From: Candidatus Bruticola sp.
GTDB taxonomy: Bacteria > Vulcanimicrobiota > Xenobia > Xenobiales > Xenobiaceae
Length of the DNA stretch: 64,000 nt
Reading direction: 5' to 3'
Assembly (NCBI GenBank): GCA_051874735.1
Contig: JBJEGD010000003.1
Span: 11,165 to 75,164, forward strand
Part shown: in pieces, positions 1 through 64,000 of the stretch
Layout of the letters: each line of letters starts with the position of its first letter
Numbering within the stretch: the first letter of the stretch is position 1
Translations under genes and position numbers: made by a program
The notes under the pieces: generated by a model
What the model saw: the letters and a program-made list of their open reading frames with translations, nothing else
Database searches by the model: none
Told to the model about the DNA's origin: nothing

Positions 1-407
1 TCTTCAGTGGGCTCGTAACGCTCCTGTTCTACTTCTACGCCCTCATAATCCTTAAGATCAATAGTAGGAATTACTTCAAACTCAGCCGTAAAGGTCAGCT
101 CCTCACCACGATCGCCAGACACCTTAGTAAACTCAGGCTGAGAAACGACTTCAACTTTTTCCTTCTCGGCAGCTTCACTGAAAGAGCGAGGAATAACCGT
201 TTCCAGGACGTCGCGCTTAAGCATTTGGTTTGGGATGTATTTGCGGCCCATGTAAGCAGGGACTTTACCGCGGCGGAAACCAGGCAGAGAGAGCATTTTT
301 AAAGCTTCTTTAAAAGCCTTGGCATAAGCCTGCTCGACGGTATCAGCATCAACAACAACTTCCATGCTGCGCTTGATGGGAGAGAGTTCAGTCAGAGTAA
401 CCTTCAT
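1..407 (-). CDS. tig: Trigger factor, N-terminal part (runs off window start)
   Basis: Manual translation MKVTLTELSPIKRSMEV...LPGFRRGKVP (ribosome-binding signature). ATG at 407 with AGGAGG RBS. Confidence 0.93.
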   Translation of the reverse strand, partial: MKVTLTELSPIKRSMEVVVDADTVEQAYAKAFKEALKMLSLPGFRRGKVPAYMGRKYIPNQMLKRDVLETVIPRSFSEAAEKEKVEVVSQPEFTKVSGDRGEELTFTAEFEVIPTIDLKDYEGVEVEQERYEPTE

Positions 408-583
408 TTTTTCCTCCTAGAAAATCTTAGGACTGGCGGCGTTAGATCGTCCACCCCAATACAGAGACACTTCACGTGCCATCAAAATGATCGGAGCCCG
501 CGTCGCTAAGGTTCACACATTTTTTACTTACGCTGTTAGATAAAACAAATAGAGACCACCTTTACGGCGGTCCCTACTCGCTG

Positions 584-658
584 TGGAGCGGAAGAAGAGA
601 TTCGAACTCTCGACCCTTGCCTTGGCAAGGCAATGCTCTACCGCTGAGCTACTTCCGC
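584..658 (-). tRNA. tRNA-Gly(GCC)
   Basis: Reverse complement GCGGAAGTAGCTCAGCGGTAGAGCATTGCCTTGCCAAGGCAAGGGTCGAGAGTTCGAATCTCTTCTTCCGCTCCA; cloverleaf, encoded CCA. Confidence 0.97.
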
Positions 659-757
659 AAAATATGACCGAGAGCAACCTGCACTTACAATACCGGCCAA
701 TCTCGCTTTATTCCCCGATGTCGGGCACTTAAAGATTGAAAATTGCACCTTTTTGTA

Positions 758-832
758 TGGAGCGGAAGAAGAGATTCGAACTCTCGACCCTTGCCTTGGC
801 AAGGCAATGCTCTACCGCTGAGCTACTTCCGC
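758..832 (-). tRNA. tRNA-Gly(GCC), identical second copy
   Basis: Same 75 nt as 584-658. Confidence 0.97.
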
Positions 833-856
833 ATGTACAATCCTAACTTTAAGCTG

Positions 857-935
857 TGGGCGGGAAGGGACTCGAACCCTTACGATTTCTCACTGGCTCC
901 TAAGACCAGCGCGTCTACCATTCCGCCACCCGCCC
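857..935 (-). tRNA. tRNA-Leu(TAG)
   Basis: Reverse complement GGGCGGGTGGCGGAATGGTAGACGCGCTGGTCTTAGGAGCCAGT...GGTTCGAGTCCCTTCCCGCCCA; variable arm; CCA not encoded. Confidence 0.93.
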
Positions 936-942
936 GAAGAGG

Positions 943-1018
<76 letters not shown>

Positions 1019-1036
1019 GTACCGCTTACGGGCAGT

Positions 1037-1065
1037 ATATTACTCAAACGAGGGATCGATGTCAA
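1037..1065 (-). promoter_or_regulatory. Sigma70-type promoter of the tRNA cluster
   Basis: TTGACA-17 nt-TAATAT on the minus strand just upstream of tRNA-Lys. Confidence 0.75.
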
Positions 1066-1289
1066 GGGCTTTGCTTCAAAAAAAATAGTTTTTTTTCGAG
1101 CTCCATCTCGCCTAAGCTCAGATATTGTTTAAAAGCCCAATATTGACAATACTTTTAAGCTATTTGAGGCCACAACCTTGAAGTAAGGAAGGCCTTAAAT
1201 CGAGGAAGGACAAGACCTAAAAAGCTCAAAAAAAAACTCGCCAATCGATAAAAAAGCTAGGCTTTGACAGCTAAACATTTTTTAAGAAG

Positions 1290-1721
1290 GTGCAAATTAT
1301 GCAGTGGAAACGCAACGGAGAACTCGTTTTGGTCACGATGATACCAGGCGATAAATTGAAAGACTCTATACTTCAAGCAGCTAAAGAAGCTGGTCTCGAA
1401 TCGGCTGTAGTTTCTGGTTTGGGAGGAGTGCGCAACATTGAACTGGGGCTGGCGAAGGCAGATCTTAGCGGCTACGATACGGTCTGCTTCCATGGAGCAT
1501 GGGAATTAGTAAGTTTAACTGGTAATATATCCAGCCTGAAAGGCGAACCTTTCCTGCACGCCCACGCGGCTTTAGGTGGAGTCAACGGAGAAATGAAAGG
1601 CGGCCATTTAATTGAAGCAGAAATAAACGTAACTGCAGAAATTTTCCTTTATCCCTTAGCAGAACCTGTTAAACGCGGAGTTTCCCCCTACTTCGACGGT
1701 ATAAAAGTCTGGAACTTTTAA
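1290..1721 (+). CDS. PPC domain (DUF296) protein
   Basis: ELVSLTGNIS, HAHAALG and GGHL motifs. Confidence 0.88.
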   Translation: MQIMQWKRNGELVLVTMIPGDKLKDSILQAAKEAGLESAVVSGLGGVRNIELGLAKADLSGYDTVCFHGAWELVSLTGNISSLKGEPFLHAHAALGGVNGEMKGGHLIEAEINVTAEIFLYPLAEPVKRGVSPYFDGIKVWNF

Positions 1722-1749
1722 ACTTATTACAAGCAGGCTTAACCACAAT

Positions 1750-2586
1750 ATGGAATACACTAAACTTAACAACGGACTGTCTATGCCCTTACTAGGGTTT
1801 GGACTTTATAAAGTTGAGCCATCTGAAAGCTACCGGTGCGTATCTCAAGCTTTAGAAGTAGGATACAGACTTCTTGATACAGCCCAGTTTTATGCTAACG
1901 AAGCTGAGACGGGCCGAGCGATCGCCGCTTCAGGCCTTCCCCGCCGCGATATTTTTCTGACTACCAAAATTTGGTACGACCACAGCGGCTACGAGAAAGC
2001 CCGCGAATCTATCAAGCAATCTCTGGAACGCTTGCAAACCGATTATGTCGATCTGCTGCTTATCCATCAACCTCTGGGCGACTATTACGGCACTTACAGA
2101 GCTATGGAAGAAGCCTATACTCAAGGCTTAGCTAAAGCTATCGGAGTATCGAATTTTACCCCAGATAGGCTAATTGATCTCTGCTATTTTTCTAAAGTTA
2201 AACCTATGGTCAACCAAGTAGAAGCCCATGTCTTCTTCCAGCAGAAAGCAGCTAGACAGATCATGAACAAATATCACGTGCAGATCGAGTCGTGGGGCTC
2301 TCTAGCCCAAGGACGTTCAGACTGCTTCACTAATGAAACGCTGCTCAAAATTGGCCAAACTCATCACAAAAGTCCCGCTCAAATTGCCTTGCGTTTCTTA
2401 ATTCAGAGCGGGATTGTGGCTATTCCTAAGTCGTCCAATCTATCTAGAATAGCTCAGAATTTTGATATTTTTGATTTTGACCTTAATAAACAGGAAATAG
2501 ATGAAATTGAAGCTCTCGATCGGGGCGTGGGCTTTTCTAAGCCGGCTAACGACAGCCAGAGGGTCGAATACCTTTTAGGTATTTAA
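1750..2586 (+). CDS. Aldo/keto reductase (2,5-DKG reductase-like)
   Basis: GYRLLDTAQFY, DLLLIHQP, AIGVSNF, IPKS motifs. Confidence 0.95.
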   Translation: MEYTKLNNGLSMPLLGFGLYKVEPSESYRCVSQALEVGYRLLDTAQFYANEAETGRAIAASGLPRRDIFLTTKIWYDHSGYEKARESIKQSLERLQTDYVDLLLIHQPLGDYYGTYRAMEEAYTQGLAKAIGVSNFTPDRLIDLCYFSKVKPMVNQVEAHVFFQQKAARQIMNKYHVQIESWGSLAQGRSDCFTNETLLKIGQTHHKSPAQIALRFLIQSGIVAIPKSSNLSRIAQNFDIFDFDLNKQEIDEIEALDRGVGFSKPANDSQRVEYLLGI

Positions 2587-2664
2587 AAGACTTCTGCACC
2601 TACAAAAAATCTGTTTCTTACGCTACCTGTTTCTTACGCTTTTAAAAGCCTTGACTGAGTCCGT

Positions 2665-3765
2665 TTAACGAAACCCCTGGCGGCGCAGCCAAGGCTCGAA
2701 AGCGTCAGCCCAAGCTCGATGAATAATGGGACCAGGATGATGGCTGGTGTTGCCCGTGACCCTATTTTTAGCTAGTTGTGATCCCGGAGGATCAATCAAA
2801 CAAAAGTTATAGGCCTTACCCATCGTTTGGCATCCACGAGCGAACAGATCCGCATTATTGTCAAGTATAACTACGGTAAATTGGCAATCTTGCTGACAGC
2901 AGGTTTCATACATTTCGTCGAGCAGCTTCTGTTGTACTTTGACCAAATAAGAAACGGAAGGTATTTCCACAACCTCTGGCCCTAAAATATTCCTTCGGAT
3001 AAAGTTGTTAATTTGAAAAGACCAGCTGTCCGTATCCTCAAGCCTTTGAGACTTGAATAGCTTATCGCTGTGTGCATTAAAAAAGTAAGCACTCCAAACG
3101 CGCTTAAAAAAATTAACAGTAAGAAAACGATCCTCTCCTGGCCAATTAAAAGAATCGCTGCTGTGCTCTATTAATTTTCCTTCTTTCAGCTCCACATAAG
3201 GCTGCAGCTTGTAAGCTCCATTTCCCCGCAACACCCCCCAAATGCGACGATCGACATTGCGGGTCAAATGTAACGGTATCATGCCGTAAACAACTAAATC
3301 GTATTTTTTCTGCTCCAGAACTCTCCGCATAGCCATTAAGGCTTGATGGGCTCCAAAGCCACTTACACCGTAATTATCAAAAACGGTATCGGGGAAACGC
3401 TCGTTTAGCAAATAAGGAAAAGTTTTTTCGTCGGCGACTCCGCAACCGAAAGTAAAAGAACACCCAAAAAGAGCTACTCTGCGGCTGCCTTTTTTCTCAA
3501 TATTAGGTCGAGAAATCCGCAATCCATTAGTTCCTACATGCTGCATAACCTGACTGTCTTCTTCAGAAGGGTAGCTGCCAACTTCCCATCCCCAGCCACA
3601 CTCATCCCAAGCCTGACGCAAATACTGAGGCACTAGAGCCCTTCTAGAACGAAGTAAAGCATAACCGTTCAGATTTACCCCTTTAGACGCCAAATAAAGC
3701 TCACCACTTATAAAGATAATGATAGCAGCCATTACACACCATAAAGCGAAACGAATTATTTTCAT
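2665..3765 (-). CDS. Membrane-anchored SGNH/GDSL hydrolase-like protein
   Basis: N-terminal TM, GCSFTFG block I, NYGVSGFG block II, C-terminal HHP. Confidence 0.75.
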   Translation of the reverse strand: MKIIRFALWCVMAAIIIFISGELYLASKGVNLNGYALLRSRRALVPQYLRQAWDECGWGWEVGSYPSEEDSQVMQHVGTNGLRISRPNIEKKGSRRVALFGCSFTFGCGVADEKTFPYLLNERFPDTVFDNYGVSGFGAHQALMAMRRVLEQKKYDLVVYGMIPLHLTRNVDRRIWGVLRGNGAYKLQPYVELKEGKLIEHSSDSFNWPGEDRFLTVNFFKRVWSAYFFNAHSDKLFKSQRLEDTDSWSFQINNFIRRNILGPEVVEIPSVSYLVKVQQKLLDEMYETCCQQDCQFTVVILDNNADLFARGCQTMGKAYNFCLIDPPGSQLAKNRVTGNTSHHPGPIIHRAWADAFEPWLRRQGFR

Positions 3766-3835
3766 AAAAAAAGCTATCCTTTAATGTGGCAAAAAAAATC
3801 CGCTTTCATTCCGACAGATGAACGAAAACGGACCA

Positions 3836-3874
3836 CTGCTGGGAAGCTCATCTGGAGGATGAGCTTCCCAGCAG
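3836..3874. terminator. Perfect 17-bp inverted repeat downstream of the peptidase gene (terminator or stabilising hairpin)
   Basis: CTGCTGGGAAGCTCATC-TGGAG-GATGAGCTTCCCAGCAG; no clear U-tract. Confidence 0.55.
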
Positions 3875-3898
3875 GCTTAGGCTGCACTTAACAGTAAA

Positions 3899-5626
3899 CT
3901 AATAAATGTTCTTGACAACTCCGTCCTTATCAGTATGAATCAGATTGACTTGAGCACTTTTAGGCACAGTAGCTTCAATACTTAAAGGGGCGTCCGTGGT
4001 TGTCATCATGCTAAGGAAACAGTTGAACCAAGGCATAACTTCAAACTTACTAGCAGTCAGTTTGGGATAAACGGAGCGATAGGTAATATCAACCGCTTTA
4101 TTAATAGACACCGGCGAAACGCTATCGCCAGACTTCAGATAGTAATTGCTACCACCGAAGTTAATATAGGGTATAGTGTAGTCAGCGTACAGATCGGGCA
4201 GCCCATCTGTACCACTGAGAGAAACAGCCATATCGTAGCGATGCATGATGTCATTGATAGGCTCTTCTAAAGACTCTTCCAAAAGATCGATACCAGTACG
4301 GGGTGAAGTATAAATACTCTTAAGCTTATCTTTACCGTAATAGCCGAGCACATGCAAAGCGAAAAGATGACCCATACCAGCTTTATCTTTAATTTCTTCA
4401 TCAAAGAAAGCCTGCGGGAATATTTCACTAACTTCAAACTCTTCAGTATCAAGCAAGGTTGCTCCATTCATGTAGCGGTAGATAGGATCGATGGAGTATA
4501 TAGACGCTCCGCCTCCAACCTCATTAACACCAGCTTTATATAAACCGCTAGAGCAAAGTTCAGCACCAAGTTCCGCAAAGCCCTCGACCAGAACGGGCTC
4601 ACCGACAGCTTCATACAAATTTTTCACTGAGCCGTAAGTATCTGGCAAACCTAAATCGGTAAAAGCACCATTTTGGGCGACTTTCTGGTTCAGCTGAGTA
4701 AGATGGACGAATTCATGAGCCAAAACAGACTTGACATTCTCATGAACATAATTCTCTGACTTTTCGTCGTCAGACAGCAAAAGCTCGTAATTCAAATAAA
4801 CATACTCGCCGTGATTGCTGTAATTCTGCTTTGTTAAGCTGCTATGCTCATTTTGAACTTCAGGCAGAAGATCGCGGGCACTAACGTATCCGTAGGCCTC
4901 TCCCCGATCGTTACCTTTGGACATCTGTTCGCTATTCAAAAGTACAATATTAACTTTGCTATCGTTATCCCGACCGCCGCCAGTCTTCCACTCGGTTCCG
5001 CAGACACTGGTAATTTGCTCGTAAATTTCTTCATCAAAAATTTTGGCAATCTGCTTGGCCTGAACTGAAGATACAACGGGCTCATATTTGGCGGTTTCTT
5101 CGTTGTATTCCGCATACGAAAGAATATTGCAATGCGTGGTATCTGAGTTGCCGACGACCTTAGACACATAAACTTTTTGAGCAGTACCGCCAAAAGCGAC
5201 CCAAATAGGCTCGACATTGCCAATATCTAAACCGTCAAAACGAGCGTTAGCGCCGTTTTCCTGGACAGTAACTATATCATCAGCAGCTTCAGAGAAACCG
5301 CAGGAAATCGGAACGTAATCGCTCCCTTCATCTTCGTCTTTGCCTAAAGCTTTGTCGCTACTAGCAGCATAATCTACATCGGAGCTGACAGAAATTTCGC
5401 GAGTTTCTTTATCTGCTGTAGTTTTGGCATTAGTAGAAACAACCATCCGACACAGATCGTCACTTTTACAGTCGGGTACAAGATAAGAAACAACCTTCTG
5501 AGAATCGGAGATCGGGTGGATATCCGGAACGACATAGTTAGAAGCATCTCCTCCGCTGCCACTGCAGCCGACAGAAGTAGCCGCAGCTATTGCTAGGGCC
5601 ATCCAACCAAAGATACATCTCCGCAT
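3899..5626 (-). CDS. Lipoprotein zinc metallopeptidase (gluzincin, M30-like)
   Basis: Start reassigned to ATG 5626 (GGAGG RBS); lipobox SVGC; AHEFVHL followed by VEGFAE. Confidence 0.72.
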   Translation of the reverse strand: MRRCIFGWMALAIAAATSVGCSGSGGDASNYVVPDIHPISDSQKVVSYLVPDCKSDDLCRMVVSTNAKTTADKETREISVSSDVDYAASSDKALGKDEDEGSDYVPISCGFSEAADDIVTVQENGANARFDGLDIGNVEPIWVAFGGTAQKVYVSKVVGNSDTTHCNILSYAEYNEETAKYEPVVSSVQAKQIAKIFDEEIYEQITSVCGTEWKTGGGRDNDSKVNIVLLNSEQMSKGNDRGEAYGYVSARDLLPEVQNEHSSLTKQNYSNHGEYVYLNYELLLSDDEKSENYVHENVKSVLAHEFVHLTQLNQKVAQNGAFTDLGLPDTYGSVKNLYEAVGEPVLVEGFAELGAELCSSGLYKAGVNEVGGGASIYSIDPIYRYMNGATLLDTEEFEVSEIFPQAFFDEEIKDKAGMGHLFALHVLGYYGKDKLKSIYTSPRTGIDLLEESLEEPINDIMHRYDMAVSLSGTDGLPDLYADYTIPYINFGGSNYYLKSGDSVSPVSINKAVDITYRSVYPKLTASKFEVMPWFNCFLSMMTTTDAPLSIEATVPKSAQVNLIHTDKDGVVKNIY

Positions 5627-5842
5627 CGAGCACCTCCAAAGAGTACTAAACAAAAATATTTTAGAAAGAATTATAACAAAAAATAAATCGAACAGCCGCT
5701 TAAACCGACGAACAGCGGAATTCTTATTTTTCAAGCGACAAGCGGGATTTCCTCCAAGAGGCACACAAAGAGAGAATAAACTGACAGCCGCCTCTGCACC
5801 CGCTCACAAAATTCAGCTGTACTCGATAGTTCTTCTTTAGAT

Positions 5843-6544
5843 TTAAAACTCTTGCTTGGTGTACGTACCGTCAGACTTCCCCGTAACACAAACCTTAGCA
5901 TATCCAGAGAAAATCCCAGTTTCTACTACTCCGGTAAGAGCCTTAAGGCAACTATGTAACTCTGCAGGTTTTTCTATTTTATCAAATTGGCAATCGACAA
6001 TATAATTGCCCTGATCAGTAACGAAGATCTGGCCATCACGCCGACGCAGTTCTAGATTAGGAGTAAAAGCACTCAACCGCTCTATAGTGCGACTCCAAGC
6101 GAATGAGACGATTTCTACAGGCAATTTGAAAGTAGTGCCTAAATACTCTACATGTTTGGCTTCATCAACGATAACAATCATCTTGTCAGCAGCAGCAGCT
6201 ACATACTTTTCACGCAGCAGAGCTCCTCCGCCACCTTTAGTTAAATTACCCAAAGGATCAATCTCGTCAGCGCCATCTACAACTATATCTAAATGACCGA
6301 AATCGGGGTACTCTTTATCAAGTTCCAGCCCTAAACTTATAGCTTGCTTGGCGGTAACTTCGGAAGTAGGTACACAGACGACACACCAATTTTCTTTTTG
6401 GCATTGCTCAGCCAAAAGAGAGACAAACTTTTCAGCCGTTGAACCAGTGCCCAAACCAATACGCATGCCGTCCCGCACATAATCTAGAGCACCTCGAGCA
6501 GCAGCGATTTTGGCTGTTTCACGCGCATCCATAGAAATTACCAT
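5843..6544 (-). CDS. rpiA: Ribose-5-phosphate isomerase A
   Basis: GLGTGST, DGADE, KGGGGALLREK. Confidence 0.97.
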   Translation of the reverse strand: MVISMDARETAKIAAARGALDYVRDGMRIGLGTGSTAEKFVSLLAEQCQKENWCVVCVPTSEVTAKQAISLGLELDKEYPDFGHLDIVVDGADEIDPLGNLTKGGGGALLREKYVAAAADKMIVIVDEAKHVEYLGTTFKLPVEIVSFAWSRTIERLSAFTPNLELRRRDGQIFVTDQGNYIVDCQFDKIEKPAELHSCLKALTGVVETGIFSGYAKVCVTGKSDGTYTKQEF

Positions 6545-6624
6545 CCTTCCTCGAAAGCCTTACAGGCTTAAATAGTTATCTTAACCTAATTAGGCAACCT
6601 CATACTTGCCCGTTAATTGATAAA

Positions 6625-8082
6625 TTAAACCTTAAATCGCACTCCGTAAGAAGCACGGCCCGATAAAGACTTCCAACTATCAGCGTAAGCAGCTACATGC
6701 TTTTCCTCAGTTTTACAATCTTTGTGATCGGTAATCTCGTCTTTAGCCTTACAACTGTCATTCTGACAGTTCCTGCGAGATTCTTCCGCTCCACAGCCCT
6801 CGATCGACATGTTGAGAGGCTCTTGTGTGCGTTCTGAACATTTAGAACAGAAGCTGCTTCTCCGCATACGATTATAGCGGTATTTCTGACAGAGGTCGCG
6901 CCAGCACAGATAATCCTCAGTATCAGCTTCCCCCACCTGACAGAGCAGATTGAACAGGGTAAGTGAATAAGGGAAAGACGCTTTTGAAGCTAAATCCCTG
7001 GCGGCTGCGCTGCTCAAATGACCGCTCAACATAAGCTTTAAATTTATAAAATACTGCGTAACCTCGCACTGAGTTTGGCGACATAAGCCAAAACACTCAG
7101 CCATAGGGCTGATTAACCCATCAATCCAACTGTCCTCTTCAAAACCGTGTTTAAAGCAACCACTTACAAACATAGGCAATATTAGAGCTGTAAAACGATA
7201 AGCTCTTTCTTTAGCCGGTTCGAATCTCAACTGATCGCTCAAATCGAGAAGTCTGTCAAACAAAAATGTAGAGCGGCGATATGCTTCAGAGTCACAACGA
7301 GAATCAGTCAAATATTTAGTAATACTAGGTACGAGATCGGCCAACAAACCGCTATTTAAGAGCATGTGAAAACTTCTTCGGGAACAGCCTAATTCCAAAA
7401 AACGCAGCAGTTCTTCTTGTACTCTAGGCAAAGAAGAAGTTTTGATCAATAAATGCTTCTTTAAAATCGCTTCCCAAGTGCGTTTTTCAATAGTAAAACC
7501 TAACTTAGCGCAAAATTTTATAGCTCTGAGCATACGCACAGGATCTTCTGCGAAGCGCTTTTCCGGAACTCCAATCGTGCTGACCAGCCGGTTATTCATA
7601 TCTTCCAAACCGCCTACAAAGTCAAGCATTTCTTGGCCCATTAAATCAAAAAAAAGACCATTAATTTTAAAATCGCGCCGCCAGGCATCTTCTTTGGGCG
7701 AACCAAAAGTGTTGTCAAGTACTATCCCGTCGTCTCCACAGAAATCGTCTTCACACATATATTCGGAAAGCTGAAGATCGGGGTTGCGCCGAAAAGTGGC
7801 AACTTCAATAATTTTTTTACCACAGCACACATGAGCCAGACGGAAGCGGCGCCCCACTAAACGGCTGTTGCTAAAAAGTCGGCGAACTTGGGACGGACGA
7901 GCAGTAGTAGCTATATCGAAATCTTTGGGAACCCGGCCCAGAAGCATATCACGCACGCATCCGCCAACCAGATAAGCTGTATGACCGGCCTCATAAAGCC
8001 GACGGATCACACTTACGGCAGCCTTATCTATTTCTTCCTGGCCTATACAATTAGGCGTGCATTCACAAGTTTTCATCTGCAT
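6625..8082 (-). CDS. pcnB: Poly(A) polymerase I
   Basis: VGGCVRD, KDFDIAT, RRDF, EDPVRMLRA and the PAP-specific LVGRRFRLAHV motif. Confidence 0.88.
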   Translation of the reverse strand: MQMKTCECTPNCIGQEEIDKAAVSVIRRLYEAGHTAYLVGGCVRDMLLGRVPKDFDIATTARPSQVRRLFSNSRLVGRRFRLAHVCCGKKIIEVATFRRNPDLQLSEYMCEDDFCGDDGIVLDNTFGSPKEDAWRRDFKINGLFFDLMGQEMLDFVGGLEDMNNRLVSTIGVPEKRFAEDPVRMLRAIKFCAKLGFTIEKRTWEAILKKHLLIKTSSLPRVQEELLRFLELGCSRRSFHMLLNSGLLADLVPSITKYLTDSRCDSEAYRRSTFLFDRLLDLSDQLRFEPAKERAYRFTALILPMFVSGCFKHGFEEDSWIDGLISPMAECFGLCRQTQCEVTQYFINLKLMLSGHLSSAAARDLASKASFPYSLTLFNLLCQVGEADTEDYLCWRDLCQKYRYNRMRRSSFCSKCSERTQEPLNMSIEGCGAEESRRNCQNDSCKAKDEITDHKDCKTEEKHVAAYADSWKSLSGRASYGVRFKV

Positions 8083-8229
8083 ATATGTTAATTTTTAAAG
8101 CAAAAAGACTGCCGCCCCCTATCGCTCGCAGTCTGAATCACTCAGCATACCCCCCTGAGCATTCAGTCTCATAAAACTAAGCTCAGCCAGATGCCTTCAT
8201 TAATTTTTCCCGTTTATACTGCACCGATA

Positions 8230-9312
8230 TTAGTTATCCTTTTTACAGTTCAAGCCATTATTTGAATCTAATTTAGCTTGAATATGAGGGGCTAAACGAT
8301 CAAGCCAGCGTTTCTGAGCTCTGTAGTTAGGATGCAGTGTCGGCTGACCGTGATTGCGATACAAAGGTTCATTCAGTTGTTTAAAAGAGATGTCCCAAAC
8401 TGAGCAAGGCCATCCTCCTCTTTCTTCTTTGGCAGCTTCCGGCACAAACGTATTGCCCGTCAAATCGACGACTGAAAATTCGGCCCCAGCCCGACGGCAA
8501 ACTTCATCCATAAGGACGGCACATTGGCGAACGATCTGCCATCCATCTCTGTCAAAACAACGCTGCCACTGCAGATCAGACTGTTCATGCAGGGTGACAT
8601 TCTTTTTAGCTTGATTAGCTATATACAAAGTACGGGCAAAACGAACTCCGGCCCAAGTATCTTGGCCCGGCCAATCAAAAGCACAGCTGGGGAAAAATTC
8701 CCATGTTCTGCCGTTGTAGCTCATAGTTGGACAGATTACGAAATAACTGTTCAGGCTGACTAAACCGTGAATATTCCAAAAGAACTGACGCCGTACATGA
8801 TCGTCGATAAAAAAGTATAAAACTTGATCATATTTTTCTTTGCGTTCCAATAATAGATATTGGGCCAGCATCAAACACTGATAAGTACCCCAACGGCGCA
8901 CTCCGTAATTATCAAAGCAGATATTAGGAAAGCGTTCATTTAAAAGCCAAGCTAAGGTGTCTCGATCCCGGATTCCCATACCGTAAGTGTAGGAACAACC
9001 GAGCATAAGTACCCTTCGGCCACTATTTTTTTCTTCATGGGTTCGGCTAGCTCTCTGTCCGTTGGGCCAAACGGTCTCTTTGGCTACAGTTTCACTTTGA
9101 GACACGCCCACTCTATTCGTCCAACCGCATTGGGGTAAAATCTGAGTCAAAGGCTCAGGAACATTGCCATAAAATTGTTTTCTGCTAACTTCTAAAGCGG
9201 AAAAATCGACTAAAAAACAACGCATATATATTTCAGCCGCCGCTATAACGGACAAAATATAAAGACAGGACCGACCGGCGGCCTTAAGCTTTTTATTAAA
9301 ATTTGTACTCAT
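8230..9312 (-). CDS. SGNH/GDSL hydrolase-like protein
   Basis: GCSYTYG, DNYGV..WGTYQ, LHPN; N-terminal TM. Start (9312 or 9321) uncertain. Confidence 0.75.
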   Translation of the reverse strand: MSTNFNKKLKAAGRSCLYILSVIAAAEIYMRCFLVDFSALEVSRKQFYGNVPEPLTQILPQCGWTNRVGVSQSETVAKETVWPNGQRASRTHEEKNSGRRVLMLGCSYTYGMGIRDRDTLAWLLNERFPNICFDNYGVRRWGTYQCLMLAQYLLLERKEKYDQVLYFFIDDHVRRQFFWNIHGLVSLNSYFVICPTMSYNGRTWEFFPSCAFDWPGQDTWAGVRFARTLYIANQAKKNVTLHEQSDLQWQRCFDRDGWQIVRQCAVLMDEVCRRAGAEFSVVDLTGNTFVPEAAKEERGGWPCSVWDISFKQLNEPLYRNHGQPTLHPNYRAQKRWLDRLAPHIQAKLDSNNGLNCKKDN

Positions 9313-9317
9313 AAAAT

Positions 9318-10358
9318 TCACTCAGCAGCAGAAAAAATTTTGTAATGTTTTTTTAACTGTTCCTCGAGTTTAGCTAACCATATATCCTGAGCAGCTTCAT
9401 TGGGATGGAAGCGCTCATTTCCTCCGTTGCGATACTTGACATTTTCCGATTCAAAGCGGATATCCAGTACAGGATAATTAGACTCTTGCCCCCAACTGTC
9501 TAGATAGTCCGTGTTATCTTCTAAAAGTACCACCGCAAATTGGCTTTTTTTATCTGCGCACACCTTACTGAAATTGTCACAGAGACTTCGAATCAAATGT
9601 GTCATTTGTTTATTATAGTTGCCATCGCGACTCGCTTTAGCATAGAATTCTTGTCGACCGGCATTATAAACTAAACTGCTGTATTCAGCTAAAGCGAAGT
9701 ACTCTTTTAGCGGCAGATTGTAATAGAAGCTGGGCCTAATACATAACATGTCTTCTTGCATAAAAACTTCTGGAGCAGCGGCGTAAATTTCTCCCATCTT
9801 AAATTGACCAGCATATTTGCCTTTTTCTGAACGCAAACAATGATTTTTTATATAGAAATACAGGACTAAATCGTAAGTCTGACTTCGCAGCAAATATTCT
9901 CCCAGCAGCAAACTTTGATAAGTACCCCAGCCAACAGTTCCGTAATTATCGAAAGAGGCTTGCGGATAATGCTGATTGAGCTTCCAAGCTAAAGTTTGTT
10001 CATCGTTCAAACCAAATCCGTAAAGATAAGAACAGCCCAGCATCAGCACACGTGGATGAGCAGCCCTCTCTTTATAGGGACGACTAGCTCTCTGGCCATC
10101 GGGCCAAATTGTAACACTATGGCGACAACCTTCCTCATCGACTTCAATAGTGCCTACTCTGTTCAGCCATCCGCAGTAAGGGAGCAGTGGCAGCAAAAAA
10201 GAGGGATATTGTTTTAAGAGTTGGCGTTGTTTGATTATTAATTGATTAGGGCTATCGTAGAATAGGCTGACGGCTGTTTCGGCTGTACAAAGTATAGCGG
10301 CGGCCAAGAAAAGGACTCGCCATCCCCAATAACGTTTCACGGCCTCTTTCCTTCCCAT
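9318..10358 (-). CDS. SGNH/GDSL hydrolase-like protein
   Basis: GCSYLYG, DNYGTVGWGTYQ, FHPN; start uncertain. Confidence 0.75.
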   Translation of the reverse strand: MGRKEAVKRYWGWRVLFLAAAILCTAETAVSLFYDSPNQLIIKQRQLLKQYPSFLLPLLPYCGWLNRVGTIEVDEEGCRHSVTIWPDGQRASRPYKERAAHPRVLMLGCSYLYGFGLNDEQTLAWKLNQHYPQASFDNYGTVGWGTYQSLLLGEYLLRSQTYDLVLYFYIKNHCLRSEKGKYAGQFKMGEIYAAAPEVFMQEDMLCIRPSFYYNLPLKEYFALAEYSSLVYNAGRQEFYAKASRDGNYNKQMTHLIRSLCDNFSKVCADKKSQFAVVLLEDNTDYLDSWGQESNYPVLDIRFESENVKYRNGGNERFHPNEAAQDIWLAKLEEQLKKHYKIFSAAE

Positions 10359-11431
10359 ATGTTTTCTAAATAAGGGGAAATCTTCTCCAACCACTTCTGC
10401 TGAGCCGCTCCATTAGGATGGTTACATTCTTTAGAAGCAATGCGAAATTGTTTACTGGTAATAGAAGGCCAAGATAGAAGCCAATAATCGTAAGGCAAAC
10501 GATCAGGCAGAGGGCAGTATCTCCACAGTTTAGGATCTCCTTCTAAAAAAGCCAGGGCAAAACGACTGCCGTTTTTTTTCGCCTGAGAAGCCATTTTTTG
10601 CACCAGTAGCCAAAAGATTTTTTCCTTAGCAGGCATAAAATGATCGAAATTTCCACGTGAGCAAGCATAAAGCTGCTGTTGTTCACTGACGCGCCTGCCT
10701 ACCCATACCCGACGTAAAAAATCGAGAGAGCGAAAATAAAACTGTCCAGGCCAAATTTCAGCATCGGCAGGAATTAAATGGAGCTGTTCTGGTTCGTCAG
10801 GCAAAGCATCAATAAATGATGCAGCTTCTGCTTCCTCCGGACAGTACATCAGCTGGTGCAATTCTACTCTAGGATAAAGGGCATAATGTTGACCAGGACG
10901 CAAACTGCCAACAAATTTGTATTCCGTATTGCGATTCCGGTGATCATTAATGGCGCCATAAATAACCAAGTCGTAGGAATTATCTTTTAAGAGAGTTTCT
11001 TCTAGCATTAAACATTGATAAGTTCCCCAACCTGGCACTCCATAATTGTCAAATTGTACATGAGGATACTTTTGGTTAAGACGCCAAGCTAGAGTATCCT
11101 GATCGTCTAAGCCACTGCCAAAAATGTAAGAGCACCCCAGCAGCAAAACCCGCTGTTTAGTTTTCAAATTAGAATTACTTGGACGGGAAGCCCGCTGTCC
11201 ATTAGGCCAAACGGTTTCTAAAGCGGTCCGATCTTCAGACGAAGGGTAGAGCCCCCTTTCGAGTCCCCAACCGCAACTTCTAACGCAAGAACGCAAAAAA
11301 GGAGCAACTTTAGCCTCATGTTTCTCTACTTCTGCCAAATAATGAAAATTAAATCCTAAAAAGGCTAAATACAGTTCAGCTGCCACTGCCAATACGACAC
11401 ATACTGCTAATAATGCAGTGATTTTACGCAT
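10337..11431 (-). CDS. SGNH/GDSL hydrolase-like protein
   Basis: GCSYIFG, DNYGVPGWGTYQ, NHPN. Confidence 0.75.
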   Translation of the reverse strand: MRKITALLAVCVVLAVAAELYLAFLGFNFHYLAEVEKHEAKVAPFLRSCVRSCGWGLERGLYPSSEDRTALETVWPNGQRASRPSNSNLKTKQRVLLLGCSYIFGSGLDDQDTLAWRLNQKYPHVQFDNYGVPGWGTYQCLMLEETLLKDNSYDLVIYGAINDHRNRNTEYKFVGSLRPGQHYALYPRVELHQLMYCPEEAEAASFIDALPDEPEQLHLIPADAEIWPGQFYFRSLDFLRRVWVGRRVSEQQQLYACSRGNFDHFMPAKEKIFWLLVQKMASQAKKNGSRFALAFLEGDPKLWRYCPLPDRLPYDYWLLSWPSITSKQFRIASKECNHPNGAAQQKWLEKISPYLENIWEGKRP

Positions 11432-11594
11432 ATTACATATCCGCTGCTTTGTAAGAAATAAGCTGTCACTTTCTCATGTTACTTCTTTAGGCCTTCCGAA
11501 AGACTGTAGCCGCATAATTTTATAATATATAGGCGGCCGATTAAACAGACAAAAAAAAGATATACAGCAGCTGGGCAAGAACAAAAAAAGCATT

Positions 11595-12491
11595 ATGGTA
11601 AAAATAGTAAAGTACACTTCAAGTTGGGCGGCAGTTTTGCTCTTGATTTGCCTCTTCAGTTCTGAGATAAAAGCCGGCCCTCTATCGGAGATTATCCTCT
11701 TTGCCTGCAAGCCTTATAAATATTTTCAAATTTATGCGGTTCGTCCAGACGGTCGCGATATAAGACAGGTACTCGACATACGACGCGACTGCCGTGAGCC
11801 TAACCTTTGTGCTCAAACTAATGAAATAGTTTTTAGCATGTTCTCCCAAGACACTTGGAATCTGTACATTACCGATCTGCAAGGTAGCTTTATTAGAAGG
11901 CTAACTTCAACATCGTACGCAGACCGGCACCCAGTTTGGTCCCCCGACGGCAAACAGATAGTATTCTCCACTACTCGCTGGGGACATATAGAATTGGCCA
12001 TTATCAACGCTGATGGTTCCGGCCTGCGCCGTTTGACTCATAACGGTTTAATAAATGATTTTCCAGTTTGGTCTCCCAACGGGCGTAAGATAGCTTTCGT
12101 CAGTTGGAAACGAGGCTGTAGCCATATTTATGTTATGAATTTGCAAAACGGTTCGGTCAGACCAATGCTCAACAGGCATCTAACTTGCGTTACTCCAGCC
12201 TGGTCTCCTGATAGTTTAGACCTAATATTTCGCGGTCACAGTTATTTCGGCGATTTTTTAGCCTATGTCGATAAAAAGAACAACCAGCATCAATTTAGAA
12301 ATAGTACTAGGTTTGCCTCTTATCCTACCTGGTCGCCCAATGGAGATAAAATACTTTTTAGCGACAATGGCAAAAATTACCACCGCCTGACTTTACTATA
12401 TCCAGATGACGGCCGAACAGAAGCCTTTGCTGCTGACATTCCGGCCCGTGCCTACGACCTAGTTTGGCAGAAAAAGCGCAGAACTTGGTAG
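11595..12491 (+). CDS. Secreted TolB-like PD40 beta-propeller protein
   Basis: Signal peptide; repeated P.WSP(D/N)G..I.F motifs. Confidence 0.88.
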   Translation: MVKIVKYTSSWAAVLLLICLFSSEIKAGPLSEIILFACKPYKYFQIYAVRPDGRDIRQVLDIRRDCREPNLCAQTNEIVFSMFSQDTWNLYITDLQGSFIRRLTSTSYADRHPVWSPDGKQIVFSTTRWGHIELAIINADGSGLRRLTHNGLINDFPVWSPNGRKIAFVSWKRGCSHIYVMNLQNGSVRPMLNRHLTCVTPAWSPDSLDLIFRGHSYFGDFLAYVDKKNNQHQFRNSTRFASYPTWSPNGDKILFSDNGKNYHRLTLLYPDDGRTEAFAADIPARAYDLVWQKKRRTW

Positions 12492-12500
12492 TTTCCACGT

Positions 12501-13130
12501 TTAATACAAATTTAACATTGATTGACGCAATAGAGTATTGGCTTCTTCGGTCTGTTCCTTTACCGAACGGCTGCTGTTTTTGTCAATAGGCGGAAAACGT
12601 AAAGGCGGACCGAAGCGCACTTCTTTGAAAGCGCAATGGATCCACCTCGCTTCTCGGGGGAAAAATTTGTCCGTTCCCAGCTCAACAATAGGATAAATGG
12701 GCACCTGAGCACGCATCGCCAAGGAAACGGCTCCCGGCATCAAAGGCCCTAGAACTGCGGGATTACTGCTAAGTCTGCCTTCAGGATACATAACTACAGC
12801 TTCTCCAGCTTCAAGCAAACGACAGCACAGTGAAAAGGCCCGCAAATCGTTGCCACCTCGTTTAACGGGAAAAGCACGCAAAGCTGTTATTAATTTGTTG
12901 AAATAAGGTATCTCAAAAAGTTCACTAGCAGCCATATAGTAAAGAGGCCGAGGTAAAGTTCCTAAAAGCATCAACGGATCGCTCAAACTTACATGATTGC
13001 AAACTAAAAGGGCTCCACCTGTTAGGGGCATATTCTCTTGGCCAGAAATTTTAAGTCCACCCATTAAGCTCAAAATCGCTTTAGTCATAAAATGCATAGG
13101 CTTAAAAGCAAAACGTTCATAAAATCCCAT
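12501..13130 (-). CDS. plsC: 1-acyl-sn-glycerol-3-phosphate acyltransferase
   Basis: NHVSLSD (HX4D) and YPEGR motifs. Confidence 0.9.
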   Translation of the reverse strand: MGFYERFAFKPMHFMTKAILSLMGGLKISGQENMPLTGGALLVCNHVSLSDPLMLLGTLPRPLYYMAASELFEIPYFNKLITALRAFPVKRGGNDLRAFSLCCRLLEAGEAVVMYPEGRLSSNPAVLGPLMPGAVSLAMRAQVPIYPIVELGTDKFFPREARWIHCAFKEVRFGPPLRFPPIDKNSSRSVKEQTEEANTLLRQSMLNLY

Positions 13131-13142
13131 TTTAATAACCTT

Positions 13143-14438
13143 CTAATACTGCTTCAGCTCTTCGATACCGCCAGTAATTCCGGAAGTTAAGACAAATAGG
13201 GTAATTTCCGGCTTAACTCCACTGCGAAAAGGCACAACCGTTTCCCCCAACCCGGTATTAACATAGACCCGGCAGCGTTCATCACTATACCAGCCAGCAG
13301 TCAGTTGCTCAGGATAGCGAGTGGAAACTCCCAACGGAGTTCCCCAAGGAAGCATTACCTGACCTCCGTGAGTATGACCAGATACAATTAAATCAATACG
13401 CTCTTGTCCATCGTATCGATCGAAAGCGACGTCAGGATTATGACTGAAGAGGATACGTGGCATGTCCGGGCTAACTTCTTGGAGAGCCTGGTCAATATCT
13501 ACTTCACTTGACCATAAATCGCTTATTCCTGCTAGACATATACCTTCCTCAGGAAGGTGTTTGGTCGGCTGCCTTTTTTGATCTATAAAAATACGATCGT
13601 TCATAAGTAAGTGCATGCCTCCCTGGGCACAGCTCTTTTCAATTTGAGCGCTACCTTGCCAATAATCGTGGTTTCCTATTACGCCTATGAAAGATATTTG
13701 TGGCTTCAGTCTGCGCATCCAAGCGGCAGCTTGATGAAAGCGCTCACGACTGCCGAACACATAATCCCCTCCCCCAACTAAAATATCCGGCTTAAGTTCG
13801 GCAATCATTTCAGCAGCTTTAGAAGTGTAAATTTCGCGACTATAAGTGCCGATATGAAGATCGGCAAAAAAAACTAAGCGAAGTCCCTCTAAACTTTGTG
13901 GCAAGCCGCTTAAAGGCAGCTTATAAGCACAGACACGATAATTACCGGCGTCTTTGCGCAATAAGCCAACTAAAATAGCGAACAAGACGGCAGCTAAGCA
14001 GACTATAGCCGTGCAGCGCTTAGTCCAAATTATTTTGTTTTGCCTGTAAGCATTGCTGAAACGTTCCGCCCCTTCCATAAGCAGCTCGAAAGCAGCAGTG
14101 TAAATAAGTAAAGAGATAGCGGCACGAATGCTTACCGACAGCCAAGCTTCTAAACTAATACGCCCCCAAAAAGCCTGCATATCAACAAATTTGCCCAGTA
14201 AATGGCAGATTAAATTATCTAGAGGCACAATCCGCAACAGCGCCAAAGCCGGCATAGAAACTGTATAGCAAAATATTCTATAAACACAGCGCTCCGGCAT
14301 GATATTATTCACAGCAGCAGCGTTGGTATACCCTAAATAAAAAACTAAAACAAAAGCCCAAAGCCCAACTATACCAGCGGCTAAACTGCGAATTTTTTTA
14401 TTGTTTAGGCTGCTAACTAAAATATTACTCCGTTTCAA
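13143..14438 (-). CDS. Membrane-bound metallophosphoesterase (YkuE/YaeI-like)
   Basis: ADLH, GGDY, GNHD, SHNPD, SGHTHGGQ; N-terminal TMs. Confidence 0.92.
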   Translation of the reverse strand: MKRSNILVSSLNNKKIRSLAAGIVGLWAFVLVFYLGYTNAAAVNNIMPERCVYRIFCYTVSMPALALLRIVPLDNLICHLLGKFVDMQAFWGRISLEAWLSVSIRAAISLLIYTAAFELLMEGAERFSNAYRQNKIIWTKRCTAIVCLAAVLFAILVGLLRKDAGNYRVCAYKLPLSGLPQSLEGLRLVFFADLHIGTYSREIYTSKAAEMIAELKPDILVGGGDYVFGSRERFHQAAAWMRRLKPQISFIGVIGNHDYWQGSAQIEKSCAQGGMHLLMNDRIFIDQKRQPTKHLPEEGICLAGISDLWSSEVDIDQALQEVSPDMPRILFSHNPDVAFDRYDGQERIDLIVSGHTHGGQVMLPWGTPLGVSTRYPEQLTAGWYSDERCRVYVNTGLGETVVPFRSGVKPEITLFVLTSGITGGIEELKQY

Positions 14439-15102
14439 GCTCGTAACCGCTCCAGCGCAAGCCTTCAGCCAGCATGCCCGGCTCAGTCAGCATAAAGCCC
14501 TCAGCTTGGCCATTCTTAAAAAATATGCCTAAATCGCAGCGTGCCTGCGAGTAGAGGGCGATGCGTATACCTTTTTTCCTATGCACATAAAAGGCAAAAG
14601 GAGGCCCTAACTTGACGAAGCAATCAGAGGAGGATGTACCTAAAGTTAAAAAATCGGCTTCTCCCTGTCCCAAAGTCCAAACAGTACCGCGTCCGCCTAA
14701 AGGACGAGCTACAGAGATGTTGACCGCTTTGCCGTCATTATTTAGCCGCACAACAACATTATCACCGTAAACATTAGTCTCCCCTTCGCCCTGACGATCC
14801 GGATGGCCCATAGCTGCAGCTAGCTCCTCCGAGCTCATGCCTATGTACAGTTTGTTTACTCTTAAAGGCAAATTCGATTTCCATTGAGGCTCTACAATGG
14901 TACAAGGATCGTGACCATCGACCACATCTGTCCAAATTCTAGTTCTTACGGCTCTATTTTCGATAGGATCTGCCTGCGCCGACTGAACCGCAAACGACGC
15001 TAACATCCATATAAATCCTATTAGACAAAGATAGAAACTACAAAACCATATCACCTTAAAAAGGGCAAATTTTCTTAACACTAACTCAGCCTTCCTTTCC
15101 AT
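14425..15102 (-). CDS. Membrane-anchored hypothetical protein with two SmpA/BLIP-like repeats
   Basis: TM then LYIGMSSEELAAAMGHPD and LTLGTSSSDCFVKLGPP. Confidence 0.55.
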   Translation of the reverse strand: MERKAELVLRKFALFKVIWFCSFYLCLIGFIWMLASFAVQSAQADPIENRAVRTRIWTDVVDGHDPCTIVEPQWKSNLPLRVNKLYIGMSSEELAAAMGHPDRQGEGETNVYGDNVVVRLNNDGKAVNISVARPLGGRGTVWTLGQGEADFLTLGTSSSDCFVKLGPPFAFYVHRKKGIRIALYSQARCDLGIFFKNGQAEGFMLTEPGMLAEGLRWSGYELETE

Positions 15103-15181
15103 AGAGTCTCTGCCTATCTGCCGAAATCAAAACAATAGACGAAATAAGTGGAGGCAGCTGGCCTTCAGCCATATCAGCAGC

Positions 15182-16675
15182 TTATTTTTTTTCAACTCCC
15201 AGCAGCCAGCGACGTCCCAAAAGTAGAGCTATAGGAGAGATCATCGCTACCAAAGCGTATATAAACCACATTTGACCGGAATGTTGAATTCCTTGAACGG
15301 GTACAAAAATATCTAATACGGTGCCGGAATAAAGACCCGTAGTAAATTTAGCTAAAAACCAAGGAATACCAGCTAGTCCCATATAGGCTCCAACTTTTCC
15401 AGAAGGCGCTAAAGCAGCTACGTATTCTAAAAAACGTGAAGACCATAAAGCCTCTCCTAGCGAGAAGATAATTAAATATAGTACTAAACGGGTTAAGTCA
15501 GGACCGGGAACTAATAAAAATGTAGTGGCCGCGCTGACAAAAGTACCGATAAGCATCATATCGATAACTTTTACTTTATGGGTTAAAGCGGCAAAAAGCG
15601 GTACAAAAATACATATAATTAGAGGATTTAACCCAGTGAGCCACTCAAACTTATCAGCGACTTCAGCAGGATAACAGCGGAACACATAATCGGGAATCGT
15701 CAGCCACTGATGGGCGAACAAAGTGCGTACCGGCAGCAACATAAAAATAAAGAAAAGGAAACGTTTGTCTGCTAAAGGCCCCAAATGACGGGATAAATTT
15801 TCCCACCAAGACAGTGAACTTTCTTCATCCTGAGCTTTAGAATCAGATTCAGCAGCTTCCGACTTAGCTTCGGGACTTACATAACGATCGTGCTCATCAA
15901 CTTTTTTAGTTAGAAAACAGAGCACCCCTAAAAACATTATCAGGGTTATGAAAGCACAAGCCCAATAGACTCCTTCAATACCCATCCCTAATCCTTTGAT
16001 GGACACTGAACCTAGCTGTAAAAAGTCGGAATCGGTGCGTATATACGGACTGACAAAGTTAGATGCTACTATACCCAAATTCATAATAGCGTAAAGTAAA
16101 CTGTAGCTTATAGCCGCTGTTCTAGGATCGGTATATTCTTTGACTCCGCTGTACATAGACGGTTCCAAAATACCGTATCCTAAGGCCATAATCACCAGCG
16201 AACCGACAGCAGCCAATGAAGCGGCAGTACCGATACCGATATGCGGACAAAAAGCTAATAAAACACGACCAACTAAAATAATGCCTAGCGAAACTAATAG
16301 TGCGCGTCGTACTCCCAATTTATCAGCAGCCCAGCCACCGCCAGCGACCGACAAAGTAACTAAACCTGTAAAAAGAGAAACTGACAAACCGGCCTGAGCC
16401 GTTCCCATGGCTAGATCGGAGCCTAAGTATCTGGTCAGCAGGGTCAAAACTCCGAAATACGCGATACCATCACCGAAACTGACAAAATTGACAATCCAAA
16501 AAGCCCGTGAGGCCAAGAAAAGCAGTTTAATTGAATCCCATAAACTTATGTTTTGATTTTCTGGCTCAGCCCCTGAAGTCTGACCGGGAGCGGTGTCGCT
16601 CAACTTCTCTGCTGACAAAGCTTGGCCAGATTCAATCTCTATTTTTTCTTCGACGGCAGTTAATTCAGATTCCAT
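15182..16675 (-). CDS. MFS transporter (POT/peptide-transporter-like)
   Basis: About 12 TMs; GGWAADKLGVRR motif A; YAIMNLG, LNPLII. Confidence 0.85.
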   Translation of the reverse strand: MESELTAVEEKIEIESGQALSAEKLSDTAPGQTSGAEPENQNISLWDSIKLLFLASRAFWIVNFVSFGDGIAYFGVLTLLTRYLGSDLAMGTAQAGLSVSLFTGLVTLSVAGGGWAADKLGVRRALLVSLGIILVGRVLLAFCPHIGIGTAASLAAVGSLVIMALGYGILEPSMYSGVKEYTDPRTAAISYSLLYAIMNLGIVASNFVSPYIRTDSDFLQLGSVSIKGLGMGIEGVYWACAFITLIMFLGVLCFLTKKVDEHDRYVSPEAKSEAAESDSKAQDEESSLSWWENLSRHLGPLADKRFLFFIFMLLPVRTLFAHQWLTIPDYVFRCYPAEVADKFEWLTGLNPLIICIFVPLFAALTHKVKVIDMMLIGTFVSAATTFLLVPGPDLTRLVLYLIIFSLGEALWSSRFLEYVAALAPSGKVGAYMGLAGIPWFLAKFTTGLYSGTVLDIFVPVQGIQHSGQMWFIYALVAMISPIALLLGRRWLLGVEKK

Positions 16676-16730
16676 ATAATTTATTTATCCTTATTAATGA
16701 ACTGCGGCTTAAATAGTGCCGCTAAGTTAT

Positions 16731-18059
16731 TTACTCAGCATGACCTTCTTTGACGGTGTTGTAGTCTGGCAGAGTTAAATCTAGTTTTTCTAAATCGTCA
16801 GCCATTTCTAAAGCAGAATTGTAGCGCTGAGCTGGTTTGCGCGCAGTAGCCTTCAGTACTATCTGATCCAATTTGGGATCGACTTGGGGTCTAACTTTAC
16901 GCAAAGACATGGGACTGCCCATTACAATTTCTTTTATAATATTCATCACTCCATCTTCCCGAAAAGGCACACGACCAGTTATAGCTTCATAAATAATTAA
17001 ACCCAAAGCGTAAATATCAGTACGGGCACTAATTTCTCCCAGAGAACTATCCAACTGCTCAGGAGCCATATAAACTGGAGTACCCAAAGTGCTACCAGGA
17101 AGAGTAAGGAGCACAGGAGCGTCAAGAAGTTTTGAAATACCGAAATCGAGAATACGTACTTTACCGTTTTTATCTGTGAAAATATTGCTCGGTTTCAAAT
17201 CGCGGTGAACGATGCCGGCCTGATGAATTTTATGCAGGGCTCTGGCGGTAGTAGCCGCTATCTGTACCGTTTCTGCCGGACTGAGTAGCCTCTCGCTAAG
17301 CAATCGTTCTAGATCGTGACCCTGAATAAGATCCATAACAATATAGTTTACAGGGGTGCTGCCCACGTCAAAAATATGGACAGTTTCCGGAATACTAAGA
17401 CGCGCCATGATTTCAGCCTCGCGCAAAAAGCGTTCAATTTGGCGTTTTGATAAATCGGCATTATCTGGGAGAACTTTTATGGCTACTTCCCTTTCCAAAT
17501 CTTTGTCAACAGCTTTATAAACGACCCCCATGCCGCCTATTCCTAAAATAGTAGTCAGCTCATAACGTCCTAAGGTATCGCCTACACCAATATTGCAAAC
17601 AGGCCTTCGCGAAGAACGCACATTAGAGATAGGAACATTTTTAGAACAAGCTCGCAAAGCTGCCCCTACTCTGGCTGTCAATACATCAGGATCGGTATTT
17701 ATATCAACAACGTCGGAGGCACCAGCGGTCAATAACTTGACACTAGGTTCTTCTCCAAAAGAATTATCTCGTGAAGAAATTACTGCTACAATTACACAAT
17801 CTGCTAATTGAACTGGCTGGCGCAGTTGGGCTATGAATTCAGCGACCTGATCTACCGTAGCTAAAGCGCAGTCAATAATTATAACATCGGGAATAATTTC
17901 GGCTCCTAGCCCATCTGCCGAAATAGATGTACGACCTCCGGAAATATATCCAGCTCTTTCTAAAGCACTGAGAAAAGCCAAATTATAGGTAGTGCCCTTA
18001 CCGTAGTAAACTACAGTGATGTCTCTGTTGACAACACTCATACAATAATCCGCCTTCAA
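16731..18059 (-). CDS. Ser/Thr (Hanks) kinase with N-terminal receiver-like domain
   Basis: GIGGMGVVY, VAIK, HRDLKPSN, DFG, YMAPE; N-terminal REC-like pattern (VIIIDC, GASDVV). Confidence 0.9.
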   Translation of the reverse strand: MKADYCMSVVNRDITVVYYGKGTTYNLAFLSALERAGYISGGRTSISADGLGAEIIPDVIIIDCALATVDQVAEFIAQLRQPVQLADCVIVAVISSRDNSFGEEPSVKLLTAGASDVVDINTDPDVLTARVGAALRACSKNVPISNVRSSRRPVCNIGVGDTLGRYELTTILGIGGMGVVYKAVDKDLEREVAIKVLPDNADLSKRQIERFLREAEIMARLSIPETVHIFDVGSTPVNYIVMDLIQGHDLERLLSERLLSPAETVQIAATTARALHKIHQAGIVHRDLKPSNIFTDKNGKVRILDFGISKLLDAPVLLTLPGSTLGTPVYMAPEQLDSSLGEISARTDIYALGLIIYEAITGRVPFREDGVMNIIKEIVMGSPMSLRKVRPQVDPKLDQIVLKATARKPAQRYNSALEMADDLEKLDLTLPDYNTVKEGHAE

Positions 18060-18203
18060 AGAAAATATTCTATACCGGGAAACAGTTTATGTCCTCTTCC
18101 CATATTGCGATTGTTTCCCTGTTTACAATCAGTTATTCCAGCAGACTGCCCTCTACAGTCTATCAGCCTATCAAACTAATTGGTAATTTTTTTATTAATG
18201 CTC

Positions 18204-18232
18204 TTGACAACTTTTGGCAAACCATATAATAT
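18204..18232 (+). promoter_or_regulatory. Sigma70-type promoter of tRNA(CAT)-tilS
   Basis: TTGACA followed by overlapping TATAAT (15-nt spacer) and TAATAT (17-nt spacer). Confidence 0.75.
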
Positions 18233-18242
18233 GTGCTCGTTC

Positions 18243-18317
<75 letters not shown>

Positions 18318-18319
18318 CT

Positions 18320-18346
18320 AAGGCCCAGATTATCTGGGCTTTTTTT
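18320..18346 (+). terminator. Intrinsic terminator after the tRNA
   Basis: AGGCCCAGAT-T-ATCTGGGCT followed by a T-tract. Confidence 0.8.
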
Positions 18347-18351
18347 GTATT

Positions 18352-19938
18352 ATGCACTCTATTGCCACCCGTCTCGAAGAATTTCTGCAGCAAAACAAGT
18401 TGATTATTCCAGGCAGCCGCTGTCTGCTCGCTGTTTCCGGCGGCAGTGATTCCACGGCTTTGCTTTGTCTGATGCATGAACTTAGGCACAGTTTAGGACT
18501 TACGTTATACGCAGCTCATTTTGATCATCAGCTGCGCCCTGAGTCTGGCAGTGACCGTCAATATACAGAAGAGCTGTGCCACTCTTTAGGTGTAGAATGT
18601 TTTACTACAACAAAACCTATAGCAGAAATTGCTTTATCCCGAGGTTTATCTTTAGAGGAAGCTGGACGTTTTGAACGCTATGCTTTTTTTGACCAAATAC
18701 AAAAACAGCATAATATTCCTTATCTATTAACAGCCCATACGGCTGACGATCTAGCCGAAACGGTTTTGATGCGTTTAATAAGCGGCACCGGCACAGCAGG
18801 ATTAGGAGCCATTAGAGCCACAACAAAACGCGGCAATTTAAACGTAATTCGCCCTTTACTTATTTTCCGTAAGAGCGAGCTGTGCAGCTATCTTGAGGAC
18901 ATAGGCTCAACTTGGCGGGAAGATTCCACCAACCATGTGGCCGAAGCTCCCCGTACTAAAGTGCGCTTGTGCCTTTTACCTTTGCTGGAACAATGGAATA
19001 CAAAAATAGTCGATTCTTTGGGGCGACTGGCCCATAACGCTCAGGAAGATGAAGATTATTTTACAGCTGAGGTACATAAGCTGTGGGAAAATGGCCTCAT
19101 CGAACCTCAAGAAGTTATAGCAGCTAAACCTTACCAAATTTTTACGTCTAATAAATTAGCTGAACAACGCATCGGCTTTCACCGTGCTTGGCTGAACAGC
19201 CTTCATCCTGCCCTGCGCAAGCGGCTTTGGCGCTTAAGCCAAACTAAGTTACTGTCTAAACTAAATGGAGGCAAGGAGAAAGTTTGGCCTTTAGAAAGTT
19301 GTCACTATCAGTCTTTGGAGAATTTCTTACTAGCGGCCAACGGCAAACGCCTGCCCTTGATAAACGGAATCCAAGTGCGCTGGGAACAAAACATCCTTTG
19401 GTGGGAAAGTAGTCAAAACAATCGACAGCTTTCTCTGCCTAGTCAGACCCTTCCCCTATCTCCTCAGGACTGCCATAATCTGCTAGTAAATAAGTCAGTT
19501 CTAGAAGGGAATAACATAGCTGCCCAACAAAGCAAAAATGAGCTAGAACTAGATTTCAATCTCCTAAATGTAAAAATTACTATACGCAGAGAAAATATTA
19601 GCCAAAAGCCGGAGCCTTTAAAAATTTGGCTGAACCCTCAAGTCTTAATTGAAAGACTTAGCTTATGTCCAACTCTCAGTATGCGCTCCCGACTCCCCGG
19701 CGACATTTTCTTCCCCGCTGGAGGCTGCGGCAGGCAAAAGCTGAAAAAATATCTGTTCAGTGCTGGAATTACTCAAAATGAACGGGATCGTGTTCCTTTA
19801 CTCTGCTGCGGTCCCAACATTATATGGACCATCGGACTCAAAGCCGATCAAAGCTTTTTAGCTAGGCCAGGACAAACCGATGTTATAAGTTTGCAGGCTT
19901 CGCCAATACATGCTCAACTAACGAAAGGGTTAAAATAA
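18352..19938 (+). CDS. tilS: tRNA(Ile)-lysidine synthetase
   Basis: AVSGGSDS PP-loop, HFDHQLR, AHTADD, IRPLL, C-terminal TilS_C-like region. Confidence 0.96.
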   Translation: MHSIATRLEEFLQQNKLIIPGSRCLLAVSGGSDSTALLCLMHELRHSLGLTLYAAHFDHQLRPESGSDRQYTEELCHSLGVECFTTTKPIAEIALSRGLSLEEAGRFERYAFFDQIQKQHNIPYLLTAHTADDLAETVLMRLISGTGTAGLGAIRATTKRGNLNVIRPLLIFRKSELCSYLEDIGSTWREDSTNHVAEAPRTKVRLCLLPLLEQWNTKIVDSLGRLAHNAQEDEDYFTAEVHKLWENGLIEPQEVIAAKPYQIFTSNKLAEQRIGFHRAWLNSLHPALRKRLWRLSQTKLLSKLNGGKEKVWPLESCHYQSLENFLLAANGKRLPLINGIQVRWEQNILWWESSQNNRQLSLPSQTLPLSPQDCHNLLVNKSVLEGNNIAAQQSKNELELDFNLLNVKITIRRENISQKPEPLKIWLNPQVLIERLSLCPTLSMRSRLPGDIFFPAGGCGRQKLKKYLFSAGITQNERDRVPLLCCGPNIIWTIGLKADQSFLARPGQTDVISLQASPIHAQLTKGLK

Positions 19939-20493
19939 ATGTTATATTCTCAAGAGCACGATGACAGTGTAAAACTGGGCCGCATTATCTATTCTGAATC
20001 AGAAATTCAAGAACGTGTCAAAGAGTTAGCGGCCCAGATTAGCCGCGATTACGCCGGATCTCCGGTCCATCTGCTGGCCGTTTTGCGCGGAGCTATTCCT
20101 TTTTTAGCTGATCTTTCCCGATATTTAACCCTAGATGTAACTTTCGATTTCCTCAGCGTAGTACGCGACAAAAAAACTAATCATGTTCGTTTGCTGAAAG
20201 ACTTGGACAGCCTAGTAGAGGGGCGTCACATTCTTATAGTAGAAGACATTATCAACGAAGGAGAGACTCTCAACTATCTAGTAAGAACTCTCTCTTTGCG
20301 CGATCCGAAAAGCATCAAGATCGTAACTATGTTCGATAGACCTAAACGACATAGTCCCAATATAGAAGCCAACTATGTAGGTTTTTGTTTGGAAGATCAG
20401 TTTGTAGTCGGCTACGGTCTAGACTACCAGCAGCATTATCGCAACCTACCCTGCCTGGCTGAACTCAAGATCTTGAATCCTGATAAAAAATAA
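19939..20493 (+). CDS. hpt: HPRT paralog 1 (degenerate active site)
   Basis: PRTase fold, FVVGYGLDY; PRPP loop reads VEDIINEGETL. Confidence 0.8.
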   Translation: MLYSQEHDDSVKLGRIIYSESEIQERVKELAAQISRDYAGSPVHLLAVLRGAIPFLADLSRYLTLDVTFDFLSVVRDKKTNHVRLLKDLDSLVEGRHILIVEDIINEGETLNYLVRTLSLRDPKSIKIVTMFDRPKRHSPNIEANYVGFCLEDQFVVGYGLDYQQHYRNLPCLAELKILNPDKK

Positions 20494-20644
20494 ACGACGG
20501 TCGACAGTTTTACCTGACGCGATTATTCTTGCCATACAGCCTGTTTTTAGGTTAGTATACAAGGCGCAGGCCGTTTAGTGTTTGCTTAGCAGCCGAAACG
20601 CCATTTTCAAAATTCGGCTCGGAAAATTTCAAAGGATATCTGCT

Positions 20645-22570
20645 TTGTCTAAATATTTCAGACAGTTATTTATATTTCTTATATTAGGCGGAATCATTTT
20701 ACTGATTCTTGACTATGTCGGCGGCTCCAAAAATTCCGAAGATTTGAAGTTCAGTGAGTTCATCGACGCCGTCACCAACAACAAAGTCGCTTCAGTTACC
20801 ATAAGAGGCGACGTCATTGAGGGGAAATACGCTTCTCCTCAGTCGGCTTCTGACGCCAATTTAGCTTCAGTGGGTCGCACTTTCACAGAGTTTAGAACTA
20901 AGTTCCGCTCTACCGTAACTCCCTCTCCTGAAGAATTGCTTATCAAGCACAAAGTAAAAGTTACCATTGAAGAAGATAGCTGGAGCGATTGGTGGATGAT
21001 TATCTTCAACGTTCTGCCGCTATTTATCCTAATTTTCTTCTTCATTATGATTAGCCGTCAAGCTTCTGGGGCTAACCAAGGATTTGGTTTCGGACGTTCC
21101 AAGCACAAGGCCGTCGCCAGCGACGCTATCACAGTCAATTTTAACGATGTAGCCGGCGTGGAAGAGGCTAAGGAAGAGCTGGAAGAGATTGTCGATTATT
21201 TAAAATATCCTTCCAAATACAAGGCTTTAGGGGCCCGCATTCCTAAAGGCGTCTTGCTGCTGGGCAGTCCTGGTACAGGAAAGACGCTTTTAGGTCGCGC
21301 GGTTGCTGGCGAAGCTGGTGTTCCTTTCTACTATATCAGCGGCTCAGACTTTGTAGAGATGTTTGTGGGCGTGGGTGCATCCCGAGTGCGCGATCTCTTT
21401 GAACAAGCCAAAAAAACAGCTCCCTGCATTGTTTTTATGGACGAAATAGATGCCGTAGGTCGCCAGCGCGGTACCGGTTTAGGTGGAGGCCACGATGAGC
21501 GAGAGCAAACTCTAAACCAACTTTTAGTAGAAATGGACGGCTTTGACAGTACCCCCAGCGCTTCTCCAGTTATAGTGTTGGCTGCTACGAATCGTCCAGA
21601 CGTCCTTGATCCTGCTCTTCTCCGTCCTGGCCGCTTCGATAGACAAGTAATAGTAGATCGTCCTGACATTGCTGGACGCACCGCTATCTTGAAAGTTCAC
21701 AGCCGAGGCAAGCCACTCGATGAAAAAGTTGATTTACGTGATTTAGCTCAGCGCACTCCTGGTTTTTCCGGCGCCGACTTAGAGAATTTGCTCAATGAAG
21801 CGGCTCTGCTGGCGGCCCGCCGTCAAGAGGAAGTTATCACCATGGCCGATTGCACAGAGGCTATCGATCGCGTTATGATGGGACCAGAGCGCAAGAGTCG
21901 CATAATTTCCGATAAAGACAGGAGAGTAACGGCCTATCATGAAGGCGGTCACGCCTTGGTCGCCAGATACATTCCTCAAGCTGACCCAGTTCGCAAAATC
22001 ACCATTTTGCCACGTGGCCAAGCTTTGGGTGTTACTTCTATAGTTCCAGAACAAGACCGATATAATAAAACGCGTTCAGAGATGCTGGCTAGTTTAGCTG
22101 TATTTATGGGCGGTCGTGTAGCAGAAGAGGTAGTTTTCGGAGAGATTACCACTGGTGCTTCCAGTGATATTGAGAAAGCTACCGAAATAGCTCGTGATAT
22201 GGTCTGCCGCTTCGGTATGAGCGACCGTATAGGTCCGGTTAACTACGTACATGAACATGGTGAAGTATTTTTAGGACGCGATATTAGTGAGCATCGCAAT
22301 TACTCTGAGAGTACTTCTCAAGCCATCGACGCCGAAGTTCGCCGTTTACTGACTGAAGCTTATGAAAGGGCCAGAAGCATCTTGCAGGAACATCGGCAAA
22401 ATTTAGATAAGCTGACCGATCTGCTCATGGAAAAAGAACTGATCGAAGCGGCAGAACTCGATGAGCTTTTGGGTCCTTCAGCCCGCGATCTTCTTAAGAA
22501 AAAAGAAGAGAAACCAGTTTCAGAGGCAGAATCTGAACAGCAAACTTCTTCTGACGTAAAAGAAGATTAA
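20645..22570 (+). CDS. ftsH: ATP-dependent zinc metalloprotease FtsH
   Basis: Two TMs, [23 protein letters not shown]. Start TTG 20645 is probable. Confidence 0.97.
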
Positions 22571-22765
22571 GGGCAACTTTATACAGCAGTTTTTCCCTGC
22601 TGTTGGTTTCACAGAGCGCTGGCTCTGAAATGTTGACAAAATAATCGAACATCAACCTCGTACAACTACGTTGGTGCGGTGAGTGTTTTGGGTTCAGAGT
22701 CATGAGTACTTTGAGCCCAAAACTATATATGACATAAAATATTAACTGAGGCTTGCTAAACAAAT

Positions 22766-23683
22766 ATGGACAGTTCGTCAAACAGCGACATCTTATATTC
22801 TGAAGTTCCAAAGCAGAGTCACAGCTCTAATTCGGATTCGTCTGCCTCTAAAAAGTCAGAATCCTTCCACGATAAAAACCGATCTCATCAAAGCGAAGAT
22901 GATCTGCCAGCTCCAGCAAATTACCATTTAAAGGCGATCCCTGGTTCTCTGTCGCAGGAAAGTACTCAAGAACGTATTTTAAACGCAGTCAAAACTATCA
23001 GTCAAAAATCTGAGAATTTTACCTCTGATTCAGATACCGATATTCCCAATGCCCCTAAATCACAGCCAACTATAACTCTGCTGCCGCAAAAAGATGCAGT
23101 ATCTCCCAACTCCAACCTAGCGTCTCAATCTGATGATGGTAAAAATTATACTGCTGATCGCCAATTAAATTCCTCACTAGGTGAAGACAGCGGGGTCTAT
23201 TCTCATACGATGTTAACAGCCATAGCTTCTCCCTCCAAAGTTTTTCCCAAAGTCGGAGGTAAGCATATCTTAGTTGCTCCTACCAAGACAAAAAAAACTA
23301 GTATATTTAAGTCAAACTCACTAGCTGCGGCTAAGGATGCCAACCAAGGAAAAGTACTTCATATATCTGCCAAGCTTAAGTCTGTTGGCGCTGACGATCC
23401 TTACAAGTCAGAATATTATTTAAGCGCTTTTCTGTCAGTAATTTTCATAATATTTACTTTTTTATGCATAGCTACATGTTGCCTAACCTTCTTGTGGCCA
23501 GAACATTTAGCACGCCTAAATTTAAATTTTGATACTGCCAGCCACATTTTACTGGCCGAAATAGCTGTTCTACTTCTAAGCAGCAGCTTCCAAAGTAAGT
23601 TTTCCTCAGGTTTCAGAAGAGCTAATTTTTTATGTGGTCTTCTGGTTGCAGCCGAAATGATGATCGTACTGTATTTTTCCTGA
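22766..23683 (+). CDS. Hypothetical protein: Ser-rich disordered N-terminus and 3 C-terminal TMs
   Basis: ORF composition. Confidence 0.6.
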   Translation: MDSSSNSDILYSEVPKQSHSSNSDSSASKKSESFHDKNRSHQSEDDLPAPANYHLKAIPGSLSQESTQERILNAVKTISQKSENFTSDSDTDIPNAPKSQPTITLLPQKDAVSPNSNLASQSDDGKNYTADRQLNSSLGEDSGVYSHTMLTAIASPSKVFPKVGGKHILVAPTKTKKTSIFKSNSLAAAKDANQGKVLHISAKLKSVGADDPYKSEYYLSAFLSVIFIIFTFLCIATCCLTFLWPEHLARLNLNFDTASHILLAEIAVLLLSSSFQSKFSSGFRRANFLCGLLVAAEMMIVLYFS

Positions 23684-23699
23684 AATTTAAATGTTATAA

Positions 23700-24311
23700 A
23701 TGAGAAAGGTACATATTACCGTGAGCTTAATCAGTAAGCAAGAAGAATCCCAACCAGCCAATGTTCATCCTCTAGCTAAAAACATAGACAAAGTGCTTGT
23801 TCCTACAGAGATTATCTATAAACGCATTGAGCGCATGGGTGAGCAGATCTCTAAAGATTATGCCGGCAAAAATCTAGTTATCATAGGCGTGCTTAAAGGG
23901 GCGCTCCCCTTTATGGCAGCTCTTATAAAATGTATCACCGTACCTATGGTCATAGACTTTGTGGCTCTTTCTTCTTACGAGGGCGGCACCTCTTCTACTG
24001 GAGTTGTCCGCTTTCAAAAAGATGTAGAAGAGCCTTTGGAAGGGCAGCATGTCCTGGTAGTGGAAGATATCGTCGACACAGGCTTAACCTTACATTACTT
24101 ACTTAAAACTCTCAAGCTGCGCAATCCTAAAAGTTTAGAGGTATGCTGTTTGATAAGCAAACCGTCCCGCCGTAAAATTGACATCGATGTAAAATATTTA
24201 GGTTTTACTATTCCTGATAGATTTATTGTCGGTTTCGGCATGGATTATCAAGAGCGTTACCGCAACCTCGACTATATAGGTGTTCTTTCCCCCGCTGCAA
24301 TTACTCCCTAA
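23700..24311 (+). CDS. hpt: Hypoxanthine phosphoribosyltransferase (canonical)
   Basis: VLKGA, SSY flexible loop, VEDIVDTGLT. Confidence 0.95.
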   Translation: MRKVHITVSLISKQEESQPANVHPLAKNIDKVLVPTEIIYKRIERMGEQISKDYAGKNLVIIGVLKGALPFMAALIKCITVPMVIDFVALSSYEGGTSSTGVVRFQKDVEEPLEGQHVLVVEDIVDTGLTLHYLLKTLKLRNPKSLEVCCLISKPSRRKIDIDVKYLGFTIPDRFIVGFGMDYQERYRNLDYIGVLSPAAITP

Positions 24312-24335
24312 ATTTATTTTGTTGAGGAGGCCTTT

Positions 24336-25043
24336 ATGTTTTTAAGCAGTCAACTCCTGAAAATGCAGGATCTAGACGACAAAATTGATGAGTTGAACAG
24401 AGAGATTGCCGTCATAGAGGCCTCTACAGCCCACTGGATCCCGGTTAGAGAGCTTCAGATTAAACGTCAAGCTGTGCAACAGCAGCTTGAAACTTTAATA
24501 TCGGAAACTGATGAACTCTCTATTCAGGAGGAACAGCTGCAGAGAAAAAAACAAAAGCTGCACAACAAACTTTATAGCGGTACTACTAGCAGCATTAAGG
24601 AACTAAATAACATAGAAAGAGAGCTTAAAGAAACGGAAGCTAAGCTTTCTCCTCTCTGTGAGATTGTGGTCAGTAATATCGATGAATCAGACAAACTGCT
24701 TCAACAAGTTAGGGATATTGATAAAGAACTTGAACCTAAGGAACGCGAAGCTAAGCAATATAGTGCCCATTTGCAGCGTAAGATAGCGGCCTCCCGAGCC
24801 AATATTGAAAAGCTGCAGCAACAACGCCCGCAAGTGCTTGGAGAATTGCCCACAGAGGCTCGCAGCGCCTACTGTAGGCTTTATAACAGCCGAAACACCC
24901 CAGCAGTCTCTATTTTAGAGAACAGAATTTGCAATATTTGCCGCGCCCGAGTTCCTGAGCATAAACTCAATGCCATTTATCAAAATCAACTTACTTTCTG
25001 TGAAAGCTGTGGCCGTATCTTGGCTATCCGACGTTCCTCCTAA
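24336..25043 (+). CDS. Coiled-coil C4 zinc-ribbon protein (DUF164-like)
   Basis: LQDLD-like start, long coiled coil, CNIC...CESCGRIL. Confidence 0.88.
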   Translation: MFLSSQLLKMQDLDDKIDELNREIAVIEASTAHWIPVRELQIKRQAVQQQLETLISETDELSIQEEQLQRKKQKLHNKLYSGTTSSIKELNNIERELKETEAKLSPLCEIVVSNIDESDKLLQQVRDIDKELEPKEREAKQYSAHLQRKIAASRANIEKLQQQRPQVLGELPTEARSAYCRLYNSRNTPAVSILENRICNICRARVPEHKLNAIYQNQLTFCESCGRILAIRRSS

Positions 25044-25069
25044 ATTTATGTAAACTAAAATAGCCAATA

Positions 25070-25112
25070 TAAAGGCCCGGCACCCCTATATGACAAGAGC
25101 GCCGGGCCTTTA
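25070..25112. terminator. Hairpin between convergent genes (probable bidirectional terminator)
   Basis: TAAAGGCCCGGC...GCCGGGCCTTTA. Confidence 0.7.
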
Positions 25113-25140
25113 GGTTAGACATAACTTTATGGAAAAAAAA

Positions 25141-25968
25141 TTACCAAACAGGAGGAAAAGGCGGCAAGCTTTCTGCTTTTTCAGCGACAGGAGCTGCCGG
25201 TATCTGCTTGACTTGAGGCTTAACGACAACAGCACTTACTTCTTGAGTAGGCTTAGTGTCGGGGCCTAACTCTAAAATAAAATAGTGTCCCTCTACACCA
25301 AAACCTGTAAACCGGGCATTGACATTTATAGGAACCTTAGGCCACGGATTTATTACCACATAATCATCAGTTATCTTAACTACACCACGCAGTCCTTCAA
25401 TACTCCCCAACTTTTGCTGAGCGAAAGACATAATCAAACGGCGCACCATGGCGGGCAAAGGCAGCATATCGGCAGCCCAAAAGTTCTTGAAGACTATTTT
25501 TAAACTATTGTCAGGAGTCGGACTGAAACGCAATTCGATAGAAAAAGGGAAATTAAGAATTTTACGCACTTCACCGCGAATTGTGACCATCTCATCGTCA
25601 AACACAAGACGCAGGCCACGAACTTCCACAGGAGCATTGCGTTTTAATTCGGCTAAAAAGGCCGGGCTGCTCAGAAAGGAATTAATTAAATCGGCATTCA
25701 TGCGCACTACTAAGCTCTCAATATCGAGCTTTATAGCTTTAAGCATTTCTTCAGAAGTTAAGCCTAATTTAATATTGCTTACTTTCAAAGCTAAATCGTC
25801 GACGCGTACGCCTTCTAAAGTTCCTGAAGCAATACTGGCATTGCGGGCTTTAATTCTAAAAGCATAGCTGCCCGCCTGCTCCTCTAAGGAAACGGAAGCC
25901 CCTCCTAAACCAAACGCATTGACGTTGTTAACAAACAGAGAAACAATCTCTTGTAAGCCCAGTTTCAT
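25141..25968 (-). CDS. Hypothetical protein, possibly DUF2993/LmeA-like lipid-binding
   Basis: Alternating hydrophobic beta strands; family call is tentative. Confidence 0.45.
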   Translation of the reverse strand: MKLGLQEIVSLFVNNVNAFGLGGASVSLEEQAGSYAFRIKARNASIASGTLEGVRVDDLALKVSNIKLGLTSEEMLKAIKLDIESLVVRMNADLINSFLSSPAFLAELKRNAPVEVRGLRLVFDDEMVTIRGEVRKILNFPFSIELRFSPTPDNSLKIVFKNFWAADMLPLPAMVRRLIMSFAQQKLGSIEGLRGVVKITDDYVVINPWPKVPINVNARFTGFGVEGHYFILELGPDTKPTQEVSAVVVKPQVKQIPAAPVAEKAESLPPFPPVW

Positions 25969-25975
25969 ATTTTAA

Positions 25976-26323
25976 TTAAGCCACCTTATTGCCAGAATCG
26001 TCCTTCTTTGTTTCTGCTCCAGATGAATTCTTTCCTTCAGTTGATGAAGCAGCGCTAGTTTCCGTTTTAATAGCTTTATCAGTTTCACTAGAACTATTTT
26101 CAGTAGTAGTATGATGGCTATGTTTATCAGTAGCAGAATTTCCATGCGGATTATCAGTTACATAAAAACCGCTACCTTTAAAAATAATTCCTACACTGGA
26201 AACTACTTTATGCATAGTTTCAGTGCCACAGTTAGGACACGTAGTAAGAGGCGGATCACTAACATACTGCAATTCTTCCACTTCTTTATGACAATTACTG
26301 CAGCGGTAGACATATATAGGCAT
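25976..26323 (-). CDS. FmdB-family zinc-ribbon protein
   Basis: MPIYVYRC..C, CPNCG, FKGSGFYVTD, Ser/Thr-rich tail. Confidence 0.92.
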   Translation of the reverse strand: MPIYVYRCSNCHKEVEELQYVSDPPLTTCPNCGTETMHKVVSSVGIIFKGSGFYVTDNPHGNSATDKHSHHTTTENSSSETDKAIKTETSAASSTEGKNSSGAETKKDDSGNKVA

Positions 26324-26414
26324 AGTAAAAAGACCTCAAAAAACGTTTAAAATCTAAAATAGGAATGAGGTCAAGATCCTCATTCCACAACTACAAGTCT
26401 AAAGAAGAAAAAGC

Positions 26415-26684
26415 CTACTCCCCTTCAGCAGCCAGTTCGGCGTCTTGAGCTATCATAACTTCAATAGAATGTTTGTTTACAGTGACAAAATCTGAAGTAT
26501 GCAGCAAAGTATCCCCATGGGTACTGTAGATCTGTGCATTTGTTACAGCAATAAACTCACGGGCGCGAACGTTAAGCTCATCAGCGACCTTCGAGTCAGC
26601 AACCAAATAAATTTCACCTTCAATACGATGATTGTTAGTGTATATTAAAACTTGTTTGCGTTCTTTAGGAATGCGCAGCGACAT
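26415..26684 (-). CDS. Small beta-rich hypothetical protein (DUF6812-like)
   Basis: RIEGEIYL...DELN...FIAVTNA...VNK pattern. Confidence 0.65.
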   Translation of the reverse strand: MSLRIPKERKQVLIYTNNHRIEGEIYLVADSKVADELNVRAREFIAVTNAQIYSTHGDTLLHTSDFVTVNKHSIEVMIAQDAELAAEGE

Positions 26685-26840
26685 ATCTTCTTTATGACCT
26701 CACTTGCTGTGTAGAACTTGCCCCTGAATAAAATGTTCCTGAAAAACAGAGGGGAGCTTTAGCAAAACGTATAGGATAAACAATCTCCCTTCCCCTCCTG
26801 CAGGAGCCCCCCACAGTTATCCGCCCGTCTATTATACTAA

Positions 26841-26900
26841 AGGAGCCCCTAATCCTCCTCAAGTCAGCTTCAAATACTGAGGAAAGAACAAAGGGCTCCT
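26841..26900 (-). terminator. Hairpin downstream of serA
   Basis: AGGAGCCC...GGGCTCCT with inner stem. Confidence 0.5.
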
Positions 26901-26931
26901 ACAATTACCGTCTTAAGTAAAACAAAGCTTA

Positions 26932-27900
26932 TTAAGCAGGATTGACACAGTTAGGAACCGCTTCTTTGCCTTCAGCATAAATAGCGGCTAAACGAGCAGC
27001 CTCAAGACCAGTGGCTAACTCAGATTGTTCTGTAGAAGCACCAATATGATGTGAAGCATAGCAATGAGGATGTTTAGCTAAAGCACAATCAAAATCAGCA
27101 GTAGCTGTGCCGGGCTCGTTAGGAAGAACGTCTAAGCCGCAGCGCAATCCCTTCTCATCGAGGGCTTTCAAAAGTGCATCATTATCAACGATATCCGCGC
27201 GAGAAGTATTAATTAAAATAGCGCCAGGCTTCATAGCCTTGAGGAACTCTTCTCCGACCATTTTTCTGGTGGAGTCGAGCAAAGGTACATGGATAGAAAC
27301 GATATCAGACTTAGCGGCCAACTCAAGCAAGTTCTCACAGCGATCGATACCGAGCTCAGCGGCTAACTCGGAGGTCAAACAGACATCGTAGGCACAGACA
27401 TTGACTTCAAAGCCTCGCAAACGCTTAATGAGCTCACGACCAATCATACCGGTACCAATTAAACCGACCGTTTTACCCTTTAATCCCTGCGCCTTACCAA
27501 ATTCTTTTTTGTTCCATTTGCCAGCGCGCAGCTGAGCTACACAATCGGGAATACGCCGTTCTAAAGAAAGTATCAGTCCCATAGCCAACTCAGCCACAGC
27601 TACAGAGTTCTTGCCGGGGCAGTTAACCACGCGAACATTATGTTCAGTAGCACAAGCTACATCGATGGTGTTTACGCCACTGCCGGCACGAATGACTAAT
27701 CCCAATTTATCCGCAGCTTCAAAAACCGCCTTAGTTACTTTAGTAGAACGAACTACTAAAATATCTATATCTTTAATATGAGCGGGCAATTCATCGGCAG
27801 TAATAGTCGGATTATTAATGACCTCGGCGCCTTCAATAGCTTTAAATGCCTCAATAGCCACGGGATTAATTTTATCTGCTAACAGGATCTTCATAAACAA
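26932..27900 (-). CDS. serA: D-3-phosphoglycerate dehydrogenase-family enzyme (short form, no ACT domain)
   Basis: RAGSGVNTID, GLIGTGMIG, INTSRA, HIGAST. Confidence 0.8.
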   Translation of the reverse strand: MFMKILLADKINPVAIEAFKAIEGAEVINNPTITADELPAHIKDIDILVVRSTKVTKAVFEAADKLGLVIRAGSGVNTIDVACATEHNVRVVNCPGKNSVAVAELAMGLILSLERRIPDCVAQLRAGKWNKKEFGKAQGLKGKTVGLIGTGMIGRELIKRLRGFEVNVCAYDVCLTSELAAELGIDRCENLLELAAKSDIVSIHVPLLDSTRKMVGEEFLKAMKPGAILINTSRADIVDNDALLKALDEKGLRCGLDVLPNEPGTATADFDCALAKHPHCYASHHIGASTEQSELATGLEAARLAAIYAEGKEAVPNCVNPA

Positions 27901-28084
27901 AACCTTCCTATCCCCAACGGCTCGGCCCGCATAACCATCCGGCCCCCGACAAAAGTCGGCGTTGGAGCAAATTTATTTCTGCAAATAGAACTAGAAACGG
28001 TCTACATCTTCCTGTAGTCGGCTTTTTTCTCCTGCTTTTTGCCAGTTATTAATGCACAAAAGCCTGCCTAACTGCAGATATTAG

Positions 28085-29800
28085 CTAAGGTAGACAAACT
28101 ACTCTATCATCAGCTTCATTACTTAAGGGAGAAAGACGTTTAATCGCTTCAACAAATAGGGGCTGAACAGGACCGAGCACACGTTTATCTTCAGCCTTTT
28201 TGAAAGCAGCCTTACGCGACATAGTCTCGTTGCTGACAATTACGTACGAAGCTTGAGGATCTAAACTATCTCCGTTAGCTAAAGCCACTTTCACTAAACG
28301 GCTGCCCTCAGGACGTTTCTTATCATAAACATATTTTAAACCGCAGGGTACAGCTAATTCAGTAGCCTTGTCGCGCAAATCATCCTCAATTTCATCGAGA
28401 ACCATCTGGCCAGTTACTTTCATAGTAACATAATTTTCTTCAGTAAAAGGCAAGGCGGAGTACACATCACGGTAGGTCACTTTTCCCTTAGGCAAACTGC
28501 CTCGCAAAGAGCGGGAATTGCAAATGCCAAAAACTGGCTTTTCTTTACCAGGCGCATCAAAACCGGGCTGAGTATCAGTTCTATTGATAGCGGCCTCTAA
28601 AATGGAGTCAGCATGAATTTGATTTAATTTTCCAGCCTCGCGGTGAAAGAACAAAATATCTTCATTAGCCTCAGCAACAATTTGATTGCCTATTTGATCA
28701 GCTTCTAGGCGGTAAGGTTTAAGAATTTCTTCCACTTCTGGATCGGGCTGAAGTTGGTTACAAATAACGGGCAGGAGCTTAGATTTAGCCTCTATCAGAC
28801 GCCAATGGCCCGGCTTTCCCTCTAAATACAGCTTAATTTCTCCTAAATATTTGGCTGCAAAGCCAGCTTGAGCAATTAAGGTTTTGCCAACAGTATGCCC
28901 TTCAGGCAAAACCGTATGGGAGTGAGCTCCCACTATAACATCGATACCTGGAACTTTAGAAGCTAATTTTAAATCGTTCTCGTAGCCTATATGTGAAAGT
29001 ACGATAACAATATCTGCTCCAGCTTCACGCATAATGGGCAGATAATATTTTACAGTCTTGGCCGATTTGCGAAAAACTAAATCATCAAGTTTTTTAGCAG
29101 CTACAAAATGTTTAATATCAGGAGTATCTAACCCCAAAATGCCGACCTTAACTCCTTCAATATTGACAAGGCGATAAGGCTGGGTTCCCTTCAAAGGCAG
29201 ACCGTTAGAAAGATGCAAAATATTAGCCGCTACAATTGGAGAATCGATAGCTTCTATCATATTGGATAAGGCCTCTTGTCCCCAAGCAAAATCGTGGTTA
29301 CCTAAGGCTACAGCATCAAACTTCAAACTGTGCAGAGCCTTACAGTATCCTACACCACGACTCATATAAGAAAGCATACTACCTTCAGCTAAATCGCCAC
29401 CATTGAGAAGCAAAGTAGACTGAGGATTTTGGGCTCGGCGCTGCTTAATAAGGGAAGCCAGCCAAGCTAAACCTCCGACCTTCGATTCGGCACTCATTTT
29501 AAGATCTACACCAGGATCGACGCTACCATGTACATCATTTACATGCAAAATAGTTAATGTACGATCTTGAAGCAACTGCCCTTTTGGAGAAGCCTCTTTG
29601 ACGGTAGCCTGCTGACAAGCTTTTTTGTTTGAGTTACCTTTAGCTAATCTCTGGTTTACGGCCTTTGAAGCAGTTTGACATACATAGGGCTCAGCCGATT
29701 TACCCTCAATGGGAGCTGCCTGGACAGTTCCTACACTCCAGCAACAGGCAAAAATTATTCCAGCGCTGAAAATTTTTCTCATCCATAGGTATTTGCTCAT
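28085..29800 (-). CDS. Secreted bifunctional 5'-nucleotidase/UDP-sugar hydrolase
   Basis: Signal peptide; NDVHG, GGD, GNHDF, SHIG, GAHSH; C-terminal 5'-NT domain. Confidence 0.92.
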   Translation of the reverse strand: MSKYLWMRKIFSAGIIFACCWSVGTVQAAPIEGKSAEPYVCQTASKAVNQRLAKGNSNKKACQQATVKEASPKGQLLQDRTLTILHVNDVHGSVDPGVDLKMSAESKVGGLAWLASLIKQRRAQNPQSTLLLNGGDLAEGSMLSYMSRGVGYCKALHSLKFDAVALGNHDFAWGQEALSNMIEAIDSPIVAANILHLSNGLPLKGTQPYRLVNIEGVKVGILGLDTPDIKHFVAAKKLDDLVFRKSAKTVKYYLPIMREAGADIVIVLSHIGYENDLKLASKVPGIDVIVGAHSHTVLPEGHTVGKTLIAQAGFAAKYLGEIKLYLEGKPGHWRLIEAKSKLLPVICNQLQPDPEVEEILKPYRLEADQIGNQIVAEANEDILFFHREAGKLNQIHADSILEAAINRTDTQPGFDAPGKEKPVFGICNSRSLRGSLPKGKVTYRDVYSALPFTEENYVTMKVTGQMVLDEIEDDLRDKATELAVPCGLKYVYDKKRPEGSRLVKVALANGDSLDPQASYVIVSNETMSRKAAFKKAEDKRVLGPVQPLFVEAIKRLSPLSNEADDRVVCLP

Positions 29801-29882
29801 TGTTCAAAACCTCATTGTCTCAAAAAAAAGGACACACCAAACAGCAGTGCGTCCTTAAATTAAAAGAAATAGTTAGAAAAAC

Positions 29883-31022
29883 TTAACGGCCGCGCTTCTT
29901 TCTGCCTTTGACTGATTCATCAGCAAAAATGCGCAGGTTATCAGGACGGTAAGCATTCACGATAGCGTCGTCGTAGCTAATTAAACCAGCTTCAACTAAA
30001 CGGCTCAGCGAATACTCCATGGTGCACATGCCAAGTTCTCCGTTCATCTCTATAGTAGAGTAAACTTGATGCAGTTTATTATCGCGTATCAAAGCTGACA
30101 AAGCAGGAGCGCTAAGCAGAATTTCTCGAGCTGCAACTCGCCCACCACGATCGACTCTAGAAATTAACTTCTGAGAAATTACAGCTTTTAGACAGCTAGC
30201 TAACTGTGTGCGCGCCTGCGGCTGACGTTCGGCAGGAATAGCTCCCAAAATACGCTCCAGCGTGCCAGTTGCATCGGGACTATGCAAACTAGCCAACACC
30301 AAATGGCCCGTCTCAGCTATAGTTAAAGCCATTTCAATGGAAACGGCATCGCGCAGCTCACCGATCATAATCACATCGGGATCTTGGCGCAAACTGCTAA
30401 TACAGGCGATATCGAACGAGTTAGTATGACGTCCAACTTCACGCTGGCTGACCATACCGCGATGAGGATGCAAAATAAACTCTATAGGAGCCTCCAACGT
30501 TAAAACGTGGGCAGCTCTATTACGCAACACCGTATCCAGCAGAACGGCTAAAGTAGTAGATTTACCTACTCCAGTAGCACCAGTAACTAATACTAAACCT
30601 GAAGTAGGTAGCAGCTTATCTTTCAACTTTTCATCGAGACAGATGTCATCAAAGCTAGGAATTTGAGGAGGGATAAGGCGCAGAGCAGCCGCAGGCCCTA
30701 AACGATCGAAATAAGCATTAAGACGAAAACGCCCGATGTCGGCAACATCGACAGCTGTATCCAACTCTAAGTTCAGCTCCCACTCCTTGCGCCGCTTGTC
30801 ATCTAAAAAAGATGCAATCGTATCGCGCACTTCTAAAGCGCTCAACGGAGCGAACCCAGGCATAGCCGCTAATTCTCCGTTGAGACGAATCATAGGAGCC
30901 ATACTAGATTTCAGATGTATATCAGAAGCTTGCATACCGGCAGCACAGCGCAGCATAGCATCTGTATCTATGGCAGAACGGCGACTAGCGCTGCCTATAG
31001 GAGAGGCTGAATTTATAGTCAT
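29883..31022 (-). CDS. pilT: PilT/PilU-family type IV pilus ATPase
   Basis: ASDIHL, GATGVGKST, LRQDPDVIMIGELRD, ETGHLV. Confidence 0.88.
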   Translation of the reverse strand: MTINSASPIGSASRRSAIDTDAMLRCAAGMQASDIHLKSSMAPMIRLNGELAAMPGFAPLSALEVRDTIASFLDDKRRKEWELNLELDTAVDVADIGRFRLNAYFDRLGPAAALRLIPPQIPSFDDICLDEKLKDKLLPTSGLVLVTGATGVGKSTTLAVLLDTVLRNRAAHVLTLEAPIEFILHPHRGMVSQREVGRHTNSFDIACISSLRQDPDVIMIGELRDAVSIEMALTIAETGHLVLASLHSPDATGTLERILGAIPAERQPQARTQLASCLKAVISQKLISRVDRGGRVAAREILLSAPALSALIRDNKLHQVYSTIEMNGELGMCTMEYSLSRLVEAGLISYDDAIVNAYRPDNLRIFADESVKGRKKRGR

Positions 31023-31209
31023 ATCAGTACCCTTTCTTTGACATTGCCGCCAGCTGAAGCCAGATTACCTGACTGCTGCAGCTAGAAATTTAAGTTCACT
31101 CAAACGACTGCCGACCGCTGAACAGCCTTTTTCGGCGCCGACATCCGTATTTTAAATCGTACACTGAACTGAACAATTTAAAAAACTGTGGACATATGAA
31201 CAAATTATG

Positions 31210-32586
31210 CTATTTGCACGCTTCTTGATAAAGCTTAGCATAAGACTTAGCCGATCGGTCCCAACTAAAATCAATATTCATAGCTCTAATCTGAGTGCGA
31301 TACCAAAGTTCAGGTTTGTAGAGATAATGTTCTAAAGCACGGCCAAAAGCCGTCAGCATATCATCGACAGTATAATTACGGAACAGGTAACCAGTTCCGT
31401 CTCCGTAAGAGTTGTCTTTTATTGTATCAGCTAATCCGCCAGTCTCTCTAGCAATAGGCAAGGTACCGTACCGCATAGCAATCATTTGACTTAAACCGCA
31501 AGGTTCAAATAAACTGGGCATTAAGAACATATCGCAACCGGCGTATATGCGTCTGGCTCTGGCGGGATCGAAGCCTATATAACAAGCGACGCGTTCGGGA
31601 TGCCTTTGAGCAGCCTGAACGACTCCTTGGGAAAGATCGGGATCACCACTCCCTAAAATAATAACTCGCAAATCGGAGTAATAAACGATATCATCGATGG
31701 CTCGTAAAACTAAATCGACGCCCTTTTGGAAATCTAGGCGAGAGACTAAACCGACTAAAGGCTCTTTAAGGCCGCACAGCCCGTACTCGCGCAGCAATTC
31801 CGCCTTGCAGCGTTCTTTGCCATAAAATTCACCAGCGGTGTAATTAGCGTACAATTTAGGATCGGTGACTGGATTATAACTCTCAAGATCTATACCGTTG
31901 ACAATGCCAACTAAATCGCTGCCTTTCAAACGCAACAGCCCATCTAACCCAAAGCCGTACTCTTCGGTGCAGATTTCTTTGGCATAATTCGGACTGACAG
32001 TCGTTACTTTGTCAGCACACCAAATAGCTTGCTCCATTAGGTTCATAGGACTGTGGCCATCATAAACTCCCAGCAGTGGCCATCCATCAGGTCTTTGATT
32101 GCCCTGATGAGCCATATTATGGATAGTAAAGACTAAAGCGGGATGCTGAGGAGCAGCCCAGGCGATACGCAGAGCGGCTGCAGTATGCCAATCGTTGGCG
32201 TGGATGACGTCCGGGTACCAACCTTCTAAACGACAAGCCTCCAAGGCTGCCCGGCAGAACAGCACGAACTGCTCAACTTCATCGCCACATCCATAAACTT
32301 GAAAGCGCGATCCGAAGAAGTAGTGATTTTCAATAAAACGATCGCCATTTTGGGGATTACACCAAAGTTGGCACTCTTCGCGGCGCCAGTCCATCTTGAC
32401 TTCAAAGTTATCTAAATTTTTGCGGAGGCCCAGCTTTTCGGGATCTAGCAGGCCGTAGCGCGGCATCATTAAGCGGACGTCGTGTCCCAAACGACGCAAA
32501 GCCCCCGGCAAGGCTCCCGCCACATCGCCTAATCCGCCAACTTTTACGTAAGGAACAGCCTCGGCGGCCAAAAACAGAACTCTCAC
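31210..32586 (-). CDS. glgA: Glycogen synthase
   Basis: KVGGLGDV, HANDWH, FTIHN, PSLFEPCGLSQ. Confidence 0.96.
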   Translation of the reverse strand: MRVLFLAAEAVPYVKVGGLGDVAGALPGALRRLGHDVRLMMPRYGLLDPEKLGLRKNLDNFEVKMDWRREECQLWCNPQNGDRFIENHYFFGSRFQVYGCGDEVEQFVLFCRAALEACRLEGWYPDVIHANDWHTAAALRIAWAAPQHPALVFTIHNMAHQGNQRPDGWPLLGVYDGHSPMNLMEQAIWCADKVTTVSPNYAKEICTEEYGFGLDGLLRLKGSDLVGIVNGIDLESYNPVTDPKLYANYTAGEFYGKERCKAELLREYGLCGLKEPLVGLVSRLDFQKGVDLVLRAIDDIVYYSDLRVIILGSGDPDLSQGVVQAAQRHPERVACYIGFDPARARRIYAGCDMFLMPSLFEPCGLSQMIAMRYGTLPIARETGGLADTIKDNSYGDGTGYLFRNYTVDDMLTAFGRALEHYLYKPELWYRTQIRAMNIDFSWDRSAKSYAKLYQEACK

Positions 32587-32742
32587 TTTTAACCTCGTAA
32601 TAGTCTGAAAGACACTCTGGAAATTTATTAGATGGCAGTTGTTTTTTGCACTGCCACTCTTTGTCCTGCCGCTCTAATGTTTTACCCTATTCGACAGTAA
32701 TCCACAATCGGAAACAAGCCAGCCAGCTGGATCAGGAGGAGC

Positions 32743-34920
32743 CTATCTCATTAAACTTTCTGCTGCAGCGCACAGCAAAGCGGACTGTTCCGCATCAGCT
32801 GGGACAAAATGTTTAAATTGACACAACCTATCTAGCAAATGGATATGCTCAGCCACTTTCAAAACTTCAAGTTCAAGCATCTCTCCATCTAAATATGAAC
32901 TCCAAGGTCCCAAATCGAGCTTTGAGATCAGCGTTTTTATGTTTTGTCGAATCGCTATTTTTAAAGACGCCGCGCTTAAAGCCAACTGTTCTAATCCGTC
33001 TATATCTCTGCAGACTAATACGTAAGGATTTGCCTTAAACAAAATATCTCCTAAAGTTAGTGAGATTGCCTGCAAAAAGATCGCCCCGCTGGTGCCCATA
33101 AAATGAGAACAAATAATACAGTTATCTCCATTAGAAGTATAACACGAAGAATCAGAGGGAAAATGTAAAAAGGCTGCAAAATGGCGGGCCCACTGGGCAG
33201 ATACTGCAGGCATACTTCGGCCACTGAAGCGACAGCGGCGTAACCTTTCCGTATTGACCGCCATATCTTTACACACAGACGCAGTACTGTCGGTTACACT
33301 CAAAACTCTGTAGCTAGAACCACTAAAGTTAAAAAAGTCTCCAGGGCTGAGTCGACAATTAGCAGATAGTACACCTATAACCACATTACTGTCTCTATCA
33401 ATGACTTTTAGACCATCATCAGCCGAGCCTACCATAGAAATATTGTGGTGTATTTCCCCTCTTTCAAAAAGTTTTTTAAGTTTATCTGAACGATAATAGC
33501 CTCCCTGAGTTCTGTATTTCAACAATCCTCCCTCAGCGACGCTACGTAAAATTCTGTTGCAAACTTCCTCAGTATAAATGGAACGTAAATACGAGGGCAG
33601 ACGATGGTGCAAAGCGGCGGCGTTAATCACATCGTTGGAGCTCTGGCAGACTAAAGATATAGCCTGCTGTACCAAAACTGAACTCAAAAAAGGCGGGTGA
33701 TCGCTGCACATATTAGCTTTTTCGGCCGCTTTGACTAGATGGAAATAGCAAAGCTTCTCTAATTCATTCTTATACAAACAAAGAATATGCGGTACTTGAC
33801 CACGACGACCGCTGCGTCCCGCTCTCTGTAAAAAGGCATTGACATTAGACGGAGGCACAGTTAAAGCCACTGCATCGACGTCGCCTATATCAATACCAAC
33901 TTCTAATGTTGAAGTAGCAAAACATATGGCCGACGGCAAAGCGGCAAAATTTTTCTCTGTTTTTTCTCTCTGCTCCGTCCCCAAACTTCCATGATGAGAA
34001 AAAACAGCCTCACCGAAAGGATTTATGGTTAAATATTTCTTCACAGACACTAACTGTTCAGCTTCGGCACGAGATCGCACAAATACCAGCATTTTGCGAC
34101 AATTATGCTCGCTGCAGTATTTAATGCAGCTGCGAAATATAGCTAAACTGTCTAGATGTTCTTTCGTAATGCAGGCTGAAGCCTCGCCATCATCAACAGG
34201 ACTGAAGTTAACTTCCAGCTCTACTCCCTGTTTGTTTTCAATGATCAATCCTTGACCAGCTAAATATTTACGGTTAATTATCTCTGAATTTCCGGGAGTA
34301 GCCGTTACTGCCAAACGCTGCAAACTCTTTCCTATATAACCTAGAGTGCCCTCAATTTGCTTGGCCTTGGCACAATGGACTAAAGCATCGAGACGTTCTG
34401 CCAAAACAGCCAGCTGATCTCCACGAGCTGTCCCTTCAGCGACATGCAATTCCTCAAAAACTACCGTTTTTACTTGGATTAACTCGACAGCCCAACGACA
34501 AAGCAGCGAATCTAAAGACTCCAAAGTAGTAACTAAAACCCCAGCTTTTTTATCTCGCATAGGAGTGGGGTGATCACCCGTGCGCAGCAACACTTTTATA
34601 GAGCAGCGATCGAGAGGAGCAGAAATACGCTTAACTAGATCGTTAGCCAAAGCACGAGTAGGACAAATTATGAGAACGCATAATTTACCCGCTCGCATAG
34701 GCTCGAACCAACGCTCAGTTAGAGGAGCTAAATAAGCTTCAGTTTTACCTGAAGCCGTGCAGGAAGAAATAACAGCACTTTTGCCCAGCAAAATAGGCTC
34801 AATTACCTCAAACTGAATGGGGCGAGGCTTATAAAAACGACCGTAAAAGACACCTTTAACACGTCTTAAACACTCCATCCGACGGCGCAGCTTACTTCTG
34901 TCCCAAGTATCAAGAACCAT
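32743..34920 (-). CDS. Lhr/BrxHI-like SF2 helicase
   Basis: TASGKTEA, PTRALAND, RTGD, EELH (DExH variant), HHGSL, TSTLEVGIDIGDVD, QRAGRSGRR. Confidence 0.9.
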   Translation of the reverse strand: MVLDTWDRSKLRRRMECLRRVKGVFYGRFYKPRPIQFEVIEPILLGKSAVISSCTASGKTEAYLAPLTERWFEPMRAGKLCVLIICPTRALANDLVKRISAPLDRCSIKVLLRTGDHPTPMRDKKAGVLVTTLESLDSLLCRWAVELIQVKTVVFEELHVAEGTARGDQLAVLAERLDALVHCAKAKQIEGTLGYIGKSLQRLAVTATPGNSEIINRKYLAGQGLIIENKQGVELEVNFSPVDDGEASACITKEHLDSLAIFRSCIKYCSEHNCRKMLVFVRSRAEAEQLVSVKKYLTINPFGEAVFSHHGSLGTEQREKTEKNFAALPSAICFATSTLEVGIDIGDVDAVALTVPPSNVNAFLQRAGRSGRRGQVPHILCLYKNELEKLCYFHLVKAAEKANMCSDHPPFLSSVLVQQAISLVCQSSNDVINAAALHHRLPSYLRSIYTEEVCNRILRSVAEGGLLKYRTQGGYYRSDKLKKLFERGEIHHNISMVGSADDGLKVIDRDSNVVIGVLSANCRLSPGDFFNFSGSSYRVLSVTDSTASVCKDMAVNTERLRRCRFSGRSMPAVSAQWARHFAAFLHFPSDSSCYTSNGDNCIICSHFMGTSGAIFLQAISLTLGDILFKANPYVLVCRDIDGLEQLALSAASLKIAIRQNIKTLISKLDLGPWSSYLDGEMLELEVLKVAEHIHLLDRLCQFKHFVPADAEQSALLCAAAESLMR

Positions 34921-34950
34921 GATACAATTATTCCTAAATCATTAATTCCG

Positions 34951-36186
34951 CTAAAGCATATCACTGAGCGCAGCCTCATCAAGATCAGTCTGACCATTGA
35001 TGTACCAATTATGCAAAACTGCGATCCAAAACTTCACAAATAGACGATAACCGCCAGTAAAGATATGATCCATCATAAAATTAACAAAAACTTGCAGCGA
35101 AGCCTGTCCTCGTTCGCAATCAAACGAATGCCAATCCCAGGCAATAACAGCAGCGTCTGCCAGTTTTTGGCCTAATTCAGTAAAAAAACGTCCGTCGTTG
35201 TCGGTAGAACGTTCTAAATCGATCACTACCGATTGCGGACTAAACTTAGACATATGTAAAGGACGCTCCAGACGCTGCTGCAGAGCAGGATAAGACGCAA
35301 CATTAATAGTCATAAATTCTGGAGGCACAGCGTAAAAAAACATAACTTTGGGCAGACGTGAACTGGCGCAAAGGTCGATAAGCTGGCGCAAATTATCTCC
35401 AATGGCCTGCAAATGGCGACGAGAGGAGCTGGAAATATGCATATCAACTTCATCGAAAAGAAAAATAACTCCAGGGAACCCTAAAGAATTTAAAATACTA
35501 ACCATAGAACGCAATACGGGGAAAGCATTATCCGAAGCTATATCATCGAATACTCCAAATTTACGCAGAACTTCGCGATCGCAGCCTGCATCCCCCAACA
35601 GCCAACGCTCTAAAACAAAACTTTCATCTTCGTCATTTGACTGACAAGCTGAAAGAAACCGTCTACATACGCGACGAAAAGTATAATTTTCTACCGGAAC
35701 GTCGTCTAAATTTACATCAGCCCAAAACGGCGCCTGATCTTCGGCTACTAAACGCAAAATATTAGTAAATCCAACCACGTCGGAGGCCGGTTCCAGCGTT
35801 TTATCACTGTGAGGGCTGCTGTGCATAACAATATTAGCAGCAGCAGCTTTATAAACGCGCAGCGCATCCTCATAGGGGCACTCAGTTGGGGACAAATTTA
35901 CTGAACAAGTTAAAAAGCCGAGCCGCTGAGCGATAGAACGCACACAACTTAAAAAGTGAGTTTTGCCGGCTCCGTAGCTACCCTGCACCAAACGGAAGGC
36001 AGAACCTCCAGCCTGTCCCAGCAGACGACGTAAGTACTCGTTTTCAATAATATCTAAATGAGAATTCAGACCAACTGTTACAAACTCTAAACCATGTTCA
36101 GGCGGCTGACCGTTTTCTCCCATACAGTCAATAATTTCCTGGGCTAAACTTTTAGAAAGAGTTTTCCGACTGCTGGGAAAAAACAT
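34951..36186 (-). CDS. BrxD/DUF2791-like P-loop ATPase (copy 3)
   Basis: GQPP..G...TVG, GSYGAGKTHFL, IFLFDEVD, YPALQQRL. Confidence 0.85.
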   Translation of the reverse strand: MFFPSSRKTLSKSLAQEIIDCMGENGQPPEHGLEFVTVGLNSHLDIIENEYLRRLLGQAGGSAFRLVQGSYGAGKTHFLSCVRSIAQRLGFLTCSVNLSPTECPYEDALRVYKAAAANIVMHSSPHSDKTLEPASDVVGFTNILRLVAEDQAPFWADVNLDDVPVENYTFRRVCRRFLSACQSNDEDESFVLERWLLGDAGCDREVLRKFGVFDDIASDNAFPVLRSMVSILNSLGFPGVIFLFDEVDMHISSSSRRHLQAIGDNLRQLIDLCASSRLPKVMFFYAVPPEFMTINVASYPALQQRLERPLHMSKFSPQSVVIDLERSTDNDGRFFTELGQKLADAAVIAWDWHSFDCERGQASLQVFVNFMMDHIFTGGYRLFVKFWIAVLHNWYINGQTDLDEAALSDML

Positions 36187-36224
36187 ACTGCATACTCCTT
36201 CTCATAAAAAAATAAAAGAATATT

Positions 36225-37931
36225 TTAGAAGTTGTAATCTTCGTCATCGACATCCTCTTCTGAAGAGAAGTTGTCTTCTGCAACTAAGTACTCTTCAGAA
36301 CTTGTTCCTGCCACAGAACTACTCGCGATACCACTCCGTTCCCCACCAGCCTCAATATGTTCCATCATTTCATGAACATAGGCACCAATATTTTCTCTGC
36401 ACAATCGGGAATAATCTAACAATTCTAAAATACAGCGCAGTAGCTGGCGAGAGCCACTAATAGCCGAACGCTCCATCGCTTTATAAACAACCTGCCCCAT
36501 ATATCCGGCCGCTTTGTCATCACACAAGAAACTCGGATAAGCCCGCCTGTACATATCAATAATAATAGAACAAAGCTGCTGGTAATCGTTGTTGCTAAGA
36601 GAACTAAGCTCAATAAAGGCGTCTTCACTAAGTTGCTCTTTTAGGGCATTAAGACCACCGCCATTATCCATAGTCATGGCAAACACGCAGTAGACGCCGC
36701 TTTTATAAATATCTCGCCCAGGATTATAAGTTACCGGCACGCTTCTGTGGTTAGGGTGACCGCCGCGCTGAAACTTCTGCACACTGCGTACCTTGTGCGT
36801 TCCTAAAGCTAAAGCAGAATAGTATCCGAATAACTGATCCGCATAAGTGCGATCACGACTCGAGAGAATGTTGTACATTTCAGCTTCATCGAGGAGAAGA
36901 ACTAAACCAGTATAGCCAACCTGTCTAGCTAAATAAGCAATTCCGCTGAGGATATTAGCATAAATATGGCCAAAAGTTCGATAATCTTTTAAAGCTGGAA
37001 ACTTGTATACCGAAGGCGTATTCGGAAAGGCCCGCTGTAAAGAAGCGTTAAACTTATCTGTCAGTTCTTTTGATTCCTGACCTTCAAGCCAATCGATCAT
37101 GTGACGAATTACCGCTTCTTGGTTATCCAATTCGGACTGTTTTTCTTCAGTGCTTCCACAAGACTCTAAGTTATCTGCATAACGATTAAAGTAATAAAGA
37201 GCCGGACTCAAATAACGATGAAACTTTTCTGAACTCAACCAACCTTCAATAAGACCTAAACGGCGGGCTTCACGAAAAAGAGGCAGCAAACCGTACTTGC
37301 CGTCATGATCTGGGTAGGTCAAATTAAACATAAGCGCTCGGTAAACGCGCTGCGGATTGCCAGGACTGGCGTCCTTACTATTCAAAGCTATGCGGGCTGT
37401 TAAACACTTTTTACTTAAAGCTTTAGCTTCAATGCACTCAAGCATATGAGTTTTGCCTGCGCCGTAATCTCCCAAAAAAACACGCACTGCGCCGTCGCTG
37501 ATATTATCGAGGTCATAACAGACCATATCCATTTCTAAGCTACGTCCGATAGTGTAAAGTTCAACACGCTCACCCACTACACCGGTCCGCATGGCTTCTA
37601 AAATACGCAAAGCCACAAATTGGCCTTCTTCACCCTCGGGAAGAGCGGCAGCTCCTGTCAGCTCAGGACTATCTGAGAATTGGCAACTGTAACGGGAAAA
37701 ACGCCGACGAGGAGAGGCCACGGGCAAAACTACACCGTGAGGAGATAAATACTTGAGTTCTTTAAAGGAGCAGCACTGGTTGGTATTGCTGATAAAAAAA
37801 TTAATAAAGTAACTGCCGCCTTCTAAAATACGAAGTACTCTGCCGGTGCCGTAACGTTCGTGGGAAACATTATCACCAACAGCCAGAACTCTGGCAGTCT
37901 TTTTTTCAGGAGCGCTCTTAGAAGTCTGCAA
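36225..37931 (-). CDS. BrxD/DUF2791-like P-loop ATPase with N-terminal Tudor/SH3-like domain (copy 2)
   Basis: LEAMRTGVV...IGR, GDYGAGKTHML, VLLLDEAE; N-terminal VGDNVSHERYGTGRV. Confidence 0.85.
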   Translation of the reverse strand: MQTSKSAPEKKTARVLAVGDNVSHERYGTGRVLRILEGGSYFINFFISNTNQCCSFKELKYLSPHGVVLPVASPRRRFSRYSCQFSDSPELTGAAALPEGEEGQFVALRILEAMRTGVVGERVELYTIGRSLEMDMVCYDLDNISDGAVRVFLGDYGAGKTHMLECIEAKALSKKCLTARIALNSKDASPGNPQRVYRALMFNLTYPDHDGKYGLLPLFREARRLGLIEGWLSSEKFHRYLSPALYYFNRYADNLESCGSTEEKQSELDNQEAVIRHMIDWLEGQESKELTDKFNASLQRAFPNTPSVYKFPALKDYRTFGHIYANILSGIAYLARQVGYTGLVLLLDEAEMYNILSSRDRTYADQLFGYYSALALGTHKVRSVQKFQRGGHPNHRSVPVTYNPGRDIYKSGVYCVFAMTMDNGGGLNALKEQLSEDAFIELSSLSNNDYQQLCSIIIDMYRRAYPSFLCDDKAAGYMGQVVYKAMERSAISGSRQLLRCILELLDYSRLCRENIGAYVHEMMEHIEAGGERSGIASSSVAGTSSEEYLVAEDNFSSEEDVDDEDYNF

Positions 37932-39195
37932 AATCTTCGCTCTCCATTACTTCGCTATTGTCTTGCTGCCTGCCTACAGACTCAACATCAGTTGTACCTT
38001 CACCGCAACTGTACTCTGATTGCAAGACAGCAATCCACTGTTTTACAAAATTACGGCGCTGACCAGCGTCAAAGTTCATAGCCAAATAGTTGCTAACTAA
38101 CAGCTCTAAATTGCTCTTCTGCGTATCAATACTGTACTGCCAATTCCAAGCAACAGAAGCTGTATGCAAGATTTTTTCTCCCAAGGCTGTAAAAAATTCT
38201 TCAGGCGTTAAACCTGAATCAGTTACATCGATAGTCGGAACCTGAGGACTAGAAGCAGAGAAAGGCATAGGACTATTTAGACGCTGCTGAAGAGCGGGAT
38301 ATTCAGAAACTACATCGCTGATAAACTCCGGAGGTACAGCAAAAGCCCAAAAGAACCCAGGCAAACGCCTGCTGCCGCACATATCGACAATTTGACGCAT
38401 GTTATCAACGACATCTTTTTTCTCACGCTTGGTTCCCGAAGCGATACGATCGACCTCATCGAACAAGGCCGCTATACCAGAGTAGCCGATCAACACCGCA
38501 GCTTGAACTAAACTGGACAGCATGGAAGAAGCATTTTGACGACATATGTACTCAGGTATCGTAATACTACCTAATTTCAGCTTTTTAACTGGGTGGCCTA
38601 AAATCCACATTTCGCAAGCTTCCGCTGTATTTTCATCGTCTTCCCACAAACTTTTGACAAAATAGAGAAAAACTAACCGATAATTATTATTTTCAAAACG
38701 GCTCAGCTTGACCTTATTGAACCACAAACGACGCTCATCCGGATCGGTTACGTTCATGGCCCAATTACGGATAACAGCATTGAAGCCCATAATTTGGCAA
38801 AAGTCTTCACTATGACTAGGAGCGGCGGCAACCCGATCAGCCAGTACTCGATAGACGGCCGCTCCATCTCCGAAGCTACATTCTTTCAGTGATAATTCAA
38901 CTACTGAAGCTAAAAAACCGCGTCTCCAAGCTAAATTGCGCAAACAGGTCAAAAAATGAGTTTTGCCACTACCAAAAGAACCGCGTATAAGTTTGAAAGC
39001 TGAGCCGCGCCGTCCCTGCTGCATAACCTTCAAGTAGTGCTCGTCAAGTACTTGCAGAGGTTTATCTAGCCCAACAGTCACAAATTCTATACCGCGTTCC
39101 GGAGGGAGCCCTAAAGCCCCCATACGATCTATAATTTCAGATGCTAAAAACTCTGAAGGGCAAGCTCCAGCTTCAGACTTACACACACTAGACAA
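37918..39195 (-). CDS. BrxD/DUF2791-like P-loop ATPase (copy 1)
   Basis: GLPP..G...TVG, GSFGSGKTHFL, ALFDEVD, YPALQQRL. Confidence 0.85.
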   Translation of the reverse strand: MSSVCKSEAGACPSEFLASEIIDRMGALGLPPERGIEFVTVGLDKPLQVLDEHYLKVMQQGRRGSAFKLIRGSFGSGKTHFLTCLRNLAWRRGFLASVVELSLKECSFGDGAAVYRVLADRVAAAPSHSEDFCQIMGFNAVIRNWAMNVTDPDERRLWFNKVKLSRFENNNYRLVFLYFVKSLWEDDENTAEACEMWILGHPVKKLKLGSITIPEYICRQNASSMLSSLVQAAVLIGYSGIAALFDEVDRIASGTKREKKDVVDNMRQIVDMCGSRRLPGFFWAFAVPPEFISDVVSEYPALQQRLNSPMPFSASSPQVPTIDVTDSGLTPEEFFTALGEKILHTASVAWNWQYSIDTQKSNLELLVSNYLAMNFDAGQRRNFVKQWIAVLQSEYSCGEGTTDVESVGRQQDNSEVMESEDFADF

Positions 39196-39200
39196 AGCGA

Positions 39201-40193
39201 TTACTCCTTATTTTGGAACCACAGCGAAAGATAATATTGTCCGTTGCCAACTCCATCATCGAGCCAAAATACCTTTTCTTTGTTCTTAGTTGTCCCAATG
39301 GTGGCTGTACTTAAATTCAAGCGCAATTTTCCGCACTGTAGTCCTGCGCAGCGGCGCAAACGCACTATATCCCAGCAAAATTGCAATCGAGAATACTCTT
39401 TAAAAAGACTGGGAGCGCCATTTTCTCTAAACTTGCGGCTCTGCCTAAGCACAGACAGCACAGCCCAAATATCATGCAACGGTACTCTATCGCCCAAAGA
39501 TTTGCGCCGACAGCGCAACATAGTATTGTAAGCAGTCCAAACATCGGCAAAAAACTCTCTGCAGAACAGCTCGTTACCTTCTAAACTATCCGGCTTCACC
39601 CCATCAGCTAAATCGTCTTTATATCCGTTTCTATTGAGAAGCTCAATAAGCTCGTTGAGTGACTCAAAAAGATAATTAGCCTCTAACGGCCAGTCGTTAG
39701 CAGCCAACATACGAGCGTAAGCCACACAACAAGTTCCCTCTGCAAAATTAGGACGCAAATAAAACGAGCCGACTTTTAACTCTAAAGGTTCTGAACCAGT
39801 GCAGCGTACTTTCCATCCGAACTCAGCCGCAGCGTTCTTAAAATCTCTTCTAAAGCTATTTTCTGTTTCTTTTAAAGCCCAAGCACGCAAAGAAGCAACG
39901 CGCTCATTCAAGGAGGCAGAAACAAAAAACGGCCGTTCCTTATCTATTTCAGTGAGCGAATTATGCAATCGAACTAATGAAGAAAGACTCGAATCTTTTA
40001 AACAGCAGCTTAAAACCTCAACAAGATGCTTAAATTTATCGGCGCAAGCGCTCAACTCAGTCTGTATATCCGCAGTTATTTTTCCAGCTTCTTCCCACGA
40101 CGAGGGCTCACCAAAATAATCATCACATGTTGAACCGTTTAGTACGTTCTTATTTGCCCATGAATCAGCGGCCATCCATGCCCCCATTGACAT
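39201..40193 (-). CDS. Unknown protein, paralog of 40165-40989
   Basis: 330-aa ORF coupled to neighbours; YSRLQFCWD motif. Confidence 0.75.
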   Translation of the reverse strand: MSMGAWMAADSWANKNVLNGSTCDDYFGEPSSWEEAGKITADIQTELSACADKFKHLVEVLSCCLKDSSLSSLVRLHNSLTEIDKERPFFVSASLNERVASLRAWALKETENSFRRDFKNAAAEFGWKVRCTGSEPLELKVGSFYLRPNFAEGTCCVAYARMLAANDWPLEANYLFESLNELIELLNRNGYKDDLADGVKPDSLEGNELFCREFFADVWTAYNTMLRCRRKSLGDRVPLHDIWAVLSVLRQSRKFRENGAPSLFKEYSRLQFCWDIVRLRRCAGLQCGKLRLNLSTATIGTTKNKEKVFWLDDGVGNGQYYLSLWFQNKE

Positions 40194-40989
40194 AAATCTT
40201 TATCTGACTGTCTATATTTAGCTCGGAAGCGCTTTCCTCTATATAAATTTTACTGTCCAAATTTTGACAGCAGACCTCCTCCAAAGCTTTTATAGTATCG
40301 TACATAAACTGCGCTTTAGTGTAGCAAGCCAAGTTGTTCTTACTAGGACGACGTCCAAAATCACTGGCAGCTAAACCTATACAGTGCACTATAGGCCAAA
40401 GTTCTCGCAAAGTACAACTTTCTTCAGACTTAGATAAAACGGCCCAGGCATTATAGAGACGATTTAAGGCTAGTTTAGCAGCAGTGCGTTTACTATTTAA
40501 TTCGGTTTCAAGATTAATCAAATTGGAAGCTACAGTCCCAGCTTCAGGCGGCCATCCCTCTGCGGCTAACACCCCGCCTAACAAGACAGATACACCATTC
40601 TGACTTTCATTAAAAGACAGGCGAAACAGCCCTATAGGCAATAAAGGCAGAGGCTGACCGGGTATAACGGACAGGGCGCCGCTAATGCGAGCCTCATCGA
40701 GCTTGCAGCAATCAAATCCGAGAGCAGAAGCTTCAGAGCTAAGTTCAGCGGCAAAATTAGATATTTCTGCCGATAATTTCGCACTAACTTGTTGCTTCAA
40801 AACCTCAAGATTGACAGACTGCACCGAACTATCGAAATTAAGTTCAAGCCGACACAAGCCTCTGCCCGGCCGAGCCTCTAAAGACTTCAAGGCAGACAGC
40901 TGCTTACGGATAAGCTTAAGATAAGACTCAGCTTTACTTGCAGCTTCTGCCAACTTTATTTGCAAGGCGTCTCTATTAGTTGCCACCAT
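40165..40989 (-). CDS. Unknown protein, paralog of 39201-40193
   Basis: 274-aa ORF starting just after the glmM stop; YTKAQFMYD motif. Confidence 0.72.
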   Translation of the reverse strand: MVATNRDALQIKLAEAASKAESYLKLIRKQLSALKSLEARPGRGLCRLELNFDSSVQSVNLEVLKQQVSAKLSAEISNFAAELSSEASALGFDCCKLDEARISGALSVIPGQPLPLLPIGLFRLSFNESQNGVSVLLGGVLAAEGWPPEAGTVASNLINLETELNSKRTAAKLALNRLYNAWAVLSKSEESCTLRELWPIVHCIGLAASDFGRRPSKNNLACYTKAQFMYDTIKALEEVCCQNLDSKIYIEESASELNIDSQIKIYVNGGMDGR

Positions 40990-40995
40990 AATTGC

Positions 40996-42363
40996 CTAAC
41001 AAGAACAGCACTCTGACACAACCTGACAAACGCTGTCCACTAATCCTTTCAATTCAGGCAAAGAAGGCCCTTCGGCCATAACTCTAATTAAATTTTCTGT
41101 ACCGGAAGGACGTATTAACAAGCGTCCCTTACCCTGAAGCGCATCTTCCACGCTCTTGACCGCTTCCAAAACGCGCTCATGCTGATTCCAAGTATGTTTA
41201 TCTTTAACTTTTACATTAACCATGTATTGCGGTTTTTTAACTACAGCTTCAGCTAATTTAGATAAAGGCTGAGCGGCGTCCTTTATAATCTGGCTAAGCA
41301 TAACACCAGTCACCAAACCGTCACCCGTAGTAGCATAATCTAAAAATATAATGTGACCAGACTGTTCTCCACCTAACACAGATCCAGTACGGCGCATCTC
41401 TTCAAGAACGTAGCGATCACCAACGGCAGTTCTCGTCATTTCAAAGCCATTTTCCCGGCAAGCTTCTTCCAAGCCAAGATTAGCCATAACCGTAGTAACC
41501 AAACGTTTCCCGGGCAGATGGCCGCTCCGCTCTAACCATTTAGCGAATAAAAGAAGCATATGATCGCCATCAATCATTTGACCTAATTCATCGCAAGCTA
41601 AACATCTGTCGGCATCACCATCGAAACAGAGACCGAAATCAGCTTCTAAATCGACTACTACCTTCTGCATAGATTCAGGGTGCGTAGAACCGCACTGATT
41701 GTTAATATTGGTACCGTTGGGGTACCGATGAAGTACAGTTACTTCAGCCCCTAAATTGCGGAAAATACCTTCAGCTAAAGCGGAAGACGCACCGTTGGCG
41801 CAATCTAACACGATCTTTAAGCCATCTAAACGCAGTTTAGCCAAACTCTCAATGTAGCGAGCATACTCCCGCTGAGCCTCTTGACCGCTGATAATGGCGC
41901 CTATATTGGCCTCAACAGCCCTGGGCAGCTCATCACTTTTACCAATAAGATCCTCAAGTTCATCTTCCTGTTCATCGCTAAGTTTATAACCATCAGCTCC
42001 TATCAACTTTAGACCATTATCGTAAAAAGGATTGTGACTAGCCGAAACCACACAACCGCCCTGAGTATTGTAGCGCCTAATCGCCCAAGCGACACCAGGA
42101 GTAGGAATAATATCTAAACACAAAGCATTTACGCCAGAGCTAATCAGTCCACAGACATAACTATTTTGCAGCAGCTGACCGCTAACGCGCGTATCCCGCC
42201 CCACCGCAATGACAGGCCTTCTGCAAGTTTCAGCAGAACTACTGCTTTGAAACTGTTCCTTTACTAAATATCCATGAGCTCGCCCTACTTTGAAAGCTAA
42301 CTCCGGAGTAAGAGTGTCATTTGCTCGACCACGAATTCCATCAGTGCCAAATAAACGCGCCAT
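40996..42363 (-). CDS. glmM: Phosphoglucosamine mutase
   Basis: LFGTDGIRG, SASHNP, FDGDADR, GGEQSGH, RPSGTE. Confidence 0.97.
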   Translation of the reverse strand: MARLFGTDGIRGRANDTLTPELAFKVGRAHGYLVKEQFQSSSSAETCRRPVIAVGRDTRVSGQLLQNSYVCGLISSGVNALCLDIIPTPGVAWAIRRYNTQGGCVVSASHNPFYDNGLKLIGADGYKLSDEQEDELEDLIGKSDELPRAVEANIGAIISGQEAQREYARYIESLAKLRLDGLKIVLDCANGASSALAEGIFRNLGAEVTVLHRYPNGTNINNQCGSTHPESMQKVVVDLEADFGLCFDGDADRCLACDELGQMIDGDHMLLLFAKWLERSGHLPGKRLVTTVMANLGLEEACRENGFEMTRTAVGDRYVLEEMRRTGSVLGGEQSGHIIFLDYATTGDGLVTGVMLSQIIKDAAQPLSKLAEAVVKKPQYMVNVKVKDKHTWNQHERVLEAVKSVEDALQGKGRLLIRPSGTENLIRVMAEGPSLPELKGLVDSVCQVVSECCSC

Positions 42364-42585
42364 AACTAAACTTATCTCTCACATTTCTATACAAACGGAT
42401 CGATCTAAGAGATACCGCCGACAAAAAAATTTTAAGCTCGCGCCTTCAATATTCGCTTATATTATCCCTGCCCAATATGAACTGCGGATCAACAGTATGC
42501 TTAACAGACATTGCGCATAAGTTCTTTCCCCTCACCCCTCAGTCAGCGCCGCTGTCAGTCCAAAAGTGCAGACAAAAACAATGCT

Positions 42586-43548
42586 TCAACTTTTTCCGTC
42601 GGTAGCTTCCTGAACGGCCAACGGCTCCACAGTCACTGTAACCTGATTTTGGGGCACACCGTACGCTCTGTATTTACTAGGTATGAGCAGTTTTACTTTC
42701 CGACTTACAGATTTACCTGCGTACTTCAAAACGCATTTTTCTACTTCTAAGCTATCTAAAGAAGCGTTTTCAATGTCGTCACCGCTAAGATAAACCTCTT
42801 CAGGAATTACATTGACTTGGTACACCTCTCCGCTGCTACTCTCAACCTGGATATTATTTAAACTTACCTGAACTTTGCGAACGGGATAAGCAGGTATAGT
42901 AACAAAAACGCTGTTTGTGTAAATTTCTACGTTGTCAACCTTCTTGCCATTGACGTCGACGGCAGTGAGCGTGACCGCTCTAGTACTAAAACTAGATTTG
43001 ATGCCAGAAATAGAGATAGGTACAGAGACAAAAGCTACCTTATCTACATCTTCCATACTGCCTACTATGCGCACCTTACTTGGCTCAACTATAGGATTTT
43101 CCAAACGACAACTGTCACTTGCTTTGCCTATAAGACCTATTTTAACGGGTACGCTGGCAAAAGTACGCTCAGAAACGGCAGCCCATACGTGGCTGGGCTC
43201 TACTTGGGAAATCTCGGCTCCTCCAGGAGCCATAGCATCGACAGCTTCTAAACTAGTTCCAGGTTTAGTTCTCTTACTTAAATCGACTACTACGGAAATG
43301 AGCTTAGGATCGATACGATCAATTACATTTTTAGTTCCGCTAATAGTCACGGTCACTTCTTTGGGATTAATCGAGCTAATTAAATCGTTATTATTAGGGG
43401 TAAGAATATCTATAGGTTTAGTGTAAACGCGCTGAGCTGGCAGTTCGCTAATAGGTTTCGCTAGAGTTTTTACTAACACGGCTGTAACTACAGCCATGAA
43501 AAAGGCCAGCATTTTTAAACCGAAATTACTGCGCAGACGGGCAAACAT
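42586..43548 (-). CDS. cdaR: CdaR/YbbR-domain regulator of diadenylate cyclase
   Basis: TM then YbbR-like repeats (P.EVTVTISG, VEPSKVRIVG); position between cdaA and glmM. Confidence 0.88.
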   Translation of the reverse strand: MFARLRSNFGLKMLAFFMAVVTAVLVKTLAKPISELPAQRVYTKPIDILTPNNNDLISSINPKEVTVTISGTKNVIDRIDPKLISVVVDLSKRTKPGTSLEAVDAMAPGGAEISQVEPSHVWAAVSERTFASVPVKIGLIGKASDSCRLENPIVEPSKVRIVGSMEDVDKVAFVSVPISISGIKSSFSTRAVTLTAVDVNGKKVDNVEIYTNSVFVTIPAYPVRKVQVSLNNIQVESSSGEVYQVNVIPEEVYLSGDDIENASLDSLEVEKCVLKYAGKSVSRKVKLLIPSKYRAYGVPQNQVTVTVEPLAVQEATDGKS

Positions 43549-44415
43549 CTACTCGTTTCCTCCGATCGCATCGCCAATAGTACGGAAAATATTGAAAGTA
43601 CCAAACCGGCGGCGTTTATCTTTATTCCATTCAGCCATAAGCTCTCTAGCCAAAGCCTTACGAACTTGCGCTTCTTCAACCATAGGCTGACTAAAAGTTC
43701 CGTCTTTGGCAATACGTATTTCTCCAGTTTCTTCAGAGACTACAACCACAATAGAATCACTCTGTTCAGTTATACCTATAGCGGCCCTATGCCTGGTGCC
43801 GAAGCGTGAATCTACTACAGAATCGGTAAGAGGTAAGTAACAGGCCGCCGCCAGCAGACAACCATCACGAATTACTACAGCTCCATCGTGTAAAGGTGTT
43901 TTGGGACGGAAAATAGTCTGCAGCAATTTAGCAGATATAAAACCGTTAACTATCTGGCCAGTTTCAACTACTTCCTGTAAACCGGTTTCCTGCTCTAAAA
44001 CGATCAGAGCTCCAAAACGCGTAGTTGAAAGATTGTAAGCAGCCAAAGCTATTTCATCAATTATGCGCTTTAATTCTTCCTGACCGACCTCACTTATGCC
44101 GTTAGACGCTATTAACCCTTGCTGCCCTAAACGGGTTAACGCCCGGCGCAGTTCAGGTTGAAAGACAACTGGCAAAGCCACCAAAGTAGAGACTAAAATA
44201 CCGTTAAGTATATAACTGAGCGTCTGTAGTCTGGCAAAATAAGCAATACCTTGCAGAATTAACAAAGCAGCAATGCCCTGAAGAATCTGCAAAGCTCTCG
44301 TCCCTTTTATAAGTAACAGAACGTAATAGAAAAAAACTGAAACCAGAATTACATCTATAAAATCCCAATAAGTTAAATCTCGAAGTAAAGCGTATACTCG
44401 TTCAAGCAAACTCAA
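43549..44415 (-). CDS. cdaA: Diadenylate cyclase CdaA
   Basis: Three TMs, FQPELRRAL, PLHDGA, GTRHRAA, VSEETG. Confidence 0.96.
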   Translation of the reverse strand: MSLLERVYALLRDLTYWDFIDVILVSVFFYYVLLLIKGTRALQILQGIAALLILQGIAYFARLQTLSYILNGILVSTLVALPVVFQPELRRALTRLGQQGLIASNGISEVGQEELKRIIDEIALAAYNLSTTRFGALIVLEQETGLQEVVETGQIVNGFISAKLLQTIFRPKTPLHDGAVVIRDGCLLAAACYLPLTDSVVDSRFGTRHRAAIGITEQSDSIVVVVSEETGEIRIAKDGTFSQPMVEEAQVRKALARELMAEWNKDKRRRFGTFNIFRTIGDAIGGNE

Positions 44416-44507
44416 CCTGCCCCAAGAAGGAAAAGAATAGAAAGCAGTCCTATTTTCACCCGTCTGTACTGAAAACAGTCTCCGAAGCTATTATTCAGAC
44501 ACATCTT

Positions 44508-45116
44508 TCATTTTGATGATAAATACGGCAATAAACGGCGTATGCACAACCCAGCAGCGCCACAGCTAATCAGACATTTTATAAAATTAAAGGGGAGAGC
44601 TGCTCCAATTAAGTAGGTACCTACAGACATTGTCATAATATCGGTAAAAAATTTCTGTAGTATCAAATAAATCAGAAAATTGACCGGTATCATGACTATT
44701 GTAGTAATAACCGTTCCCAACAGCATAGCCGTGCACAAGCGCTTATAAGAAAAATCTTCACCGCGAGATAAATTATAGAACTTAGCCGAAGTGCAGACAA
44801 TAAGCAGACCGGTGATCAGGTTAGCCGGCACCCCTATAAGCTGCAGAGGGTTAAAATGCAAAATCATAAAAATAAAGCATTTGATCAGCTCTACCGCTGC
44901 TCCAGCTGCAGGTCCCAAAGAGAAAGCAGCCACTAAAGCCGGAACTTCCGAAAAATCGTAAGTTAGAAAAGGCGCCATGGGCAAAATCGGCAATCTGACA
45001 GTAAGCATAAGCATGAGTGCTAAAGCTGACAGTGTGGAAATTTTCAACCAATCGGCCAAACTAAACAAAGCAGAATGGCTGCGTTCAGAGGAAGTAGGCA
45101 TTTTATTGGCCGCCAT
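44508..45116 (-). CDS. ECF transporter S component (RibU-like)
   Basis: FLTYDFSEVPAL, GPAAG, LPFNFIK. Confidence 0.85.
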   Translation of the reverse strand: MAANKMPTSSERSHSALFSLADWLKISTLSALALMLMLTVRLPILPMAPFLTYDFSEVPALVAAFSLGPAAGAAVELIKCFIFMILHFNPLQLIGVPANLITGLLIVCTSAKFYNLSRGEDFSYKRLCTAMLLGTVITTIVMIPVNFLIYLILQKFFTDIMTMSVGTYLIGAALPFNFIKCLISCGAAGLCIRRLLPYLSSK

Positions 45117-45462
45117 GATTTTGTTGAGAATTCTCTTCAGTCGACGTCATAGATAAGTCGATCCAACGCAGATAGTCTTCGCTACTAGCTCCTAAAGGTA
45201 AAGAAACTATTTCGGGGATATCATAAGAGTGAAGTTGTTTTATAGTTGCAATTAAACTTTTTAGTTTATCTTCCCTAGTTTTCATGAGCATGAGAGTCTC
45301 ACAACATTCTTCAATTTTACCTTCCCACCAGTATATAGAGGAAATTTTAGGAACCAAATTAACACAAGCTGCCAAACGACTTTCTAAAACACGGAGAGCT
45401 ATTGATTTAGCTTCATAGGCCGACGACACAGTGACCAAAACCACATAATAAGCTGAGTCCAT
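45103..45462 (-). CDS. cutA: Divalent-cation tolerance protein CutA
   Basis: LAACVN, SIYWWEG, HSYDIPEI. Confidence 0.94.
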   Translation of the reverse strand: MDSAYYVVLVTVSSAYEAKSIALRVLESRLAACVNLVPKISSIYWWEGKIEECCETLMLMKTREDKLKSLIATIKQLHSYDIPEIVSLPLGASSEDYLRWIDLSMTSTEENSQQNHGGQ

Positions 45463-45519
45463 TAATTTTTCTCCAGAATTTAGTTTTCAGAGGCTGCCCC
45501 AACCAACAAAAATTTATTT

Positions 45520-46161
45520 TCAGCGGCTGCGGCCGCGCTTTAGTTTTTTTCCTGCTCTCTTTTCTGACAAATGTCCAGGCAGATCGGTAACATCGGCTAT
45601 AACAATAACTGACGACAGCTTGTAATATTTAGATGATTCATAAGTCCAAAGGTTTCCCTTGGTGTGAAAGGCATAGCCAAATTCTAAAAGATTGTACTGT
45701 TCATCAACTATTAAAATACCGACCTGACAAACCTTAACAGTATCAAAAGCGGTGACCTCTATTCTATCACCGCGGCATCCGTTATATTTACTTAAATTTA
45801 TGCGACTAATTTCTGGGGGAGTAAAAAAATCGCGAGCCGCTAGTTCCAAAGGAGTCATGCCCAACTTCTGAGCGGCGTTGATATATTCGGGACGGAATTG
45901 AGCCTTTTCAGCATAAGCCAGGGCGTCTTGAAAACATCCCCAACACATGTTGTCGGCCTCCCAACTCTCTCCGTTAGGATGAATAAGGCGATGAACTTTG
46001 TCGGAAGAGACTTCTAGAGGTAAAAAACGCTCCTCAGAACCATCTTCTATGTATTCGGCAGATAATTTACTTGAGGCCTCCCCCCTTTCCGCACCAGAAA
46101 CCGGAGGGATACCATTTTTATTATTTTCACTATTCAAACTGTTAAAGCAGTCGGCTGACAA
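45520..46161 (-). CDS. Hypothetical protein with C-terminal Ig-like beta domain
   Basis: DFFTPPEI...GDRIEVTAFD...WTY...DLPGH. Confidence 0.6.
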   Translation of the reverse strand: MSADCFNSLNSENNKNGIPPVSGAERGEASSKLSAEYIEDGSEERFLPLEVSSDKVHRLIHPNGESWEADNMCWGCFQDALAYAEKAQFRPEYINAAQKLGMTPLELAARDFFTPPEISRINLSKYNGCRGDRIEVTAFDTVKVCQVGILIVDEQYNLLEFGYAFHTKGNLWTYESSKYYKLSSVIVIADVTDLPGHLSEKRAGKKLKRGRSR

Positions 46162-46430
46162 TTTGACCGTACCTCTTATAAGAAAAATATCAAATTTTAT
46201 GCGTTGTTACAGCCTAAGTTCCCAAAGCAGCGACAATAGGACGACCTTAGAATCTGTGGATTACAACTCTCCGACCCCTACGGCTGAGAATTACCTTTCA
46301 CATAAAAAAAAGTTGCTCCTGCTAGAAACTTTAAGCGATCGTAACCTTATCTATCAAAAAAAATTAAAAAAAATTTTTTTTCTAGTTTCAGAGGAAGGAT
46401 TTATATACAGACAATAGAATAATCTATTCA

Positions 46431-46525
46431 CCAGGCAGGGGAGTCGGTGTTCTCCGGCTGAGATGGCAGCGTAAGCTGTCTACCCTTAGAACCTGATCCA
46501 GGTAATGCTGGCGAAGGGAGCTTGG
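46431..46525 (+). ncRNA. TPP riboswitch aptamer (thi-box)
   Basis: GGGG...GGCTGAGA...ACCC.TAGAACCTGATCCAGGTAATGCTGGCGAAGGGA; P1 CCAGGC/GCTTGG. Confidence 0.93.
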
Positions 46526-46602
46526 TTTTTTTCTTTTATGTGCGTTTTCAACTACTACAAAAGTAGTGACGAATAATTAAATTATTTCTGTGTGGGAGAA
46601 TT

Positions 46603-47046
46603 ATGGCAGATAGTCCTGTTAACGGCCAGAGCGGTTCGACAAATGGCAACGAAGACGTATTCGCCCAGCTGCGCAGACTCGCTGAAATAAGTCATCAGAT
46701 TGAACAGCACGCGCGCATGCAGGCTTCGGCTTACAATTTTGTCCAAGCCGGAGAGATTAAACGCCGCATCGATGAGCTAACGGAAAATCAGAATAGACTG
46801 ATTATGGATATTGTGGGTCGTCACCCTAACTCAGAAGTGCGTGATAGATTTGTCAAGCTAGCCCATAAGATAGACGACTACCGCCCCCAAATAAAATCCT
46901 GCGAAGATCCTGAAGAGCTAAAAAAGCTGCGTAAAGAAATTGACGAGGCTGTCGACGACTGGATTTATCAGTTCCAGACTATTGTGTCCGAAATTGTGGG
47001 AGTAAAGCCTCCAGATCAGCCCATTCAGGGGGAAAGTCCTTTTTAA
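46603..47046 (+). CDS. Unknown all-helical soluble protein downstream of the TPP riboswitch
   Basis: 147-aa ORF with GGGAG RBS. Confidence 0.8.
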   Translation: MADSPVNGQSGSTNGNEDVFAQLRRLAEISHQIEQHARMQASAYNFVQAGEIKRRIDELTENQNRLIMDIVGRHPNSEVRDRFVKLAHKIDDYRPQIKSCEDPEELKKLRKEIDEAVDDWIYQFQTIVSEIVGVKPPDQPIQGESPF

Positions 47047-47099
47047 GTTTTTAGATTAACTGCTGTACACATTCGTATTACCCGTACAATTAAGCAAGG

Positions 47100-47138
47100 A
47101 AAGCTCCGCTTCTCGATTGGAAAAGTAAGGAGCTTTTT
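47100..47138 (+). terminator. Intrinsic terminator
   Basis: AAAGCTCC...GGAGCTTTTT. Confidence 0.7.
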
Positions 47139-47356
47139 ATATTTTAAAGATAATTGACAACTATGATAAACAGATGAGTCTACCGTCAATTAAAAATAAA
47201 CTTAAATGCCTAATTTTCTTTATCAAAAATGAGAAAATTCGATAATATTTTTTATGGAACAGAAAGTTTTTAGCCTTAAGAATGGAAATAAATCCAGATC
47301 GTTTTTGATACAAAAAAACTGTCAAAGTTCAGCAGCTAAGCGATGAAAGGTTTACC

Positions 47357-50095
47357 ATGGATCCTATTTCTGAATCACATAGCAAGAAAAAAACTTCAGC
47401 CTCAGGAGCGATCGATTTTCACATTTACGAACAGCTCCGCAGCGAAATTCAACACCTTAAACAAGAACTTATTTCCGCTTCTGAACAAAATGTTGATTTG
47501 GCCATACAATTGGGGCAGATCGATGAATTGAATGCTACAGTTGCTGAAAGAAACAGCAAGATCGCCTTACTAATCGAAGAAGTGGCTACTCTGCGCAACA
47601 ATATAAACAATCTACAAGAAAGTTTAAATAACGAAACTGAACAGGTAAAAAAGTCGAACCAGCGCATTACTGAACTATTGGCTTTAGAAAAAGAACTCAA
47701 AGAAAACCTTAAGCAATCGCAAGCAGAGTGTTTTAAACTTAAGTCGCAAATTGCAGAGAATCAAGCTTCTATTGCTAATCTGCAAAGTCTGCTAGCTGCC
47801 GCCCAAGCTTCCAACGCACGTCATATGGAGGCTTTGGAGTCTTTGGAAGCCTATATAAGTAAGCCCAAAGAAAATGACCAAGCGACAACTCCTCCCATGC
47901 TGCGTTTAAAGAATGCCCTGCAAGAAGTGCTTGGTACAGCCGGCCAAGTTATTTTCAGCCGTACTTGCCGCACTCTCAATATAAATGAAGCTAACTTATC
48001 CGATTGTTCAGAAGATACTCTCCACAAAGCTGCAGCCTCTATAATAGCTCCTTCCCTACGTTTATGCCGCAAGGAAGAAACGGTTCAAACTTTCAAAGGG
48101 CGTATTAGAGCTATTTGTGCAAAAAATGGTCAGCTCAGCAGCGATCTACAAAACATGTTAGATAACCCAGGCAAGAGTTCTGTTAAATTATCGACGTCGC
48201 CCACAGTCTCTTTGCCATCAACATCAGTTCAAATACCAGCTTCAGCCACCACAAAAGAAGAATTAACTGCCCCCGCTTCGGAATCGGTACCGGAGATAGC
48301 CTCTACCGCCAGCAGCCATCAGGAAGAAACTCAAAATGAGAAGCATCCAGCCGAAGATGAAGTCCAGCAAGATATAGGCCTTTTCGTTCCTTATGCTTAC
48401 AATACCGTCAGCGATGAAGATGAAGAAACAACAGAAGCTGAAGACGATCGCGAAAACGAAGTGGAACTGACAGCCCAAGAAGAAGCTACTGAAGACCAAG
48501 ACGATCGTGAAAAAGAAGCGGAACTGACAGTCCAAGAAGAAGCTACTGAAAACCAAAACGATCGCGAAAAAGAAGCGGAACTGGCAAGCCAAGAAGAAGC
48601 TACTGAAGACCAAAATGATCGCGAAAAAGAAGCGGAACTGGCAAGCCAAGAAGAAGCTACTGAAGACCAAAACGATCGCGAAAACGAAGCGGAACTGGCA
48701 AGCCAAGAAGAAGCTACTGAAGACCAAGACGATCGTGAAAACGAAGCGGAACTGACAGTCCAAGAAGAAGCCACTGAAGACCAAAACGATCGCGAAAACG
48801 AAGCGGAACTGACAGCCCAAGAAGAAGCCACTGAAGACCAAAACGATCGTGAAAACGAAGCGAAACTGACAGCCCAAGAAGAAGCTACTGAAGACCAAGA
48901 CGATCGCGAAAACGAAGCGGAACTGACAGCCCAAGAAGAAGCTACTGAAGACCAAGACGATCGCGAAAACGAAGCGGAACTGACAGCCCAAGAAGAAAGC
49001 CGCGAAGGGGAAACTTTAGTTCAAACTACTGAAGTACCTAATAGAACTTTGTCTAACAAAATGTCCCGTGAATTCAATGAATCTTTTATTGCTGTTCTTG
49101 ACGGCACTCAGACTAAGTTCCAAGATCATGTTGTCGATTTAATTTATAAAATGACTTGGAAACCTGAACAAATTTCCGAAAGAGAGCGTATCTGCGCTCG
49201 TCCTAAGCAGATCAACAAACTCTCACAGTCTATTATACGCTCTTCTTTAGATTTCGATCTTGACCAGATAATTGAATGGCTTAATTATTACGTATTGCCT
49301 AAGCGCACTGGAACTTATATTCCTGAAGCTAAGCTGGCCCAAATGAGCAACATACAAGTTCGTCAAGATAATGCGGTTCAAGATCTTCTCACGGTAACTG
49401 AAGCTTTAAACAAACGCATATTTAGAAAAGATCGCCTCAAAATTTTATTCTTTGACGGCCCCAACATGTATTTGAGCTGCACAAAATCTAAAGAGCCTCA
49501 CATTTATTACAACAATAAAATAGTTGAACTGTTTAATCAAGCTCAGCAGACCTTCTTTGCTGCTCGCGCCCTGTTTAGTTTGCAGCGCGGTTATTTTGAA
49601 ATACAGACCGCTTTAAACTCCCTGAGTGAACAGCCTGATTACGATCCCGTATCTTTTGGTTCAACCTTGCTGAAGAGAGCTTTATCACTAGCCTCTGAAA
49701 AGAAAATCAGCATACCTAAAGACATTGCTGAAGAAGTCCAGAACGCTTGGAGCTTAGAATCTGAGCAAGAACTGCTCGATCTAACCGAGCGTTGTTGCAA
49801 AATCACTAAATTTGCTCAATTTAGTTATATAAAAGAACTACTGTCCGTAGAGCATCCGTTCCGACAGAGCATGAATATAGAAGGTGACGCTTTCACTCTG
49901 AAATTCTGCAATATATATGATGCTTCTTTAGTTATAGTTAAATTGCTCAGTGGTACTAAGCGCGCAGATCATCTGGCCCAAAAAGGTTTTGCCGAGCTTT
50001 TCTCCGATCGCCATCAACCTCAAACTTATTTGCAACAGCGCTTAAGCAATCTTTGGCTTAGTTACTACATAAACGGAGATGAATTTGCTTTCTAG
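47357..50095 (+). CDS. Large protein: coiled coil, acidic tandem-repeat linker, degenerate M48-like C-terminal domain
   Basis: 912-aa ORF; heptad-rich N-terminus; 19-aa repeats; FFAARALFSLQRGY in place of an HExxH helix. Confidence 0.8.
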   Translation: MDPISESHSKKKTSASGAIDFHIYEQLRSEIQHLKQELISASEQNVDLAIQLGQIDELNATVAERNSKIALLIEEVATLRNNINNLQESLNNETEQVKKSNQRITELLALEKELKENLKQSQAECFKLKSQIAENQASIANLQSLLAAAQASNARHMEALESLEAYISKPKENDQATTPPMLRLKNALQEVLGTAGQVIFSRTCRTLNINEANLSDCSEDTLHKAAASIIAPSLRLCRKEETVQTFKGRIRAICAKNGQLSSDLQNMLDNPGKSSVKLSTSPTVSLPSTSVQIPASATTKEELTAPASESVPEIASTASSHQEETQNEKHPAEDEVQQDIGLFVPYAYNTVSDEDEETTEAEDDRENEVELTAQEEATEDQDDREKEAELTVQEEATENQNDREKEAELASQEEATEDQNDREKEAELASQEEATEDQNDRENEAELASQEEATEDQDDRENEAELTVQEEATEDQNDRENEAELTAQEEATEDQNDRENEAKLTAQEEATEDQDDRENEAELTAQEEATEDQDDRENEAELTAQEESREGETLVQTTEVPNRTLSNKMSREFNESFIAVLDGTQTKFQDHVVDLIYKMTWKPEQISERERICARPKQINKLSQSIIRSSLDFDLDQIIEWLNYYVLPKRTGTYIPEAKLAQMSNIQVRQDNAVQDLLTVTEALNKRIFRKDRLKILFFDGPNMYLSCTKSKEPHIYYNNKIVELFNQAQQTFFAARALFSLQRGYFEIQTALNSLSEQPDYDPVSFGSTLLKRALSLASEKKISIPKDIAEEVQNAWSLESEQELLDLTERCCKITKFAQFSYIKELLSVEHPFRQSMNIEGDAFTLKFCNIYDASLVIVKLLSGTKRADHLAQKGFAELFSDRHQPQTYLQQRLSNLWLSYYINGDEFAF
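48419..48997 (+). repeat. 57-bp coding tandem repeat, about 10 copies
   Basis: Unit caagaagaagctactgaagaccaa(a/g)acgatcg(c/t)gaaaacgaagcggaactgacagcc, encoding QEEATEDQNDRENEAELTA. Confidence 0.97.
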
Positions 50096-50160
50096 AGTAG
50101 CAATATGAGGAGTTTGCCAAATTCAGATACTGATTACTTAAGATAAGACAAAACGTGAAG

Positions 50161-50190
50161 AGGCCCTCCCGAGCATACTCGAGCGGGCCT
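50161..50190. terminator. Hairpin between convergent genes
   Basis: AGGCCC..CGAG CATA CTCG..GGGCCT. Confidence 0.55.
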
Positions 50191-50214
50191 ATTTACATTA
50201 GTCACATTATATAG

Positions 50215-51138
50215 TTAACTGAAAAGCCAACTGCTTAAGTAACGCTCACCACAATCTGGCAACAAAGCGACAATACGCTTACCCTTAAATTCAGTACGCT
50301 TGCTGAGCTGTAAAGCAGCATAAAGAGCCGCTCCTGAGCTAATACCTATAAGCAGACCTTCCTGAGAGGCAGCCTGACGAGCTGTCTGACCAGCCTCTTC
50401 AGTAGTTATTTTAATCACTTCATCAATTAGTTCAGTTTTAAGTACATCGGGAATAAATCCGGCACCTATGCCCTGAATTTTATGGGGACCAGGCTTACCT
50501 CCGGAAAGTACTGGAGAATCGGCAGGCTCAACTGCAAAAATTTTAGTCTGAGAATTATATCCTTTTAAGACCTCGCCTACTCCAGTAATAGTGCCGCCCG
50601 TACCAACACCGGCCACAAAAGCGTCAACCATACCATCAGTATCATTCAAAATTTCTAAAGCGGTAGAATGCTTGTGAATTTCCGGATTTGCCTGATTGCA
50701 AAACTGCTGAGGCATAAAGGCATCTGGATTTTCTTTCATTAACTCCTCTGCCTTTTCAATGGCACCTTTCATACCTTTAGCCCCTTCAGTAAGTACTAAT
50801 TCGGCTCCGTAAGCAGCTAACAACTTCCGTCGCTCAATACTCATAATATCAGGCATTGTCAAAATAAGACGGTAGCCCTTAACAGCAGCAGCCAAAGCTA
50901 AACCTATGCCTGTGTTGCCGCTAGTAGGTTCCACAATAAGAGTACTAGGCTTAATTTTACCCTCACGCTCAGCAGCTTCAAGCATAGCCAAACCGACACG
51001 ATCTTTAACACTGCCGCCAGGATTGAAGTATTCGACTTTAACTAAAACTTCCGCTCCTCCTTGGTTAAGCTTATTAATACGCACCAAAGGTGTATTGCCT
51101 ATTTTCTCCAGAATGCTGCGGTAAATTTTTTCTTCCAT
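50215..51138 (-). CDS. cysK: Cysteine synthase A
   Basis: [30 protein letters not shown]. Confidence 0.97.
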
Positions 51139-51268
51139 AATTCGTACCCCTGAAAGATTTCATTTCAAACAGAGATAGTGTAATAAAAACTACTAATTTA
51201 GTCAAATTAATTTTAATGATAACATATCAGATAAAAACTTGTAAAATATGTATAATTTTACCTAAAAA

Positions 51269-51325
51269 ATAATCTTTGTTATTAATATACTACTAAAAAA
51301 GTTGTATATTAATAACAAAGATTAT
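51269..51325. promoter_or_regulatory. Perfect 22-bp inverted repeat, putative Rrf2 operator
   Basis: ATAATCTTTGTTATTAATATAC-13 nt-GTATATTAATAACAAAGATTAT. Confidence 0.7.
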
Positions 51326-51347
51326 AACCTGAAAGATTTGTAATACT

Positions 51348-51791
51348 ATGAAAATTTCTACCCGAGGGCGCTACGGATTGCGCATTCTGATTGATATTGC
51401 TTTATACGATCTAGCTGCTAAACCGCGTATGGTTAAAGAAATTGCAGATAACCAAGGAATTTCACAAAAGTATGTTAGTCGACTCATTATCGATCTGCGT
51501 CGAGCTGGCTTTATCAAATCGGTTAGAGGAGCAGGCGGCGGCTACCGTTTAGCTCAGCCGCCGCAAAAAATCAGTCTACTCCACATTTTAGAAGTTATGG
51601 AAGGTCCAGTGTGCTTAGTCAACTGTACTCCCAACGGCTCTTTGTGTATACGTTCAACGCTTTGTCCAGCTAAAAATATTTGGCAAGAAATTTCTCAAGA
51701 ATTGCGCAGCCTTTTCGCTAAATACACTTTACAAGATTTTCTCAATCAATATATGGCCAACGGAGAATCATTTTTGGATTACTGTATCTAA
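51348..51791 (+). CDS. Rrf2-family transcriptional regulator (IscR/CymR-like)
   Basis: MKISTRGRYGLR, SVRGAGGGYRL, C-terminal Cys cluster. Confidence 0.95.
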   Translation: MKISTRGRYGLRILIDIALYDLAAKPRMVKEIADNQGISQKYVSRLIIDLRRAGFIKSVRGAGGGYRLAQPPQKISLLHILEVMEGPVCLVNCTPNGSLCIRSTLCPAKNIWQEISQELRSLFAKYTLQDFLNQYMANGESFLDYCI

Positions 51792-51825
51792 TGAATACAA
51801 GCTTAAAAAAGCTTGCGACTTTTGC

Positions 51826-51871
51826 AAAAAAAATCCGCTCTTTCTGTCTCAAAAGAAAGCAGCGGATTTTT
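51826..51871. terminator. Bidirectional intrinsic terminator
   Basis: AAAAAAAATCCGCT...AGCGGATTTTT between convergent genes. Confidence 0.8.
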
Positions 51872-51887
51872 AATATAACAGGTATAA

Positions 51888-53876
51888 CTACCAGGGGAAT
51901 AACATTAAAGCTACAGACTTAGTCCAGTAAGCAACCGCTTGATCGAATTTGCCACGCTGATAGTAAAGCGTACCTAAATTATGGTACACATGCCAGAACT
52001 TAGGATTAAGCTGAACAACTTTATCCCATTCTAAACATGCTAGCTCAATCTTGCCCTGCTCTAAATAGGCTTCACCTAAATTATAGTAGGCCTGCCAGTA
52101 TTGACTATTAATGCCCGCTACTCGCTGCCATTCAATAACAGCCGCCTCGATTTGAGCGCGTTGATAATAGTAAGTATTACCTAAATTCCAGTGAGCAGGC
52201 CAATGCTGATCTTCAAACTGGACAGTCTTCTGCCACTGATTGATAGCTTCATCGAACTGAGAGAGATAAAAGTAGGCATTACCCAAATTATAATGCGCCT
52301 GCCAGAATCCGTATTTAGCTTGAGTAGCCTTTTCCCATTCAGGAATAGCCAGTTCTACCTCGCCGCGATCGTAATGCAGATTGCCTAAATTATATCTGGC
52401 TTCAGCAAATTCGGGATTAACTTCCAGACACTTTTGCCACAACTCTACAGCACTATCGACCTCACCATCTTCCATCTGCATACTGCCAATATTATATAAG
52501 GCGATAGCGAACTGAGGATCTAACTCAAGGGCTTTGTTCCAGTAGTCTTTGGCCTCTTCTTTGCGCCCCTTGCGATAATAAGCGTTGCCTAAATTGTACA
52601 GAACTTCAGCGAACTGAGGATTAAGAATTAAGGCCTTCTGCCACTCTTCAATAGCAGAATCGAGCTTACCCAAGCGGAAATAGCCATTGCCTAAATTATA
52701 ATAGGCCGGAGCGAACTTAGGATTTAATACCGTAACTGTGCGGTACTCTTCAATAGATTCAGCTATTTCTCCGTTTCTATAGTGAGCTGAACCTAAATTG
52801 TAGTGAGCTACAAAGTTATTAGGATTTAAATCGACCGCTTTGCCATACTCAGTAATAGCATCGCGAAGACGTCCCATACCATCGAGGGCGGTACCTAAAT
52901 TGTTATGGGTAAGAGCATTGTAAGGGTCAAGCCCTGTAGCCTTATTCCACTCCATAACAGCCAGGTCAAGCTTACCCTGCTTATAGTAGTTATTACCTAA
53001 AATATTATGAAGAGCTGCTTCGGAAGGACTAATTTTGCTAGTGCTACTCGACTCCTCACTAGTTCCTTCAATCTGCAGATCTTTTATTAAATCGGTAACC
53101 GTCTGATAACGCTCACCAGGATCTTTTTTCAAACAACGCAGTATGGCCTGCTCGACATTGCGAGGTATGGCCATATTGTAAGTTGTCGGCGGCTCAGGCT
53201 CTTTTGTAAGGTGGAGTTGAATAACTGCAGGCAGGTTATCCGCAATAAACGGAACACGTCCTGCCATCATTTCATATAACAGAATGCCCAAAGAATAGAT
53301 ATCAGCACGGCGGTCTACCTTTTCACCACGGGCCTGCTCTGGAGAAAAATAAAAACAGGAACCGATGACCTGACCAGGCTGAGTTAAAGTCTGTGAAGCT
53401 TCAACCCAAGCAATGCCGAAGTCCCCCACTTTGACGTCGCCGTTTTCAGTCACCATTATATTGCCCGGCTTTACATCGCGGTGTACGATACCGTGCTGGT
53501 GAGCGTAATCCAGAGCGCGAGCGGCGGGAATAAAAATCTGCAGGGCTTCCTCAACACTAAGGTGCCCGTGCTCCTTCATATATTTATCTAATGAAACGCC
53601 ATGAACGAACTCAAAGACTAAAAAATAGATACCCTCATGTTCGTTGATATCATAAATGGCTGTAATATTGGGATGATTCAAACGCGCCGCAGCCTGAGCT
53701 TCGCGAATAAAGCGATCTTTACACTCAGGGTTGCCAACTAACTGCTGGGAGAGAATTTTAATGGCAACTGAACGGTTTAGCAAAGGGTCGTGCCCTTTGT
53801 AGACGACGCCCATTCCGCCCCGTCCCAGCTCTTCTATAATGTGGTAGCGACCTATAGTCGCACTGACCATTGTCAT
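51888..53876 (-). CDS. Cytoplasmic Ser/Thr kinase with about 11 C-terminal TPR repeats
   Basis: GRGGMGVVY, HRDVKPGN, DFG, YFSPEQ; repeated YNLGN.YY..G...A..EW.K...LNP. Confidence 0.93.
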   Translation of the reverse strand: MTMVSATIGRYHIIEELGRGGMGVVYKGHDPLLNRSVAIKILSQQLVGNPECKDRFIREAQAAARLNHPNITAIYDINEHEGIYFLVFEFVHGVSLDKYMKEHGHLSVEEALQIFIPAARALDYAHQHGIVHRDVKPGNIMVTENGDVKVGDFGIAWVEASQTLTQPGQVIGSCFYFSPEQARGEKVDRRADIYSLGILLYEMMAGRVPFIADNLPAVIQLHLTKEPEPPTTYNMAIPRNVEQAILRCLKKDPGERYQTVTDLIKDLQIEGTSEESSSTSKISPSEAALHNILGNNYYKQGKLDLAVMEWNKATGLDPYNALTHNNLGTALDGMGRLRDAITEYGKAVDLNPNNFVAHYNLGSAHYRNGEIAESIEEYRTVTVLNPKFAPAYYNLGNGYFRLGKLDSAIEEWQKALILNPQFAEVLYNLGNAYYRKGRKEEAKDYWNKALELDPQFAIALYNIGSMQMEDGEVDSAVELWQKCLEVNPEFAEARYNLGNLHYDRGEVELAIPEWEKATQAKYGFWQAHYNLGNAYFYLSQFDEAINQWQKTVQFEDQHWPAHWNLGNTYYYQRAQIEAAVIEWQRVAGINSQYWQAYYNLGEAYLEQGKIELACLEWDKVVQLNPKFWHVYHNLGTLYYQRGKFDQAVAYWTKSVALMLFPW

Positions 53877-54035
53877 GTACTGCTCGGCTCCTTAGCAGAA
53901 TTTAAGCCCGCTTACAAACCTACCCATCCGCTTTGCCGATTACTAAGCAAAGATAAGAAAAAAAACAGCAAGCACAGTAAGCCCAGGTTAGTTTCAACCC
54001 CAATAGGGCAACTTCCTACCGCTAGGCTACTCAGT

Positions 54036-55424
54036 CTACCCACTTATAGCCATTTCCTCTTTAGCTGGATTGTGAGAACCTAAACGCAAATGAGGACATT
54101 CACGCTGCAACCGCTCTATAAAAGCGGGAATACCGAGGCTCTTCTCTTTAGGAAGCTCAATCTGCGCAAAAAGCCAATCGGGATCGATATTTAGATTGCG
54201 CAACTGAATCATATTTACATCTAAACGACGCACCATTTTTATAAGTGCCTCTAATTCGGTCGGAGTATCGTTAAGACCGGGCATCAGCAGTAAATTTATA
54301 GATATCCAAACTCCATGACTGCGCCCCAACTCAATAGTTTGAAGAATATCGGAGAATTTATAACCCTGAGGGCGGTAATAGGCATTATACGTCTCTTCCC
54401 TAGCTGAGCACATGGAAACACGCATAGAATTTAAACCAGCTTCAAAAAGCTTTAGCGCCTTCTGAGGCAGTGATCCGTTAGAATTCATATGCAAAGTGCC
54501 TCTATCAGTATGCTGCCTAATAATTTTGATAGCTTCAGCAGCTCTGTCAGCCTGCAGCAAAGGTTCACCTTCACATCCTTGGCCAAATGTAAAAATAGGA
54601 CGTTCCGCTCTACCTATATGAAAAAGTCCTAATTCCACGATTTCTTCCACCGAAGGAGTAAAGTTAAGGCGAATCTGCGGAGAAGGAGGAGCCCCTTCCG
54701 GCTGTTTGGAAATGCATCCACGACAGCGGGCATTGCACTGAGGCGATATGGGAGCAGCCCCTTCCCAACGTCCATAAAAGATATTTTGGGCGTTGTAACA
54801 ACCGTATTCCTGAGCACAAACTTTTAATTGCCCAAGCAGACGATTATTAGGAAAACGTTTCTCTAATTTTTTTATATCTGAATCCAATTCAGGCAGAGCG
54901 TAGGCGCAAGGATCCCAACGAGGATTTTGTTCCGTGGGTACAGCGGCACACCAAAGTTCACCATGATGGGAAAAAACGGCCGTATATCCAAAAATGGGCA
55001 ACGTATCTGCCCCCTCTTCCACTTCCCAGGCAGGCAGCAGAGTGCGCGTCCAACCTGAAGGAAGCTGAGCGGCCAAAACATAAGCCCCTTCACATACTAG
55101 AGGCTCATTTTCCGTACTCTCACCAACCGGCCAAGCTAAAGGAAAACGGCCAGGCAGATACTGCAACTGAGCTGTCTTGGGCAGCGGAGAAAGCTCGCAC
55201 CTCTTAGGAGGCCTAATTTCTCTTCCGCTTCGAGCAGCTGCCCGCAGTGTAGGTTCATCCCAAAAGTTTCCTTCACTGTCAGAACAAATTAGAGCCCAAG
55301 CTGCTTCAGAAGGGGCATTAAAACTACCATGTCTAACAGAAGCACTAGATGAGCCGCCTTTATCTGAAGCCATTTTACTGTTAGCAGAATTAGAATGTTT
55401 AGAATGATTATGCTTCTTACGCAT
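54036..55424 (-). CDS. Radical SAM protein of unknown function
   Basis: CNARCRGC (CX3CX2C), FGQGCEGEPLL. Confidence 0.88.
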   Translation of the reverse strand: MRKKHNHSKHSNSANSKMASDKGGSSSASVRHGSFNAPSEAAWALICSDSEGNFWDEPTLRAAARSGREIRPPKRCELSPLPKTAQLQYLPGRFPLAWPVGESTENEPLVCEGAYVLAAQLPSGWTRTLLPAWEVEEGADTLPIFGYTAVFSHHGELWCAAVPTEQNPRWDPCAYALPELDSDIKKLEKRFPNNRLLGQLKVCAQEYGCYNAQNIFYGRWEGAAPISPQCNARCRGCISKQPEGAPPSPQIRLNFTPSVEEIVELGLFHIGRAERPIFTFGQGCEGEPLLQADRAAEAIKIIRQHTDRGTLHMNSNGSLPQKALKLFEAGLNSMRVSMCSAREETYNAYYRPQGYKFSDILQTIELGRSHGVWISINLLLMPGLNDTPTELEALIKMVRRLDVNMIQLRNLNIDPDWLFAQIELPKEKSLGIPAFIERLQRECPHLRLGSHNPAKEEMAISG

Positions 55425-57417
55425 TGGGAGTAGCAGCTTCTTTAGCTTTATTTTTGCTTAACAAACTTAAAAATTCTTGATTATTAGCAGTCTTTTTCAA
55501 AGCTTCAACCATAGCTATATTAGGATCACGTTCAGCGTAGCGAATGTCTAAAGTGTGCCTCAAACTAGTTATAATAGAGAGCGTAAAGGCGTCTTGCAGA
55601 TAATCTTCATGACGAGTACCGCTCTTCTTAATATCCATAGCCGGGAAAATTCTTCGTTCTGCCATTTTACGGGAAAGAGTAATTTCGTTGTTTCCCGTAC
55701 CTTTGAACTCTTCAAAAATCACTTCATCCATGCGGGAACCAGTTTCAATTAAAGCAGTAGCTATAATAGTAAGGCTGCCTCCCTGTTCAAATTTACGCGC
55801 AGAACCGAAAAAATGCTTGGGAGTACGCAAAGCTGAAATATCCAGACCTCCAGAGAGAGTGCGTCCGGAATTAGGCACAGCATTGTTACAGGCCCTCCCC
55901 AGTCTAGTGAGAGAATCAAAAAGTATAACTACATCTTTGCCCAATTCAGCTAAACGTCGGGCTCGTTCTAAAACTAACTGAGTAATAAAAGCGTGGTTTT
56001 CCGGTTCTTCATCAAAAGTAGAAGCTATAACTTCACCCTTGATAGAACGCTGCATATCAGTGACCTCTTCAGGTCTCTCATCTACTAAAAGGGCCATTAA
56101 AACAGTATCGGGATAATTAGCCGAAATGCCAGCAGCTATCTTCTTTAAGCAGATAGTTTTACCAGCTTTAGGAGGAGCCACAATTAAAGAGCGCTGACCT
56201 TTGCCTATAGGGGCAAAAAGGTCGATCATGCGGGCGGTCATATCGCCTCCGGAAGTTTCCAAACGGTACCATTCATTGGGAAAAATAGGCACCATCTGAT
56301 CGAAAGAAGGACGGTGGCTTGATCGCTCTACAGGCAAATCGTTGACAGAAATAATTTTCTCTAAATCGTAAGATCGTTCTCCACGCTTCGTCGATTTGAC
56401 TATACCGCAAATTTTGTCACCAATACGCAGAGAATATTTTTTAATAGTTGAATAACCCACATGCACGTCACTAGCACTGGGTTTATAACTGCAACCGCGC
56501 AAAAATCCGTAACTTTGCTGACGAATATCTAAAATGCCGGTAACGATGGGCACATACTCTTCATGCTCTTCCGCATATTCATCGTAAACTTCTTCTGAAT
56601 CGTAGTCGTCGTAGTAGGCCCCATCATAGCGGCTGTAATTATTGTTATTGGCATACGCCGACTGCCGACGGCTGTCATAAACATTATCAATTTCTCGGCG
56701 AGAATAGACATTATCATCGAGATAAACTTGTTTACTGCCCCTTTGAGTATAGCCGTCATCTTCAATATTGTCATAACTGCTGCGGTTCTCAACTGAGCGG
56801 CGAGTCCCAGCCTGAGCTAAACGATTTTGGCGCTGTACGCTATCCTGACGTTCCATGCTTATACGGGGAATATTAGAGCTGCGCCGAGTACGAGACGAAC
56901 TTCTCAGCTCTCCATCTAAATCACCTTCAGTCTCATCTCCTAAATCGAGGCTAGCCTGACTTTCGCTGTAGCGCTCCCTTTGACGCGCCAAATACTGTTG
57001 CTGACGCTGCTTATTGCGTTCACGGCGCGAAGGACGAGCTGTTACTTTTTCAGAGCTTTGCAGGGGGACACACTTATCCTCAATGTCTTCAAGCTCATTG
57101 AGCATGGGATCATTGTAAACAATTTCAACTGATTTAGGTAAGCTTTCTACAGCTTCAGCTTCATCTGAACTATTTTTGCTTATAACAGCTTTATGCTCCG
57201 CCGAGTACTGAGGGCGGCGACCACGTCGAACTTTGTTGACTTCTGCAACTTCAGGCAGTTCTTTCTCAATTTTGTTCTGATTATCTAAAATTATACCTAT
57301 AAGATCTTCATGCTTAAGGCGACTTAATTTAGGGCATTTAATCTTATTGTCTCGTATAATATCCTGCAATTGAGATCTATTATAACAAGTCAACATATCA
57401 AACGTGAGATTAGTCAT
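55417..57417 (-). CDS. rho: Transcription termination factor Rho with long N-terminal insertion
   Basis: YGFLR, PIGKGQR, APPKAGKT, DERPEE, GRTLSGG, EEFKGTGN, SGTR. Confidence 0.97.
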   Translation of the reverse strand: MTNLTFDMLTCYNRSQLQDIIRDNKIKCPKLSRLKHEDLIGIILDNQNKIEKELPEVAEVNKVRRGRRPQYSAEHKAVISKNSSDEAEAVESLPKSVEIVYNDPMLNELEDIEDKCVPLQSSEKVTARPSRRERNKQRQQQYLARQRERYSESQASLDLGDETEGDLDGELRSSSRTRRSSNIPRISMERQDSVQRQNRLAQAGTRRSVENRSSYDNIEDDGYTQRGSKQVYLDDNVYSRREIDNVYDSRRQSAYANNNNYSRYDGAYYDDYDSEEVYDEYAEEHEEYVPIVTGILDIRQQSYGFLRGCSYKPSASDVHVGYSTIKKYSLRIGDKICGIVKSTKRGERSYDLEKIISVNDLPVERSSHRPSFDQMVPIFPNEWYRLETSGGDMTARMIDLFAPIGKGQRSLIVAPPKAGKTICLKKIAAGISANYPDTVLMALLVDERPEEVTDMQRSIKGEVIASTFDEEPENHAFITQLVLERARRLAELGKDVVILFDSLTRLGRACNNAVPNSGRTLSGGLDISALRTPKHFFGSARKFEQGGSLTIIATALIETGSRMDEVIFEEFKGTGNNEITLSRKMAERRIFPAMDIKKSGTRHEDYLQDAFTLSIITSLRHTLDIRYAERDPNIAMVEALKKTANNQEFLSLLSKNKAKEAATPNA

Positions 57418-57667
57418 CTTTATTTAGCCCTTTGGCTTCCTCCTGAACAGCGCAACCTGAATGCTAGGGAGAAACTGAAAGCTCACTCTCTATTACAGTT
57501 TCCCCGGCAGGCATCAACAGCAATAAATATGTTTATAATCTGGTTAAACGATATATGCGGATAAAATAGGCTGTTCTTAGCAGGCTTAAATCCTTCTATA
57601 AGCTCAAGCTACATAGCAGCACAATTTCAAATCCGCGAGCAATATAGTGTAGAACAATATTGTAATA

Positions 57668-58714
57668 TCACTCAGAAGTTCGTATCCTGCGCAGAGACCA
57701 CACTCCCACCGCTGTAAGCAAAATTAGTTCAGCTCCCAAGCAAAGAAAGTTAATTCGCAAATCTGGCCATGAGCCTGAAGCGAACATGATCTTATTAAAT
57801 CCGTCATTTAAATACCAAGAAGGCAGAACATAGGAGATACTGCGCATAAGCTCGTTGTAGTCAGACATGCTTACAGGCATGATCAACATTAAATATATCA
57901 GCGAATTTAAAGCCCCGCAAGCGGACTGGCTCTTTACTAAGAGTCCCAAAACTATTCCTGCTAAAGAGAACAATAAACTCCCCGTGCCAATTAACGCCAC
58001 TAATGGCAAAAATCCGCCGACCTGACCACCACTGAGCAAAGCCACTAAAAACGTAGAAACTGAGGCCAATACAAAACCGCAAAGCACCTTGCCGCTGAGT
58101 ATTTCAACCCAGCTGACAGGAGCCAACAAAACGGCATCTAGAGTTTTATTTTCTATCTCTTCTGCTAACGTGGAAGAAGCCACAGAAAGTGCTCCTAAAC
58201 AAGTAAAAACCATCCAGATAGGAATAAATACTAGCGATATATTTCCCTCAAAGGCGTTAAATTTAGTAACTCTAATATCTGAGGGAATATCTTGACCGGC
58301 CATTTGACGTAGTGCCGTTCTAACTAACTCTCTAGCGGCCATAGATTTAGCTAGACTGCTCTCATCGAGACAAATTTCAAGAACAGGATAAGCACCGCAG
58401 TAAATATCTTCATCGAAATTTGCGTCAATATTGACAGCCATGGTAAGCTGCCGATCTTTGACTTTTCTGCACAGTTCTTCCCAATGGTCAGACTTCTCGA
58501 TGCTACAGCCTCCAAGAAGCTTCATGCAATTAACTAAGCCAGAATCGACCCTACCGCAGACGCCAACTTTAACAAAAACAGAATCGCCTGAATCCATTAC
58601 CTTGGCAAAGAAAACGGTAACCAAAACCGGACCGAGCAACACAAAAAGCAAACTATGCGAACGGAGAGCATCCTTCAAGTCTTTGCACAAAAATGCAAAA
58701 ACGATACGGTACAT
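57668..58714 (-). CDS. ABC-2 type transporter permease
   Basis: KDLKD, EEIENKTLDAVLLAPVS..EILSGK, 6 TMs; start reassigned to ATG 58714. Confidence 0.88.
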   Translation of the reverse strand: MYRIVFAFLCKDLKDALRSHSLLFVLLGPVLVTVFFAKVMDSGDSVFVKVGVCGRVDSGLVNCMKLLGGCSIEKSDHWEELCRKVKDRQLTMAVNIDANFDEDIYCGAYPVLEICLDESSLAKSMAARELVRTALRQMAGQDIPSDIRVTKFNAFEGNISLVFIPIWMVFTCLGALSVASSTLAEEIENKTLDAVLLAPVSWVEILSGKVLCGFVLASVSTFLVALLSGGQVGGFLPLVALIGTGSLLFSLAGIVLGLLVKSQSACGALNSLIYLMLIMPVSMSDYNELMRSISYVLPSWYLNDGFNKIMFASGSWPDLRINFLCLGAELILLTAVGVWSLRRIRTSE

Positions 58715-58985
58715 ATCAATAAAAGCGTGTCCAAAAGTGAAATAACAATGTCGGCGCATTCTACCAAGCAGAGAGCAACCACTGAAGAAAAAGAACACAG
58801 ACACGAACGTGCAGGTACAAAAAAACGAACACCACAACTCGCCGGAATTGCGGCATGCTGGCAGCAACTCAGAATAACAATACAGGGACTCATGTAGCTG
58901 AGCGGTTATTCACTAACTGCGCCGTCATTATGTCAAATAATTTTTAAAATGTCAATAATAGTCCATAATAACCAATTTCTGATAA

Positions 58986-59025
58986 AAAAATAACCGAACC
59001 TGTCTCCTGACAGCCGGTTATTTTT
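58986..59025 (-). terminator. Intrinsic terminator
   Basis: AAAAATAACCG...CGGTTATTTTT. Confidence 0.7.
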
Positions 59026-59049
59026 GGTGTTTTTTGTATAGCTGGACCG

Positions 59050-59682
59050 CTAAGCTTCAGTTGGGATTTCCGATCCGCTTTCGGTATCGGACGCTTCTTC
59101 ATATACAGCGTCTACATCAATAAATTTATGAGACTCTAAATAACTTACCACGCCATCAGATTCAGCAGCAGGTATAGAAGCTATGGTACAAGCAAATCCC
59201 ATTTTACTTTTATCTTTCGTGGCCTCAATAACTTTAAAATTATAACTGTCCTCACTTTTAATACGGGCAGCACACTTCTCGGCGGACTTTTTATCGGGAA
59301 ATTTCTTACGTATTCTAAGAGCAGTACCACCATTAGTGGTTTCTAAGCCCAAACGTTTAATATTCTGCTTTTGAATCAGAGCTTGTCCTAAAGCCTTAAC
59401 CATGGACTGATCCATATCAGCCATAATTAGATAAAAACCGTTAGGAATCTTGAAATTATGTTTAGCACTGGTAGTGCTGATAGTATAACCGCGGCTGCCC
59501 AGGTCTTTTTTCAACTTAGCTACGTTTTTTTCACTGTCAGTATAAGCTACCACTTGTACTGTACGCGAGTCTACTTCGGCAGTTGCTGTACCTACATAAT
59601 AAATAGCTCCTCCGGAAAGCAAAGCAATAACGAAGCTTAGCCCCAGCAACAATCTGCGAATCTGAGTAAGTTCTAAAGTCAC
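59050..59682 (-). CDS. Membrane-anchored hypothetical protein (SPOR-like segments possible)
   Basis: N-terminal TM; FPDKKSAEKCAARIK. Confidence 0.55.
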   Translation of the reverse strand: MTLELTQIRRLLLGLSFVIALLSGGAIYYVGTATAEVDSRTVQVVAYTDSEKNVAKLKKDLGSRGYTISTTSAKHNFKIPNGFYLIMADMDQSMVKALGQALIQKQNIKRLGLETTNGGTALRIRKKFPDKKSAEKCAARIKSEDSYNFKVIEATKDKSKMGFACTIASIPAAESDGVVSYLESHKFIDVDAVYEEASDTESGSEIPTEA

Positions 59683-59791
59683 TGTCCCGTACCTCTGTAT
59701 AAAGGTTCCGCCCGCTTTCTAGAAAATTACGGCTCACTCCTGCCCAATAGGCTACTCCGTTCAAGTCAGCATACCTCTAGACTGAAGAACG

Positions 59792-60610
59792 CTAATCATC
59801 AATAATATTATTGGAAGTAAAATGGCGAAAAAGCTGCTCCAAACCGGGAGCTTGCTGAACTAGACGACCACCACGGCGCACAGTTATCTCTGCAGGCAGA
59901 TATTGACGGCACAAGTCTTGGGGATTACCATGACAGACGATCTGCCCCTGATGAAGAATAGCTATTTGAGCGCACATTTCTTCCGCTTCTTCCAAATAAT
60001 GGGTCGTTAGAAATACAGTGCCTCCCTGAGCGCAGTAATTGTCAATTAACATACGTACCTGACGAGCAGACACCGGATCTAGGCCAGAAGTAGGCTCATC
60101 AAGAAAAAGCATCTGCGGATGGCCTACCATAGCCCTAGCAAAAGCCAAGCGCTGACGCATTCCCTTAGAAAGAGAGGAGACTCTCACGTTGGCCTTATCG
60201 GTCAAATTGACCATATCTAAAAGTTCAGCCGTCCGCATTTCCGGATTATTAACTCCAAAAATACGAGCAAAAAAACACAAGTTTTCAGCAGCAGACAGGC
60301 GCTCATAATGGCCGACATTTTCAGGCATAACACCAATAAGACGGTGCAGCTTATCTCCTTCAACATTAGGATCGCATCCTAATACTTTTACAATGCCATT
60401 TTTTCGGCGCAGCTGCCCGCAAAGAATACGCACGGCAGTAGTTTTACCCGCTCCGTTGACCCCGAGCAAACCAGTTACCTGTCCTCTGTAAACAGTCAGA
60501 TTCAGTCCCTTAAGCACTTCATTAGTACCATAATGGTGGCGCAAATCGCGAATTTCAATTACTGCTTCCAACTTTTCATTATTGTGTACACTATTAGGCG
60601 CATTATTCAT
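59792..60610 (-). CDS. ABC transporter ATP-binding protein (DrrA-like)
   Basis: GVNGAGKT, LSKGMRQR, LDEPTSGLD, TTH. Confidence 0.95.
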   Translation of the reverse strand: MNNAPNSVHNNEKLEAVIEIRDLRHHYGTNEVLKGLNLTVYRGQVTGLLGVNGAGKTTAVRILCGQLRRKNGIVKVLGCDPNVEGDKLHRLIGVMPENVGHYERLSAAENLCFFARIFGVNNPEMRTAELLDMVNLTDKANVRVSSLSKGMRQRLAFARAMVGHPQMLFLDEPTSGLDPVSARQVRMLIDNYCAQGGTVFLTTHYLEEAEEMCAQIAILHQGQIVCHGNPQDLCRQYLPAEITVRRGGRLVQQAPGLEQLFRHFTSNNIIDD

Positions 60611-60611
60611 A

Positions 60612-61913
60612 TTACAAACCCGTTTTTTGTAAAATAGACCAAATTATCCCTGAACCAACAAAAAACCACGGCAGAAGTAAACGCCATAAGCGAGGATAAT
60701 TACAGTACATTTTATTTTGACATCGCAAGCTGGAGACACATATAGCCAGGTTTTCGCTATTCAACCACCCAGAACACTCAACTTGACTGCCTTCATCTGC
60801 CTGCCAACCAGCAAAAGATTCTAAACGCACTAATAAACGGGAAGATTCAACCTGCGATTTTGATTTATTGTTAGTCTCCGCTAGAGAATTAGCACCAGTT
60901 ATTGCTTGTTCAGCTTTAGTTTCTGAGGTAATTTCCAACCAAGTATCATCCAGACCAGGAGTGTTATTGCGTCTGGCTATACCCTTAACGTGCAGAGGTA
61001 CATATTTGCATTGTTGCTTCTCAGCCGAGATGACAACAGATGTATAGGGACTACACCTGTCATATTCACTATTTATTTTGACAATAAAGCCTAAGCCCAA
61101 AAACAATATAGGTGCTCCCCAAAGTCCGCCTCCAAAAACAGCCCAACAAGACATAACAGCGAATAAAAACCAAGGAAACCAACTAGCTACAGCCGGAGCT
61201 ATTTCAGAAGGGGCCACCCCCTGCCCCCCAGCCCAGAACCAAGCGGCTTCGCGCTTAGCCTGCCTGAAATCTACCACAGATAAAATATCTAAATTTTCCA
61301 TCCAAGCAGGCACACGCAGCGCCCTGCCTAAAGGCAGACTAAAAGCATCTTCAATAAGAGCCAGCTCTTCTTCATTTAAGCACAATTGCGGACGGTACCA
61401 ACGTAGCGGTTTCTCCAGCCAAGCGGCCAACCACCCGAAACCTCGTCCCAAATGCCACAAAGGTCCCTGAGAAAAATGCAAACGCCCATAATCGGCAGTA
61501 AAAGCCTCAAACGCGCGAAGCAAACAAGGTAAAGCTAACAAGGCGCTGCAAATTCTATTGGCGCCGTGTCCCCAAATACGCCTTAAGATAGACTCCAAAT
61601 TGAGCTTGGCACTCTCTAAAAAAGGGCGGCTGCCTTCAGAAGCAATAAATTGATTATCGAACAGAAAAACAAAAGGGCACTCACTTTTAACAAAATAAAC
61701 GGCACCATCATTTTTTTTAACACCAAGCAGCAAACGCAGTAAATTAGGGCCCCATATTATTTGCAAACAAAAGGCAACTAAAGCGAAAACAGCCCCCCAC
61801 CAAAGTGGGAAGGCTGAAATAATAGGAAGCAATAGAAAGAGAAGCACAAAAACTACAACCCACAAACTGACCGACCAAAATAAGGACAAAGCCAGTCTGC
61901 AGTTGCCACTCAT
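60612..61913 (-). CDS. Membrane protein resembling an inactivated long-form HtpX/M48 peptidase
   Basis: TMs; LESILRRIWGH in place of LEAVLAHELGH; C-terminal OB-like VPLHVKG...PG...VECSGW. Start ATG 61913 is probable. Confidence 0.6.
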   Translation of the reverse strand: MSGNCRLALSLFWSVSLWVVVFVLLFLLLPIISAFPLWWGAVFALVAFCLQIIWGPNLLRLLLGVKKNDGAVYFVKSECPFVFLFDNQFIASEGSRPFLESAKLNLESILRRIWGHGANRICSALLALPCLLRAFEAFTADYGRLHFSQGPLWHLGRGFGWLAAWLEKPLRWYRPQLCLNEEELALIEDAFSLPLGRALRVPAWMENLDILSVVDFRQAKREAAWFWAGGQGVAPSEIAPAVASWFPWFLFAVMSCWAVFGGGLWGAPILFLGLGFIVKINSEYDRCSPYTSVVISAEKQQCKYVPLHVKGIARRNNTPGLDDTWLEITSETKAEQAITGANSLAETNNKSKSQVESSRLLVRLESFAGWQADEGSQVECSGWLNSENLAICVSSLRCQNKMYCNYPRLWRLLLPWFFVGSGIIWSILQKTGL

Positions 61914-61914
61914 T

Positions 61915-62406
61915 TTAGATGGTGCCCCACTGTTCTTCCAATTCTTTGCGGCTGGAACGATTGATGCGCTTGGCCTCATTAATTCTTCTGTTGCCTTCCA
62001 CAATTCTTTCCATACCTAAATCGAGATGGGAGATATCACCATCATCGACGTAACAAGACATTTCCTGCATGCCTTCTTCAAAACAATCCATACCCGCCAA
62101 ACCGTCGCTTATTTCTTCGGCAGCATATTCTTCGTACTGATTCTGCGCAATAATCTCCTCAATTTCGGCGCGAAGATTACTGAGATGTTCGTATACACTA
62201 CTTAAAAACTCGTAAAAATCTTCGGCTCCCCACTCTTCAGAGCGAACCTTCTCTACAGCATCAGCGAACTGCTTGACACGACCTGATTGTTCTTCCACTT
62301 GAACCATAGCTGAAGTGTCCATACGAGGGAGGATAGCGCCGCAATTCTGACATTTTTTCAGATTCTTCCCCTCATTTTGATACCCACACTGCATGCAAAT
62401 AATCAA
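61915..62406 (-). CDS. Zinc-ribbon plus acidic helical hypothetical protein
   Basis: CMQCG...CQNCG; start TTG 62406 after GGGAGG RBS. Confidence 0.75.
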   Translation of the reverse strand: MIICMQCGYQNEGKNLKKCQNCGAILPRMDTSAMVQVEEQSGRVKQFADAVEKVRSEEWGAEDFYEFLSSVYEHLSNLRAEIEEIIAQNQYEEYAAEEISDGLAGMDCFEEGMQEMSCYVDDGDISHLDLGMERIVEGNRRINEAKRINRSSRKELEEQWGTI

Positions 62407-62706
62407 GTTGCTTCCTCCCTTATACAGCGGAGCTGAACTAAAACAACCCCGGTTGAAAGACGGCATTGCGTACTCTTATTTTTACCGCCTAATGTTTTAC
62501 GATCGCTAAGCAGACCAACCTGCAGAGCCAAACTGCTATTCCATTTTCGTCTGGGATTTGCTCACTTCCTCCCTAACAAAGAGACTATCAATCCTAAAAT
62601 AGAGCTGTTACATAATAAACAAATAAAAAAAACAGCGTACAGCCCCGTTCAAAGACGGATTTACCTGCACCCTGATTTTTTTACTGCGCTGCTTAAAGCA
62701 ACGACA

Positions 62707-63390
62707 TCAGTTAAGAACTTTGTCGGAAAGATGACCACCTTCTAAATGGAAAACTCTTTTAGCATAACTAGCAGCCTTAGAATCGTGTGTAACCATTACG
62801 GTGGTAATGTGCTGATTTTCATTGATCGCTCTAAAAACATCGAGAACCTCGCGGCTAGAACGCTCATCGAGATTACCAGTAGGCTCATCAGCCAAAATAA
62901 GACCAGGTAAATTAGAAAGAGCCCTAGCAATAGCTACACGCTGCTGCTGACCACCCGAAAGTCGCAACACAGAATCTTTAGCCCTAGCATCTAATCTCAC
63001 TAGGCGCAATAAAGTCATGGCCTGATCGACCTGTTCTTTATAGCTCTTACCGCCACAAAGTTGCATAGGCAGCTGGACATTTTCTAAAACCGTAAGTGTC
63101 GGCAGTAAATTATATGACTGAAAGACGAAACCGATATGACGCAGGCGTATCTGCTCAAGAATGTCTTCCCCAGCTCCGCTGGTATCGCGATCTCCTAAAA
63201 ATACTTTCCCATAACTAGGAGTATCTAAACACCCCATCATATTGAGCAAAGTTGTCTTTCCCGATCCGGAAGGCCCCATTATAGAAACAAAATCTCCGTG
63301 GGGGATCACTAGGTTGACATTCTCCAGAATTTTTACGGGACCGCTGCGAGCATCAAAATATTTATGTACGCCTTGAAGTTCAACTTTCAC
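62707..63390 (-). CDS. LolD/MacB-type ABC ATP-binding protein
   Basis: [40 protein letters not shown]. Confidence 0.95.
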
Positions 63391-64000
63391 TACTCCCACC
63401 TCAATCCGGAAACTATATCTATGCGCCACACTAAAATTGAAGGTATAGCAGCCCCAACCAGTCCTACAAATACCGAAAGAGCCAAAGCTTCAAGAATCAA
63501 AGGAATAGTGATAGAGGCTAAGGGGAAAGATAGTTGCAAAATGACGATCATAGCTCGGTTGAGTAGACCAGATCCCAAAATGCCGAAAAATATGCCGAAG
63601 AAACCTCCTATAAAGGAGAGGATAACCGATTCAGTCACAACCATAGCAATAACCGTTGGTCTAGGTGCTCCAATAGCCCTAAGCGTAGCGAACTCGCGCA
63701 TACGCTCATAAGTAGACATGAGCATAGTATTCATAGCCGCAGTAATAGCTATCAACACTCCAATAGCAGAAATAGCAAACTGCAAATACCAAGCATACTC
63801 TATGTAATCGTTGGCCGCTCCTAGATAATCTTTACGGGTAGCCACTTTAACACTAGGGATTTTAAAACCGTCAATTTTGCGGACAACTTCCTTATCGCGG
63901 TGCTGATCTTTTAGGCGAACCCAAAGTTCAGACGCTCCCTTACCATCTGTAGTGGAATTAGCATCACTCCACGATATATAAGCAAAATAATCTTGAAATC
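63390..64000 (-). CDS. FtsX/MacB-type ABC permease, C-terminal part (runs off window end)
   Basis: NTMLMSTYERMREFATLRAIGA, ESVILS motifs. Confidence 0.9.
   Translation of the reverse strand, partial: FQDYFAYISWSDANSTTDGKGASELWVRLKDQHRDKEVVRKIDGFKIPSVKVATRKDYLGAANDYIEYAWYLQFAISAIGVLIAITAAMNTMLMSTYERMREFATLRAIGAPRPTVIAMVVTESVILSFIGGFFGIFFGILGSGLLNRAMIVILQLSFPLASITIPLILEALALSVFVGLVGAAIPSILVWRIDIVSGLRWE

Follow-up and report, generated by a model that had tools for sequence, protein, structure and literature searches.

A BrxD-like ATPase and Lhr-like helicase operon of Candidatus Bruticola is an expanded copy of a widespread four-gene cassette

Six genes packed between two housekeeping genes in Candidatus Bruticola sp. 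(class Xenobia) raise the question of whether three BrxD-like ATPases, an Lhr-like helicase, and two proteins outside annotated families form a system of their own or a variant of a known one, and what such a system might do. An earlier note, made from the letters of this DNA alone, had proposed a self-contained ATPase-helicase machine for anti-phage defence or DNA repair. We analysed the locus within its window, by which we mean the whole 64,000-nucleotide stretch of DNA under study, and compared it with loci of other genomes.

A predicted operon between glmM and glgA

The six genes lie on the minus strand at positions 32743-40989 in the order U1-U2-A1-A2-A3-Hel. U1 and U2 overlap by 29 nt and A1 and A2 by 14 nt, and the remaining junctions are gaps of 5 nt (U2 to A1), 38 nt (A2 to A3), and 30 nt (A3 to Hel), so that every gap is below 40 nt, in agreement with the tight, same-strand spacing described in the earlier note. 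Upstream on the same strand are cdaA (43549-44415; Pfam DAC/CdaA_N), cdaR (42586-43548; Pfam YbbR), and glmM (40996-42363; Pfam PGM_PMM I-IV), the end of which is 6 nt from U1. Downstream, 156 nt beyond Hel, is glgA (31210..32586, minus strand; Pfam Glyco_transf_5, E 1.5e-62, and synteny). Pfam matches bear out the proposed housekeeping nature of glmM and glgA.

GC content is uniform across the operon (0.42-0.46). In comparison with a same-genus genome, dN/dS was 0.05-0.19 over the six genes (rough values, with dS near saturation), which rules out chance open reading frames. The ATPases and helicase (0.05-0.07) matched the housekeeping flanks, and U1 and U2 (0.16-0.19; U1 0.155) evolved at about three times the rate of the enzymes, with U1 being the fastest-evolving gene of the operon. 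The six genes are real, cotranscribed as a predicted operon, and under purifying selection.

ATPases, helicase, and accessory proteins

A1 (37918..39195, minus strand, 425 aa), A2 (36225..37931, minus strand, 568 aa), and A3 (34951..36186, minus strand, 411 aa) all pass Pfam PF10923 BrxC_BrxD (E 1.1e-32, 4.7e-23, and 5.9e-38, respectively), and their translations contain intact Walker A (GSFGSGKT, GDYGAGKT, and GSYGAGKT) and Walker B (FDEVD, LLDEAE, and FDEVD) motifs, consistent with the BrxD/DUF2791-like context initially suggested. The PADLOC BrxD model matched A1 (5.8e-27) and A3 (4.6e-30), and SngB matched the window ATPases at 4e-15 to 3e-22 (A1, 4.1e-15). Against the NCBIfam BrxD equivalog, with a cut-off of 350, the window ATPases scored 46-102 bits.

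The earlier count of three intact BrxD-like ATPases stands, but the three are not equivalent, since A2 belongs to a class that we term A-beta, with a Tudor domain, and A1 and A3 to a class that we term A-alpha. A1 and A3 share 39% identity, whereas A2 and A3 share only 23%. By its position, A1 is orthologous to the ancestral A-alpha; A3 is a second A-alpha-class ATPase and derived duplicate that forms a recent pair with A1, and A2 represents a distinct, old paralogue class. The A-alpha tree has long stems and open forks and does not place the branching point of A1 and A3. A conserved acidic A-alpha C-terminal tail (...SEDFADF) is kept in A1 and absent from A3, which retains intact catalytic motifs and all invariant columns of our alignment A4. 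A2 is ordered as a Tudor domain (approximately residues 15-65), a linker, an AAA+ core, and a C-terminal tail that is acidic.

The Tudor/SH3-like domain of A2 (53 aa; 37731..37889, minus strand) is supported by profile, Pfam, AlphaFold2, and Foldseek analyses. A profile of 14 orthologues matched PcrA/UvrD Tudor chains (9dqs_A, 4.2e-4; 5dma_A, 7.8e-4; 7egt_B, 2e-3), which made up 9 of the 11 profile matches listed. Pfam PF21196 reached the A2 Tudor at E 0.0016 and 18.7 bits, below its gathering cut-off of 23.9; among the 14 A-beta members, it was present in 5 and CarD_TRCF_RID in 6. The AlphaFold2 model of the 53 residues (pLDDT 93) has five strands and superimposes on 9dqs_C with TM scores of 0.77/0.75 and an rmsd of 1.6, with Foldseek E-values of only ~1e-2. 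The motif occurs in 22 of 25 A-beta orthologues aligned with A2; L060 and L063 do not have it, and L087 retains only a remnant. The A-beta N terminus carries a Tudor fold whose nearest sequence match is the RNA-polymerase-binding Tudor of PcrA/UvrD. Because Tudor folds bind many partners, RNA polymerase binding by A-beta would be an analogy. The invariant His and next aromatic residue align, as counted by hand, with PcrA H681 and W684, mutation of which is reported to greatly reduce RNA polymerase binding (PMC5397179). The PcrA Tudor domain is described as binding the RNA polymerase beta subunit, and PcrA as suppressing R-loops (PMC8318588).

The operon closes with Hel (32743..34920, minus strand, 725 aa; Pfam DEAD and Helicase_C), an SF2, Lhr-like helicase as the earlier note had recognised, with matches to PADLOC BrxHI (2.5e-59) and SngC (2.1e-52). 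A motif alignment showed SF2 motifs I-VI to be conserved, with motif II reading EELH in the window, DE[LVI]H in 11 of 12 aligned four-gene orthologues, and DDVH in two Desulfobacterales helicases (L068 and L076). The C-terminal 300 residues are poorly conserved. The best solved relatives are 5v9x_A and 7lhl_A (E ~1e-20), two long helicase chains that we take to be Lhr.

U1 (40165..40989, minus strand, 274 aa) and U2 (39201..40193, minus strand, 330 aa), both defined as translated open reading frames, had no Pfam, PADLOC, NCBIfam, or PHROG match, and SngA and TerB models likewise gave no match in the Pfam, PADLOC, and NCBIfam searches; the two accessory subunits are thus of a novel kind, as proposed, in that their family is without a model in these four collections. 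Their suspected paralogy is true but distant: BLASTP aligned U1 and U2 at E 6e-4 over 63 aa only, and hhalign aligned the two families over 212 columns with 98.9% probability (E 3.5e-17), stopping at U2 residue 279. U2 has a conserved C-terminal motif, RLxLGTATIGTTxxK...GQYYLS, that U1 is without, and 24 invariant columns in a 19-sequence alignment. The AlphaFold2 model of U2 (pLDDT 86) shows helices bundled at the N terminus, a beta-sheet, and, at the C terminus, a helix/beta-hairpin module in which the conserved motif lies. Foldseek found no PDB match for this model at E<=0.001 and hence no significant structural relative; a weak resemblance to chain A of human ORC entries (Z 5.4-6.4) was seen for residues 203-330.

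Separately, GlmM and U were found fused into one protein in P0011 (729 aa) and P0024 (733 aa), and both genomes of genus g2 carry glmM-U as one continuous open frame. In G010 (locus L028), this frame is 735 aa by manual ORF call and 745 aa as the open frame returned by the tool, and in G014 it is 632 aa.

The four-gene cassette and its expansion in Xenobia

We surveyed the neighbourhoods of 20 loci from relatives and 50 loci found with the U profile. These contained 8 complete six-gene loci and 1 truncated, 19 contiguous U-A-alpha-A-beta-Hel loci, and 12 loci with U-A-alpha-A-beta but no helicase next to them; contig ends left 10 loci unclassed. The six genes do co-occur elsewhere, in 8 complete loci of other genomes and one in a sister genus. 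The architecture of two U proteins, three ATPases, and one helicase noted earlier therefore recurs, but it does not represent the unit, having arisen by expansion from a 1+2+1 arrangement; it is found in two genera. The basic unit is a four-gene cassette of U, A-alpha, A-beta, and the Lhr-like helicase, widespread and without a name, and its order is kept in Eremiobacterota (class Xenobia), Desulfobacterota, Myxococcota, and Planctomycetota. The window holds an enlarged, chromosomally fixed copy, in which U and A-alpha were duplicated in its own genus and one sister genus to give U1/U2 and A1/A3. U2 is the orthologue of the founding U and U1 a divergent paralogue. We are highly confident in this identity and evolutionary picture.

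The U family comprises 965 representative clusters at E<=1e-3. Sampling of the phylum (151 genomes) found it in 33, which belong to a single class (17/18 in family f1, 3/5 in f2, 9/16 in f3, 3/3 in f4, and 0/108 in other families). By genus, U was found in 5/6 genomes of g8 and 2/2 of g9, and in only 2/8 of g7 of the same class. The cassette is near-universal in Xenobia and inherited vertically class-wide. The cdaA-cdaR-glmM-cassette-glgA position is fixed in all five genera of f1. Reduced genomes of 2.2-2.9 Mb retain, and even expand, the cassette. In f2 and f3, where the helicase is not adjacent, all 5 of the genomes searched carry a full-length orthologue on a separate contig (32-41% identity over residues ~18-720). 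Outside f1, the neighbours differ, being SNF2 and an unknown protein in Desulfobacterota and unrelated genes in f2 and f3. One Desulfobacterota order has the cassette in only 4 of 81 genomes. At 16 cassette loci from other sampled lineages, the 82 proteins in the flanks gave few defence-family matches, with 12 PADLOC models matching one protein each, one of these being GlgB.

Cotranscription and the GlmM-U fusions might imply that the module acts with cdaA-cdaR-glmM in cell-wall precursor supply or c-di-AMP signalling. The 6-nt glmM-U1 junction, the synteny across f1, and the fused and single-frame glmM-U genes fit this idea, but other neighbours accompany the cassette outside f1, its enzymatic parts are nucleic-acid motors, and stop-codon loss can fuse adjacent cotranscribed genes without functional meaning. 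We consider such a role very improbable.

Candidate roles and relation to known systems

A defence role, against phages or foreign DNA, has in our view roughly even chances. A typical mobile defence island is disfavoured here by the housekeeping surroundings and by vertical inheritance throughout the class, and uniform GC and few flanking defence matches further weaken the defence reading; the patchy distribution in another phylum, by contrast, is in line with an accessory module. A rival explanation is that the Xenobia cassette became, or always was, an endogenous genome-maintenance machine and not an immune system, acting as an RNA-polymerase-associated helicase system for clearing R-loops, stalled transcription complexes, or conflicts between transcription and replication. 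Such a function would suit the near-universality of U in the class, the fixed position in f1, retention in reduced genomes and of unlinked helicases, enzyme dN/dS values equal to those of the flanks, the GlmM-U fusions, and the pairing of a PcrA/UvrD-type Tudor with an Lhr-type helicase, both known, in the reports cited, from repair and R-loop control. We nevertheless regard it as rather doubtful: an essential maintenance factor would not be expected to be so sparse elsewhere and in g7, U1 and U2 outpace the enzymes in evolution, as sensor or specificity subunits of conflict systems often do, and phage defence is the function of every characterised relative of the ATPase-helicase pair covered by the cited accounts (Shango, BREX-2). 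From the earlier proposal, a self-contained BrxD-like ATPase/Lhr-like helicase set is retained, and our data do not decide between its two roles.

For the mechanism, we tentatively propose, by analogy and at somewhat less than even confidence, an RNA-polymerase-linked, ATPase-controlled helicase. A-alpha and A-beta may form an ORC/Cdc6-like AAA+ hetero-oligomer, with the Tudor domain tethering A-beta to RNA polymerase or to a protein with the same helicase-interaction motif. Through the binding and hydrolysis of ATP, the Lhr-like 3'-5' helicase would then be loaded, or licensed to act, at transcription complexes, on ssDNA or RNA:DNA hybrids; Lhr itself is reported to translocate 3'-5' on ssDNA and to separate the strands of RNA:DNA duplexes (PMC5758891). 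U might recognise nucleic acid or a target, possibly via a winged-helix-like C-terminal module, in a role that would parallel TerB in Shango and the BREX core in BREX-2. After duplication, A1, with its tail, and A3, without it, may have split roles, as may U2, which kept the motif, and U1, which lost it. An expanded, fixed cassette working in this manner is our overall best explanation, which we favour slightly.

The locus could instead be a plain member of Shango or BREX type 2 with partners elsewhere or too diverged to recognise, as the PADLOC matches to BrxD/SngB and BrxHI/SngC might suggest; canonical BrxD-like and helicase pairs also occur in other genomes of the class, one directly behind a PglZ gene. 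We find this scarcely credible, given that searches for PglZ, TerB, and TerB_C gave no match in the assembled genome (92.4% complete), U1 and U2 match no SngA or TerB model, the ATPases score far under the BrxD equivalog cut-off and number two to three instead of one, A-beta bears a Tudor domain, and the cassette travels as its own unit across several phyla. BREX core and TerB partners are thus absent from locus and assembled genome alike, supporting the earlier view of a self-contained operon.

Among individual components, the A-beta Tudor shares with PcrA/UvrD the best sequence matches, the five-stranded fold, and the aligned His and aromatic residue, but it is N-terminal on an AAA+ ATPase and not C-terminal on an SF1 helicase. 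Hel has its best solved sequence relatives in the two chains taken as bacterial Lhr (Lhr-Core) and conserves motifs I-VI, but it has 725 aa compared to ~1500, is without the large Lhr C-terminal domain, and carries EELH as motif II in the window lineage. Shango, an experimentally shown anti-phage system reported as having an unknown mechanism (bioRxiv 10.1101/2022.11.11.516204, 10.1101/2022.05.11.491447), consists of the TerB-like SngA, the ATPase SngB, and the DEAD/DEAH helicase SngC. The cassette resembles it in encoding, in one operon, a non-enzymatic protein, then PF10923-type ATPase, then Lhr-like SF2 helicase, the latter two matched by the SngB and SngC models. In contrast to Shango, the cassette has no TerB domain, its first protein is from an unrelated, unannotated family, it has two obligate ATPase paralogues (three in the window), one with a Tudor domain, in place of one, and its housekeeping context is fixed in the window lineage. 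In BREX type 2, BrxD is classed among the ORC/Cdc6 AAA+ ATPases; it is in tight linkage with BrxHI, for which it has been suggested as the loader, and the same account describes it as a stand-alone ATPase without an extra domain (PMC12839542). BrxD and BrxHI are the best PADLOC matches of the window ATPases and helicase, but the cassette is without PglZ, BrxC, PglX, and PglW, falls far below the NCBIfam BrxD cut-off, and adds U and, relative to BrxD as described there, the A-beta Tudor. Shango and BREX type 2 are the nearest named systems; the cassette stands as a sister to Shango and to the BrxD-BrxHI pair of BREX type 2 and belongs to neither.

The operon, its ATPases, and its helicase

The six genes under study (32743-40989, minus strand) lie in the order U1-U2-A1-A2-A3-Hel, in which the core order of the basic cassette (U, A-alpha, A-beta, and Hel) is present. 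U1 (40165-40989; 274 aa) and U2 (39201-40193; 330 aa) are followed by three ORFs with PF10923 domains, A1 (37918-39195; 425 aa), A2 (36225-37931; 568 aa), and A3 (34951-36186; 411 aa), and by Hel (32743-34920; 725 aa), which contains Pfam DEAD and Helicase_C domains. From U1 to Hel, successive genes overlap by 29 nt, lie 5 nt apart, overlap by 14 nt, and then lie 38 nt and 30 nt apart. The ORFs and their translations thus confirmed the six co-oriented ORFs with gaps under 40 nt described in an earlier note, and the Walker A and B motifs that it had read in the three ATPases were evident in the translations. Its housekeeping flanks also held, with glmM (40996-42363, minus strand) upstream and glgA (31210-32586, minus strand) downstream bordering the operon and 6 nt separating the glmM stop codon from the U1 start. 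With cdaA (DAC domain) and cdaR (YbbR) directly upstream on the same strand (42586-44415, minus strand), glmM completes a cdaA-cdaR-glmM set of the type found in Firmicutes, in which cdaA encodes a c-di-AMP cyclase. A pilT-like ATPase (29883-31022) is encoded downstream of glgA, and a four-tRNA cluster (Gly-GCC twice, Leu-TAG, and Lys-CTT) occupies 584-1018 on the minus strand.

GC content was even across the operon and its flanks, with operon values of 0.42-0.46. Promoter-like sites did not exceed counts in shuffled sequences, and terminator-like sites were more frequent than expected (28 versus 14.7), yet these were scattered within genes and carry no information on operon limits. In Nei-Gojobori counts against the same-genus genome G008, which are rough due to dS values near saturation (0.9-1.7), dN/dS was 0.050 for A1, 0.057 for A2, 0.071 for A3, and 0.068 for Hel, 0.155 for U1 and 0.193 for U2, and 0.019-0.073 for cdaA, cdaR, glmM, and glgA. 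All six genes are maintained, and by this measure evolution of U1 and U2 is roughly threefold faster than that of the enzymes.

The earlier note had called the three ATPases DUF2791-like, and an HMM search placed A1, A2, and A3 well over the gathering score of PF10923 BrxC_BrxD (DUF2791), at 114, 82.2, and 131.3 bits against a cut-off of 22.2 (E-values of 1e-32, 5e-23, and 6e-38, respectively). Walker A and Walker B fell in invariant columns of the ATPase-family alignment (alignment A4). Among PADLOC models, the ATPases matched BrxD and SngB, with higher scores for BrxD; E-values for SngB were 4.1e-15 for A1, 4.5e-17 for A2, and 3.4e-22 for A3. A1 and A3 share 39% identity over 400 residues (E 1e-85), while identity between A2 and A3 is just 23% (E 1e-9), and we therefore recognize two ATPase classes, A-alpha (A1 and A3) and A-beta (A2). 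An A-alpha profile gave no match at an E-value of ≤0.01 among PDB sequences. A-alpha proteins of Xenobia, Desulfobacterota, and Myxococcota carry an acidic C-terminal tail, ...[DE][DE]-F-x-D-[VAF], that is kept by A1 (SEDFADF; 37918-37960) and lost by A3; the A2 protein of the window's genus has acquired an acidic tail of its own, ending in DDEDYNF (36225-36260). Acidic tails of the A-alpha type resemble the docking tip of SSB, and the A-alpha tail may be a docking peptide. A complex prediction pairing A1 (with alignment A4) and U2 residues 30-330 (with the U2-family alignment, alignment A1) scored 0.22 against a mark of 0.32 and is uninformative on binding either way.

Alignment of A2 with 25 A-beta orthologs defined a conserved N-terminal block, G-D-x-V-x-H-x-x-[YFW]-G-x-G-x-V...GG+...V-x-F, joined to the AAA+ core by a variable, often Pro/Glu-rich linker. 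This Tudor block was found in 22 of the 25 orthologs; it was absent from loci L060 and L063, and a remnant was present in L087. A profile of 14 A-beta segments (alignment A2) run against PDB sequences yielded 11 matches at an E-value of ≤10, comprising nine C-terminal Tudor domains of PcrA/UvrD or whole PcrA/UvrD chains, one Mfd (E 1.1), and one ribosomal protein. The PcrA/UvrD Tudor chains matched at 4e-4 to 5e-3, including 9dqs_A (4.2e-4), 5dma_A (7.8e-4), and 7egt_B (2e-3). Matches to Pfam were below gathering scores, both for PF21196 PcrA_UvrD_tudor (5 of the 14 segments at an E-value of ≤1, with the window's domain at 18.7 bits against a cut-off of 23.9) and for PF02559 CarD_TRCF_RID (6 of the 14). 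An AlphaFold2 model of the window's domain (pLDDT 93) contained the five strands of a Tudor/SH3-like barrel, and its best Foldseek matches were Agenet, PWWP, and Tudor barrels at a probability of 1.00, with no E-value below 1e-3, as expected for 53 residues. Against the UvrD1 Tudor domain (9dqs_C), TM scores were 0.77/0.75, with an rmsd of 1.6 Å and 30% identity.

PcrA uses this Tudor domain to bind the beta subunit of RNA polymerase, and it suppresses R-loops (PMC8318588). Point mutations on the conserved surface of this domain, where H681A, W684A, K712A, and L714A were made, greatly reduced RNA polymerase binding (PMC5397179). Counting from the construct limits (residues 673-724) in the Tudor-profile alignment, PcrA H681 and W684 appear to map onto the invariant His of A-beta and the aromatic position that follows it. 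By analogy with PcrA, and considering the conservation of these aligned residues, the A-beta Tudor domain may likewise bind the RNA polymerase beta subunit.

PADLOC matched Hel to BrxHI (2.5e-59) more strongly than to SngC (2.1e-52), and Hel scored below the cut-off of every NCBIfam helicase equivalog. Its top solved relatives were 5v9x_A (877 aa; 1.2e-20) and 7lhl_A (1508 aa; 5.5e-20), which we take to be mycobacterial Lhr-Core and full-length Lhr, with lengths that agree with the Lhr papers. Lhr is a 3'-5' single-stranded DNA translocase that unwinds RNA:DNA duplexes (PMC5758891). SF2 motifs I-VI are conserved across 16 aligned Hel orthologs. Motif II (34400-34430) reads EELH in six-gene lineages (L042, L043, and L049), versus DE[LVI]H in 11 of 12 aligned four-gene orthologs and DDVH in two Desulfobacterales (L068 and L076). 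This Asp-to-Glu change coincides with the duplications of the ATPase and U genes.

The U family

U1 and U2 matched no family in Pfam, PADLOC, or NCBIfam at an E-value of ≤0.01, and in PHROGs at an E-value of ≤1 there was no match for U1 and one chance-level match for U2 (phrog_12775, E 0.06). BLASTP detected U1-U2 similarity over 63 aa (E 6e-4), and comparison of ortholog alignments by hhalign (alignment A3, nine rows, for U1; alignment A1, 19 rows, for U2) extended it to 212 columns at a probability of 98.9% (E 3.5e-17), bearing out the earlier proposal that these are two paralogous genes of no recognized family. The most conserved part of the family is a C-terminal motif, RLxLGTATIGTTxxK...GQYYLS. 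Because the match between the two proteins ends at U2 residue 279, U1 lacks this motif.

In the AlphaFold2 model of U2 (pLDDT 86), a long bundle of helices is combined with a sheet of five strands and, at the C terminus, a helix/beta-hairpin module. Foldseek of the model against the PDB found nothing at an E-value of ≤0.001, and VIA-align of U2 returned only generic helical-bundle matches (Z of ≤8.7) over residues about 31-117. For U2 residues 203-330, VIA-align returned seven human ORC entries (Z of 5.4-6.4) over chain A residues about 762-850, a region that is presumably the ORC1 winged-helix domain. Given the low Z scores, the predicted ORC-like winged-helix resemblance of the C-terminal part of U2 is a lead only. 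A U profile found nothing below an E-value of 0.15 among PDB sequences and only unnamed "hypothetical protein" clusters in the ESM Atlas. In a large protein library, it matched 965 representative clusters (50% identity) at an E-value of ≤1e-3 and 634 at ≤1e-10. U is thus a large family that lacks annotation.

Two genomes of genus g2 have glmM and U joined in a single open frame, namely G010 (L028:6959-9166; 735 aa as the ORF call and 745 aa as the open frame) and G014 (contig C231; open frame of 632 aa). Two library proteins, P0011 (729 aa) and P0024 (733 aa), likewise contain PGM_PMM domains I-IV followed by a C-terminal U domain. The fusion is either a harmless read-through of neighboring genes or a hint of a link between U and GlmM. 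A search for longer fused forms of U found none at an E-value of ≤1e-5, a weak result since the search also missed the known 729-aa GlmM-U fusion.

Architecture, range, and neighbors of the cassette

An A3 query matched 40 of 41 related genomes, including all 24 high-quality ones, with ordinary BrxD-like genes accounting for the weaker matches. We fetched 20 neighborhoods and used BLASTP comparison with the window's proteins to label the ORFs in them. The full six-gene order was found in the window's genus (g1; G003, G005, and G008, while contig ends truncate the locus in G002) and in one genome of genus g4, G015, where a 261-aa ORF fills the U1 slot. Genera g2, g3, and g5 of the window's family (f1) encode U, A-alpha, A-beta, and Hel between glmM and glgA, and the upstream cdaA-cdaR-glmM order is held in all five genera of this family. 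Families f2 and f3, with genomes of 5-9 Mb, have U, A-alpha, and A-beta but no helicase next to them. In all five of their genomes that were searched, a full-length Hel ortholog (32-41% identity over residues about 18-720) was located on another contig and scored well above the other Lhr-like helicases of the same genomes.

A scan of species-representative genomes produced 50 loci, of which eight contained all six genes and one was a truncated six-gene locus, all from gut metagenome-assembled genomes of the window's genus. Nineteen others contained contiguous U, A-alpha, A-beta, and Hel; 12 had U, A-alpha, and A-beta with no helicase beside them, despite room downstream; and 10 ran into contig ends too early to be classed. 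Two distinct ATPase classes were always present in cassette loci, which have four genes in the basic form and six in the window. That the locus is an expanded copy of an unnamed four-gene cassette is secure. The architecture of two U genes, three ATPases, and one helicase in the earlier note does recur in other genomes, but as a derived form of this cassette rather than its basic one. Single-copy A-alpha proteins scored 263-293 bits against A1 and 298-323 bits against A3, near-equal values that fit a duplication within family f1. In an A-alpha tree, the A1, A3, and single-copy Xenobia clades had support of 100, 100, and 99, respectively; the tree, which has long stems and a long-branch warning, does not fix the placement of the A1 and A3 clades, and we therefore argue for the duplication from synteny and bit scores.

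By record titles, four-gene loci occur in Eremiobacterota/Vulcanimicrobiota (class Xenobia), Desulfatiglandales, Desulfobacterales, strain NaphS2, Myxococcota, and Planctomycetota, and loci titled Chloroflexota contain U, A-alpha, and A-beta. Not all of these titles can be relied on: L069, titled "Armatimonadetes," coincides with a locus in G109, a genome of the window's class, and the records titled "Burkholderiales" (L051, L053, L061, and L077) prove to be contigs from G011, G018, G030, and G034. Within the window's phylum, U was detected in 33 of 151 sampled genomes, all of one class (17 of 18 in f1, 3 of 5 in f2, where the two misses are 64-65% complete, 9 of 16 in f3, and 3 of 3 in f4) and in 0 of 108 from other families. 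Counts within f3 were 2 of 8 in g7, 5 of 6 in g8, and 2 of 2 in g9. Among 81 genomes sampled from the order to which the Desulfatiglandales locus L059 belongs, U was detected in only 4, counting the L059 genome itself. The cassette thus has the scattered distribution of an accessory element in this order and is nearly fixed in Xenobia, where U is near-universal. These distributions bear on two readings of the cassette output. Immunity is one, favored by the patchy occurrence in Desulfobacterota and by relatives that are defense systems; genome maintenance is the other, favored by behavior in Xenobia like that of a core gene set.

In Desulfobacterota, two more conserved, co-oriented genes lie upstream of the cassette, encoding an SNF2 helicase (about 800 aa; 53-86% identity among loci; best PADLOC match DrmD) and protein X (390 aa; no family; C-terminal Cys cluster). 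The pair precedes U at L058 (4146-7740) and at 11 further Desulfobacterota loci, giving a six-gene variant there, SNF2-X-U-A-alpha-A-beta-Hel. Protein X was considered as a U paralog and rejected (hhalign probability of 0.2%). Among 82 flanking proteins from 16 cassette loci that lie in neither the gut genus nor family f1 (L069 being from the window's class), 12 PADLOC models were each matched by one protein at an E-value of ≤1e-10, those named being SspH, mad8, PDC-S70, PDC-S01, HNH, and GlgB. The defense signal in the flanks is faint, with no baseline for comparison.

One genome carrying the cassette, G034, also encodes a PglZ-domain protein, a BrxD-like ATPase, and a BrxHI-like helicase in succession (L096:3426-9688), which is a BREX type 2-like fragment. 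Ordinary pairs of a BrxD-like ATPase and a helicase, among them this one directly after a PglZ gene, are found in Xenobia genomes other than the window's own. The cassette is therefore an entity distinct from BREX type 2 within one class. Upstream of seven other BrxD-like and helicase pairs in the class, we found beta-helix/NosD proteins, a PglZ protein, DUF6159, GNAT, or a protein of no family; TerB, sought there as SngA for comparison with U, preceded none of the seven. Beta-helix/NosD-domain proteins of about 570 aa precede two of these pairs (L093:3802-5517 and L095:121-1833), and we know of no literature account of this combination.

Possible mechanism and comparison with Shango and BREX type 2

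A mechanism for the cassette can be inferred from its parts. The conservation of two ATPase classes points to a hetero-oligomer, and the Tudor domain to docking on RNA polymerase or some other protein sharing its interaction motif; an Lhr-type motor implies action on single-stranded DNA or RNA:DNA hybrids. As the fastest-evolving and only nonenzymatic part, U is likely a recognition or regulatory subunit. The divided features of the duplicates, with a tail kept or lost in A-alpha and a motif kept or lost in U, suggest that U and A-alpha pair in two ways around a single A-beta and a single helicase. In the mechanism that we propose, an ORC/Cdc6-like AAA+ heteromer would ride on RNA polymerase via a PcrA-type Tudor domain and load the Lhr-like helicase where transcription complexes expose nucleic acid; U would serve as a winged-helix-like recognition subunit. 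We consider it a rather unlikely, speculative proposal that a cassette built in this way represents a novel type of transcription-coupled surveillance machine, and that an accessory defense-type module was domesticated in Xenobia into core genome maintenance before its subunits were duplicated. If true, this history would be a documented passage from an immunity gene set to a housekeeping machine. The Xenobia copies provide a natural experiment, an accessory module fixed in a housekeeping operon, retained in reduced gut genomes, and duplicated with divided features, that bears on the recruitment of defense-type machines to core functions.

The locus shares with Shango an SngB-type ATPase and an SngC-type helicase. 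In contrast, the first Shango gene encodes SngA, a TerB-domain (TerB-N/TerB-C) protein, whereas U1 and U2 have no family match, and Shango has three genes with a single ATPase, whereas the window has six genes and the basic cassette four, with two ATPase classes. TerB (PF05099) had no match in the window's own genome in a search whose controls responded; a TerB_C search of this genome also gave no match, but its controls were silent too, and this result is uninformative. The core genes of BREX type 2, encoding PglZ, BrxC/PglY, and PglX (PglW), were not among the six genes or their flanks, and PglZ (PF08665) was not found in the genome, which is 92.4% complete, consistent with the earlier observation that pglZ, brxC, and pglX are missing from the locus. 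The three ATPases scored 92.4, 46.1, and 101.8 bits against the BrxD equivalog NF033438 (NCBIfam), which has a cut-off of 350 bits. PMC12839542 describes BrxD as an ORC/Cdc6-type AAA+ ATPase without extra domains that is tightly paired with BrxHI and is proposed to load or activate it; A-beta, in contrast, has a Tudor domain. Lacking TerB, the locus is not a member of Shango, and lacking PglZ and a BrxD equivalog, it is not a member of BREX type 2; the possibility raised earlier that it matches an already named system did not hold for either. In the literature consulted, including passages of PMC12839542 and 10.1101/2025.09.30.679545, no account was found of a relative of Shango or BrxD-BrxHI that has two ATPases and a Tudor domain, and the supplementary tables of PMC12839542 on BrxD/BrxHI contexts may hold such loci.

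Shango and BrxD-BrxHI are validated or widespread antiphage modules of unknown mechanism. To these, the sister cassette adds two testable handles, an obligate pair of ATPase paralogs and a Tudor domain of the PcrA/UvrD RNA polymerase-docking kind, and together these suggest that transcription complexes may be where this entire group of ATPase-helicase modules acts. The locus adds a variant with two ATPase classes and a Tudor domain to this known kind of ATPase-helicase module.
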